From: Amphiscolops sp. MND2022
Taxonomy: Eukaryota
NCBI GenBank assembly: GCA_964187785.1
Contig: OZ076412.1
Coordinates: 2,480,001 to 2,544,000, forward strand
Length of the DNA: 64,000 nt
Reading direction: 5' to 3'
Shown here: one piece after another, positions 1 through 64,000 of the stretch
Numbering within the stretch: the stretch's first letter is position 1
Layout: each line of letters starts with the position of its first letter
Notes under the pieces: generated by a model
Database searches by the model: none
What the model was told of the DNA's origin: nothing
What the model saw: the letters and a program-made list of their open reading frames with translations, nothing else
Made by a program: the position numbers and the translations under genes

Positions 1-474
1 GAGTATAGCTGCTTTCATCAAAATTCACATTGCAGATTTTGGACGATGATTTGCGGATAATGGAATCAAACTGCTGTAGGAGGTCCACCTCTTCAAAGCA
101 AGGGCTGGTACGAAGAAAGTATAGTAGTTTAGGTAGACTAAAGCAGTTTTCAACAGGTTGAAATCATAGTGGGCATCTAATTTCGTAACGACTTCAGATA
201 GTTTTTGCAATTCAATCATTTTTTTGTTCAACAGGTTTCGACGAGCACTTGCGCCCATTGACGACCCTAAAATTTCCAAATACTCACGATCCTCCACTTT
301 AATACATGGGCAAATTTCGTCAAAAAGCTCTTTGATTCTCTTTTTTGACCTTTCGGTACAATTTCCGAGGAAAATCAGGTAACATTTAGTTTTCTCGAGT
401 GATAACCCATACTCGTCGGCGCTAGCGATGATTCGTTTTATAGAGTTAATATTATAGGGTTTTATAGACCCCAT
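1..474 (-). mobile_element. CRE-like non-LTR retrotransposon fragment (RT C-terminal/thumb region)
   Basis: ORF 25..474 (GLSLEKTKCYLIFLG...YLEILGSSMG...KLDAHYDFNLLK) parallels the region after YLDD in the CRE-like copy at 6100-6500 (GLKVKPTKCELFFLG...KLDAHY). Confidence 0.7.
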
Positions 475-770
475 TTTATAGAGTTAATAGTAGTATACGA
501 AATGGAGATACGGGTGAAGCTAAAAACAGAGTAAATTGTTTGATACAACAGACTGACAACAATTTTTTTCTTTCAGGAAAAGTTTCAGTACTTTCCTAAT
601 AGACCGGATTATTGAAAAAACATTCCTAATAGAACGGACGCATTATATAAATACCGGACAATCAGCTTATTGACTTAAAGACTCGGTTTGTCAACATTAT
701 ATTGACTCAATTTACAACATACCAATTAGATACATGTAATAAAATATTAAAGTGGGGAAATATCTTCAAG

Positions 771-953
771 TGGGGCATATGCGGCGTATGCACGCTCGCC
801 CTCACCGTCGCAAAGACCAGCTCCCACTACGATCGCTTCGCGATCTCCGTTCCCGCTAGGTCTTTGCTCCTGTTCGACCTCGCTTAGCAAGATGGGAATA
901 TAAGCGGCCTCAAGGGGCCGCAGGGCACTAGAGGAAATGAGGACATATCCGAG
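771..953 (+). repeat. Structured dispersed repeat module A, copy 1
   Basis: Same ~180-bp GC-rich sequence recurs at 2400-2583, 7935-8065 (reverse) and 12107-12290. Contains stems GCAAAGACC/GGTCTTTGC, GATCGC-TTC-GCGATC and GCGGCC/GGCCGC. Confidence 0.85.
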
Positions 954-997
954 GGGGTACTTGGTCTACCGGACAACCTACTTAGCACACTTAGCCC

Positions 998-2170
998 CGT
1001 AAGAAAGACTTGACTGAGTGCTGGACACGAACCTACGTACTGCATCTCAAGCTAGGGTTCCCCGGCTAGGAAATCTGAGTAAAAGGCTAGACCGAGCGGT
1101 CATATAATGTTCAATTATTCACAAGTTTTTTTTTGTTTTGGTTGTCAGTCTACTGGGATAGTGACTGGATTAGTAGGTCACGTTGCTTCAAGTTTGTTAA
1201 AGACCGATGAGAGCTACCTAAAGGTACTGTAAATTAAATGTACCTGATAATTTTATCTTCACTTGACTGAATAAATAATCAAAATTGGATCGTCGTCATC
1301 AATCAGCGTTTTAAAAAAAAAACGCTTCTTTAATCATCATGTGCCCCCAGCCCGGGCGACAAACAAAAAAATCCAACCGAAATAGGAAACAAAAAGAATT
1401 GAGAAACGAGATCATGCAACCTGAGGGTTCAATGGACCGATACATGTAAGAAAATGTATGTATTTTACATTTCTCACTGAATCAATTTCTCAACACACAT
1501 CTCAAAATAAAGTGTTGGCAATAATCAATCTTCAATAATCCGACAACCCAGCCACAATCAAAAGGAGTCCAGGCCCTAACAGGGTACGGACCCAGCAATT
1601 TGGTGAGTTTGTTTTTTAAACCTTTTTCTCCTTACCTCAGTACGATCTGAGAAAATCCAGAGAACGAAAATGGACTGTCAGAAATACCAACAATACCTAT
1701 GGAAAACGATGCTTCTGGGTATTAGGTGCTGAATTGTGGAACTCACTACCTTGTGATCTTGTATGGAGCCCTTCATGACACTTTCCAAGCACGACTAAAG
1801 ACAAAAATATTCTGAACGCTTTGAATGTTGAAAAAGCGTCATTAACAACTTCAACTTCAACTTCTTCAACTTTTTCTCCTTACTCTCACTTTGCTCGTCT
1901 GATTTATATTTCTCGTTCTCAATCTTTGCGTTTTGGGTCTTGGATATCCACAATTTTTGCTATTTATACCGTCCGTAACCGCGGTTTTGCTTCCGTTAAC
2001 TTTGTAGCTTATCTACGTGGGAATTCATGTTTTGCTGTCCAATTTTTGTTCCAGTTACTTCCATCTGCATGTTTCGGGCTCTTGTTCAGTTTCTCGCTTT
2101 TTGTTCAGGCCAAGTTGTTTTTTGTTGAGACATATTGTTGTGATGAACTTCTTAAAAAGCTTCAGTGATG
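998..2170 (+). mobile_element. Ty1/copia 5' fragment: LTR (~998-1581), PBS-like site, leader/gag start
   Basis: Homologous to 16796-17420. The LTR ends ...TAACA and is followed by GGGTACGGACCCAG, a degenerate form of the copia-type PBS GGTTATGGGCCCAG. Confidence 0.75.
1636..1869 (+). mobile_element. 5'-truncated LINE (CR1/L2-like) 3' end inserted in the copia leader
   Basis: 14-bp TSD CTTTTTCTCCTTAC at 1622-1635 and 1870-1883; the homologue near 17220 is uninterrupted. Encodes YGKRCFWVLGAELWNSLPCDL, typical of a LINE ORF2 C-terminus, and ends in a (CAACTT)n-like tail. Confidence 0.8.
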
Positions 2171-2264
2171 GCAATGATTTGAATTTAAGACTGGACAATA
2201 TCTCTGACGCTATTTTGTTGGTTTGTCGCTGCACTTTGGCTGAAAGAACCATGGAGTGTACGCC

Positions 2265-2760
2265 TTTGATCTAATTGTTTTGGTCTAATGGAATTAGATC
2301 TAACTGTTCGGTCTAACTTTCAGATATAATTTTATCTAAAAATACTTAGGTCTATCCGCTTTATGATCTAATATGTGTTCTGAAAGCAAAATTATAATGT
2401 GGGGCTTATGCGATGTATGCAAGCTCGCCTTCACCGTCGCAAAGACCAGCTCCCACTACGATCGCTTCGCGATCTCCTTTCCCGCTAGGTCTTTGCTCCT
2501 GTTCGACCTCGCTTAGCAAGATGGGTATATAAGCGGCCCCAAGGGGCCGCGGGGCACTAGAGGAAATGGGGACATATCCGAGACACGTTTTATACTTTTC
2601 TAGAAAATGAAAACTTTCTGTTATTTTTGCTCTCAAATTAGATCAAATTAGAAGTGATTTTTAGACCTGATTATTTAGATCAATTTATTTATATCTCAAT
2701 TTTGCCCCCTCTCTTAGATCTATTTCATCAGACCTGATTCCACGTAGCCAGAACCATCAC
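2265..2760. mobile_element. MITE/foldback-like element with module A copy 2 (2400-2583) at its centre
   Basis: GATCTA/GGTCTA hexamers are repeated to the left of module A and their complements TAGATC/TAGACC to the right. Confidence 0.55.
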
Positions 2761-2849
2761 AACCCAGTGAGATAATTCCATTTATATTTCATTTTATAAA
2801 TTCAAGGTTTTTTCATACACGGATTGCTTCACTGCTGTGGTGATTGTTT

Positions 2850-5800
2850 TTTGGGGAGATTGACACACACCCATATGTGGTATTCCTGCAATTGGTTAGG
2901 TTTCGAGGTTGAATTGTGATGAAAAACAACAAAACCTGCAACGCTCTGAAGTGTCTGAAGCCCTAAGGGTTGATAGACTGGATAAATTTTGAGCTTTGCA
3001 CCGGATGGGTTCAATTAAAATGCGCCAATTTATCAAAAACGGAGGCTCGAGGCCATGCCGAATTTAAATGTTGTAGATGCTCTGTAATGAACACAATCCC
3101 TCAGTGATAACTTTAGACCAGACACCCTTTTTATATCAGGTGTTGTTCACTTGAAAAGTTCCTAAAAAGTCACGGACCCCTCTAGCTGATAACTTGATAC
3201 CCAAACTTAATGATATTTGTGAAACCCCGTCGACTATTGACTTGTGGTGCTTTTTGTTTTCCCCTCTAATCTGTTTTTTGAAAAAACCACCTCGAGTAGG
3301 TAAATGTCAGAGGTCATCACTCAGTGCAATTATCAACAAGCGTATTCGAGATGGTGTCATTGAGAAAAGACAAAAACGCGACAGAAAACCGCAGCGGAAA
3401 AGCAAGTTAGATTGACGACTGCATTCCATTTGCACTAAAATAGACGAAGGTAAGGTTAAGGCCGGAATCACAACGGCAGTAGGCGACGACAAGATTGCAG
3501 ATTTCACGGTCGATAACTACGCTGCCCTGAAGCTGAAACATCCGCAAAGGGAAACTTGCTCTGTTCCGGACCCCATAGATATCGATTGTTTTTCAACTTT
3601 GAAGTATTTCGTCAACAAGGCGCGCATGTCCTTCCCCAATGGCTCTAGTGCAGGGTAGGATGGCACTTCGCCCCAAATTTTGAAAGTTTTGACTGCCAAG
3701 TCGAACAGGCAAGTTGGACTAATTTTTCTCAAATCCTTGACAAATTTTGTGAATGTAATTCTCGAAGGAAAAGTACCTTTCGAACTTTGGCCGTATTCTT
3801 TGGTGCGAAACTAATTGCGCTAAAAAAGCCTGATGGAGGACTTCGTCCTATCATTGTAGGCAATACCTTCCGCCGGTTGTCCGCAAAGTATGCCGGATAC
3901 CATTTCTTCGAATCTCGTCAAGCAGGGTTGATAGACTGGGTAAATTGTAGGGTTTGCAACGGATGGGTTAAAGTAAAATGCCCCAATTTATCAAAAACGG
4001 AGTCCCGGAGCCTTGCCGAATATAAATGTTGTAGATGCTCTGTAGTGAACACACTCCCGCAGTGTCACGAAAATAAGTTTAGACCAGCCACCCTTTTTAA
4101 ATCAGGTGTTGTTCACTTGAAAAGTTCCTAAAAATACGGATCCCTCTAGCTGAAAACTTGATAGCAAAAATTAATGATACTTGTGAAACCCCGTCGACTA
4201 TTGCCTTGTGGTGCTTTTTGGTTTCCTCTCTAATCTGTTCTTTGAAATAAACACCCCGAGGAGGTAAATGTTAGAGGTCATCACTCATTGCAATTATCAA
4301 CAAGCGTATTCGAGATGGTGTCATTGAGAAAAGACAGAAACGCGACAGAAAACCGCAGCGGAAAAGCGAGTTAGATCGACGACTGCATTCCATTTGCACT
4401 AAATTAGACGAATGTAAGGTTAAGGCCGGACTCACAATGGCAGTAGGCGACGACAAGATTGTAGATTTCACGGTCGATAACTACGCTGCCCTGAAGCTGA
4501 AACATCCGCAAAGGGAAACTTGCTCTGTTCCGGACCCCACAGATATCGATTGTTTTTCAACCTCGAAGTTTTTCGTCCACAAGGCGCTCATGTCCTTCCA
4601 CAACGGCTCTAGTGCAGGGTAGGATGGCATTTCGCCCCAATTTTGAAAGTTTTGACTGCCAAGTCGAACGGGCAAACTGGACTGATTTTTCTCAAAACCT
4701 TAACAAATCTTGTGAATGTAATTCTGGAAGGAAAAGTACCTTTCGAACTTTGGCCGTATTCTTTGGTGCGAAACTAATTGCGCTAAAAAGCCTGATGGGG
4801 GACTTCGTCCTATCATTGTAGGCAATACCTTCCGCCGGTTGTTCGCAAAGTATGCCGGATACAATTTCTTCGAATTTCGTCAAGCGGGGTTGACAGACTG
4901 GGTAAATTGTAGGGTTTGCAACGGATGGGTTCAGTTAAAATGCGCCAATTTATCAAAACCGGAGGCCCAGAGCCTTGCCGAATATAAATGTTGTAGATGC
5001 TCTGTAGTGAACACACTCCCGCAGTGTCACGAAAATAACTTTAGACCAGACACCCTTTTTAAATCAGGTGTTGTTCACTTGAAAAGTTCCCAAAAAGTCA
5101 CGGATCCCTCTAGCTGAAAACTTGATAACAAAAATTAATGATACTTGTGAAACCCCGTCGACTATTGCCTTGTGGTGCTTTTTGCTTTCCTCTCTAACCT
5201 GTTTTTTGGAACAAATACCCCAAGGAGGTAAATGTTAGAGGTCATCACCCAGTGCAATTTTCAACAAGCGTATTCGAGATGGTGTCATTGAGAAAAGACA
5301 GAACCGCGACAGAAACCGCAGCAGAAAAGCGAGTTAGATCGACGACTGCATTCCATTTGCACTAAATTAGACGAATGTAAGGTTAAGGCCGGACTCACAA
5401 TGGAAGTAGGCGACGACAAGATTGCAGATTTCACGGTCGATAACTACGCTGCCCTGAAGATGAAACATCCGCAAAGGGAAACTTGCTCTGTTCCGGACCC
5501 CACAGATATGGATTGTTTTTCAACCTCAAAGTTTTTCGTCCACAAGGCGCTCATGTCCTTCCCTAATGGTTCTAGTGCAGGGTTGGATGGCATTTGGCCC
5601 CAAATTTAGAAAAGTTTGACTGCCAAGTCGAACGGACAAACTGGACTGATTTTTCTCAAAACAATAACAAATCTTGTGAATGTAAATCTCGAAGGAAAAG
5701 TACTTTTCGAATTTTGGCCAAACTTCTTTGTTGCGAAACTAATTGCGCTAAAAAAGCCTGATGGAGGACTTCGTCCTATCATTGTAGGCAATGCCTTCCG

Positions 5801-7630
5801 CCGGTTGTCCGCAAAATATGCCGGATATCATGTCTTCGAATCTCGTCAAGCAAGATATGGAAATCGAAAAGTAGGTGTAGGCACCAAAAGGGGTGTAGGC
5901 GCTGAAGTGGCCTCAAATGTTTTTCGTTGTTTGACAGAAGGCCCCCAGCCCGTACAGTCAGCCAAATTTTCTTTTTTGGGGTGACTTAGTCATCAAATCT
6001 TGTGAAGGGACCCAGCAAGGAGATGCTGGGTCTCCAGCTTTATTTTCGAATTCTATTCAGGATCTGATTGACAGTTTGCAGTCGAAAAAAACTTATGGTA
6101 CCTTGACGATGAAGATCTAAGTGATGATTACAGAACCGTTTTGAAAGATCTCGAAAAAATAGTTGAAGCGGAGAAAACGCTCGGACTCAAAGTTAAACCC
6201 ACGAAATGCGAATTGTTTTTCCTTGGGGACATCACTGAAAAACGCCGATTGACAAGTTTAGCATCTTTCCAAAAACATTTGACCCGGGATCAAAACACCA
6301 ATGAAAGATGAACCTAATTTTCTTAGTTCACAGCTCGACCCAAAATCACAAGCAGACTTATTGGAAAAGCAAACAATGAACTGGAAAGTGTTAAAGTATA
6401 TGTTGAAAAACTAGATGCGCACTATGTTGAAAAATTGCTTCAGTCTGCCAAAGTTGTTGTACTTCCTGAGAACCAGTGAAGGTGGTAATCATCAAGCTTT
6501 CTTGGAAAAGTATGACAAAACCGTACGCGACGGGCTTTCCAGAGCGTCTAATATGAACTTCCACGATATTCTCGAGTACTCAGCTGGATATGCCGGCTGA
6601 AATGGGTGGTCTTGGTGTGTCATCCGCATCATGATTAGCACTTCCCGCCTTTTTGGCCTCAGGTTCTGATGCGAGTGACTTTCTCACGACGATTTTCTCG
6701 GAAACATTCGAAGATGTTTCGTTTACAAAAGCCCTTGAGAAATGGTTGAGTTTGACGAATGAACAGGAAAGTCCTTTTGATGGAACCCAGAAAATTTGGA
6801 CACAACCTGTCTTCGTTAAAACCGCCCAAGATTTGATTTCTAGAATGGATGACAAACGTTCGAAAGTTTTCAACACTCATCAAGGTAAACTCGGATCTCA
6901 ATGGCTGAACGTCGTTCCTTGTAAGAACCTAGTCCTGAAACTTGATGATCAGCAACTTCGGATTTCAATTGCTTTACGTCTCGGAGCCAGGAGCCAACAT
7001 TTGTGTTGCGCATACGTAACACTGTGGTGAAAGATTCGAACGGGACGGTTTACACGGTCTTTCTTGCACCAAGAGTGATGATCGCTTCTCACGTCATCCT
7101 ACTCTCAACTCTCTCATAAAGCAGACGTTGGGATCTCTCGACTTGCCTTCAATGCTCGAACCGCGTGGACTGTACCGAACCGATGGCAAACGCCCAGACG
7201 GTGTTACCATGATTCCTTGGGAAATGGGTAAACAGCTGGTGTGGGATGTCACGGTTGTCGATGCTCTAGCACCCAGTCGCCTGAATCAAGGCTCTTCATG
7301 TAACCCGGGAACCACCGCCACCGAGGCTGATGCGCGTAAAATTGAGAAGTATCGCGAATTAAAAGACAATGGATACATTTTTCAACCAGTGGCCTTGGAA
7401 GTACAGGGTTCTTTAGGCGAGAGCAGTGAAATTTTTATCATGCGTCTCTGTAAAATGCTCTGTCGTTCGCACGACGATCAACGAGCTGGCAGCTTATTTC
7501 AATGGCTCTTCAGATCGGCAATGCGGCCTGTGTTCTAGGAACTGTGATCGACAGAGATGCGTTCGAAGCATTTATTACATCTAATTTATGTTTCGAAACC
7601 TCTATATCATAGCAGTCTTTTTAAAAATAA
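2850..7630 (+). mobile_element. CRE-like non-LTR retrotransposon, decayed, 5' PHD/RT-start segment triplicated
   Basis: RT motifs FFGAKLIALKKPDGGLRPIIVG, QQGD and WYLDD. C-terminal CCHC-like knuckle plus restriction-like endonuclease (RPDG...LVWDVTVVD, ORF 7128..7538). N-terminal PHD-like CxxC...CxxC. Many frameshifts and stops. Confidence 0.9.
2966..5850 (+). repeat. Three tandem ~960-bp units inside the CRE-like element
   Basis: The anchor GGGTTGA(T/C)AGACTGG recurs at ~2966, ~3926 and ~4886, and each unit repeats PHD, linker and LKKPDGGLRP. Confidence 0.9.
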
Positions 7631-7655
7631 GTATCTACCAGTCGAATATTATATC

Positions 7656-7871
7656 GGCTGGTATGGGGTTCCCTACTTTCGTTGCAGACCACAGGTGTAA
7701 GTTTTCTCCCCCCAACATGATGATACACATGGCACTTGATTGATGATCCATATCTGATAAAAGAAAGATAGAGTTAAGTCGCTTGACTGCTAGCTAGATC
7801 TGCCTTGAAATGCAGGTTCTTCGTTATAGCAGTCAGTTGACGAGGCAGGTTCAATAGATGACAAGAAGCAG
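7656..7871 (+). repeat. SINE-like dispersed repeat family C
   Basis: The core GTTGCAGACCAC...CCCCAACATGATGA(T/C)ACACATGGCACTTGATTG recurs at ~20405-20600 (-), ~23695-23855, ~24834-24955 (-), ~27995-28150 and ~41008-41113. Partial copies lie at 33920-33980, 34955-35005, 37750-37810 and 38782-38830. Confidence 0.75.
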
Positions 7872-7934
7872 AACTTCAATGTTGCCTAATCAGCAGAAAT
7901 GATAGTGCCACTGTACTCATGCACATGGCAGCTG

Positions 7935-8335
7935 ATGTTCCCTTCTTGCTAAGTAAGGTCGAACAGTAGCAAAGACCTAGCTGGAACAGAGATCGCGAAG
8001 CAATCGTAGTGGGAGCTGGTCTTTGCGACGGTGAGGGCGAGCGTGCATACACTGTAAATGACCCCACAATATTTTCGATCATATTATAAAAGCACAATAG
8101 CAGTGGATCTGTGTTTGTCGATCCACTGTTTGTCGATCAATTTCGATCACCCTTAATCTTCAGGGTTTTGTTGATCGTTGTCAATCAAACACTTTTCGAT
8201 CAGTTGACCCTCTTCAAACTGGGACAACTCGTCGGTTGCCTGAACAGGAAACTGTTGTCCTACTACAACACAAAAGACTACTTTCTCCCAAAAACTCTCC
8301 TAGGGGAGCAGTAAGAGAATTCCCTCCTTAGATCA
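7935..8335 (-). mobile_element. Non-autonomous MITE-like unit (module A plus TCGATC-array segment), left copy
   Basis: Reverse-complement homologue of 11835-12290; ORF-track translations 8111..8314 and 11871..12065 / 11860..12192 share sequence. Confidence 0.75.
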
Positions 8336-8519
8336 GGCTCAACTTACAAACAACTAAAATAGGCCGTTTTTTGGTGTGAAACACCAAAAAATACAAAAAA
8401 TAAGCTTTTTGATTTTTTTGAATTTCATCATCGAAAAAATGAATTGCGTTACGACTCTGTTGTCATCAATTGAAACATATTCCAAAGTAAACAGGTTTTC
8501 TAGTTTAAAAAAAGTATAT

Positions 8520-8870
8520 CTCATTAAAAGAACTTGTTAATAAATATGGACTAGAAAACGCAGCTACAAACAATGTGAGAATTAAAGAAATCTTACTAGT
8601 CCTAAACACTCCGTGTGGATTATACTTGAGTGATGATACGTTTTTTACGAAATCAGGTATAGTCAATTTACCCCCAACTAAAAGAACACATTGGGTTATG
8701 TTTATTAACGAGTGTTACTTTGATTCATATGGCTGCCCTACTCCACTAAGTATAACAATTCTCATTAAGAAAGGCATCTACTCATGAGATCAAATTCAGA
8801 AAAAATGTAGTTATTGCGTGGCGTATAGTTTCTACATTTGTTCACCTTGCAAACACAATAGGTTTTTAAA
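8520..8870 (+). pseudogene. Polinton/adintovirus-type adenain-like cysteine protease remnant
   Basis: THWVMFINECYFDSYG (His, Asp) followed after a stop by DQIQKKCSYC (Gln, Cys), the adenain/Ulp1-like catalytic order. Confidence 0.75.
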
Positions 8871-10527
8871 ATGCAGTACTAAAGTTATACCACCAATCAT
8901 ATTCATCATATATGAAAATGTCTAGTTCTGAAAACATTATCAGACATATTCATGAATAGTAAATGAAGAAAAGTAATACTTATTCAACTCATTTTAAAAT
9001 CATTTCGGAAAAACACTCAGAAACTATTTCTGCAAATCAAAATCATCCAAATGAGTATCATGAAAATCAAAATCCGAGAAGTAAGAAAAGTTATCGAAAG
9101 ATAGACAAGATTTTATAAACAACATATCCTCTAGTCGATTTGAACAATTTCATGTATAAGTATAACAAATGGATCTACCAAACTTTGTAACACATGGTAA
9201 GAAAGAATCTCGTTTGATGAACAATGCAACATCTAATCAAGAAACTGTTGAAAATACGCTTTCTAAACCACAAAAATGAGACTTTAAAATGATTACACAA
9301 AAAAATCTTTTTCATTTGATAAACATCTCGAACTAAAAATAAAATGGAATATGGGAGTATCAAGTTTAGAAGTATACAACACTGTATATAATATCACTGA
9401 AATGAATAACACTTTTCAAACAGAACTAGATAAGAATTTCTTTGAACAATTTTGAATTACACCCGAAACTGGTTAAAGCTAATAAAGATTCATCAATAGT
9501 TCAGAACCTAGACAATGATATGGAAAAATATAAACAAAAACTAAGTCGATATGAAAATAAAACCATCACCAAACTTGACTATGAACTATTTGAAAGGATA
9601 TTCAGACATCTCTATGAACAAAAATATGATGTAGAATTCCCCTTCCAAAAATCGTTGATTTACCCACTTGAAATTTGATTAGAACTAACAAGCTTAGCGA
9701 GTAGTTGATTAGTGCGATTTCGAATTTCATCATATTCTTATATAAAATCTTATATAAAATATCACTACTGTGTTGCATTGCGTTTGTCTGATTTTCGATT
9801 GCTTGTGTTGTAGTTTGAGTAGAATGACGTAGCGCTAGTATTTGCTTTCGGAACCTACTTGTTGTTTACTTTGCTTTTGTTTCTGGTTTTCAGTAACGGG
9901 TTCAAAAACTTCTCCCATATCGTAATGAAAGTCTTGCATCTCAAGTTTCTCTTTAGAAGTTATTTGCGGATTAAAGATCTTGTTTCTAGCAAATTTTTTT
10001 AGTTTTTCTAAAACATCACGATTATGAATTGAATCATTTGTTGTTATAAAATCAACTTAAATTATGATTTATAGACATATCCATACATATATAACGAATT
10101 AATGAATTTTAGCCAGTTAAAACCTTTCCCTTGATGAACAAATTTTATACTACCAGAGCAGCAGCAGCAGCAGCAGCTGTGGCTCGTGGACTTTTTACTC
10201 GCTGCTGCAGTTCCTATGTTAGCTTCGAGCTCCAGTACTCACCAGGATTGTTGAGAAATTTCTTCCCAGCATTCTTAGCTACACAGCCTAACGAAGAAAA
10301 GATATTACCCAATCCTCCTGCAGCAAATGTTTAATACTATAAGTGATTTTTTAAACATGTTACACGCTTGCCACATGGTAGTTGTACATACTTTCCAGTT
10401 TTTCTATTCTGAGTATAATCTACTTTGATGTTTGTTGTGGCATAATAGTGTTTGTCACCAAAACAATCGGAAATACTTTTAAAATTTTGAACCTCATTTG
10501 TTTGGGAAAATTTTCTAAGCTTCGCAA

Positions 10528-10996
10528 TTAAATTGTGATGGTTTGAATTATGAATTCGAGTGTCTCGTTGTTGAAATCTACTGGCTTATGGTTCGAGTCT
10601 GCTAAAAATTGGATATTGTCTAATCGTGTTGTATTTATCTTTTTGTATAAAACAGTTGTGGAATTGTTTATAATTTCATATCCTGGTGGGAAAGAAAATT
10701 TAAATGAATATAGTATTTGTTCTCGAACTCCATTAACAATCGAGCCATCTCCATAATCACAAGTCAGAAGAACATTGTCTATTGATGTAATCATAACTGT
10801 TTTTGTTTTATTTATGAGTTCCTTTATCATACATTGTAGATGTAATAAATAGACGTTTATTCCTTTCTGAATTCAAAACTCTTGGATAAAGTGTGGATAT
10901 TGTTGATTCCATTGACAATGTATCTGCTTCTATGATAATGTTTAACCCGGGGGTATGTCTGATGTTATGTTTGATTGTCTTATGGATATCAGTCAT
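10528..10996 (-). pseudogene. Polinton/adintovirus-type minor capsid (penton-like) protein, frameshifted
   Basis: ORFs 10808..10996 and 10528..10830: LTCDYGDGSIVNG...ILYSF...PPGYEII...YKKI...VDFNNE matches the Polinton minor-capsid signature as I recall it. Confidence 0.7.
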
Positions 10997-11429
10997 TTCA
11001 TAAACTCCGGGTGTTAATTCAATTTCATAGTAATCGTTTTAAATTGGTAAATCAACAAGTTTTAAAGAGGGAATTTCTACATCCTATTTTTGTTCATTGA
11101 GATGTCTGAATATCCTTTCAAATTGTTCATAGTCAAGTCTGGTGTCGGATTTATTTTCATATTGACTTAGGTTTCGTTTAAAGTTTTCCATATCATCGTC
11201 CAGGTTGTGAACTATTGATAAGCATTAATAGTTTCAACGAGTTTGGGGTGTAATTCAGAATGTTCAAACAAATCCTTGATTTTCATGATACTCATTTGGA
11301 TGATTTTGATTTGCAGACATATTTTCTGACTGTTTTCCGGGCTGATTTTAAACTGAGCTGAATAAACGTAATATATTTGCAAGATATAAAATTGTATAAA
11401 CAATACGCTACGCAATAACTACCATTTTC

Positions 11430-11720
11430 TTGAATTCGATAATGTAAGTAGATGCCTTTATTAATAAGATTTGTTATTTATAGTGGAGGAGGGCAGCCAT
11501 ATGAATCAAAGTAACATTCGTTAATAAACATAACCCAATGTGTTCTTTTAGTTGGGTGTAAATTGGCTATGCCTGATTTCGTAAAAAACGTATCATCTCT
11601 CAGACATATTGCACACGGAGTTTTGGGATTTAGGTTCATATTTATCAACAGATTCTTTGAATGAGATGAACATTGTTACCTTAGAAAACCAGTTTATTTA
11701 GGAATATGTTTCTTTTGATG
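11430..11720 (-). pseudogene. Second adenain-like protease remnant (inverted copy)
   Basis: Reverse complement of ~11490-11620 aligns by eye with 8610-8750 (GATGATACGTTTTTTACGAAATCAGG...CATTGGGTTATGTTTATTAACGA...TTTGATTCATATGGCTGCCC). Confidence 0.75.
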
Positions 11721-11834
11721 ACAACAGTGTAGTAAGACTATTCATTCCATCGATTAGATTAAATTAAAAAACATCAAAGGCATATTTTGGTGTTTCACAC
11801 CAAAAAAGGGTCTGATATTGTCGTTTTGAAGTTG

Positions 11835-12290
11835 ACAGTAATCTAAGGAGGGAATTCTCTTACTGCTCGCCTAGGAGAGTTTTTTGAGAAAAAGTAGTCT
11901 TTTGTGTTGTAGTAGGACAACAGTCACCTTGTTTAGGCAACCGACGAGTTGTCCCAGTTGGAAGTGGGTAAACTGATCGAAAAGTGATTGATCGACAACG
12001 ATCGACAAAACCCTGATGATTAAGTGTGATCGAAATTGATCGACGAACCGGGGATCGACAAACACCAGAGATCCACTTGTGCTTTTGTAGTTTGGTCAAA
12101 AAAAATGTGGGGCATATGCTCTGTATGTACACTCGCACTAACGATCGCAAAGACCAGCTCCCACTACGATTACTTCGCGATCTCTGGTCCATCTAGGTCT
12201 TTGCTCCTGTTCAATCTCGTTTAGCAAAATGAAAACATAGACGGTCCCAAGGGGCGGCGGGGCACTAGGAGAAATGGGGACAAACCAAGA
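11835..12290 (+). mobile_element. Non-autonomous MITE-like unit (GATCGA-array segment plus module A), right copy
   Basis: Inverted homologue of 7935-8335; module A occupies 12107-12290. Confidence 0.75.
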
Positions 12291-12479
12291 CACGTTTCAT
12301 AATTTCATTCACTTCATTGTTCTAGATCTCAATTGACTTCCATTACCCAATTTCACGTTTCCTTTTGATTCTTGGATTTTTTGGGCAATTTTGCCGATTT
12401 TACACGTTATTCTGTCGTATCACTAGACAAGGGAAAATCACTGCATGGAAGACTCAATTGAAGTTGATAACATTAAGGG

Positions 12480-15400
12480 TGCTAGCGAAAGTGGTGCTAT
12501 CTGCAGATTTATCCAAGCAGTGTTTGTCCCCATTCAAACAAAATATATTGCAGGAATAGCGGGCTTTTCAGCACCTGCTCTGTAGAATATTGGCTGCGTA
12601 TTCTCAAAGCCAATAACAGCTGGTAATCCTAACGATTTTCAAAGATCAATCGTTCAACGGTGTCACCATGTGCGTTGGTCTTGTCTCTGTGGTAGAGGAA
12701 GATTCGTCGAAAAATGAGGAGTGGAAGCTGACCTGGAATCAGGTTTCCAGGCCTTCGTGGCCGCCATCTTCACTGTTTGGTTTGCTCTTGCTGCAATGCC
12801 ATTAGATCGGGGAGCGTACTCAGGAGTTTTTACTTTTTTACACCATTGAAATTTTAGTCAAAATGTCATTTTGCCGCTAGTGAATTCTCTGGCGTTATCA
12901 GAGACCAATAAGTATGGTACTCCAAATTGAACAAACACCGACAAAAGACGCTTTATAACAAGTTCAGAGGGGCGAACAACACAGACAAAGACCATGCACA
13001 TCCCGCAACAACTAATATGAGAACGTTGGCAACTTGCATTAAATGGGCCCAGTCCATGTATGGGTCGTTCCCACGGTGCATCTTTTGGCCTTGTTCCGAT
13101 GGATTTATCAACGCGAGGTCAAAGTTCGCTACATTTAGGGCAGGCATCCACGTAGCTCTTAATATCAAGGCCCATTGCGGGTCACCAAGATGTGAGCTTC
13201 TTCGTGTGCCAGTTGTTTGAAAAGCATTTCTTGTTGGGAACAGTCCAACCATTTGCCGCTAATGATACGATTTATCACTGTCTGAATCAGCAGAAACGTG
13301 TAAACATTCGGCTTTGAATTCATTTATCGTTGCAACGTTGACTTGAGTGTAAGCATTCGTGGCTTCGACCTCATTGGCTTCCTTGGTTTGAAACTTGAGA
13401 CAGCTCATGGCATCTGCATGTGAAATTTGCCGGCCTTCCTGATAAACGACATCATAGGCGAAAGTCATCAAAATTATAGCCGACCAGCAAATTCTCGCTG
13501 AGGCGGTCTTGGGAATCTCTTTGCTCGGGGAGAAATTGAACTCCAGTGGTTTATGGTCAGCGATTAGTTGAATTGTCGTTGACGACCGATGATATATACT
13601 ATGGCCAATGCATCTCATTCAAGGTTCGAATGACGGGATTCAGCAGCCGACAACTTCCTTGACACGTAGATCACCGGATGTCCTTCTTGCGATAATACTC
13701 CGCCGTTGGCATTTCTGATGCATCGGTTGTCCCAGTGAGTTCCTTTTAAAGCAATAATGCTGGACCAAGTGCTCAGATGCTGGTTTTTGCTTCAGTAAAT
13801 TAAAAGCATTTTGACATTCGGTTCTCCATTTGAAGGTTGTATCAGCTTTTCGTAGTTCAGAGATCGGACTCAATTTAGTTTAGTTGTGATATTTGGGGTG
13901 AACCTCCCGTAGAAAGTAAACAATCAATCTGCAGAATTGTTTCACTTCTTTGACATAGGACTGTGATAACATGTTCAGTTTTTTTTGGCGTTTGGATCAT
14001 CTGCTATATATCCTTTGCTGGAATGGTGCATCCCAGAAAAGATATTTGTTTGGTGAATTTTTGTCCTTCAAGAGATTCCTCACCGCTTCTAACACTTCCT
14101 GCATTGACTGTCAATATTTCCAAAAACCAGAACATCATCTTGAAAGATAATGATTCCTGTCAAACCTTTCAAGGCTTCCTCGGTTTTCTCTTGAAAGATG
14201 GCTTTAGCGTTTTTCATACATTGTTGGAGCTTCTTCTTTCGGTACAGTCCCTGAGTTGCATTAATGGTAGCAAGCTTCTGTACTTCAACTTCTAATTTGA
14301 TTTGATAATATGCCGACGACAAAGATCCTTTGCAAAAGATTTGGCACCATTCAATTTGTGAATTAGTGTTTCCTTGTCAGGCAATTTTTAAGCCACTGCC
14401 ATTATTTCTTCAATGACATGGAGTTTGTAGTTAGCGCATAGTCGAAGACAACGTCCTTTTTTCTTAGCCAAATTACAGGTGAGGCATTTATCACTCCTTC
14501 AAGTTCGACTGGTTCTATGACTCCCTGAGCTTCCAGCTTGGTCAATTCTTGATGATCCTGTAAGGCTAATAGGATTTTCAGAGCACGGTAAAACATAGGT
14601 ATGGCATCTGGTTTGTGTTTCACTGTCGCCGGGTGACTTTTCATGGCTGGTGAAGGTGCACTGAGGTTCAACTCTTCTAATTGGGTAATTTGGTTCATAA
14701 GTGTAATGTTTCGTCCACTTCGGCCGAAAAATTTCTCAGATTCAATTATAGCAACCTGATGTGTGTACGTGCATCCTTTCCATGCTATTCCACAGTTCCA
14801 TGAACCTTCGTGTCTCATTAAGTGGCCATTATAAGCTTCAATGAATTGCGCATGTGACGTCAGGCTGAATGAGCCTACTTTTGTCCGAATTTCTGTCGCA
14901 AAAGTTGTATTCTAAGATGCTGAGTCTTTCTGCATTTTACACTTATGTCCATTAATTTCGATTTTCTCCCAATCAGGAGCAGGTTGAACAAGATTTATTT
15001 CTTCAACAGGTTGCGTAAAATAGTCAGAGGCGTGATTCTTTTCCTTTCTTTCTTTCTTTCTTTCTTTCTTGCTCCAGCTGCTTTTCTCATAGTGCCCGAT
15101 CAATTTGAATGAGTTGCAAACTTTGTTGATAGCTGATCCTTCAAACCTTAGATGAGCAGGCTTCGCGCCAAATCTAGCGCAACCTGAAGATTTTACACTG
15201 AATCTGTTTCTGTGAGAAGGCTACAATATTAGGAGACGATGTTGAGTCTGGGCCTGATGCAAATTTTAATGCCTGAGATCTATATTAGAGTGTTTGCATT
15301 AGCACTGCCATTGTCAAATTCTCGTTGAGCCGTAGTGCGTCTAAAAGTTTGAGTTTCTCATCTTTATCTTTATCTTACCACAAGCCGCAGTCTAATCAGT

Positions 15401-16620
15401 TCCGCTTCAGGATCTGCGGATGTTTTTAGAATTTCGAATTTGCAGTTATAAGCAGCTTCTCTGAGTCTAGCCAGAAAATCAGTTTTAGCCTCAGCATTTT
15501 CTTGAGCAGTGGTTAGGAACATCGTTCTTTTGGTAATAACTAATCTTTGGCTGGCTTCAAAAATGCAACACTTTTCGCATTAATGTCAGCGAATATCATG
15601 TCTTCAAAAACTTTGGGCGCAGTCAAGCTGTTAATTTGTTTCAATGCTTCAAGTCCACACTCGCTCGTAAAACACCCGTGATTTGCAAAACTTTCTTCCG
15701 TCCATTTGTCGCATCATCTTCGATATCCTTCTTTTTTTCAACTCTCGCCTTTCCTTTGAAAGAAGCAAGCCATATGATGGCATCTTCTGGTTCTTAGAGA
15801 GAAAACAGGATGCGCTCCATTTTAAATTTCAGTCAATTCTCGTCCTAAACAACTGAACTCTGCGGAGAACTCGACTTTACCAAAAAGAGATAATTGTTTT
15901 TTGTTTCTTTTGGAATCGACAAAACTTCTAATGTCTTTCGACAGACTTCAAGTTAGTTTTAGGGCCGAGAAAATGAATGCCACTGGGAGCAAAACTAATG
16001 AAGTTTAATAAAAATTTGAGTTCGTCAATTGAGTTTTTCTTTTTATCGATGGTTCACTGTTAACTCACTCTTCTGTTCTTCTTTTTTAACCACACAACTG
16101 AGAACAGATGTAGCTCCAAGTTGTGACTTGGGTGTGTTTTTTTTCAGTTCCAACTTGATCGAAGGGTTTTTCCTATTTCGCGTTGACATTGTCCTCTTCA
16201 CGTGTATTTTAGTGATCTCTGTGGACTTCAGTTGATAGAAGAAGTTTTTCACTTCCTTTACGTTCACAGTACTCACTTGCAGCAATTCTTGGCTCCCAGG
16301 TTCCGATTATTGCAACTAATTGCTTCATGGTCAACCTCTTGAAATTGTTTGATATGTATTAGGAAATACTTTTGCTAATTACGTCGTGCCAAATAAGAGC
16401 ACTTCGTTTTTGAGCAGACCGTGATCTTCTGGGTTCTTTTCAACCTGGTGCATTTAAACCAACCAGACTACAACATTTTTTTACAGGAGATGTTTCGTAG
16501 TGCCGAGGAATTTAAAACATCCTCTATGTTCGCAAAACGCTTTTGCAGTCAAAAATTTTGCAAAACGTGAAGTGGTAGCCTTCAACCATATTATACTTTC
16601 ACCAGTCCCGAAAAAAAAGA
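12480..16620 (-). mobile_element. Ty3/gypsy LTR retrotransposon, heavily decayed (ORF0, gag, PR, RT, RNase H, IN)
   Basis: gag ATG at 15820. RT IFQDDVLVFG (14089..14322), KPDAIPMFYRA...INASPVIW (14402..14818), RNase H ADHKPLE...HADAMS (13259..13618) and integrase remnants. PBS-like TGGTAAAGTCGAG on the - strand at 15882. Same family as 59461-64000. Confidence 0.9.
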
Positions 16621-16795
16621 AACACCCTCAAGACTCTAAGAACAGTTTTTCTCAACAGATCACCTCAAAGAAAGTATTACTGAAAGGAAAGAAGCCGCTC
16701 CTCGCAGATTTTATGTTTCAACAAAACTCGAAAAGGGCTTCGGTGAAAGAAAATTAGTACAGAAAAAACTTTGGTCTTCCGTTTACCTTTGCAAA

Positions 16796-19700
16796 CATAA
16801 GAAAGACTTGACTGAGCGCTGGACCCGAACCCACGTATTCCTGCATCTCAAGCTAGGGTCGCCAGGCCAGGAAATTTGATTAAAAGGCTAGAACAAGCGG
16901 TCAAATAATATTCAAGTAATAACAAAAGTTTCCTTTGTGTTTTGGTTGTCAGTCTAATGGGATAGTGACTGGGGTAATTGGTCACGTTGCTTAAAGTTAG
17001 TTAGAGACCGCTAAAGGTCAAAGGACCATATTTGTTGTTTGTAAACATGTACCTGTTATTTTTATCTTCACTTGATTGAATCAATTTCTCAACACACATC
17101 TCAAAATAAAGTGTTGACAAAAATCTTTCTTCAATATTTGGACAACCCAGCCACAATCAGAAAGAGTCCCGAGCCTAGCAGGTTTTGGACGCAGCAGTTT
17201 AATAACTTGGTTTTACAACCCTTTTTCTCCTTACTCTCACTATGCTCTTCTGATCTTTATTTCTCGTTCTCAGTTTTTGCTTCTTGGATATCGACAGTTT
17301 TTGCTATTTATGCCATCCGTTACCGCTGTTTTGCTTCCGTTAACTTTGTAGCTAATCTTCGTAGGAATTCCTGTTTTGCTGCCCAATTTTTGTTCCAGTT
17401 ACTTCCTTCTGTCTGTTTCGGGCTTTTCCTTGGAGTTTTTGAGGGACGGATCGCCTTTGCCGTATGTCCAGTTCTCTGGCAAGAAAGAAGACTTCGCTGT
17501 GTGGGAGGACCTAATTGAGGGTTTCTTTTTTTTCACAAAGAAGCCGCTGAACGCGCTGAATGGAAGAGATGCTGATACGAATGACAACAACTACGATTTT
17601 TGGGAGTACTTGGTGCAGTGTCTTGACAGCCGCAGTATCCTGATGCTGACGAACGACTGCAAGAGTAATGGCCCGAAGATATGGCAATTACTGCGGAACC
17701 ACTTCAACGGCACCAAAACACCGCGATTCAAGAACCTTTGCAGGAGAAGTACACACACCTGCGATTAGAGCCCACGGAGAGCATGCTTGACCTGACTCGA
17801 GCGGAGTATGTGAGTAAGCAGTTGGAATTCGCTGGTGAGAAAATTTCTGAAAACTTGTTAACTTCGATAGTTCTTGAGGGTTTGCCATCTATGACGATTT
17901 CAAAACTGTGCACGATTTTTCGAAAGATAAGGTGGTTTTTGCTGAAATAAGGAAGACATTAAAAATTTCGAAAGCTCCCTTAACCCACAAACTACGACAG
18001 CTAGCAATGTTGCCTTGTTATCCAAAGGAACTGCTTCGAAAAACGTCTAGTGTAAACCTGAAAAAGTCACTGGGAAGTGTAGGTGTTGCGGTGAAAGTGG
18101 AAATAAACAAGCCACTTGCAGAGTATCCCAGTGCAACATTTGCAGGCGTTTTGGCCATGAAAAGAATAAATGTTTCAAAAAAACTTTTTTAACACTGGCT
18201 CAAGTGCTGAGACAGGAAAGTCAAACCTATCTAAGGATTTACGTTTCTTTTGCGATTGTAGTGAGACTGAACTCACTAGTCAAAATGCGAGGTTTAGGAG
18301 CACACTTTGGTCATCTACTTTGGTGTTTCTTGCATATTTTTTTTGCGAATAAACACAACGCATAGTAAAAGTTGCGAATGGAACTTTTTCGCAAGTTGAG
18401 GGTGTTGGAAAAGTTTCTTTTTTACTTTTGGACAAAGATAGGATCGATTGTTGTGTGACATTTTCCGATTGTCTTTTTCTTGCTGATCATTCTCTAACTT
18501 GATCAGCGTTAGCAGGTTCAGACAAAATGAGGGTCAAGTGAACTTTGGACAATCTTTTAGCATTTTTGTCGAGCGGTGCTGTGACATCATGGCCGTGGTC
18601 ACAACCACTGTATTCCGAAGCATGCATTTTTTACAATCCTTTCTCTAAATAGACTTCGTTTTCTCCCAACATCCATTTGGATGAGACGTCTTGTGATTCT
18701 TTTTCTGCGCACCCAAACTAAAAGATCCGGGCCTTTGTAACCGAAAAGCCGGCACCGAAACAAGTTTTTCTTGGAACACTGAAACATTTTTGCGAAAAGT
18801 CTTCAGTTCCTGTTTTACCGACTGAAACAACCCCCTCCCCCGTTGATGTTATATCGTCTGGAAACATTGATGCCATTGAAAGTAGTGTTTCCTTGCGGTC
18901 TCGAAGTGGGAGATTCATCTCCACGGGTACGTTCATTTAATGGATACCAGCGATGAGATTCTAACTTATCGTGAAGCAATGAAGTCATCGCTTGGAACCG
19001 AATGGATCGAAGCCTTTCGAAAGGAGTACAATGCGCTCTTTAGGAACTAGACCTGGGTGCTTTCTCTGCTTCCCCCGGCTCGAAAAGCGATAGGAAGCCG
19101 ACGGAATTTCAAAACTTGGCGACACAACGACGGAACTACTGAAAATTTCAAGGCTCGTTTCGTAGCCCAAAAGTTTTCGCAAGTTTTTGGGAGCGATTAC
19201 GATTAAACGTTTGCGCCTACTGTCAAACTTTTTACCTCGAGGATTTGTTTTGCGCTCGCTGCTTTTTCGTTGACTTTTGTTTTTAGTTAAAAGTCTGTTC
19301 AGCCTTCCTCGATGCAAACTGTTAAATTTACATAGAACAACCAGAAGTCTGCCCGCAAGCGGGGGTTAGTGGAGAATCATCTGAAATGCTTTTATTGTTT
19401 AAAGCAAGCAGGGAGGGAATGGATCAAAACCTCAACCCAGTGGTTTTTGAGGAACCCTTTTGTACATTCTGCCAAGGATCATTGTCTTTTTTGTTGCAAT
19501 GGGACCAATGGTTCCCCGCTTTTTGTACTAGTTCGGGTCGACGATACTTTGTACTTTTCAAACAAGAACAAAATTCTGCATGATTTTAAATCGAAACTCA
19601 GCGATGCATTAAGCATCGATGATTGTGGGGTAACAACTTGGTTTTTCGGATGCAATGTTGAACAGTCACGAGGTCGCCTTTCTTTTAGCCGGCGATCATT

Positions 19701-20400
19701 CATGAATGATATTTTGCGCATATGCCCTGTGTGGTGATTGTACACCAGTCCGTACGCCAGCTATACCCCATACGAAACAGTCTGAATTGGACTGCCCATC
19801 GAAAGTAGTGATAGTTCACTTGAATTCTGCAAACAGAAACAATATCGTAGCTTAGTTGGAAATCTAACGTATTTGTCAGTTGTTAGTCGGCCCGATATTT
19901 TCTCTTTGTTGTCTATAACAGCGATTTCGCGTCAATTCACGGAAAAGCCCATTGGTGTGAATTGAAACACCTTCCCCGTTTTCTCAAGGGCACCGACTCT
20001 CTATCGCAGGTGTATAACTGCTTAGAAAATCTTTCTGGTTTCTCGGATTTCGATTGGGCCAATGACAATGATGATCGCAAATCATCTTCGGGCTTTTGCT
20101 TCAAACTACGTCGTTTTGGTAGTGGTGTCTCTTGGGCGTACAAAAAGCAAGTGTCGGAGCACTTTGTCTTGTGATGCCGAGAATGTTTAGTTTCGTTGGC
20201 TTTGGCTGCTTAGGAAGCAGTCTAATTGCAAGGCTTGCTCACAATCTGCTTGATGATGGTGGACACGCCTGTTCTATTGTGTGATGAAAATCAAGGGGCA
20301 CTCTCACTGGCCAGCAACCCGGTCTCCGACAAAGGAGCTACACACTTAGAAACCCGACACTACCTCATCGGTCGACTGGTTGATGACAAACGCATTCAAC
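16796..20400 (+). mobile_element. Ty1/copia LTR retrotransposon, decayed, integrase core largely deleted, 3' end lost
   Basis: LTR ~16796-17180 then PBS-like GGTTTTGGACGCAG. gag (FSGKKEDFAVW...LLRNHF) with CCHC knuckles near 18080-18180, RT (FKARFVA, VRVDD) and RNase H (GFSDFDWANDNDDRKSSSG, CDENQGALSLASNP). Confidence 0.9.
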
Positions 20401-20639
20401 TGTCTGTTGCTCTATCACATATCATGGATCTTCGTCATCAATCAAGTGCCATGTGTATCATCATGTTGGGGGGAGAAGACACACACCCGTGGTCTGCAAC
20501 GAACGTAGGGAACCCCATACGAGCCACTTTCCCAGTAGACCAGTAAAATAAACAACCATCAAACTACTCATACCAGCCACTATCACAGTCGACCGGTAAA
20601 ATTTTTTTAAGCTGCAATGATATAGATGTTTTTTTAATA

Positions 20640-23480
20640 AACTATATGTAATAAATTTCTTCGAACGCATCTCTGTCGCTCACAATTTCTAGAACACAAG
20701 CCGCATTGCCAATCTGAAGAGCCATTGAAATCCGCTGCTTCAAAAAGCTGCCAGCTCGTTGATCGTCGTGAGAACGACAGAGCATTTTACAAAGACGCGT
20801 GATTAAAATATCAGTGCTTTTACCTAATTAACCCTGTACTTCCAAGGCCACCAGTTGAAATATGTATCCATTGTCTATTAATTCGCGATACTTCTCAATT
20901 TTACGCGCTTCAGCCTCGGTGGCGGTGATTCCCGGGTTACAAAAAAACCTTGATTCAGGCGACTGCGTGCAAAACATCCACAACCGTGACATCCCACACC
21001 AGCTGTTTATCCATTTGCCAAGGAAACATGGTAAGACCGTCTGGGCGTTTGCCATCGTTTCGGTACAGTCCAAGCGAATCGAGCATTGAAGGCAAGTCGA
21101 GAGATCCCAACATCTGCTTTATGAGAGAGTTGAGAGTAGGATGACGTGAGAAGCGATCATCACTCTTGGTGCAAGAAAGACCGTGTAAACCGTCCCGTTC
21201 GAATCTTTCACCACAGTGTTACGTATGCGCAACACAAATGTTGGCTCCTGGCTCCGAGACGTAAAGTAATTGAAATCCGAAGTTGCTGATCATCAAGTTT
21301 CAGGACTAGGTTCTTACAAGGAACGACGTTCAGCCATTGAGATCCGAGTTTACCTTGATGAGTGTTGAAAACTTTCGAACGTTTGTCATCCATTCTAAAA
21401 ATCAAGTTTTGGGCGGTTTTGACTTTGACGTAAATAGGTTGTGTCCAAAATTTTTGAGTTCCATCGTCAAGGTACCATAAGTTTATTTTCGACTCCACAC
21501 TGTCAATCAGATCCTGAATAGAATCAGAAAATAAAGCTGGAGACTCTGGATCTCCTTGCTGGGTCCCTTCACAAGATTTGATAACTGAATCACCGTAAAA
21601 AAAGAAAACTTGGCTGACTGTACGGGCTGGGGGCTTTCTGTCAAACAACGGAAAACATGTGAGGCCAACTCAGCGCCCCTTTCGGTGCCTACACCTACTT
21701 TTCGATTTCCATATCTTGCTTGACGAGATTCGATGACATGTTATCCGGCATACTTTGCGGACAACCGACGGAAAGTATTGTCTATAGCGATAGGATGAAT
21801 GTAACGTCAAGCTAACAGCTACATTCTAAGAGTGGAACAAGGCCCGGATTGTTTTAACAAGAGACCAGTGTCTTAAAACAACCTGAACACTAGCTTTTTG
21901 CCCCAAAATGGTCTCAATAGGGACTTTTCTATTAGTCTAAGGAGACTTCTCAAATTAGAGCTCCGTGGCTACGTGCCGGCACACTCAAAGTCCAGACCCG
22001 TCTCACAAGCACGTAAAAACGTATCCTAGAGTACCTGCGTGTTCCTACATATCTCCGAGGTCAAAAAGGTGATCTTCCTGAAAAACCTTATATTTGCGAA
22101 ACGAGATCTAAAATAAGCAAATAATGGATCTTCTAGGTCCATCTCCATCACACATTTGTCAAACAACATATGTTACATAATTGACAAAATAACATAATTA
22201 ACAAAGTACAACAACAAAACTAGAACATTTTGCTCTTTCATGAAGTTTCCAGAGTTCTCTGGGTGAACAATTGTTTGTTTTTGACTCTTTTCCGGGTTTT
22301 TCAGGACATCTTCCTGGTTAAACGGCACACAACTGCGATTTCGGACGTTTCTTTTCCTCTGGGATAGTGTATCTCGTCTCCGGTGGGGTTTCGGGTGTGG
22401 TGGGGGTCTCTTTTTTCTTTTTCTGTTCTCCTTTTTGATTTCAAGGACCTGCTGTGTCGGCCAAATTGACTCGCACATTGTCTGGTTTTTCATCGAATTC
22501 TTTGGATGTTGACTGGTGGACTTTCTCCATCGGGCTTTTTTTAGCGCAATTAGTATCGCACCAAAGAAGCACGGCCGAAGTTTGACAGGTACTTTTTTTT
22601 GAGAATTACATTCACAAGATTTGTTAGGCTTTGAGAAAAATCAGTCCAGTTTGCCCGTTCGACTTGGCAGTCAAAACTTTCAAATTTGGGGCGAAATGCC
22701 ATCCTACCCTGCACTAGAGCCGTTGGGGAAGAACATGAGCGCATTGTGGACGAAAAACTTTGAGGTTGAAAATCAATCGATATCTGTGGGGTCCGAAACA
22801 GAGCAAGTTTCCCTTTGCGGATGTTTCAACTTCAGGGCAGCGTACTTATCGACCGTGAAATCTGCAACCTTTTCGTCGCCTACAGCCATTGTGAATCCGG
22901 CCTTAACCTTACCTTCGTCTGATTTAGTGCAAATGGAACGCAGTCGTCAATCTAACTCGCTTTTCTGCTGTGGTTTTCTGTCGCGTTTCTGTCTTTTCTC
23001 AATGACACCATCTCGAATACGCTTGTTGATAGTTGCACTGAGTGATGACCTCTGATGCTTACCTCCTCGAGGTGGTTTTTCCAAAAAACAGCTTAGAGAG
23101 GAGACAAAAAGCACCACAAGGCAATGTTCGACGGGGTTTCACAAATATCTTTAATTTTGGGTATCAAGTTTTCACCTAGGGTGATCCGTGAATTTTCAGG
23201 ATCTCATTTCAAGTAAACAACGCCTGAATTAAAAAAAGTGTCTGGTTTAAAGGTATCATCCTGGCACTGAGGGATTGTGTTCACTAAAGAGCATCTACTA
23301 CATTTAAATTCCTCAAGGCTGCAAGCCTTTGTTCTTAATAAATTGGTGCACTTTATATGAACCGATCCGTTGCAAAGCCTACAATTTACCCAGTCTATCA
23401 ACCCTGAGGGCTTCAGAGCGTTGCAGGTTTTGTTGTCTTTCATCACAACTCAACCTCGAATCCTAAACAGTTGCAGGAAA
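20640..23480 (-). mobile_element. CRE-like retrotransposon copy with internal deletion and nested LTR-element fragment
   Basis: Reverse homologue of 2850-7630. ORF 21208..21648 joins WYLDDG directly to TQKFWTQ (deletion). PHD at 23204..23446; A-rich 3' end near 20610-20650. Confidence 0.9.
21800..22524 (-). mobile_element. LTR-like segment (21800-22177, TGTAAC...GTTACA) plus adjoining internal fragment, inserted in the CRE LKKPDG|GLRP motif
   Basis: The CRE reading frame is split exactly here and the terminal 6-bp inverted repeat is LTR-type. No TSD or polypurine tract was found. Duplicated at 26158-26883. Confidence 0.55.
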
Positions 23481-23859
23481 ACCACATTTGGGTATTCCCT
23501 AGCAGTTGTGGCAATATAACTAGTCCCGAACTTTCACCTGGCGTTGTGGTAGGCTCGCTAACCATCAGTCTTCTGTGTATTTTGAGAATTAAAATTGAAT
23601 TCCGCTCCGCACTTGATTGCGCGATACAATTTCCCGATCGCTTGCCTCCTAATTTCTGACGATTCCATAGATTTTTTTTGCAATTTTTGCATTTCCGTTG
23701 CAGACCACGTGTGTGTGTCTTCTCCCCCCAACATGATGACACACATGGCACTTGATTGCTGACGAAGATCCATGATGTCTGCTAAAGGAAAGATAGAGTT
23801 AAGGCGCTTGACAGGCTAGCTAGATCTGCATTGAGATGCAGGTTCTTCGTTGTCAGCCT

Positions 23860-24833
23860 AATTCTTGTGATAAACTTATTAAATAGATTAGATATGGTGG
23901 TGTGCAGATAAGAAGAAGCCCGAGTGGTATTCAAAGTTCGGCCGAAGATGACGGGGGGAATCTCAATGCAGAATGTTCAACAAATGACGACGCATCGCAA
24001 AGCATTTGCAAGAAGTGTGATGTGGAGATCCTAAATGGTCAATTAGCATTAATGTGTGTCATGTGCTCTGTATGGTTTTATTAAGAATGTTCGAATTTGT
24101 CCAAGAAGCAAAATTGTCATAGGAAAGATCGACGTCTGCAAGTGGTTCTGTGGTTGGTGTCTGGACAATGTGGATGATCGTGTCAAGTGTGTGTCTATCA
24201 ATCCAGAAATGAAGAAGGACATCGAAGATATAAGAAGATTAGTAACCTCGTTTAATACCAATAAACCCACTTATGCATCCAAAGTTTCGGAAAAAAAAAC
24301 TCCTACTAAGGTATGTGAAACTTGCACTGATAATCGTAATAATCCTAATGAACAAACACTGTACATTCCAGGCACAATAGATGATGACATTCTTTTTCCT
24401 AGTGTATTACAAAACTGAGGCTGTACACTCATTTCAACGGTATCAAACTGAATTTCACTTTTACCAACAATCTTGGGACGATTGTACTTTCTTTTAACAG
24501 CAAAGACCGTTTCACTAGAGTTAAAAAAAGTGGCGTTCGAGTCTTCTCGGGACAGACACTAGAGTCTTTTTCACCGAATGAAAGCAAATCACATGGAGGT
24601 ATAATCCGAGATTATATTATAATACTGATGACATCAAGAATGTTTTAGCTGGCGAAAAAGAGAAAAAAATTCAAGTGATCCATGATCAAAGGCGGAAAGG
24701 CCATTCCTTTAGTGGAACTAGTTTTCCAGAAAGAATGCACATTCAAAATGGAATTACGCTAGAGTATATGTACTTCAAGATGGACCCAAAACGTTCCGCC
24801 AAACGGATTATTCAAAGTTTCAACTGTCAACAA
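23860..24833 (+). mobile_element. 5' part (ORF1 with PHD finger) of an I/Jockey-like LINE, duplicated copy
   Basis: CKKC...CVMCSVWFY*EC PHD-like pattern (23902..24084); identical architecture to 28150-29133. Confidence 0.75.
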
Positions 24834-24999
24834 GACACACACCCGTGGTCTGCAACGAACGTAGGGAACCCATACGAGCCACTTTCCCAGTAGACCAGTA
24901 AAAATAACAACCAACAAACTACTCATACCAGCCACTATCACAGTCGACCGGTAGAATTTTTTAAAGCTGCAATGATATAGAGGTTTTTTTAAAAAAACT

Positions 25000-27790
25000 A
25001 TATGTAATAAATTTCTTCGAACGCATCTCTGTCGCTCACAATTTCTAGAACACAAGCCGCATTGCCAATCTGAAGAGCCATTGAAATCCGCTGCTTCAAA
25101 AAGCTGCCAGCTCGTTGATCGTCGTGAGAACGACAGAGCATTTTACAAAGACGCGTGATTAAAATATCAGTGCTTTTACCTAATTAACCCTGTACTTCCA
25201 AGGCCACCAGTTGAAATATGTATCCATTGTCTATTAATTCGCGATACTTCTCAATTTTACGCGCTTCAGCCTCGGTGGCGGTGATTCCCGGGTTACAAAA
25301 AAACCTTGATTCAGGCGACTGCGTGCAAAACATCCACAACCGTGACATCCCACACCAGCTGTTTATCCATTTGCCAAGGAAACATGGTAAGACCGTCTGG
25401 GCGTTTGCCATCGTTTCGGTACAGTCCAAGCGGATCCAGCATTGAAGGCAAGTCGAGAGATCCCAACGTCTGCTTTATGAGAGAGTTGAGAGTAGGATGA
25501 CGTGAGAAGCGATCATCACTCTTGGTGCAAGAAAGACCGTGTAAACCGTCCCGTTCAACTCTTTCACCACAGTGTTACGTATGCGCAACACAAATGTTGG
25601 CTCCTGGCTCCGAGACGTAAAGCAATTGAAATCCGAAGTTGCTGATCATCAAGTTTCAGGACTAGGTTCTTACAAGGAACGACGTTCAGCCATTGAGATC
25701 CGAGTTTACCTTGATGAGTGTTGAAAACTTTCGAACGTTTGTCATCCATTCTAAAAATCAAATTTTGGGCGGTTTTGACTTCGACGTAAATAGGTTGTGT
25801 CCAAGTTTTTTGAGTTCCATCGTCAAGGTACCATAAGTTTATTTTCGACTCCACACTGTCAATCAGATCCTGAATAGAATCAGAAAATAAAGCTGGAGAC
25901 TCTGGATCTCCTTGCTGGGTCCCTTCACAAGATTTGATAACTGAATCACCGTAAAAAAAAAGAAAACTTGGCTGACTGTACGGGCTGGGGGCTTTCTGTC
26001 AAACAACGGAAAACATGTGAGGCCAACTCAGCGCCCCTTTTGGTGCCTACACCTACTTTTCGATTTCCATATCTTGCTTGACGAGATTCGATGACATGTT
26101 ATCCGGCATACTTTGCGGACAACCGACGGAAAGTATTGTCTATAGCGATAGGACGAATGTAACGTCAAGCTAACAGCTATATTCTAAGAGTGGAACAAGG
26201 CCCGGATTGTTTTAACAAGAGACCAGTGTCTTAAAACAACCTGAACACTAGCTTTTTGCCCCAAAATGGTCTCAATAGGGACTTTTCCATTAGTCTAAGG
26301 AGACTTCTCAAATTAGAGCTCCGTAGCGACGTGCCGGCACACGCAAAGTCCAGACCCGTCTCAAAAGCACGTAAAAACGTATCCTAGAGTACCTGCGTGT
26401 TCCTACATATCTCCGAGGTCAAAAAGGTAATCTTCCTGAAAAACCTTATATTTGCGAAACGAGATCTAAAATAAGCAAATAATGGATCTTCCAGGTCCAT
26501 CTCCATCACACATTTGTCAAACAACATATGTTACATAATTGACAAAATAACATAATTAACAAAGTACAACAACAAAACTAGAACATTTTGCTCTTTCATG
26601 AAGTTTCCAGAGTTCTCTGGGTGAACAATTGTTTGTTTTTGACTCTTTTCCGGGTTTTTCAGGACATCTTCCTGGTTAAACGGCACACAACTGTGATTTC
26701 GGACGTTTCTTTTCCTCTGGGATAGTGTATCTCGTCTCCGGTGGGGTTTCGGGTGTGCTGGGGGTCTCTTTTTTCTTTTTCTGTTCTCCTTTTTGATTTC
26801 AAGGACCTGCCGTGTTGGCCAAATTGACTCGCACATTGTCTGGTTTTTCATCGAATTCTTTAGATGTTGACTGGTGAACTTTTTCCATCGGGCTTTTTTT
26901 AGCGCAATTAGTATCGCACCAAAGAAGCACGGCCGAAGTTTGACAGGTACTTTTTCTTCGAGAATTACATTCACAAGATTTGTTAGGCTTTGAAAAAAAT
27001 CAGTCCAGTTTGCCCGTTCGACTTGGCAATCAAATCTTTCAAAATTTGGGGCGAAATGCCATCCAAATCTGCACTAAAGCCATTGAGGAAGATCATGAGC
27101 GCCTTGTGGACGAAAAACTTTGAGGTTGAAAATCAATCGATATCTGTGGGGTCCGAAACAGAGCAAGTTTCCCTTTGCGGATGTTTCAACTTCAGGGCAG
27201 CGTAGTTATCGACCGTGAAATCTGCAATCTTTTCGTCGCCTACAGCCATTGTGAATCCGGACTTAACCTTACCTTCGTCTAATTTAGTGCAAATGGAACG
27301 CAGTCGTCGATCTAACTCGCTTTTCTGCTGTGGTTTTCTGTCACGTTTCTGTCTTTTCTCAATGACACCATCTCGAATACGCTTGTTGATAGTTGCACTG
27401 AGTGATGACCTCTGATGCTTACCTCCTCGAGGTGGTTTTTCCAAAAAACAGCTTAGAGAGGAGACAAAAAGCACCACAAGGCAATGTTCGACGGGGTTTC
27501 ACAAATATCTTTAATTTTGGGTATCAAGTTTTCACCTAGGGTGATCCGTGAATTTTCAGGATCTCATTTCAAGTAAACAACGCCTGAATTAAAAAAGGTG
27601 TCTGGTTTAAAGGTATCATCCTGGCACTGAGGGATTGTGTTCACTAAAGAGCATCTACTACATTTCGTTTCAAAGCCTACAATTTACCCAGTCTATCAAC
27701 CCTGAGGGCTTCAGAGCGTTGCAGGTTTCGTTGTTTTTCATCACAACTCAACCTCGAATCCTAAACAGTTGCAGGAAAACCACATTTGGG
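25000..27790 (-). mobile_element. CRE-like retrotransposon copy within duplication unit 2
   Basis: Near-identical to 20640-23480, including the nested LTR fragment. Confidence 0.9.
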
Positions 27791-28149
27791 TATTCCCTAG
27801 CAGTTGTGTCAATATAACTAGTCCCGAACTTTCACCTGGCGTTGTGGTAGGCTCGCTAACCATCAGTCTTCTGTGTATTTTGGGAATTAAAATTGAATTC
27901 CGCTCCGCACTTGATTGCGCGATACAATTTCCCGATCGCTTGCCTCCTAATTTCTGACGATTCCATAGATTTTTTTGCAATTTTTGCATTTCCGTTGCAG
28001 ACCACGTGTGTGTGTCTTCTCCTCCCAACATGATGACACACATGGCACTTGATTGCTGACGAAGATCCATGATGTCTGATAAAGGAAAGATAGAGTTAAG
28101 GCGCTTGACAGGCTAGCTAGATCTGCATTGAGATGCAGGTTCTTCGTTG

Positions 28150-31100
28150 TCAGCCTAATTCTTGTGATAAACTTATTAAATAGATTAGATATGGTGGTGT
28201 GCAGATAAGAAGAAGCCCGAGTGGTATTCAAAGATCGGCCGAAGATGACGGGGGGAATCTCAATGCAGAATGTTCAACAAATGACGACGCATCGCAAAGC
28301 ATTTGCAAGAAGTGTGATGTGGAGGTCCTGAATGGTCAATTAGCATTAATGTGTGTCATGTGCTCTGTACGGTTTTATGAAGAATGTTCGGGTTTGTCCA
28401 AGAAGCAAAATTGTCATCGGAAAGATCGACGTCTGCAAGTGGTTCTGTGGTTGGTGTCGGGACAATGTGGATGATCGTGTCAAGTGTGTGTCTATCAATC
28501 CAGAAATGAAGAAGGACATCGAAGATATAAAAAGATAAGTAACCTCGTTTAATACCAATAAACCCACTTATGCATCCAAAGTTTCGGAACAAACTCCCAC
28601 TAAGGTATGTGAAACTTGCACTGATAATCGTAATAATCCTGATGAACAAACACTGTACATTCCAGGCACAATAGATGATGACATTCTTTTTCCTAGTGTA
28701 TTACAAAACTGAGGCTGTACACTCATTTCAACGGTATCAAACTGAATTTCACTTTTACCAACAATCTTGGGAAGATTGTACTTTCATTTAACAGCAAAGA
28801 CCGTTTCACTGGAGTTAAAAAAAGTGGCGTTCGAGTCTTCTCGGGACAGATACTAGAGTCTTTTTCACCGAATGAAAGCAAATCACATGGAGGTATAATC
28901 CGAGATGTGCCGGTTGAAATTTCCACTGATGACATCAAGAATGTTTTAGCTGGCGAAAAAGAGAAAAAATTCAAGTGATCCATGATCAAAGGCGGAAAGG
29001 CCATTCCTTTAGTGGAACTAGTTTTCCAGAAAGAATGCACATTCAAAATGGAATTACGCTAGAGTATATGTACTTCAAGATGGACCCAAAACGTTCCGCC
29101 AAACGGATTATTCAATGTTTCAACTGTCAACAACGGTGTAGTGTATCGACAATTTTGTAAAAACCAATCGTGGTGTGCCATCTGTGGCTACGAGAACCCA
29201 ACAAACCATCATAAAGAATATGTATGCCAGGAAAAACATGAATATGCAAAAGATTGTATCCCAACAAATGAAATCTACTGTGTGAATTGCGGCAAGGATC
29301 ACACAGCATTTGATAAAAACTGCGAAATGTACCAGGAAATGTGGAAAAAAGTTGAACAGAGTCAACTCGTGATGAACCAAATTCTCTTTGCTATGATTAT
29401 AAATAATGCAGGTCTCTCCGGTCACTCGTGTATTGCTATGGATAAATATATGAACGACAACAACATAAAAGTTGTTACGGTCTCTGAAAGTCATGGAAAA
29501 TTTCAGGGTTTTGGTAACTACGACATCCACCGCGCCCATTCAAACAAACTTGGTTGCTCCTTGCTCATACACAAACAATTAAATTCCTATGAAACGAAAA
29601 TACCACCCAGAGAAGGCGTTGATTGCTGTTTTGCAGCAATCTCTATTGAAAAGAGGAAGTTTTTGCTGGGATCAATATAGGTACATATAGGAAACACTGA
29701 AAACATCGAAAGTGCCCCCAGATGTTCTGGCCGAAGCGTATACGTTATGCAAAAATGAAAACAAAACCGGACCAATAATCTTCGGGGATTGGAATTCGAG
29801 GCATCCGCTATGGGGCAATAAATTAGAAACAAATATGGAAAATTACTCGCCGACTACTGTGCCGACAATAGTTTTTCTAAAATAAGTCCTCACCAGCCCA
29901 CTTTTGTCTCAGCAAGCAAGAAAAGTAGCATTATAACCGATTTTTGCTTCACTGAACAAAATTGCTCTGATCTGGTATGCAATGCACGAGTGATCGAGGA
30001 TATCGAATTTTTCTCAGGTGCTCCAGAGCAAAGTCATTGGCCTGTTTTATTTGATATAGAAAGTCCTGTGAAATATGATAATCCAAAACGGTGCGTGCTT
30101 AACTACAATCCGAAAGTCAGTAATCAAGTCAATGATTATATCGACATTTCATTTGTCCCTCTTATTGGTTCAGCTCAGGGGGCTGTACTGTCACCACTTT
30201 TGTTTATATTCTATATGAAGGGCTTTCTCCAAGATGCAGACTTAACATATAAGTATGCAGATGACAGTACTTCTCTTTCAAGCAAAGAAAACTTGAGTAC
30301 ATTAATAGAGAGGAGAACTATACACACAAATGGAGGCAGACGCTGAAAAAGACAAAACTGAACATATACATTTCTCAAAAGAAGTATTTCAGTCCGACAT
30401 TAAATTTGTTGAGAGAAGTAAATTATTTGGCCTATGGTTTGAACGAGATTTGAGTTTCAAAACACATGCTACCGTTATATCCGCCTCATAGGCTAATTTC
30501 TGGAAAAAAACTAGTATACGTATAACGCAAGGATTAAATCCGTTTTACAATGTACGTATCTTTGATTCATATGTAAAACCACGTGTCACGTACTGTATGA
30601 CTATTTCGTTTCATCTAAATATAATATCTCTGGACAAGATGTGATGGAGTGTTCCAAAATCTATCTTTGGGATAAGAAACTACCAAGTATCGAAACACGT
30701 AGTTAGTGTTTTAAGCCTATGGCCTCATTTTCTAGGCCTCATTCTCTACTCTACACTAATCAAGTATCAATGATTCTACATTCCACTGCTAGAAGGCTAG
30801 AAGTGCAGATATTCTAAACCCAGGTAATTTAGCAATCATACCCCAACATATTATTATGGCGAGATTATTTTTGGTACACAAACTTTCAATTGTAAATCGT
30901 GATCCTGATGAAACTTGAGGGGTGTCTGTAAATAGGTCGAATTTTTTTGGTCGAAAGGACAGAGGTCGAACTTTTTGATCGAATTGCAGGGATCGAATGG
31001 AATGCGGTCGAATTTTATCGTATTTGTTGTATGGCTCGGTCGCTTCGCTCCCTTCGCCAAGTAGCAACATTGAGGCATGGCCGAATGGCACGTCGCTTCG

Positions 31101-31752
31101 CTCCTGCATTCAGGGCACTAGGGGTATGTGAACATATCTGACTACGTTATGAAAATTTCGATCCGAGTTGTTTCGATGCCATTCAAAAAATTGGTATGTC
31201 GACCTGAGGACTAACTCTGATTTTCGATCCCGTTCCTTCGACCTATTTCCGCCAACCAAAACTTGAGCAATATTCGGACAATATGCTAGACAATCCTCAG
31301 TCAGTACTTTTAAGAAGGAGGTGGATGAGTATTGCACGCACTTATGGCAACGAGAACTAAAGCAAGGTCTTATGTACTCAAATTACTCAGGGCTTAAAGT
31401 AAGAAACAGCATCATGAAAATGCTAGCACCATATCATAGGAAAATTTTCTGTCAAAACGCTAGGTGTTCCAATGAATGATTTCGAAGTACGCGAAGTATT
31501 ATTCAGAAGTAATAGGAGCAAAACCGATATTTGTCCCGATACTGTAGAGTTGTCGATGATACTGCACACTTCTTATTTTCCTGTGTCTCATACCAAGAAC
31601 ACCGGAGGAGTTTCATTGAGGAGCTTGAATTTTTTTTTAAAAAATTGATGAAACGCTAGTTGGTTTGCTAAAATGCGAAAACAAGCATGTTATAAGCGCG
31701 TTGGCTGGCTTTAATGCAAGCATCGATTAATTCTTATAACCCTGCAATCCTC
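28150..31752 (+). mobile_element. I/Jockey-like LINE, decayed: ORF1 (PHD, CCHC knuckles), APE endonuclease, internally deleted RT, C-terminal knuckle
   Basis: QCFNCQ, CAICG...H and CVNCGKDHTAF (ORF1). INNAGL...TVSESH and LLGSI (APE). AQGAVLSPLLF...YKYADD (RT) and DDTAHFLFSC. The 3' UTR resumes after the solo LTR at ~33821-33920. Confidence 0.85.
30925..31253. mobile_element. MITE inserted in the LINE; GGTCGAA array, CGCTTCGCTCC hairpins
   Basis: Inverted AAATAGGTCGAA (~30930) / TTCGACCTATTT (~31237). The internal CAGGGCACTAGGGGTATGTGAACATATC resembles the end of module A. Confidence 0.65.
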
Positions 31753-33815
31753 TGTTACGACTATTCACTGGTGTTGTTTTAGAGTTAGTCGCAGTGTGGA
31801 TTTTAATTGGAGTAGACGTCCTTGCTACGGAAACATTCTCTGGTTCGGAGTCTGAGTCTTGAGCATTCATGGGAATAGTTTGCTTCTTGTTTGACGGTGC
31901 TATCAGCTTAAGCATTTCTTTTTGATTTTCAGCGAGTATTTTCGTTAAATCAGACATGATCTCTTTTCTTAGAGTGGTTTTCATCTCCTCCAGGTTTTCA
32001 AGCTCAAGTCTAGGGTTTTTACTAGAACTAGCTGTTAAATTTTCAGTAGGATTGTTCTCAGCTAAAGAAGCTTCAAAGTCTCCTGACACTAGCTCGGCTA
32101 CGGTTTTCCTTTTCTGACTCCTAGTAGTCATTTTAGAGAGAGAGAGGATTTATTCTTTGGAATATTTGAATTCTTCAAAGATTTGGGTTTTTCTAACGCG
32201 TTTTGGAAACGGAACAGAACAAGTTGTTACTAAGCAGATTAAAAGACTAACTCACTTACATGTATGTTTTACATATTTATACCTTCCCAGCATCATTTGT
32301 TCCTCACCTAAAAATTCCTAGGTATCGTAAAAATTAGTCAGCATCCAAGTTAGGAAATTGAGATTCGATGCAAAAGAATGACACTCAAAAATGACGACGG
32401 AAATGAAACGGAATTATGAATTTTAGTGAATGAAAATGTCTAGTTATTATGGAGGATAAATGATGCTGAAAGGATTTCACTAGAACACTTCAGAACCATT
32501 GTTATACATGACAAAAATACTTATTTAGTACAAAACTGCACAAAATGCAAACACAATGATAATTGTAACGAAAATCATGAGGTATAAACTTCTGATGTTG
32601 TTATTTCAACATTAGTACAAAAACATCGAAATGAGAGTTGTTCACAGTACAAAGGGAGCTTCATGGCATTTTCAACTCTACCTGCATTAATTGGAAGGAT
32701 TATTTAGCACAACTAGCACCAAACGTTATCCCCACGTTGTCCTTTTAACTACGTCGACACAACGTAATGATATATTATTAGGTGTTAATCTTTTAAAAGG
32801 GAGTCTCGTGCAACGTGGTGCTAACGTATTACCTTTACGATGCAGGATTAAAATACACTGTGAACTTTCAATTCTTTCTTACAGTACAGCTTTTTTTGGG
32901 TAAAGTTATTTCTGAATATGTTAGAATGCGTCGATTCGAAAAACCCTTATTTGATTTCCGTTTTAGCTACTGTTTCATTACTACCACTTCATGAATTGTT
33001 CCGTAGATGCTCCGTATGTATAAAGATTACTTATAGCCAAGCGGCGGAATACAATTTTACAATCTGCTCCGTAAGTGCTCCGTATGTATTAAGATTGCTT
33101 ATAGCTGAGCAGCGGTAGCAAGCGGAGTGAAAACGGAGAGCGTATGCGATTTTATTCTCTTCTCTTAGCTAGTAAGCGTTGCTAGGGGCAACCAAGCGTA
33201 ATTCTACTGGTGCGAGTTTAGATAATTCCGCCGGCAAGCGACGCTATTGGTCCGTAAAAATAGAAACACCCGTTGCTAGCCTAGTTGAGTGACGCTGTCA
33301 TAGCGTTGTATATCTTTACTTAAAAATCACTAGGCTAAGGTTTTAAGTGGATATTTAACAACTATTCTAGTATTGGAATACATTTCCACTCTGTTTTTGT
33401 ATGTCCTTTCATTTTAGATCTTATGGACTCCGTTGGGATCTCGGAGTTAAATGTCGTTTCTGCGTTTTCATTTTAGTGTGGAGCGCCAAAATGATCCCGT
33501 TTGTAAAATTATTTAGTATTTAGATTGGAATGGAAAACTCAGAAGATAAAACCGGAAATAAAGCGGTGTTGCATGTGAAAACATTAGACCGGAAGTTTTA
33601 GCTAGTTTAAAGTCATTTCTGAAAATCTTCCGTAATGTTTACGTTGAATTCCGTATTTGGGAAATTATTCGCGCTTATTTAGCTGTACTGTAAGTAGAAT
33701 TTTGATTAGTTTAGTAAGGTTCAAAAGTATTTACTTTGCCCTTGTCCGCGTCCTCTGCCGAATCCTGGTATCCCAGAGCAGCAAATAAAATTACGACCGG
33801 GAGCGGGTCGTGACA
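31753..33815 (-). mobile_element. Gypsy-type solo LTR (2063 bp) containing a ~126-codon ORF
   Basis: Termini TGTCACGAC...GTCGTAACA on the - strand, 5-bp TSD TCCTC at 31748-31752 and 33816-33820. ORF MTTRSQKRK... starts at 32131 and runs to the LTR end. Confidence 0.9.
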
Positions 33816-34689
33816 TCCTCACTTGCCTACCTTTTGTGTCAATTATATTATACTATTTTCTTTGTTCTGGAATCAATATTAGAAAGTCATTTGTACTGCC
33901 ACATCCCGAAGGTTAATTGATTTCTTCTTCGTTATAGCAGTCAGTAGACGATGCAGGCTCAATAGATGGCAAGAAGCAAGTGAAAATATCCTATCTCTCA
34001 AAGAATCATCTTTACAGACTATTTTGAATGTTACAGTGGAAAGCACAGTGTAGAATTTTACTTCATTTTCTGTTGAGTGTTTGTTTACGTTATCCGTCCT
34101 TTTGTATTTCTCAGAACTACAAATAAACCGATAAAATTTCCCATGACAGCTGATGTGATAATTCTGAGAAATTCATGAAATAAGTTACCAGTTTTTGGTA
34201 ACTAGTAGATAGTAGTATCGATATTAGTATTATTTTCTACTAGTATCGGTAGCCGGCTAGCACTAACAATCTCTGATAGAAAAGTTATTGCTTGAAAAAT
34301 GATCTCACCCTAATTTCCTGGTTTAGGAAACGTAGATTTTTTAAGTAAAAGGAATGTCAATGTATATTTAAAAAGTTTTTCGATCGTTAAACAGATCATC
34401 ATCAATTAAGTTACGTGTCTGAAATGACATCGATGGATAAACATGTAAAACTGGATATCAAGTAAAAGTAGATTTTTTAAACCTGTATATCATTGCAGCT
34501 TTTTGAAACTTGTTTCGTATCTTGTTTGCTAATGCCTCAACCCCCCCCCCCCTCAAAAAAAAGTTTTCGTAATTTCAGTGTAAAAATTGATGGGTAGTCA
34601 TTTCGGTAATCATTTCGGACCGAACTATTTTACGAGGTTTTTTACTACCAGTTTTTCAGAAGTGACGAAATGTTTTTTAGGTTCATGTT

Positions 34690-35222
34690 GTTAATGCAGT
34701 GTAAGTGAAAAACTCCTTTTTCGAATCAATGATCGCTTTGTCTTGTTCACACAAGTGTGAAACGAAGCTGACTCATGGTTTCTAACATGACCTCTACTTT
34801 CCGTTCACAACATCGTGGAAACATGCGAGCAATACATTTTAATATGGGAATTATTTTATTTCTGCGTAGATGGATATTCTGTGCTAAAATTTTGGGGGAC
34901 AGATAAATCTCCTGGCAGTAGGCTGGGGCATTAGCAAACAAGATCCCTTGTTTCTACCGGTCGACTGGGATAGTGGCTGGTATGAATAGTTTGTTGGTTG
35001 TTTTTTTTTGTTATTTCTCGCTCCACACGATTGGAAATCAAATGCATATATTTTTCAAAAGTTTTCACTGATATGATACCGAACTTCGAAAGCTTCCGAG
35101 TGTACTCACTCTCAACAAAGGCAAAGGGCTTCAATTCAAGGCAGACCCACTCAAGCCATCCATATATAGTCTCACTTTTCTTGCAGTTTTCCAAAACTTT
35201 TCCAAAACAAGCCACATTGGGA
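34690..35222 (-). mobile_element. hAT-like transposase fragment (duplicated copy)
   Basis: IYGWLEWVCLELKPFAFVES...TFEKYM in ORF 34931..35215, following the BED finger in the copy at 38520-40993. Confidence 0.65.
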
Positions 35223-35581
35223 AGTTGTAAGAAACAGCATCATGAAAATGCTAGCACCATATCATAGGAAAATTTTCTGTCAAAACGCTAGGTGTTCCAA
35301 TGAATGATTTCGAAATACGCGAAGTATTATTCAGAAGTAATAGGAGCAAAACCGATATTTGTCCCGATACTGTAGAGTTGTCGATGATACTGCACACTTC
35401 TTATTTTCCTGTGTCTCATACCAAGAACACCGGAGGAGTTTCATTGAGGAGCTTGAAATTTTTTTAAAAAAAATTGATGAAACGCTAGTTGGTTTGCTAA
35501 AATGCGAAAACAAGCATGTTATAGGCGCGTTGGCTGGCTTTAATGCAAGCATCGATTGATTCTTATAACCCTGCAATCCTC

Positions 35582-37646
35582 TGTTACGACTATTCACTGG
35601 TGTTGTTTTAGAGTTAGTCGCAGTGTGGATTTTAATTGGAGTAGACGTCCTTGCTACGGAAACATTCTCTGGTTCGGAGTCTGAGTCTTGAGCATTCATG
35701 TGAATAGTTTGCTTCTTGTTTGACGGTGCTATCAGCTTAAGCATTTCTTTTTGATTTTCAGCGAGTATTTTCGTTAAATCAGACATGATCTCTTTTCTTA
35801 GAGTGGTTTTCATCTCCTCCAGGTTTTCAAGCTCAAGTCTAGGGTTTTTACTGGAACTAGCTGTTAAATTTTCAGTAGGATTGTTCTCAGCTAAAGAAGC
35901 TTCAAAGTCTCCTGACACTAGCTCGGCTACGGTTTTCCTTTTCTGACTCCTAGTAGTCATTTTAGAGAGAGAGAGAGGATTTATTCTTTGGAATATTTGA
36001 ATTCTTCAAAGATTTGGGTTTTTCTAACGCGTTTTGGAAACGGAACAGAACAAGTTGTTACTAAGCAGATTAAAAGACTTACTCACTTACATGTATGTTT
36101 TACATATTTATACCTTCCCAGCATCATTTGTTCCTCACCTAAAAATTCCTAGGTATCGTAAAAATTAGTCAGCATCCAAGTTAGGAAATTGAGATTCGAT
36201 GCAAAAGAATGACACTCAAAAATGACGACGGAAATGAAACGGAATTATGAATTTTAGTGAATGAAAATGTCTAGTTATTATGGAGGATAAATGATGCTGA
36301 AAGGATTTCACTAGAACACTTCAGAACCATTGTTATACATGACAAAAATACTTATTTAGTACAAAACTGCACAAAATGCAAACACAATGATAATTGTAAC
36401 GAAAATCATGAGGTATAAACTTCTGATGTTGTTATTTCAACATTAGTACAAAAACATCGAAATGAGAGTTGTTCACAGTACAAAGGGAGCTTCATGGCAT
36501 TTTCAACTCTACCTGCATTAATTGGAAGGATTATTTAGCACAACTAGCACCAAACGTTATCCCCACGTTGTCCTTTTAACTACGTCGACACAACGTAATG
36601 ATATATTATTAGGTGTTAATCTTTTAAAAGGGAGTCTCGTGCAACGTGGTGCTAACGTATTACCTTTACGATGCAGGATTAAAATACACTGTGAACTTTC
36701 AATTCTTTCTTACAGTACAGCTTTTTTTGGGTAAAGTTATTTCTGAATATGTTAGAATGCGTCGATTCGAAAAACCCTTATTTGATTTCCGTTTTAGCTA
36801 CTGTTTCATTACTACCACTTCATGAATTGTTCCGTAGATGCTCCGTATGTATAAAGATTACTTATAGCCAAGCGGCGGAATACAATTTTACAATCTGCTC
36901 CGTAAGTGCTCCGTATGTATTAAGATTGCTTATAGCTGAGCAGCGGTAGCAAGCGGAGTGAAAACGGAGAGCGTATGCGATTTTATTCTCTTCTCTTAGC
37001 TAGTAAGCGTTGCTAGGGGCAACCAAGCGTAATTCTACTGGTGCGAGTTTAGATAATTCCGCCGGCAAGCGACGCTATTGGTCCGTAAAAATAGAAACAC
37101 CCGTTGCTAGCCTAGTTGAGTGACGCTGTCATAGCGTTGTATATCTTTACTTAAAAATCACTAGGCTAAGGTTTTAAGTGGATATTTAACAACTATTCTA
37201 GTATTGGAATACATTTCCACTCTGTTTTTGTATGTCCTTTCATTTTAGATCTTATGGACTCCGTTGGGATCTCGGAGTTAAATGTCGTTTCTGCGTTTTC
37301 ATTTTAGTGTGGAGCGCCAAAATGATCCCGTTTGTAAAATTATTTAGTATTTAGATTGGAATGGAAAACTCAGAAGATAAAACCGGAAATAAAGCGGTGT
37401 TGCATGTGAAAACATTAGACCGGAAGTTTTAGCTAGTTTAAAGTCATTTCTGAAAATCTTCCGTAATGTTTACGTTGAATTCCGTATTTGGGAAATTATT
37501 CGCGCTTATTTAGCTGTACTGTAAGTAGAATTTTGATTAGTTTAGTAAGGTTCAAAAGTATTTACTTTGCCCTTGTCCGCGTCCTCTGCCGAATCCTGGT
37601 ATCCCAGAGCAGCAAATAAAATTACGACCGGGAGCGGGTCGTGACA
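35582..37646 (-). mobile_element. Duplicate of the solo LTR
   Basis: Same termini and TSD TCCTC (35577-35581, 37647-37651). Confidence 0.9.
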
Positions 37647-38519
37647 TCCTCACTTGCCTATCTTTTGTGTCAATTATATTATACTATTTTCTTTGTTCTG
37701 GAATCAATAATAGAAAGTCATTTGTACTGCCACATCCCGAAGGTTAATTGATTTCTTCTTCGTTATAGCAGTCAGTAGACGATGCAGGCTCAATAGATGG
37801 CAAGAAGCAAGTGAAAATATCCTATCTCTCAAAGAATCATCTTTACAGACTATTTTGAATGTTACAGTGGAAAGCACAGTGTAGAATTTTACTTCATTTT
37901 CTGTTGAGTGTTTGTTTACGTTATCCGTCCTTTTGTATTCCTCAGAACTACAAATAAACCGATAAAATTTCCCATGACAGCTGATGTGATAATTCTGAGA
38001 AATTCATGAAATTAGTTACCAGTTTTTGGTAACTTGTAGATAGTAGTATTGATATTAGTATTATTTTCTACTAGTATCGGTAGCCGGCTAGCACTAACAA
38101 TCTCTGATAGAAAAGTTATTGCTTGAAAAATGATCTCACCCTAATTTCCTGGTTTAGGAAACGTAGATTTTTTAAGTAAAAGGAATGTCAATGTATATTT
38201 AAAAAGTTTTTCGATCGTTAAACAGATCATCATCAATTAAGTTACGTGTCTGAAATGACATCGATGGATAAACATGTAAAACTGGATATCAAGTAAAAGT
38301 AGATTTTTTAAACCTGTATATCATTGCAGCTTTTTGAAACTTGTTTCGTATCTTGTTTGCTAATGCCTCAACCCCCCCCCCTCAAAAAAAAGTTTTCGTA
38401 ATTTCAGTGTAAAAATTGATGGGTAGTCATTTCGGTAATCATTTCGGACCGAACTATTTTACGAGGTTTTTTACTACCAGTTTTTCAGAAGTGACGAAAT
38501 GTTTTTTAGGTTCAGGTTG

Positions 38520-40993
38520 TTAATGCAGTGTAGGTGAAAAACTCCTTTTTCGAATCAATGATCGCTTTGTCTTGTTCACACAAGTGTGAAACGAAGCTGA
38601 CTCATGGTTTCTAACATGACCTCTATTTTCCGTTCACAACATCGTGGAAACATGCGAGCAATACATTTTAATATGGGAATTATTTTATTTCTGCGTAGAT
38701 GGATATTCTGTGCTAAAATTTTGGGGGACAGATAAATCTCCTGGCAGTAGGCTGGGGCATTAGCAAACAAGATCCCTTGTTTCTACCGGTCGACTGGGAT
38801 AGTGGCTGGTATGAATAGTTTGTTGGTTGTTTTTTTGTTATTTCTCGCTCCACACGATTGGAAATCAAATGCATATATTTTTCAAAAGTTTTCACTGATA
38901 TGATACCGAACTTCGAAAACTTCCGAGTGTACTCACTCTCAACAAAGGCAAAGGGCTTCAATTCAAGGCAGACCCACTCAAGCCATCCATATATAGTCTC
39001 ACTTTTCTTGCAGTTTTCCAAAACTTTTCCAAAACAAGCCACATTGGGAAGTTGTTCGAAAGAATGATCGAGCGACGACTCCGTATCTTCCTTGAGGAAG
39101 AAAGTATCATCGAAGAAGAACAAGAAGGGTTTCAAAGAGGAAAGAACACGCTTAGATCCCTCTACAGACTCGATCTCGAATGTGAATTGGCAAGAACGCA
39201 TGAGGAATCTGCTGCACTTCTAAACGTTGACTTTGAAAAAGCATTCGACAGTGTGTGGCTTGATGGCTTGATCTACAAATTGAAGAACCTGAAAATCAAT
39301 GGGAAAATGATAAAGATGATCGACGTCTTCCTTCGTTCCAAAAAAGGACAGATTCACCTAGATCCTTACACCTCACCCCTCTTCGGTATCCAAATTGGAC
39401 TACCACATGGAAGCGCTCTCTCCCCTGTGCTATTTCTTATTTTCATCTCTGATTTCTTATCCAATTCATTGAAATGCTTTAAAATTGCCGACGATTCTTC
39501 AGTACTTCTATCCGGACAGAAAATTACTAAATCGTTAAAGGACATCTGCTCAGATATAGAAATGTGGTGTAGACAATGGAGAATGGCTGTAAACGGGTCA
39601 AAAACCGAAATTTTGCCTTTACCAACTCACACGAAGATTTTACGCAGATCAAATTGAACGAAGAAAACTGCAAAATTAGCGAAACCACGAAATCACTTGG
39701 ACTCAACATCGTTTCCAAACTCAACTACAAAGAACACACTGGAATCTCAGTTGCCAAAGCTACGCGAAACTGGCATATCCTCCGAAAACATTGCAGCTCA
39801 AAGTGGGGCATCACCATTCCGACCCTAGTCTATCTTTACCGATCTGTCATACAACCCCAAGTTTTATATGGAGCACCAATATGGGCACAAAAGAATATCA
39901 AATCACTACAACTCTTCCAAAACAATATCCTTAGATTGATCTTCAAAAACTGTTTATCGCCACCTATTAGTACAGCTGAAGCTCTCTCAGGGATCCCACC
40001 AATCGACCTTTTCTGTCAAAGTCTAGCAGTCAAAGTTTTATTCAAAACGGAGCAAAAAAGACGACTTAATTCAAGCAGCCCACAACCAAGCATTAACCCA
40101 AAATCGCAGCAATAGTTGCGTCCTCGAAAATTTCTGGAGAAGGCATTGCAAAGTGACCAATACAACCGAAATTGGTTACACCCCTGAGTCGATATCCGCA
40201 TTTCTAAATACTTTATGGTTAAAGCGTTGGAAAAGTCCTTTGACCGATGTCTTCCTAAAAAATTTCATTCACTCGAAACCCGCTGTTGGTAAACCCTGTC
40301 CACTTATTAGGGGAAATCCCTATTATGCAAACCGCAACTGCAGCCTCCTGATGGCCAACACGACGATATTCAATGAAATCGAATGGAAGTTAAGCAAATG
40401 TGCCTCCCCGAAATGCTCATGCGGTGATGAAGACAACGCATACCATTATTTCCTTGTCTGCAGCAAATTCTCTGCTATCCGTCCAAACAAAATTGCCCTC
40501 CTTGACATCTTCGACGATACCGACTGCAAAATATTGAAAGAATTCATCGATTCCAGCAAAAACTCGAAGAACCTTACCGGTGACATTTTCACTTCAATCA
40601 AACTGTTGCTCACCCAAACTGAATAACTAAACCCAACTTTACATCCTCCCGCAAAGATATATATATCTTGCAGTTGCATGAACAGAAGTGTTGTTTGTGG
40701 TGTTGCATGCTGACTTCGAATGTGCTGCATTTTATTCGACCATCCGGTGCCTTGCTTTTGTTTCAAAATCTTCCCACAGGAGCATTTGTAGACATCGTTG
40801 TCGACGTGGCTGAACTTGTTCACCTCAGTTTCAAGTCCTTTTCTGGGGTTTCAACAGCGTGCTTACTCATTTAATTCAAACCTGAAAAACCAATTTTTCC
40901 AATTATTGGTAGAGAGATTTGCAATTATTTGGAAAATGGAAAGCGGCCAATGCAATTAATTGACCAATTATAATTGCAATAATTGCAACCCTA
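38520..40993 (-). mobile_element. hAT-like DNA transposon 5' half (BED finger), split by a LINE insertion
   Basis: BED-like YKCSCGKILKQKQGTGWSNKMQHIRSQH (40446..40823). The frame rejoins as ATPQTTL|PNVAC across the LINE. Candidate TIR TAGGGTTGCAAT ends at 40993. Confidence 0.7.
39053..40684 (+). mobile_element. 5'-truncated I/Jockey-like LINE (RT and C-terminal knuckle)
   Basis: QEGFQRGK, VDFEKAFDSVW, LPHGSALSPVLF, KIADD and CSCGDEDNAYHYFLVC. Flanked by GAAGT at 39048-39052 and 40685-40689. Two frameshifts. Confidence 0.9.
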
Positions 40994-41399
40994 ATTATTA
41001 ATTGCGGGTCCCTGGTAGTGGCTGGTACGGGGTTTCCTCCTTTCGTTGCAGACCACGTGTGTGTGTCTTCTCACCCCAACATGATATGACACACCTTGCA
41101 CTTGATTGATGACTTGAAAGGTAGATTTGAAAGGTCCGACTCTTCCCTGGATTTCGAAAGCAACCGGCTGTGAGGTTTATCCTCCATCTTAATGTTTTTA
41201 CCTTGGAGGCCCTATTAGTTTTATTTTTTATTTATGAATTGTTTCATGTCACTAAATTATTTACAGTCGAACTCGTTTAAAAGAAACATTCGGATATAAG
41301 AAACGTTTTCACTCCTCCGATTTTGTGCGAGTCACTTTCTACGTAAATAGGACAACTGATAAAAAAAACTATGGATAAAAGAAACCCTTTTCTCACCGC

Positions 41400-42900
41400 C
41401 CAATGAGTTTCTTTTATCCGAGTTTGACTGTATACCGATGTATTATGATTTCTTCGAGATGGGCTGCCCCTGCCTGTAATCTTCGCGTTGCTTCAACTTC
41501 GGTTGTCTTCTTGCGATATACAGAGCTTCAAGCGTTAGTAATCGCCCTGGATCTTCACACTGATCCAGAACCCTGGAATAACGTTCTGGAGCGTCGCCGG
41601 TACTGTTCTCAAGGTGATTTCCCACGGGTGAGCTTTTACGGGCATGCTCTGCTAGTCGGGTCATCAAATGCCGTGTCGTGTGACCGACATAGCTGGACTT
41701 GCATCCAGATAAGGTAATTTCGTAAATGACTCGGCTTTTCAGATCATCTGATATTTTGCTCTTCAGGGAAGGTAAGACAGTTTTCATTTTTCTTGTAGTC
41801 AACAGAACGCAGACGTGTAATCTTCCTGAAACTTCTACTGAAACGGTCGAAAGTATGTCCTCTATGTTCCAACAGAGTGGGCCGTGCCTTCTTTTCTTGT
41901 GGGTCTCCCGAGCTTTACTTCAGTTTCGCATCTGTAGCCTGTTGCTCCTTTTGGATGAACATTTAGCTGATTGTGTTCTCAACTATGGGTTGGTAATATG
42001 GTGGTGGGTACTGGTTCTTCTTGAACATGTCCTTTGCTGAAACTAGTGCATCGTGGAAGTTGTTGCAGCTCGACGTGGTTTTGTTGATGTGACAGACTGT
42101 ACCTTCTTTGACATTTCGCTTGTACAGTTTCGGGCACTTGCTCGGAAAGACAGCATGAGGCCTGTGTATGTGGGTTTGCTATACCAGGCAGTGCTGAGTT
42201 TCCCATCATTACGTTCCACCATCATGTCAAGAAACGGTATCTTATTATCCACTTCTCTTTCTGAAGTGAACTTGAGGCAGGGATGTAGGTTATTGGCATG
42301 TGACATGATGTTGTCTATGTCAGCCACTCTCGCTGTTCTAATGATGTCGTCAACATATCTCCCGAAAACTTTGGCCTTCGTGATGCTGACCTGCACCTGT
42401 GCAATGTTGGAATGACATCCACAATACCAGGGTGTGTTATTGCGACTTTATCACCTGATACATCAACTTTTAGGTCCGTGCATATGCGATGGCACCAGGT
42501 GTGACATTCATCACATCTGATCGAGTAGCTTCATTTCGTGACCTTCGTTTGGCAGCGCATGCACACACTTCTGCCAGCTTGATATTCGACCTCGTTTGGA
42601 CGTGAACTGCTAACCGACAGAGTGGTGTCTGTCCCCGACAGGACCCCTTCATATTGACTGAGCCACAGATTAGCTGAAATAACCGCTAATGCTCCCATGG
42701 CTACACCGTCGCATTGTTTATACCACCGACCATTAGCCATGAAATGCACGTTGGTCACAGCTAAACTCAAAAGGCGAATAAAAGTTTCCTTATCAATGGG
42801 AGGCTGCTTGTCACTTGCATATAGTTTGTCTGCTGCCAGGAGGATCGTTTCCACCACGGGCACGTTGGTGTAGAGACTTTCCACATAAACCAGCTAACGG
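41400..42900 (-). mobile_element. Penelope-like element (RT plus C-terminal GIY-YIG), 5'-truncated, decayed, with a PHD finger inside RT
   Basis: VESLYTNVP, YKQCDGVAMG, FGRYVDDII, IPFLDMMV and WYSKPT (RT). VIYEITLSGCKSSYVGHTTRHLMTRLAEH (GIY-YIG). Confidence 0.9.
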
Positions 42901-43136
42901 AAACATTACAGTGCCAAAAGTGAGTTAACACACTTTTGTGCTATTAAGTCACCGAAATCCACTGACATACTTTTAAACATGTATTTCACTGATTTTCATT
43001 GGATTCCGCTGTTGCCTGTTTTGGATTCCACTAACATATCTAGCTAATGTACAAAAATGTGTGCACCGAAATCCACTGCTTTTCACTGCCAACCGATTGA
43101 ACCAATCGCGTCAGCTTATTTCAATTTTCAGCGAAA

Positions 43137-43331
43137 TTCGCTGAAACTTGCAGTGGATTCCACTTCAGCTTACAGTGGATTCCACTTTGGCTTACAGTCG
43201 ATTCCACTTTGGCCTACAGCCGATTCCACTTTTCAACTTGTGGAATTGACTGCAAAACGAGTGGAATTGACTGTAAGCCAAAGTTGAATTTACTGTAAGC
43301 TGAAGTGGAATCCACTGCAAGTTTCAGCGAA
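43137..43331. repeat. 195-bp foldback palindrome built from ~21-bp units containing CAGTGGATTCCAC
   Basis: The outer 40 bp form a perfect inverted repeat (TTCGCTGAAACTTGCAGTGGATTCCACTTCAGCTTACAGT and its complement); the inner units are degenerate. Confidence 0.9.
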
Positions 43332-44149
43332 AGGACAGATCAATGAAACATAAATAATAACTTTCTAATAATCTTCTTTCAATTATTCATGCTTAAACAA
43401 ACCTTTTGGCCCTTTAGTTATGTCCCCCCACACCTGTTTTAACAAATTATATATATTTGTTATTATTAATTTATTATTAATTTATTATGCAGGAACTACG
43501 AAAAATTTTCGATTCAGCGAAATATTCGATAAAACGAAAACATGCTAGTAAGACCTATACTGTCGGGGATTTTTATTCGTTTACCCGAAATTTTGATTTC
43601 GATATTTAGCCGATATTCGATTATCCGAATCCTACTGTAATTGCAAAAACAACATCTTGAAAAGTGTAGGGAAAATGAAAAAGTTCCAGACTTTTTATTT
43701 TTGTTTGTTTCAGGTCAAATTCATACAAATTCTGTGAAGCAATCGACGAATGGTGGGAACTTCAAAATCACTCTTTATGGTTACAACTTCAATGGTTACA
43801 ACTCACACCTGATGCGTTCCTCTCTTCTCCATTATTGTAAAATTCTCTCCTTATTATAAAAATTTTGTTAAAAGTTTTGTTTACGTCTTTTTTTGTCATG
43901 ATATTATGTAGTTCTTTCAATTGAAAAAACTTTTTTCACCATTTTTTGCCAAGAACTTGTAGTGTTTGAACTGTGTTCACGGTCAACTAACGGTCGAATA
44001 ACAACCGAATCATTTGCTGGCAAATCCTCTATACAATGTCAACCGACTCACGGTTGATAACCAACTCACGGTGGAGACAAAAAAAATCAGTGAAAAATTA
44101 GTGAAAAATACGGTTGTATGCCCCGGGATAGAAAAAAGGACTCCGTAGA

Positions 44150-47100
44150 AATAATGATAATTTATGGACGTAAGCAATTTTCCCTAAAACTACACAAAAA
44201 TATGTAATAGTTCCCTAACTTTAAAAAACATGACTACTGGAAATGCTAGTAATCTTTTGCCGAGAAAAATCCTTCCACATGATTTTTTGGGAACAATCAC
44301 ACCTAATTTTATTACCTACTAGTGAGCGCACGTATGACCTTTTAGTTTCAAATCAACGCGTGAAATCAAATAGTTTCAAACAGGTGTTGAAGAATTATTT
44401 AAACAGCGTGCGGTAATACTGTGAGAAACATGTTGCAAGATTAAATTTATTTGAAGTTGAGGCTAAAATTGAGGCTTATCAGAAGACGCAAAAGGAGGGA
44501 AACTGAAACGCAAAGAATATGATTTTGATGGTTTTTCGACTTCATCATTATCGACGATTTGATACACCATTGACACGCTCAATTTCTAAAAGCTCATTGA
44601 CACGCCATTGACACACTCATTGTCTAAAAGTTCAAAATGTCAGAATTCGAAAAGTTCAATATATCTTTGGATGATGGGAAAGAACTCATAGATTTTAAAA
44701 TACTAGACTTTTTATCAGGAAACACGTTACAAAATCGTCAACGGAAACTCACTTCAATCGTTGCTGAAATGGTCGTAGGGACCACTCTGAAGACAGACGA
44801 TCTTATTCGAAAATTACCAATTAAAGGACAGCCCCAGGGATCTGTTTTTGTTGCGTTGAAAATAATGAAACTTTTATTTCTGCGGGGCTACAAAGACTTA
44901 CCGTGGAACGAGAAGAGAAGAAAATTCGTTGTAAAATATTTCAACACCAGTTTTTTTCCCGATGTCGGTACTTTTACAAATGATAAATTTTTTTCTCAAC
45001 ATGGTTGAAGAAACACCCCTTGAAGTAACATTCCAAGAAGAGAGAGTGCTACAGAAGACACCAGAAATTAATAATTCACAAGACCAGCAACGATCAGATA
45101 TGAATATTACGCAATTACAACTCAAAAGGTGGCACAGAACTAATAAGAAAACTTTTTGGACCAAAGTGCTGAATTTTTCTAGAATGTATGGTATACCTAT
45201 TCACGGATGAGCCACAATTCTCAAAGAACAGCATCAGAAACGTAGCATATGGCGAAAAAGAAGCGCAAGCGGTAATCACATTCGAGACTTGTTCACGGGT
45301 CTTTTGGAGGACAGAGGCTCCTCCGAATGCTTCAGGTACGAACTCTCAATCAAAATGAAAACTGGCAACATGGAAGATATCCTCAATGCAATTCGACAAA
45401 GGTTAGTTTCGGTTGGTTTAGGTGGTGGCAGTACCGTCAATTCGTCACATCAAAAGAGATACTAGCCTCATAATGAAATTGTTTGTTACAATTTGCGAGC
45501 CTGAGCGAACCTATTCTGGATTTTGAGTCAGTTTACTGAAAGCAGTGACGTTTGCGTCATTAGTTTTACTGCAGGAAACCAATCTTGAAGGCCTTAAAAT
45601 TGATGTTTGGGGTGACGGTTGCGAAATAGGGGGGTTGAGGTAACGCGTCTAGCATTCAGAATTTTGAACACCACAGTTAGCAGTCAATCATCGAAAGCTG
45701 TCTTCTGTTTTGCATCATATCGTGGCAAAGATGGCCGATATGCAATGGAACAAAACTTTGGCCCGTCTATCCTGGGTAAGAAAGAATCTGGATGGCTATA
45801 CCGCCAGACAAAAGAACTACAAGCCTTAGGCGTTGAAATTACATACAGTGGTGACAGCCAGTTCTTGACGCGTTTGGTCCTTGGAATTTCAACTGAACGT
45901 TCAAGTTCTCATCCGTCACAACTTCCGATATATGTATGCGATGAAAATTTCCTCCCCACCCGCTGCTCAGATGTCGATGGAAGACGAACATCTTTGAAGA
46001 TCCCATTCAGACAACATGATCCTACAGAGAAGCATTAGCAAGCATAATCGATGTCAGAACAATCTGCCCAGACGCTACACACATGATAACGCGTTGCACT
46101 GAGAATGATATTAGAAGAGTGGCTCAGAAGGTAATTAACGACAAACATCCCTGGGAAGTTTTGAGCATACAGCGCTTTGAGAAAAATTTGACCAGCCGAG
46201 AAGCTAAAAAGACCGTCTTTTTAGTTCAATATCACCCACAAGAACGTAGTTAAAACCCCAGGAACAATAGGACCACTGTCATTAGCGGGGTCGAATGCAC
46301 TTACAGTTATAGCTGAAACAGAAGAACTTAGAAGTGCTCAATTTGGGACAATCACGAACCTTTATGACGGAGTTTGGTTGACCGAGATACCACTTGGAAG
46401 TGAGGATGGATACAACTTGGGGGCTGCAAAAGTACTTAAGTCTTAACATCCACATTTATTTGACAAACGGGACCCCATAAATCCAAGAAACGAAGAAAAA
46501 TATATATCAATTGATGACGCTTGAGAGCTTCTACGACAAAGTTTAAACCAGTGTGCTATTCTGTTGAGAACTCAGGGAGCATTTGATGTCGACACTTTTA
46601 AACGATGGGCTGAAACATACTTTCAAATCAATTTGCTCCTCTTCGGGCGAAAGGGGCTGTCACCATACAAGCTCAAGCTTCCATTGATAGCCCAACTAGT
46701 GGAGAGCGGACACATCGAGAAGCCATGGAATCACCTCTGCGAAGGCTTGGAAACATCGAACCACAATGCGAACAGAAATTTTCAATCCCGAACCATGAGA
46801 GGCGTCGGCTCCATTTACCATCAAGATCCACTATTTCTGGATACTGCATTTTCGTTTTGCCGGTTCCTGGATATTTCTTCAACAAGTTCCGAAAAAAATA
46901 TCCAATGTCCTTGAACATGTAAGAAAAACACTCACGACTGAAGAGACTTTAGAGGGTGCCAAAACTTATCTAGACATTTATAGAACTCTCTTGGCGCTAC
47001 CCTGCCTTGCCGTTGGCGAAAAGAGAGAATTTTGCGACCTTCTACGAGGATTGAGATTTACAATTGTAGGTAGGTTCAAGCGTGGGCTCACACAGGATTT

Positions 47101-47669
47101 CCTCAAAGATAGAATTTCCGAAATTGGAGGTGTCGTTTATGAGAAAGAAAACGCGGAGAACATCATGAAATCCCACTCAAATATCTTGAATTTTTACGTT
47201 ATTGTCAGAAACGAAGAGGACCTAATAAACGCGACCGGTGATAAACTTCAATTGAGAGCCATGAGAAGAAAACTGAAGCTCCATAGACATTGTACCGCAA
47301 GCGAGTTGTCAACAGACGCCGAAAGCAGAGAAGATGAAAAGTGTTCACCAAAAAAGAAGTTGTCTCCTGCAGCTTTGGCCCGCAAAAGATTTGCGTCGGG
47401 GGGGGGGGGGTTTCATGTTCATCACTGTTGAATACGTACTCGAACTGATGAAAAGTAACGTCATTCTGGACCCTGAAAAATATATTATAAGGCCTGGACT
47501 CTTGATCAACCCGGTGAAAATTAATGACATGCGACCACTCTTGATGGATCAAATAGATGATAACAAATCAATAGCGAATACGTCAGCCATTGTGGCCTTG
47601 AAAAGATACCGAAACGGCCTAGTGAAACAACAAAACTCCATTTCTGCAAATGCTTGTTACAATAAATGA
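44150..47669 (+). pseudogene. RAG1/Transib-related DDE transposase with C-terminal BRCT domain, multiple frameshifts and stops
   Basis: IDVWGDG (D 45614), TYSGDSQFLTRLVLG (D 45853), DATH (DxxH, 46071) and SPYKLK...CEGLETSNH (E 46750). Order and context match RAG1 ESCDG / GYDEKLVREVEG / LH / TNYFHK...SEGNESGNK. BRCT-like LRGLRFTIVGRF...LKDRISEIGGVV...ITVEYVLEL from ~47036. The 5' start is approximate. Confidence 0.7.
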
Positions 47670-47769
47670 TTTCGAAGACATATGTTTTAATCTTTGCTTG
47701 TGGTACTAATTTAGCTTTTGAACTTTTTTTCTCGGAAACATAGACAAGAAACCTTAAATATTTTAAAAG

Positions 47770-48720
47770 GGGTACATTTTAACCAATTCAAAAGGGGTAC
47801 ATTCAGTAAAGCATTAGTTCTAAATAGACTTCATTGCAGTGGATTCCACTATTCTGGAAAGTGTTCTTCATCATGCGAAAAGCGAAATGCGGAATTGACT
47901 AACATATACCAATACATTGACAGTGGATTCCACAAACAAATGCTTAAACATTTGCAAACCAATTCAAAAGGGGTACATTGAGTGAATTATTAGTTCTAAA
48001 TAGACTCATGTTTCTATTGCAGTGGATTCCACTATTCTAGAAAGTATTCTTCATCCTGCGAAAAGCGATATGCGGAATTGACTAACATATACCAATACAT
48101 TGACAGTGGATTCCACAAACAAATGCTTAACCATTTGCAAACCAATTCAAAAGGGGTACATTCAGTGAATTATTGATTCTAAATAGACTCAAGTTTCTAT
48201 TGCAGTGGATTCCACTACTCTGGAACGTATTCTTCATCATGCGAAAAGCGATATGCGGAATTGACTAACATATACCAATACATTGACAGTGGATTCCACA
48301 AACAAATGCTTAACCATTTGAAAACCAATTCAAAAGGGGTACATTGAGTGAATTATTAGTTCTAAATAGACTCAAGTTTCTATTGCAGTGGATTCCACTA
48401 TTCTAGAAAGTATTCTTCATCCTGCGAAAAGCGATATGCGGAATTGACTAACATATACCAATACATTGACAGTGGATTCCACAAACAAATGCTTAACCAT
48501 TTGCAAACCAATTCAAAAGGGGTACATTCAGTGAATTATTAGTTCTAAATAGACTCAAGTTTCTATTGCAGTGGATTCCACTACTCTGGAACGTATTCTT
48601 CATCCTGCGAAAAGCGATATGCGGAATTGACTAGCATAAACCAATACATTGACAGTGGATTCCACAAACAAATACTTAAACATTTGCAAACCAATTCAAA
48701 AGGTCTACATTCAGTGAATT
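47770..48720 (+). repeat. Tandem array, 183-bp unit, ~5 copies, two CAGTGGATTCCAC per unit
   Basis: Anchor CCAATTCAAAAGG at 47783, 47959, 48142, 48325, 48508 and 48691. Confidence 0.95.
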
Positions 48721-49609
48721 GATAGTATATCCAGCAAAAAAAAATCAAATCAGGCTACGTTAAATAAAATTGTCAATCAACTCCCTCATAGTCGTGACGA
48801 AAGAAATCTTGAACAAAGTTAATGATCAAAATCAACATACCGTATATTCCGGCAAAGAAGCCCCCTTCCCCTTTTTTTGAGTTTTCGGTGGTCAAAAGTT
48901 TGGGGAGGGGCTTATGCGATGAACATAAAACGAAGACCGTTTTTTTCGGATCAAAAATTTGGCATGATTTTAGAGGATGTTGCAATTGATTTCTTTTTGA
49001 GGAAGTTTCAGAGCCCGAAGAAATGACAGATGATGACTCCACTTTTAGTCCATGAGAATTGAAAATTTAATTTATACCAAGAAAGTTCATTCAATTGACA
49101 CTTATTGAACTTTTATTTTCTTTTATTTTTCTAAAGTGCATTTCCAAAAATTTTGGTAGGTTAAAACTTGAGTCATTTTGTATTCTAGAAGGAGTTTGCT
49201 CTCTTTCCATTTTTCATTTCGCTTCAATATTTTGTTTACCATTCATTTGCTCAACACTATTTGTTCACTCAGCACAATTGGAATGAATCTGACGAAAGTG
49301 TCAATTTAGTAAACTTGTGTGCAAATGTAGTGGTATAAAACAAAACTGTTACATAAGTTTACGGAACCGAGAATGCTAATTCGATTTTGATTGGCTGCCG
49401 AAGTGGATGTAGGAAATGCTCTTCTAGTTCAGGAAATTGATTCTTTGTTGTTCGACCTTTCAATTCAACAGCTTGCTAGTTTTGTTTAATTCAAGATACA
49501 TTCTTTAAGCCCTTCTCTTACCTTTGTCTAATTCTAGATTCCATAAACGTTGCCTGCTTCCTCATTCCACAATGGTTAGTTTCTTTGTTAAGAATGTTTT
49601 ACATCTACA

Positions 49610-50330
49610 ATTTGGGATACGAAGTACAAATTTCAGTTTCAGTTGGAAAAAATTGAGTATCCACTGTGAGTATAAAAAAAACTGTTTTAATACACACCGC
49701 TTTGGTTTTGGTACTTACCGTGAGTAAGTTATTGTACTCGTTTTTGGTATCCAACATGAGTAAAGTATTATCCTGCATTTGTATAGAAATTTTTTGTATC
49801 CACCGTGAGTAGTGGAAAAAACTTTAGTTAGAACAAAAATTGCACACACTGTCAGCAAAAATGTTAGTTTCAGTTGGAAAAATTCGAGTATCCACCGTGA
49901 GTAAAAAAAACTCATTTTTAAGAAACACCGCTTCGGTTTTGGTACTTACCGTGAGTAAATGATTGTACTCGTTTTTGGTACACACGGTGAGTAAAGTATT
50001 GTCCTGCATTTGTATAGAAATTTTTTGTATCCACCGTGAGTAGTGGAAAAAACTTTAGTTAGAACAAAAATTGCACACACTGTCAGCAAAAATGTTAGTT
50101 TCAGTTGGAAAAATTCGAGTATCCACCGTGAGTAAAAAAAACTCAGTTTTAAGAAACACCGCTTCGGTTTTGGTACTTACCGTGAGTAAATGATTGTACT
50201 CGTTTTTGGTACACACGGTGAGTAAAGTATTGTCCTGCATTTGTATAGAAATTTTTTGTATCCACCGTGGGTAGTGGAAAAATCTGAGTAAGAAAAAAAA
50301 TTGTACACACTATCAGCAAAACTGCTCTTG
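49610..50330 (+). repeat. Tandem array, 231-bp unit, ~3 copies, rich in (A)CCGTGAGTA
   Basis: ORF-track twins 49824..50009 and 50055..50240 are offset by 231; TATCCACCGTGAGT recurs within each unit. Confidence 0.95.
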
Positions 50331-50975
50331 AATTTTCATACGAATATTTTGGTTTCCCCGAGTAGTAAAAACAAATCTGAGTTTGAACTGCCATCCTTTG
50401 AACAGGCCTGAGTGAAAAACTGTTCAATATTTGCAGAGAAATCTGGGAGTAAAATATTGTTATCGAATTAGTGGGTCTTTTCTGCTACAACCCCTCCCCC
50501 CCTCCCAGCAAGTTTACTCCCATCCCACTCAATTCACTAAGAAGTGAATCAATATGAAGTCAATCTTATACAATAATTCTTGTCCTAATTTTTGAAATGT
50601 TGATAGGTGTTCATCATTAAGAAGTGAATCATTAGAGAGTGAGTCAAATACCTCGATTCTTATCCTGACAAAAAAATATTGGGGATAATTTTTAAAGAAT
50701 AGAGTGGGGGAATAACAGAAAAGACTCGAATTCGATCTCTATCTTGTTTTAAGGGAAAGCAATCCAATACCCATGTCAGAGACTAAGTCTTTTTGATACT
50801 CAACTGTTGTCAGATGAAATCAGAAAGCAATGATACGATATGAAGAAAAGATTAAAAATTGTTGTTAACATAGACAATCAAATTAAATTTCGCGATAGCA
50901 AGATAAAAGTTTTTACATATTATTTGAAAAATTAGGTATACTCAGTTTTTCTGAGATAACATAGGCTGTAAAAAG

Positions 50976-51048
50976 TCGACACGATAGAGATTCGAACCCA
51001 CGATCTTTGGCTTCATAGTCTAGTTGCTTACCACTCGGCCATAGCGCG
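50976..51048 (-). tRNA. Degenerate tRNA gene / tRNA-derived pseudogene (anticodon reads ATG)
   Basis: A box TGGCCGAGTGG, anticodon loop CT-ATG-AA, B box GGTTCGAATC and a TTTTT Pol III terminator immediately downstream. Acceptor, anticodon and T stems are mismatched. Confidence 0.6.
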
Positions 51049-51309
51049 GTTATTCGTTTGTTTTTATTTAACCATTATGTTTAACAACCGAGACATTTAT
51101 CTCCATTTTAAAATGATGGCGTTCTAAATTCATTTGTGGTTTGGCATGTTCTGTTTTTTTTTGCTTGTTCGTTTCCTCTTTTTTCTGATTGAAAAAACAT
51201 GTCTTTATTTGGAATGGGAGGTTGTAAAATCTTTTAGCGGTTTGAAAGTTTGGCGTTTACATGTAAGACGCTTCGAGGATAAACTATAATGTTGTTTTTG
51301 TTTCTACAG

Positions 51310-53996
51310 ACTGAATACAGCTGCCCCAACTGTTCGTACAAGTCGAACCACCGCACGAATTTTGATAGGCACCAGAAAACCGGCGGTACAGAGCAGCCAC
51401 AAAACAAAGCCTGTCCCCGTTGCAAGAGGGTCTTCGCCACCCTTGTAACGCTCAAGCGGCACGTCGAGAAAGCGAGGTACTGCACGACAGACATACCCCA
51501 AAATGAAAGAAAGTACAGTAAGTAGATCAACTATGTCAACAATTTGCGGCTCGTTTCGTGAAAAAATAGTGAAAAACTTATATCACAAAGACGTGAATAC
51601 AAACCAGAAAGCCTCAAATTTATATTTATTCTTAGTGTGACAGTTTAGGATTTAGATACAAATAAATACTAACATAATACTAAAATAATACGAACATAAG
51701 TATAGTCTGCAAGTTTTATATAATCTGCGTTCGTTCGTTTACATTTTTTTCAATAAGAGTTTATAGGAACTGCCAATCCCAGCAAGGAATATCCTTGCAC
51801 ATCCTGTAGTGAGGAATTTGCCCGGAGTGACTCCCTACAGAGACACCTGGAACGATTCCCCTCCACAAAGAAAGCGACATGGCAATGACGAGCGAGCCTA
51901 GTCGACGGGCGTACGAAGGGTCAAGTCTCTTCGTAAAGTACCTAGAGGACATGCCGCTATCAGAGGAGCCGTGGAACTGCTGCAGGTGGGAAAATCAGCA
52001 AGAAGACGAAAACGGCATGGTCCTGAAAGCACTCTCTCGTGGCCAGCCGATATTGTGGAAGAACGGGGCTATGGACTCGCGAGGTTTGAAGCTCCCAGTT
52101 TTGCCCGCTGAGGACTTCGTCCACCAAGTGGAGTTCTTGCTGCAGCACTTGGCTAATCCTGCAGCGAAGCTTGGTGCAAAGTCATCACAGCTACCACAAG
52201 ACCAACAGGTGAACATATCCCGCCATTCTTTGTGTTTTTCGAATTTCACAAACTTCGTTCAAGTATAGCGTTTTACCATTAGTGATAAAATTTATTTTAT
52301 ACGTTGAATCAAAACATATTGAGATTTAGTATCCACTAAGTCATCGTTGGCAGTGGATTTCACTGTAAGTTATCTAAACATTGGTAAAGTAATTTCAAAG
52401 GAGTATGCTTGAAATATATATTTTTGAATTTTAGGTCAGGTCTTTAACAGTGAGAGAGTACCTGGACGAGCAGTGAGCGGGGCCCTCAGCAGCACTCACG
52501 GGAACATTTCCTGTCAATGTCATTGACATTGCACTCGAACGGAATGTAAGTTTTTTTATCATATCTTGGAAGGGCTCATATTGGAAAAAATTACTCTTTG
52601 AATTTGGTGTCTTTACAGTGCCAAAAGTCAGTGAAATACATGATGCACCCTTCTATTGTTCAAATTTTTAGCAACTAAATTGATGTTGAAATTGGCGACC
52701 ACTGTAAGGAGTCTTTGTTCTGAAACCGTTTGCTGAGGTCTTGTCGTTTTGGTTTAGTTTTTCCAAGTACCGGATTTCGTCAGACACTGTGCGGCCGATC
52801 ATCTGGCAGATGAGTGTGTGGATGCAGCAGGGCACTTCACCGAGGCTACATCCAATTATTTGCTGGTCTCAAACGACCAGTGTCTCACGCCGTGGCATGT
52901 CGACTTCTCCAGCACGACTGCTTTTTATACTGTCGCCAGAGGACAGAAGATCGTCTGTCTGGTGGAGCCGACAAGCTCAAATTTGCAGCTCTTTGAGGAG
53001 TGGAGCAATATCCCCACAAAAAGGTAAATGTACTCAGATCATGTACTGAAAAAATACTCATCTCAAAATCATCATTTTGCGAAGAGCACATTATCAATCA
53101 TGCACATGATTCAAAATCATTGAACAAGTTGTTTCGTTTAAATGTATACTAACTTGTTTTTATTTAGATCAACTTCCTTCGGGAACCTGAAGGCCCTGAC
53201 AGGTGGGGTCCACAAACTTGTGGTGGAAGCAGGCGACATCCTCGTTTTGCCTGCACGCTGGCCACATATAGTGGCAACAAAGGGAGACGCCATTGCTTTT
53301 GCCTCCAACTTCCTCGCTGTCACACATTTCCCTCTGATTGTGGACAGTCACCTCAACGCCAGTCAGTAGGAAATAGACGACGAAGAGGTTTTTCCCGGAG
53401 TTGTTCGTGTGTATGCTGTGCTACAGTTTAAAACACGACAACTCCAGCGAAAACTCAATTCCCTGAAAGGATCATGGAGCCCCCTCTTCTCCAGCCCACA
53501 ACTGACTCTTCTGAAAGAGCAGATCAGCAGTGAGCTCGACGCCATCAAAATGGTAATCAATGTTTGTTAATTATGAATGGTAACTTATAATGTAGAAAAT
53601 GTAGATAATGTAGAAAAGAACTAATCTCTTCCACGGACTGGGTTATGAACTACGGATTTTAAGGGTTCTCGTTTCGAACTGCCTAACAATTTAAACGTAT
53701 TTTTTCAAATGTAATTGTAATTTTGCACATTTCTCATTGAATTCGCTCTATTCATCCTTGTCAATGGCTTTTGTTACCAGGTGTATCCAGCTTTCAATTT
53801 GAATCAACTGGGATTGAGGGGTCCGGAGAAGCCCTATTGCGACCCCAAAGGGCCAGTGTACGCCTTCACGGGGACTTTGAAGGAAGTCCGAATTGGGCCT
53901 ACACACCAGGCCGAAATCCCCGAAATGTCACAGAAGGGAAGGAAACGTGACCGCAGCATCCTTCAAAAGGAGGAGGACGTCTTCGATATAGGTTAG
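51310..53996 (+). pseudogene. Spliced gene: 3x C2H2 zinc finger - JmjC (KDM2/KDM7-PHF8 type) - ELM2-like motif; three disabling lesions
   Basis: Exons 51310-51517, 51767-52208, 52435-52545, 52758-53023, 53168-53552 and 53781-53996, all GT-AG with consistent phases (1,0,0,2,0). JmjC LTPWHVDFSSTTAFYTVARGQK...GDILVLPARWPHIVAT has an intact HxD...H (52896, 52902, 53265). VRIGPTHQAEIP is ELM2-like. Lesions: frameshift at ~51860-51880, TGA 52474, TAG 53367. First exon not identified. Confidence 0.85.
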
Positions 53997-54359
53997 AAGC
54001 AGCAATTGTTGATGTCATAATTTTCGAAATCTTGATGTTAAACCTTACATAGATATTTGACCACTATTCTATCGGAAAACCTTGCAATTGTATCTGTTGA
54101 AAAAAATCACAAACCCCATCGTTATGATCTGTTTAGACACCCTGCCGCCTCTCATTGCAAGCTGCGACACTTTCAAAGAGTTTTTGAGCAAAAAAATTGC
54201 TCTCTACAAGCTGGCCTTTGCAACGAGCCTACATTGCAAAAGAAGCCTCGAGAAAATTTCACTATAGTGAATAAAGAAGCTGCCTGGAGCAAACTTTTAT
54301 AATTTTTTGTTTTTTTATCAAACTTTTTAGTTAAGAATTGAACAGAATTTAGTTTAGAA

Positions 54360-54810
54360 TTTACTCCTTTATATTGGTTTGCAAATGTTCGAGCATTTGT
54401 TTGTAGAACTCACTTTTAATGTATTGAAATACGTCTGTCGATTCCGCATATCGCTCTTCGCAGGGTGAAGAATGTTTTCCAGAATAATGGAATCCACTAC
54501 AATAGAAACTTGAGTCTATTTAGAACTAATAATTTACTGAAGATATCCCTTTTGGATTGGTTTGCAAAAGTTTAAGAATTTGTTTGTGGAATCCACTGTC
54601 AATGTATTGGTATATGTTAGTCAATTCCGCATATCGCTTTTCGCAGGATGAAGAATACTTTCCAGAATAGTGGAATCCACTGCAATATAAATTTGTGTCT
54701 ATTTAGAACTAATGGTTTACTGATTGTACCCCTTTTGTATTGGTTTGCAAATGTTTAAGCATTTGTTTGTGGAATCCACTGTCAATGTATTGGTATACGT
54801 TAGTCAAATC
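54360..54810 (-). repeat. Inverted copy of the 183-bp array, ~2.5 units
   Basis: Reverse complement of the 47770-48720 unit (GTGGAATCCACTG, ATTGGTTTGCAAA at ~54375, ~54556 and ~54740). Confidence 0.9.
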
Positions 54811-55167
54811 CACTTACTGTTTCTGGCTAGATGCATTTAGGTTTAGTAGAACGTTTGTACCAAAAATCTGAATGTGCAAAAACCAAAGTAACAAATTATT
54901 ATTACGTATCGGGAACAGTTCTGAATAATAATTTGAAATTATCTACTGGGGAGAATTTTTCAAGAAAGTAGTCGCAAGTGAAAAAAGTTTTTTGACATCA
55001 TTTATTGTAACAAGGAAAATAATACTGTAACAATCGAATTAAGAAAAAGAATTTTATCAGTGCAATACCAACAAAATTACCATTGATTTTATTTAGGGTA
55101 ACAAAACAGGCGCTTTTTGAAGATGTATTTGCACATTTACTCACGATGGATACCAAAATTGCTACCC

Positions 55168-56157
55168 CTATTGGTCAACGAAGTATTCAATGTGCGCATG
55201 TTGAATGTTTTGCCTGAACCTTTGTCGATGGTCTCCATTTTTTTTGTAGTGGCCTTCAGTTGTAGTTATGTGGCACCTGAGTGAGAACATCTTAAAGTCG
55301 CGATGTTCCGTGAAATTCAAAGTCTTGATCAATGTTGCAGGCTCATCTTCAAGCGTATCTGGAATGATGTCCCAATTCTGGCCCAATATAAAATCTAAGC
55401 TGTTGTAGCTTCCCAAGTTTCCCGTTGCAACTTCTATTGAAAATTTCACGTTTTCTCTGCTTGAGTCCGACTTGAACCCACAGACACGTTTTGTGAGCTC
55501 TGTTGCAGGTATCATGTTTGTCACAGTTGATGACTTCTTGAACGACAAACCAACACATCTCTTAATTGCAGAAAAGATTGCAAACGTTCTATCAACATCA
55601 TTATCAAGAGTGAAAAAATTGATTTCCACGTTTTTTAAATAGTCCGAGATCTTTAACGAACAATTGTTTACTGGCATCCTAAGTTCGCAGTGTTCGTCGT
55701 CCATGGATACCATTATTGCAAATGGTTTCAACTTCTGTGTACTGTAGTACAAATCCTCCACTTTGAATTCCATTCCAGACAAAATAATAAAGGATCCTCT
55801 TTGACAAATTCCATTGACACATGGTACATAGCATAATTTGACATCAACATCGGTTTGCGGTATCAATGCTGAAAAGTCTATTTCTGGTATTTGTGTTTTA
55901 GGTCTTTTCTGTTTTGGTTCTTCCCGATGTTCCTGCATCGTCTCTTCAGCTTCCTCGTCGTCTTCTGCTTTCTCATCGTGAACATGGGTATCTTCCCCTA
56001 GTTCTTCAAAGGGGATAAATCTAAACATTTTGTCCATCTCCACGACACACTCATGGGTAAATGGGTCATTCGCCGAAATAGTTCCCGTTTTGATTTTTCC
56101 ATTAGAATCAATAAACCGATGCCCCACACACTCACAATCGGGTAGCCAAAATGTCAC
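55168..56157 (-). CDS. Hypothetical protein, 329 aa, no recognised domain
   Basis: Long uninterrupted ORF in AT-rich DNA with an acidic linker and a globular-looking C-terminal half. The start is non-ATG, so an upstream exon is possible. Confidence 0.6.
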   Translation of the reverse strand: MTFWLPDCECVGHRFIDSNGKIKTGTISANDPFTHECVVEMDKMFRFIPFEELGEDTHVHDEKAEDDEEAEETMQEHREEPKQKRPKTQIPEIDFSALIPQTDVDVKLCYVPCVNGICQRGSFIILSGMEFKVEDLYYSTQKLKPFAIMVSMDDEHCELRMPVNNCSLKISDYLKNVEINFFTLDNDVDRTFAIFSAIKRCVGLSFKKSSTVTNMIPATELTKRVCGFKSDSSRENVKFSIEVATGNLGSYNSLDFILGQNWDIIPDTLEDEPATLIKTLNFTEHRDFKMFSLRCHITTTEGHYKKNGDHRQRFRQNIQHAHIEYFVDQ

Positions 56158-56864
56158 AGGCTGGTTTTTTGCAGTCAGTTTGGGTTATACAACAGGGGTT
56201 TAGAACGCTTTTTCGACATGACTGGTTGCGAATGTCGTGCTTTTCTAATGTTCCACCTGTTTGGGTCAGGACGCAATTCTAGGGGAATTTCAATTTTCTG
56301 CAGACGATTGTTCCAGTCGATCCATTGGATTTTCAGAGACTAATCACTTATGAACGCTATTATGTTCGCAGACTCCCAAATATAGGTTTCAGGATCGAGG
56401 ATATGGACAATTTCATTTAATTTGAAAGTTTGCAGAAGCATTGTAGTGGAGATTAAAGTTGACTTCATCAGAAAGAAATACTTGAGCTTACTCTGAGCAT
56501 AAACTGTTCAAATTTGTGCAAAGTGATTACCAGGTGTCAACACATAAACTGCGCGAAAAGAGGCTAATTTTACGGTGATGATCCTAAAAGAAGGTGTCAT
56601 TCCGATTTGAGCGCTCAATAAAAGAAATTAATACTAGCAATTAGTTTTTAAACTCATCTCGTGAGTGTTAATATATTTGAATAGGCATTTGAGTCCCGAA
56701 AGGACTCAACCACCGTAATAAACCTGATAACACTTACTGGTTGAAATTATTAATTTAGTCACTGTGAAGTGCAATGGGTGAAATCGAGTCTCTGCTAATT
56801 ATGGAAACGACGCCTTATCGAAAAAAATAATTACAAAATTGTCATTTCGTTTTACATCATAATT

Positions 56865-58841
56865 TTGATTAATTCAGCGAAATCCACTGTCAAGACTTGT
56901 TCTCCTAGTTTCATGAATACTTCTAATGACAAAATTTCAAATCAAGAATCGACACGTTTGTGTCCATCCCAGACTTCTACACCTGTGCAACAGTCACATC
57001 GACGATCTACGGACTGGAATGTGCCGCCAGATTTCCTCAGTAATGCATCCTTGTTTTGTCCGCCATCTTATTCGCCAATTCCATCGGCCCCCGAGGAGGG
57101 TTTCTTCAGTGCAACTAGAATGATGAACCCCGATGGGATCGAACACTTGATTGAACATACGCCCACAGAAGCTCTAGAACATTCACTGCAGAATGCTCAC
57201 AATCTGACTCAAGTTCCTTTGCCGCCTGAGAACCCACTACAACAGGACCCCCCGTCACAGAATTCACTGCTTCACCTGAACTTGCCACCCCAGAGCAATG
57301 TTCCCGGGACCAATGTGCCGCCCCAGCTCAATGAGCCACCCGGGAAGCGTCCATTTGACTCCCAGTGCAGTGAGGATAATTTAAGTAACAGTCAATCCAA
57401 ATGTGCGAGAGTTACTTACTTTGACAACAACATGTACGAAAGAACGTTGGCTAAACATGTGCAGGCATCGAAAGAAAATGTGGGACTAGTACAAAAAGCT
57501 AAGTTGGAACTCTTTCGATGCATAATTACAACCCTGTTCATGTATGCGGTACCACCTATGATTGAAAGTTCCATCCGGAATGTCTCGGTACACTCAGTTG
57601 TGCAAGTCGTGATGGATCACGAAGAAGATTCACTGAGCGACGCCTTCAATCGCTGTGTGGAACACACAATTGGATCATCGGAACGAACAATTCACAAAGT
57701 ATCCGGAAGTCTTGTTGAAGCATTGAAAGTACATTTTACACAAATTCGGCCATTTTTTGTTACCAATCACACCAAGTTAGCCATTGTTTGATACGAAAAG
57801 GCCGACAAACGTCCAATTAATACAGAGTTATTCTTTGTGAATTCAATTGGTAAAACGGACTTCCGCGTTAAATCTGTTGTAGATCTTTTCATTTCAAGCA
57901 AAAAAGCAGAAACAAAAGATCAATGTACATTGAAAGGTAAAGTCGCGGAACTGATGCCCCTTTCCAATGACCCATGCTTCAAAATCACCAAGCTGAAACA
58001 TGCATTGAATTTGGTTCTTTCGAATGTTGAAGGTTTCGACAAAGACGATATGAGAAACGCTGTTCGCGCCCGCCAAGACCAGCAGAGGTACACTCGCCAG
58101 TCAGCCAGCGCCTTGCTATACTTTGAACACGTTTCTGGGAAAGTTGCTATTAACTGTCTTGAGTCAAGAGTGGCGGTATTTTTTCAGCGACAAAAGTGGA
58201 CTTCGCTGGAGGATAAGAACCAGGACGTGAAAAAAGTGACAGCGCAGTTATTGATTCTCTTTAACAACCAGTCAATTAGAAAATCTTCGCAGGTACCTGA
58301 GAGCAGTGGAATTCGTTATGCTGGACTTGCTCATAATTTGCCATATGAAGAACAAACTTTGTTGTCGCAACGATGTGAGACGCAGCTGTGGCCTGGAATC
58401 TGTTTAGCCATAATGTCAAAATTTGGGAGATGTGTGATTGCCACACAGAAAATTTCAAAGGACGACATTTTGATGGATTACCATGGCGAGGTGTATTTGA
58501 ACATGTCATTGAGCCAAGTCCTCGAGAAAGAAGGTGTGGAGCAAGAGTTCGTTCTGGAGGTTAAAAGTGGCGCCTCTAGAAGGATCATTGATGCCTCCAA
58601 AGAGATTTGCCCCCTTCACACAAATATTTGCTGCCCTGGACGTCTTGCCAACCACTCGCAGTTGAAATCAAACGGCGCCAACATGAAGCCCACAGTGATC
58701 GAATTGTTTCAAAATGGCAAAAAGATTGTAGTGTTCTGAGCTACACGTGATATTCTATCATTTGAGCAGCTCCGTATTGATTACAATGACCCCATTGCCA
58801 ATCAACTTTTCCAGGAAGATTCTCAACCGATGTTTGACTGA
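56865..58841 (+). pseudogene. Pro/Gln-rich N-terminus plus PR-Set7/SET8(KMT5A)-like SET domain; one frame broken by two TGA codons
   Basis: ORFs 56865..57791 and 57837..58739 share a frame, with no other stop between them. Motifs GRCVIAT...DYHGE...IIDAS...GRLANHS, then after TGA 58737 ATRDI...QLRIDY, ending at TGA 58839-58841. Confidence 0.8.
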
Positions 58842-59659
58842 TGGAATCGTCAGAAAACGTCGTTTACAAAACACTTTTCTTTGTTGTGTATTGAATTTTT
58901 CACTACTTTCGCTTTAATTTCACTTGTATGTAAACACTGATTGCTACAACTACAAATGTTTGGTTTCCGTAATATCGAAACAAAACACCGTAAATTACAT
59001 TTTCCCTTGCAACGTCTTCTTCACTCGAATTTAGATTTCCATTCATCATTCGGCTTGTAATTCATTTTGAAATTTTGATATCCGCCTTGAGGTATTTGAA
59101 AAATGGAAACTACTTGTACCTAAAATACACTAAAATACACAAAAGAGCTGTTTGTGAAATTTGATGTAGAATTGATAAGGTCTCCGTTGCAGTCAGCAGT
59201 ATGCTTGAAGTGAGTTTTCCGGAACCAAATTTTGGTATCCACCATGAGGTAAATGAAAAATGAAAGCTAGTTATACCTAAAGGTTTGTGTGTATAACTAG
59301 GTAACTAGCAGGAACTGTGTGTGAAATTTTGATGCCCACTATGATTCAATCAAAGTATGAAAAAATAACAGTCGAAATAAAGCGATAAAACGGTGCTTGA
59401 TTGCAGTGAAAACTCACTGGGAATAATTTGTCAAAGGAAGAAATTCTGAACCCTTCTTTTTGTGATGTTGTATATACTGAATTATGCCTTTATTATATAT
59501 TGTTGTTATTGATCTATGTTTTATTTTAGATGTCGATGTCCCTTTGATGTGTGCTTTGATAACTGCCGTCTACAGAATACTAACCTTCATAGAAAAGCAT
59601 TTTGATCAACGAGAAACACGACAATTGGTGTCCAGACCAGGATTCATTTCAAGGTTAGC

Positions 59660-60253
59660 ATGCTCAAAATTATTGCTGCCAGTTCCTTGTACAACTCAAT
59701 TGGAGAACTTCAAATCAAGTTGCGTAAACGACTACGACAACTCGTCCACGCCGGTCCCGGTTTTAGCTTGAACCCAGAGTCCGTGAACAAGTCAAAAGAC
59801 GTTTACAACTATCTAAAGTCCGAAGAACTGAGAGATACGAGAATAATCCTGTGGCACGATCTGATTAACAATACTATCACACCTCACAAAAGTAACAACT
59901 ATCAACCGCAAAGTGTAAGTCAGCTGGTGGCTTCATTGAGAAGTCTAACAAATTTATGCGGCATAGTTTATTGCCAACGTACAGGGTCCCCGAATATTTT
60001 TGAAGACCTGAGAACATTGGATTGCCCAATCATCCAAGTCACGACAGATATTTTGAGCAAGTCAGAGCAGCGCAGTGAAGTACTCGTCGAGAAGTACAAA
60101 GCCTTACACCAATCCAGCGATCTCGAACCCAGATCCCTAGGTGTAGTTTTACATTATTATCCGAACCTGCGAAAGATCTTGAAAACAAGAGGCACCAAGC
60201 GAAGAACTCACGAGCAACGAAGAGAGGCTAAGAGAAAAAGAGAAGACAACTAA
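59660..60253 (+). CDS. Extra ORF0 (197 aa) upstream of gag, SGNH/GDSL-hydrolase-like fold suspected
   Basis: IIAASSL / GPGFSL / IILWHDLINN / KALH resemble SGNH blocks I, II, III and V. Homologous remnants (LIWHDVIS, QLVA, YCERKGS) lie upstream of gag in the - strand copy at ~16250-16400. Confidence 0.6.
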   Translation: MLKIIAASSLYNSIGELQIKLRKRLRQLVHAGPGFSLNPESVNKSKDVYNYLKSEELRDTRIILWHDLINNTITPHKSNNYQPQSVSQLVASLRSLTNLCGIVYCQRTGSPNIFEDLRTLDCPIIQVTTDILSKSEQRSEVLVEKYKALHQSSDLEPRSLGVVLHYYPNLRKILKTRGTKRRTHEQRREAKRKREDN

Positions 60254-60423
60254 ATGTGAGCTTTTAGAGTCTCGGACTCAGAGCCGCTGTTGTTACCTCT
60301 TTATAGCATTTCGAATTAAAGGTGAGCTTTTAGAGTCTTGGACTCAAAGCCCCCTTAGTAATTCTTAGCCATTAAGACTCAAATTGTTCGAATCGCGTTT
60401 TTTTCAAGTCATTACCAAAATCA

Positions 60424-61539
60424 ATGGGTAAACCGGAATTGAACCTCAAGGAATCCGATCAAGCACTTATGTGGCTCAAGGCGTTCGAAGCGCGAGCGCG
60501 TGTTGAAAAGAAAAGGGACATCGACGCAACACCTGGAACTAGTGGACCGCCAGCTGTTGCTGCCATAGCAAAAGATTATCAGGTGTCTGATTTCTTTATG
60601 AGCCAATGCGGCCTCGAAGCGTTGATAAAGCTCAGTAGCCTCGTCGCGCCCAGAAACATTGAAGACATGAAATTCATAGACATTCGTAAGGATCTCATAA
60701 ATTACTTGAAGCCACAAGAGAGACTGATGGTTGCAGAACGCACTGGCTTCCTTCAGATGTCTCAAGGGGGAGCAGAAGCAGAAACCGACTACCTTGCTAG
60801 GCTCCGAGAGGCTGCGCGTTATTGTAAGTTTGTCGATCTGAAAGCTTCTCCGGATCCTGAAGCTGAAATGATCCGACTACAATCCATCGCCGGACTACGA
60901 GACAGCGAATCAAAGCTCAAGTTGCTTGAAGCACTCAGAGCAAACGACAACTTGACTGTGGAAGACCTGCTTCAGCTTATTCAATACAGAACGCAGGCCA
61001 AGAGATTTGCTGAGAGCTCAGTTCATCAGTCAACTTCAAGTGTAGTAGCATATGCGGAAAAACGTGGCGCCAATAATAAAAAAGATCTGAGTCGCCGTCA
61101 GAAGCCAGAGCAGTGTGGACGATGTGGACGAAAGCTATTCCATTTACTTCATGAGTGCCCTGCCAAGGATGAAAAGTGCCACAATTGTTCGAAGCAAGGA
61201 CACTATTCCAGAATGTGCAAAGCTAAAAGACAAGAAGCCTCGCGAACTGAGGGGAAAACCTATCGAAAATCAAATGCATCAGTGTACCATACTTGTGAAG
61301 AACAAGAATTCGAAAATTCCGCCTCGTCTGAGGAAACCATGTATTATGCAGAACAAGTCGCAACTGTAGAAGAAGTCCATCACATTGGAAGCAAAGCATT
61401 TCATAGCATCAAGATAAATGGCCATGACGTTCGAATGCAGAACGACACTGGATCTTCAGTGACCATTATTTCAACAAAAATTTGGCGGGAAATTGGCTCT
61501 CCTACCTTGAGCACTAGCCCCCGATGGATTGAAGCATAA
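60424..61539 (+). CDS. gag: Gypsy Gag (two CCHC-type knuckles) running into aspartic protease (NDTGS)
   Basis: CGRCG...H...C and CHNCSKQGHYSRMC; MQNDTGSSVTII; a premature TAA ends the frame. Confidence 0.9.
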   Translation: MGKPELNLKESDQALMWLKAFEARARVEKKRDIDATPGTSGPPAVAAIAKDYQVSDFFMSQCGLEALIKLSSLVAPRNIEDMKFIDIRKDLINYLKPQERLMVAERTGFLQMSQGGAEAETDYLARLREAARYCKFVDLKASPDPEAEMIRLQSIAGLRDSESKLKLLEALRANDNLTVEDLLQLIQYRTQAKRFAESSVHQSTSSVVAYAEKRGANNKKDLSRRQKPEQCGRCGRKLFHLLHECPAKDEKCHNCSKQGHYSRMCKAKRQEASRTEGKTYRKSNASVYHTCEEQEFENSASSEETMYYAEQVATVEEVHHIGSKAFHSIKINGHDVRMQNDTGSSVTIISTKIWREIGSPTLSTSPRWIEA

Positions 61540-64000
61540 GATGGACACAGAAAGCTTTATATTGGTCATCTAAAGTGTGAGATCCCTTGGGAAAAAAAAT
61601 TCATAGCGTTGACGTTGCAGTTATCGAGTCCGAGAAAGAATTCGGATTGATCGGCAGAGACGTGACCCGAGTTGATCACATTCACAACGCGTCTCTGTCT
61701 GATGTAAAAGTCTTGCCTGCAATTAAAGGAGTTAAAGCCACTATCAAACTGAAGCCTGACGCAAAACCTGTTTTCTGTCGCGCTCGAAAAGTTCCACTTG
61801 CCATGGAAAATCAGGTCAAGATTGAATTGGCGAAACTTCAGGCACAAGGAATCATTGCCCCAGTCGACCCAGGAGGTGTCATGAATGCCTCGCCTGTCGT
61901 GTGGCAAAGGAAGAAAGACGGATCTTTTCGGCTTTGTGCAGACTTCAAAGTTCATGTGAACGATAAGATCATGACTGAAGACTACCCCCTTCCCGACATG
62001 GAAACATTATTTCACGAGCTGGAAGGATCAAAGTTTTACGTCAAGATTAACTTATCATCTCCTTATTACCAAATAATGCTGGATGATGCAGCGCAGGAAA
62101 TTTGTGTCATCAACACAACGCTGGGTCTCTTCAAGTTACTCAGACTACCTCAAGGAATGAAAAATGCATCCGGAATGTTCCAGCGAACAATCGAGAACAC
62201 TCTCAAAGGATTGGCTGGAACTATCTGTTTCCAGGACGACGTACTGGTACACGGAAGAACGAAAAGTCAATGTGAGAAGCGTTGGAGGGCAGTTCAGGAT
62301 CGCCTGAAAGACAAGGGGTTCACCATAAACGAAATCAAATCTGGAAATGTCATGGAGAAAATCACTTTTCTCGGTTTTACAATTTCAGGAAGCGGGATTG
62401 AGCCCGATGATTGCCTTGTCAATAAAGTCAGGAAAATCCATCCGCCTCAGAGTGTTAAGGAAGTCGAACAATTTTGTGGATTAGTCAACTTCTACGGCCG
62501 GTTCATCTCAAACTTCACGTCGAAAATTGCCCCAATATCTGATCTGAGGAAGAAGTCGGAGGCTGAGTTCCAGTGGACCGACAAGAGTCACGTGCATTCG
62601 AAAGGCTGAAATCTGAGCTAGCATCGAAACCTGTCGTTCAGCCCTATTCTCTGAAAAAGGAAGTAACAATCACGACTGATGCGTCTGAAAAAGCTATTGG
62701 CGGAGTCTTATCTCAAGAGGGGCACCCTGTAATTTATGTATCGAATACATTGTCTCAAGCTGAGCAAAGGTACTCTAACATTGAGCGAGAAGCCCTAGCG
62801 ATTGTTTTTGTGGTAAAACGCTTGAAGCAGTTTTTACTTGGCCGGAAATTCAACCTCAAAACTGATCATCGTCCCCTGGAATTCATATTTGCTCCAAACA
62901 AGGAACTCCCAAAAACCGTATCAGCAAGAATCACAAGATGGGCAATTTCGCTTATGGCCTTTGATTATGAGATTAAATACAAAGAAGGTTCCTCGATTCC
63001 TCATGCTGACGCCATGAGTAGGCTGAAATTCGATAAGGATGACGACGAGTGCAATCTAGTCGACTACTCAAGTTCCAATTTTGATGAATTCTGTGTTCAT
63101 TATGCCGAGCATAAACTCATTTCATTCGAAGAGTTGAGGAGTGAATGTGAACGCGATGAATTGGCGAAGCGAATTATCAGGCGGGTAATCGATGGCGATT
63201 AGAAAGCATGTACTCAAGTAGAGAGTATTTTCAAGAAAGTATCTGGTTTGCTCACAGTCGAGAACGGGCTGCTGTACAACGGAACTAGACCTTACATTCC
63301 ACCAAGAATGCGAAACATCGTAATTGAACGAGCCCATGACACGCACCCTGGTGTCCAGGCGACTAAGAACATGGTGAACCTAATGTCTTTGTGGCTTGGG
63401 GTTGGAAAAGATGTTGAAAAATTCATAAGTGCCTGTTCTGAATGTGCAAAAATCCGACCACGAACTGAGAAATCGATCGATACTTGGCCAGATGCACAAC
63501 CATGGGAGAGACTACACTTGGATTGGGCTTATATTTAAGAAGTAGGCAACATTCTTACCATTGTCGACGCTGGATCTGGTTGGATAGAAGCGTTCATATG
63601 CGGCGATCGGCCCACTGAAAAAGTCATACATTGTCTGTCCGCCATTTTTGGGAGATTTGGGGTCCCACAAACTTTAGTTTCCGACAATGCAAAAGAATTT
63701 ATCAACGACAAAGTTGTCACGTGGTTACAGGCTCAAGGCTGCACCAAATTAGAGAGCCCAATCTACAATCCAAGGAGTAATGGACTTGCCGAACGGGCTG
63801 TGCAGACTGTAAAGAAAGCAATGAGGGCATGGAACTCGTCTCTTCGTGTCAGTTTCCATGCATTTCTGCAGCAAGTCCTGTTCACACACCGTAACACTTC
63901 TTCCGTGAGAGGGAAGACTCCCTCAGAAGTTCTGCTTGGAAGGAAAATCCGACTTCCTGCTGTCATCAATTATCCCATCGGAGAGCGCGTAGTTTTTCGT
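61540..64000 (+). pseudogene. pol: Gypsy pol: RT, RNase H, integrase (disrupted)
   Basis: RLCADF, LPQG and FQDD (RT); TDASEKAIG and TDHRPL (RNase H); AHDTHPG...CSEC, VDAGS, VSDN and NGLAERAV (IN). Confidence 0.9.

Follow-up and report, generated by a model that had tools for sequence, protein, structure and literature searches.

The window analyzed here, a 64,000-nucleotide stretch of contig OZ076412.1 from Amphiscolops sp. MND2022, poses the question of whether a PHD finger can sit inside the palm of a reverse transcriptase (RT) as an inherited part of the protein or is an accident of one broken copy, and, if it is inherited, what it might do there. We confirmed that window positions 41452-42886 on the minus strand are a decayed, truncated copy of a Penelope-like element in which a PHD finger separates RT motif B′ from motif C. 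Its extent (about 41452..42886, with several frameshifts) was set by similarity to other copies; the copy is cut off at RT motif A on the 5′ side and short of the pseudo-LTR on the 3′ side, and the 5′ half of the element and its 3′ pseudo-LTR are missing. Read in the direction of the element, all on the minus strand, a remnant of motif A (ESLYTNVP, 42858..42881), with the 5′ junction just upstream and the catalytic Asp position not retained, is followed by motif B′ (QCDGVAMG, 42693..42716), in which one following codon is deleted relative to other copies, and by the motif read as SQYE (42659-42648). A variable linker (42564..42647; mean identity 0.17 over 19 families) leads from the B′ helix to the PHD finger (42415..42563), a C4HC3 finger with a C-x-C last pair that begins with CMRC (42563-42552), runs through IRCDECHTWCHRIC (42521-42480) and ends, in the other frame, with WYCGC (42429-42415). 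A second variable linker (42367..42414; mean identity 0.18 over 19 families) enters the strand of motif C, read as FGRYVDD (42346..42366), after which come motifs D and E with the start of the thumb (42142..42345, PFLDM at 42237-42223) and then, at the C-terminus, the GIY-YIG endonuclease (41500..41727, YVGHT at 41691-41677). The last matches Pfam PF01541 at an E value of 0.0021, below the cut-off, with the intact protein P0001 above it. From G(xx)MG to YVDD the copy spans about 117-118 codons; Penelope-like elements of this genome that lack the finger have 33 there, and the difference agrees with the roughly 85 extra codons counted when the sequence alone was read.

The finger of this copy is broken. 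A TGA codon within it (42533-42531, minus strand) reads CGA in all four other family copies aligned over the site, and a 1-nt deletion at about 42,460, which shifts the frame, is absent from the same four; the stop and the frameshift are damage to the window copy. The sequence-only reading had placed the finger between the RT motifs and in frame with the RT on both sides: the motifs were all found on the minus strand, but no open frame runs through the insert, and each half shares its frame only with the adjoining part of the RT. On its own, the broken finger scores 18.4 bits against the Pfam PHD model, below the cut-off of 24; the intact finger of a sister, P0002, passes at 29 bits, and those of two other sisters reach 21.1 and 22.8 bits. 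The window copy's own family is old, and its longer copies are 78 to 92% identical to the window copy. The segment is not missing from most family copies, an outcome that would have spoken against the finger: all seven copies with both flanks carry the interval (L003 and L015 being one locus). Three copies are damaged in this region, namely L004, which is 5′-truncated inside linker 1 and lost the finger, together with motif B′, through a deletion beside its 5′ junction, L002, which has an internal deletion of 33 nt, and L019, which has an unrelated insertion of about 520-540 bp inside the finger.

Intact members were sought outside the window, and the search succeeded in sister families, while no copy with a clean open frame through the insert was found in the window's own family. 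A search of the genome at the protein level, in which 150 of 384 candidates were scored, yielded at least 14 diverged families with an open frame from B′ through the finger to YxDD, 40 to 52% identical to the first family, and in several PHD-bearing families the full ORF of RT and GIY-YIG endonuclease (853-905 aa) was recovered. The distance from motif B′ to motif C is 98-126 aa in PHD families, against 33 aa in those families of this genome that have no finger. A profile search of a public collection gave a clear score gap between PHD-bearing and PHD-less clusters: 37 of the top 53 clusters (115-231 bits) could be measured, and all had intervals of 95-126 aa with 5-11 Cys, and of the 63 measurable clusters among the next 67, 62 had intervals of 33-40 aa and one of 58 aa. 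Motifs B′ and C lie close together, as the sequence-only reading had stated, at 33-40 aa in nearly all PHD-less relatives sampled. The best 150 matches among 1.84 billion representatives showed the same kinds of hit, and a search of the ESM Atlas found nothing but generic RT clusters, below 0.8. Just one species is named for any PHD-clade cluster, the acoel Symsagittifera roscoffensis, with two members, one of which stops before the finger and the other of which has its first half.

RT trees computed without the insert place these elements together. In a 55-row tree, 20 of 20 PHD rows, including the window copy, fell on one branch (SH-aLRT 99), as did 20 of 20 in a 41-row LG+G4 tree from which 14 long or distant outgroup rows had been left out (support 100/99). 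The PHD clade is nested among PHD-less elements, and no PHD-less row was nested inside it in either tree. Because the PHD-bearing RTs form one clade, a single gain of the insertion is the simplest reading. PHD families have moved recently, since 17 matches of one of them reach 97-100% identity and contig C1820 holds a 2,743-bp tandem array of another; PHD-less relatives are as young and as numerous in this genome, so the finger is not needed for mobility generally. The B′-C loop tolerates inserts: P0176 and P0235, database proteins of a PHD-less sister lineage, carry an unrelated, Cys-poor insert of 223 aa at the same site, and the PHD-less P0287 has an interval of 58 aa. An intron or a later insertion is ruled out as the source of the segment: sister frames are open, inserts have lengths that preserve the frame, and every two-flank copy of the window's family contains the interval.

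By the features stated in PMC8557442, and with trees that held no named reference elements, the element would be of the Penelope/Poseidon type. The one ORF of intact members, 853-905 aa long, encodes RVT_1 followed by a C-terminal GIY-YIG domain. In seven proteins examined by inspection, the endonuclease has a C-x2-C between the GIY-YIG strands and two His (CCHH-type), and the linker zinc finger CX2-5CxxC is absent, with no Cys cluster in the 65 residues upstream of the endonuclease. Direct repeats of 181-233 bp, the pseudo-LTRs, flank L061, L081, and L085. A motif scan that required stem II pairing, which makes a count of covariation in that stem circular, found 93 matches (30 distinct) to minimal hammerhead motifs in 634 kb of overlapping loci, against 0.2 in shuffles; these include the window's family, with none anywhere in the 64-kb window itself, and Rfam models detected no hammerhead at gathering or E-value thresholds. 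The putative ribozyme has an extra nucleotide between 9 and 10.1, a G10.1-C11.1 pair, and a palindromic helix III, the minimal hammerhead traits listed in PMC4209133. According to PMC8557442, a single ORF, a C-terminal GIY-YIG domain of the CCHH type, no linker finger, and pseudo-LTRs are Penelope/Poseidon features. The elements described here share with that clade a single ORF with a DKG motif, a telomerase-like RT, the CCHH-type C-terminal endonuclease without linker finger, pseudo-LTRs with a minimal hammerhead, tandem arrays, and 5′ truncation (PMC8557442, PMC4209133), and differ from it in the PHD finger and linkers, 62-93 extra residues, between B′ and C.

Within this clade the finger is conserved. 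All eight zinc ligands are invariant across 14 families (C4HC3), the last zinc pair being C-x-C rather than C-x2-C in 18 of 24 sequences, and mean identity across 19 families is 0.37 in the finger, 0.17-0.18 in the linkers, and 0.45-0.55 in the RT and endonuclease. Selection was read from between-family pairs, there being too few changes within families for dN/dS; in five such pairs, in which pS was saturated (0.66-1.10), pN was 0.19-0.36 in the PHD finger, 0.46-0.64 in the linkers, and 0.20-0.26 in the RT. The finger is under purifying selection, and we regard this, like the architecture with the finger between motifs B′ and C, as virtually certain.

Modeling, which had been named as a check, gave a telomerase-like RT with a folded finger. 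The AlphaFold2 model of P0002, made from 65 sequences, has a mean pLDDT of 91.7 and a pTM of 0.82, with values of 76-91 in the finger region, and the motif C hairpin is intact past the finger. A fold search with this model returned TERT structures first (Z 15.6, rmsd 4.0, 386 aligned), and the RTs of group II introns and DGRs trailed the TERT matches by no more than about 1 Z unit. The prediction thus suggests an RT fold that is telomerase-like and intact around the finger. From RT structure in general, we take the finger to be inserted in a loop on the solvent side, at the distal end of the strand with YxDD.

Taken alone, the finger has Pygopus as its best match in sequence (E 3e-11) and the Pygo PHD finger as the first in fold (Z 6.9, rmsd 2.0, 56 aligned), and nearly all of the matches listed in the fold search were PHD fingers. 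The segment is supported as a real PHD finger and, by the seven two-flank copies and the open frames of 14 sister families, as a fixed part of the ORF. A C1 or RING domain was rejected, its Pfam scores being weaker than or equal to those for PHD and such folds being absent among the top fold matches.

Where did the finger come from? The same PHD subtype, with the unusual W-x-C-G-C end, is found in non-LTR elements of this genome. On contig C4 of the genome (G000), L131:1465-5625 (minus strand) is an intact non-LTR ORF of 1,387 aa in which a 2A-like GDVESNPGP is followed by the PHD finger, the endonuclease, and the RT, and L132 has an RTE-like ORF with the same N-terminal layout. L114:1429-2568 and L105:1459-2193 (both minus strand) are ends of RTE-like ORFs with the finger at the C-terminus, an unusual position, that of L114 having C2H2-like fingers beside the PHD, and a related finger is present in an ORF1-like protein of L134. 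On a profile of the Penelope finger, L101, L104, L105, L114, L131, and L134 score 46-61 bits versus 41 for Pygopus, five of the non-LTR elements in this range having the same W-x-C-G-C finger, and L132 and L107 score 30 and 25 bits. A tree of PHD fingers alone branches without resolution and shows neither donor nor direction. Because the subtype occurs in this genome, the fingers of CR1/L2 elements have Pygo structures (2vpb and 3zpv) as their best matches (PMC4120745), and a 2A-PHD-endonuclease layout is known (PMC3708506), the donor was probably a non-LTR element with the same PHD subtype. The CR1/L2 and 2A-bearing elements share the Pygopus-like subtype, with 2vpb and 3zpv as best matches, and the 2A-PHD-endonuclease layout recurs here in L131, but their finger lies in ORF1 or at an end of ORF2, outside the catalytic domains (PMC4120745, PMC3708506).

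A precedent for a PHD finger within the protein of a Penelope-like element exists, and the sequence-only reading had missed it. PMC8557442 describes PHD insertions in five Chlamys families (Chlamydomonas): in three of them the finger lies between RT2a and RT3, in the other two it is in the endonuclease, and, as here, it is inside a single RT/endonuclease protein. Chlamys elements differ in having an N-terminal endonuclease, in their occurrence in green algae, and in the position of the finger, between RT2a and RT3(A) or in the endonuclease (PMC8557442), whereas in our elements the site is between RT4(B′) and RT5(C), and about 13-30 residues separate the finger from YxDD. The Chlamys/Naiad layout was not found in our elements, in which the endonuclease is C-terminal and the finger follows motif B′, and the capture of a PHD finger here is independent of that in Chlamys. 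For the Penelope/Poseidon-type site the earlier statement stood: we found no description of a finger between B′ and C in animal Penelope/Poseidon-type elements in a literature that covered few subscription journals, and the architecture is apparently undescribed so far, within a known class of element. For the second time, and independently, a PHD finger has been captured within the RT of a Penelope-like element, here just before the catalytic YxDD and in a loop that has 33-40 residues in nearly all other elements sampled; this loop also offers a naturally tolerated place at which a telomerase-like RT can be given a further domain.

The finger may read the H3 tail. Pygopus has a PHD finger that reads H3K4me2/3; the walls of its H3K4me2 pocket are W366, Y341, and D352 and its floor is V350 and A356, and its histone face is acidic (PMC2726290). 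The elements share with Pygopus the fold, the spacing, and three of these positions (Trp at W366 in 18 of 19 families, Val at V350 in 19 of 19, a small residue at A356 in 19 of 19) and differ from it in the mostly replaced Y341 and D352 walls, the basic loop, and the last zinc pair, often C-x-C. Pygopus-type walls at Y341 and D352 and an acidic histone face were not found to characterize the finger. Among the 24 of 28 sequences that could be parsed, at positions that are approximate where the loop has indels, the Y341 wall is aromatic in 7 and the D352 wall acidic in 1, with both only in the L069 family; by our own count, an aromatic or acidic residue occupies one of these two wall positions in 20 of 24, and the window family has Ser and Lys there. 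The loop is on average basic (+2.0), as is the finger (+3.5). Acidic residues before the first Cys are given in PMC3241642 as a mark of readers of unmodified K4. A predicted complex of the L047 finger with this genome's unmodified H3 tail and two zinc ions scored 0.00, which speaks neither for nor against binding. Comparison of the 3′ flanks of 15 PHD-bearing and 30 PHD-less insertions, a crude proxy with one family each, showed no difference in GC (p 0.91) or CpG ratio (p 0.59), and no target sequence was shared at these 3′ junctions. These results do not demonstrate the proposed chromatin-reading RT that targets insertion, the pocket being only partly Pygopus-like and the flanks of the two families compared showing no difference in GC or CpG. 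According to PMC4120745 (2014), no functional study of a LINE PHD finger was known at that time; young, intact families with and without the finger in one genome make the role of retrotransposon PHD fingers directly testable.

What remains as the best explanation is a broader one. We give about an even chance to the reading as a whole, in which the window copy is dead and the conserved B′-C finger of its lineage, once captured from a non-LTR element, likely tethers the insertion complex via the H3 tail; that the H3-tail role would be that of a general chromatin tether has, taken by itself, slightly less than an even chance and ranks ahead of nucleic-acid binding, of a passenger, and of a non-histone partner. 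The finger, probably captured a single time from a non-LTR element whose PHD was of the same subtype, would hang by two flexible linkers, and from general knowledge of the RT fold it would be attached at the distal loop of the strand carrying YxDD, out of the way of catalysis. By binding the H3 N-terminus it would tether the insertion complex to nucleosomes and make GIY-YIG nicking and target-primed reverse transcription more efficient on chromatin in general, at no specific site. The K4 state that is read would differ between families. In a bolder form, which we consider unlikely, the catalytic palm carries its own working histone reader, and many families living side by side have adjusted the K4 pocket, dividing insertion niches among themselves; if true, aromatic, acidic, or basic walls would read different chromatin states in one genome.

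Among the alternatives, repurposing of the finger as a basic nucleic-acid-binding module, gripping the element RNA, the RNA/cDNA hybrid, or the target DNA by the palm, survives best, but we hold it to be rather improbable. The net charge of the finger in the clade reaches +8, with Arg or Lys in place of the acidic loop of Pygo, the finger sits inside the RT, and the shortened last zinc pair suggests a changed function. However, several families are neutral or acidic (L069 at -7, L067 at -1, P0081 at -2), nearly all retain the pocket Trp and Val, and long variable linkers speak against a fixed contact with a duplex. Poorer still are the prospects of a passenger in a permissive loop, conserved only since its misfolding would destabilize the RT: the pocket Trp is kept even though readers of unmodified K4 fold without an aromatic cage (PMC3241642), and the PHD clade has no PHD-less row, although the linkers differ by about 30 aa and losing the finger cleanly should be easy. 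Such a passenger would fit with the unrelated inserts that the loop holds in PHD-less sisters (223 aa in P0176/P0235, 58 aa in P0287), with the activity of PHD-less families, and with the lack of a flank bias (GC and CpG, one family each).

Least probable, and in our view unlikely, is that the finger binds a non-histone protein, which could be a co-factor of the host or another copy of the element's own protein. The Pygo PHD finger does bind BCL9 on its other face. The closest structures are Pygo fingers with a loop 2 helix that is predicted here too, and PHD fingers with non-histone partners are described in PMC3241642, but the loop 2 residues are poorly conserved except for one Ser and one Glu, and the side with the histone pocket is the best-conserved surface.

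Several other features were observed around the element and elsewhere in the genome. Just past its 5′ junction, window positions 43,147-43,321 hold 22-bp tandem repeats in two opposed blocks, and a 102-bp piece of pseudo-LTR of the window's family (L217, G000:C4:2545096-2545197) lies about 1 kb past the right end of the window. The 39-kb contig G000:C1820 (L083, L051-L060) is largely PHD-bearing element arranged head to tail with a period of about 2,743 bp, its copies being 99% identical. Clusters of histone genes in G000 (L136-L147) contain at least 150 H3 matches, most of them in units of about 3.63 kb that are repeated in tandem. Within the window, a decayed, frameshifted non-LTR RT occupies 38,899-40,626 (plus strand), just upstream of the Penelope-like element, and 60,376-63,202 (plus strand) holds LTR retrotransposon frames (gag, protease, RT, and RNase H-like) whose translations were judged by inspection. 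Three frames of 315-338 aa at 55,168-58,739 (minus strand), the last with a stretch that looks SET-domain-like by eye, are possibly cargo of a DNA transposon.
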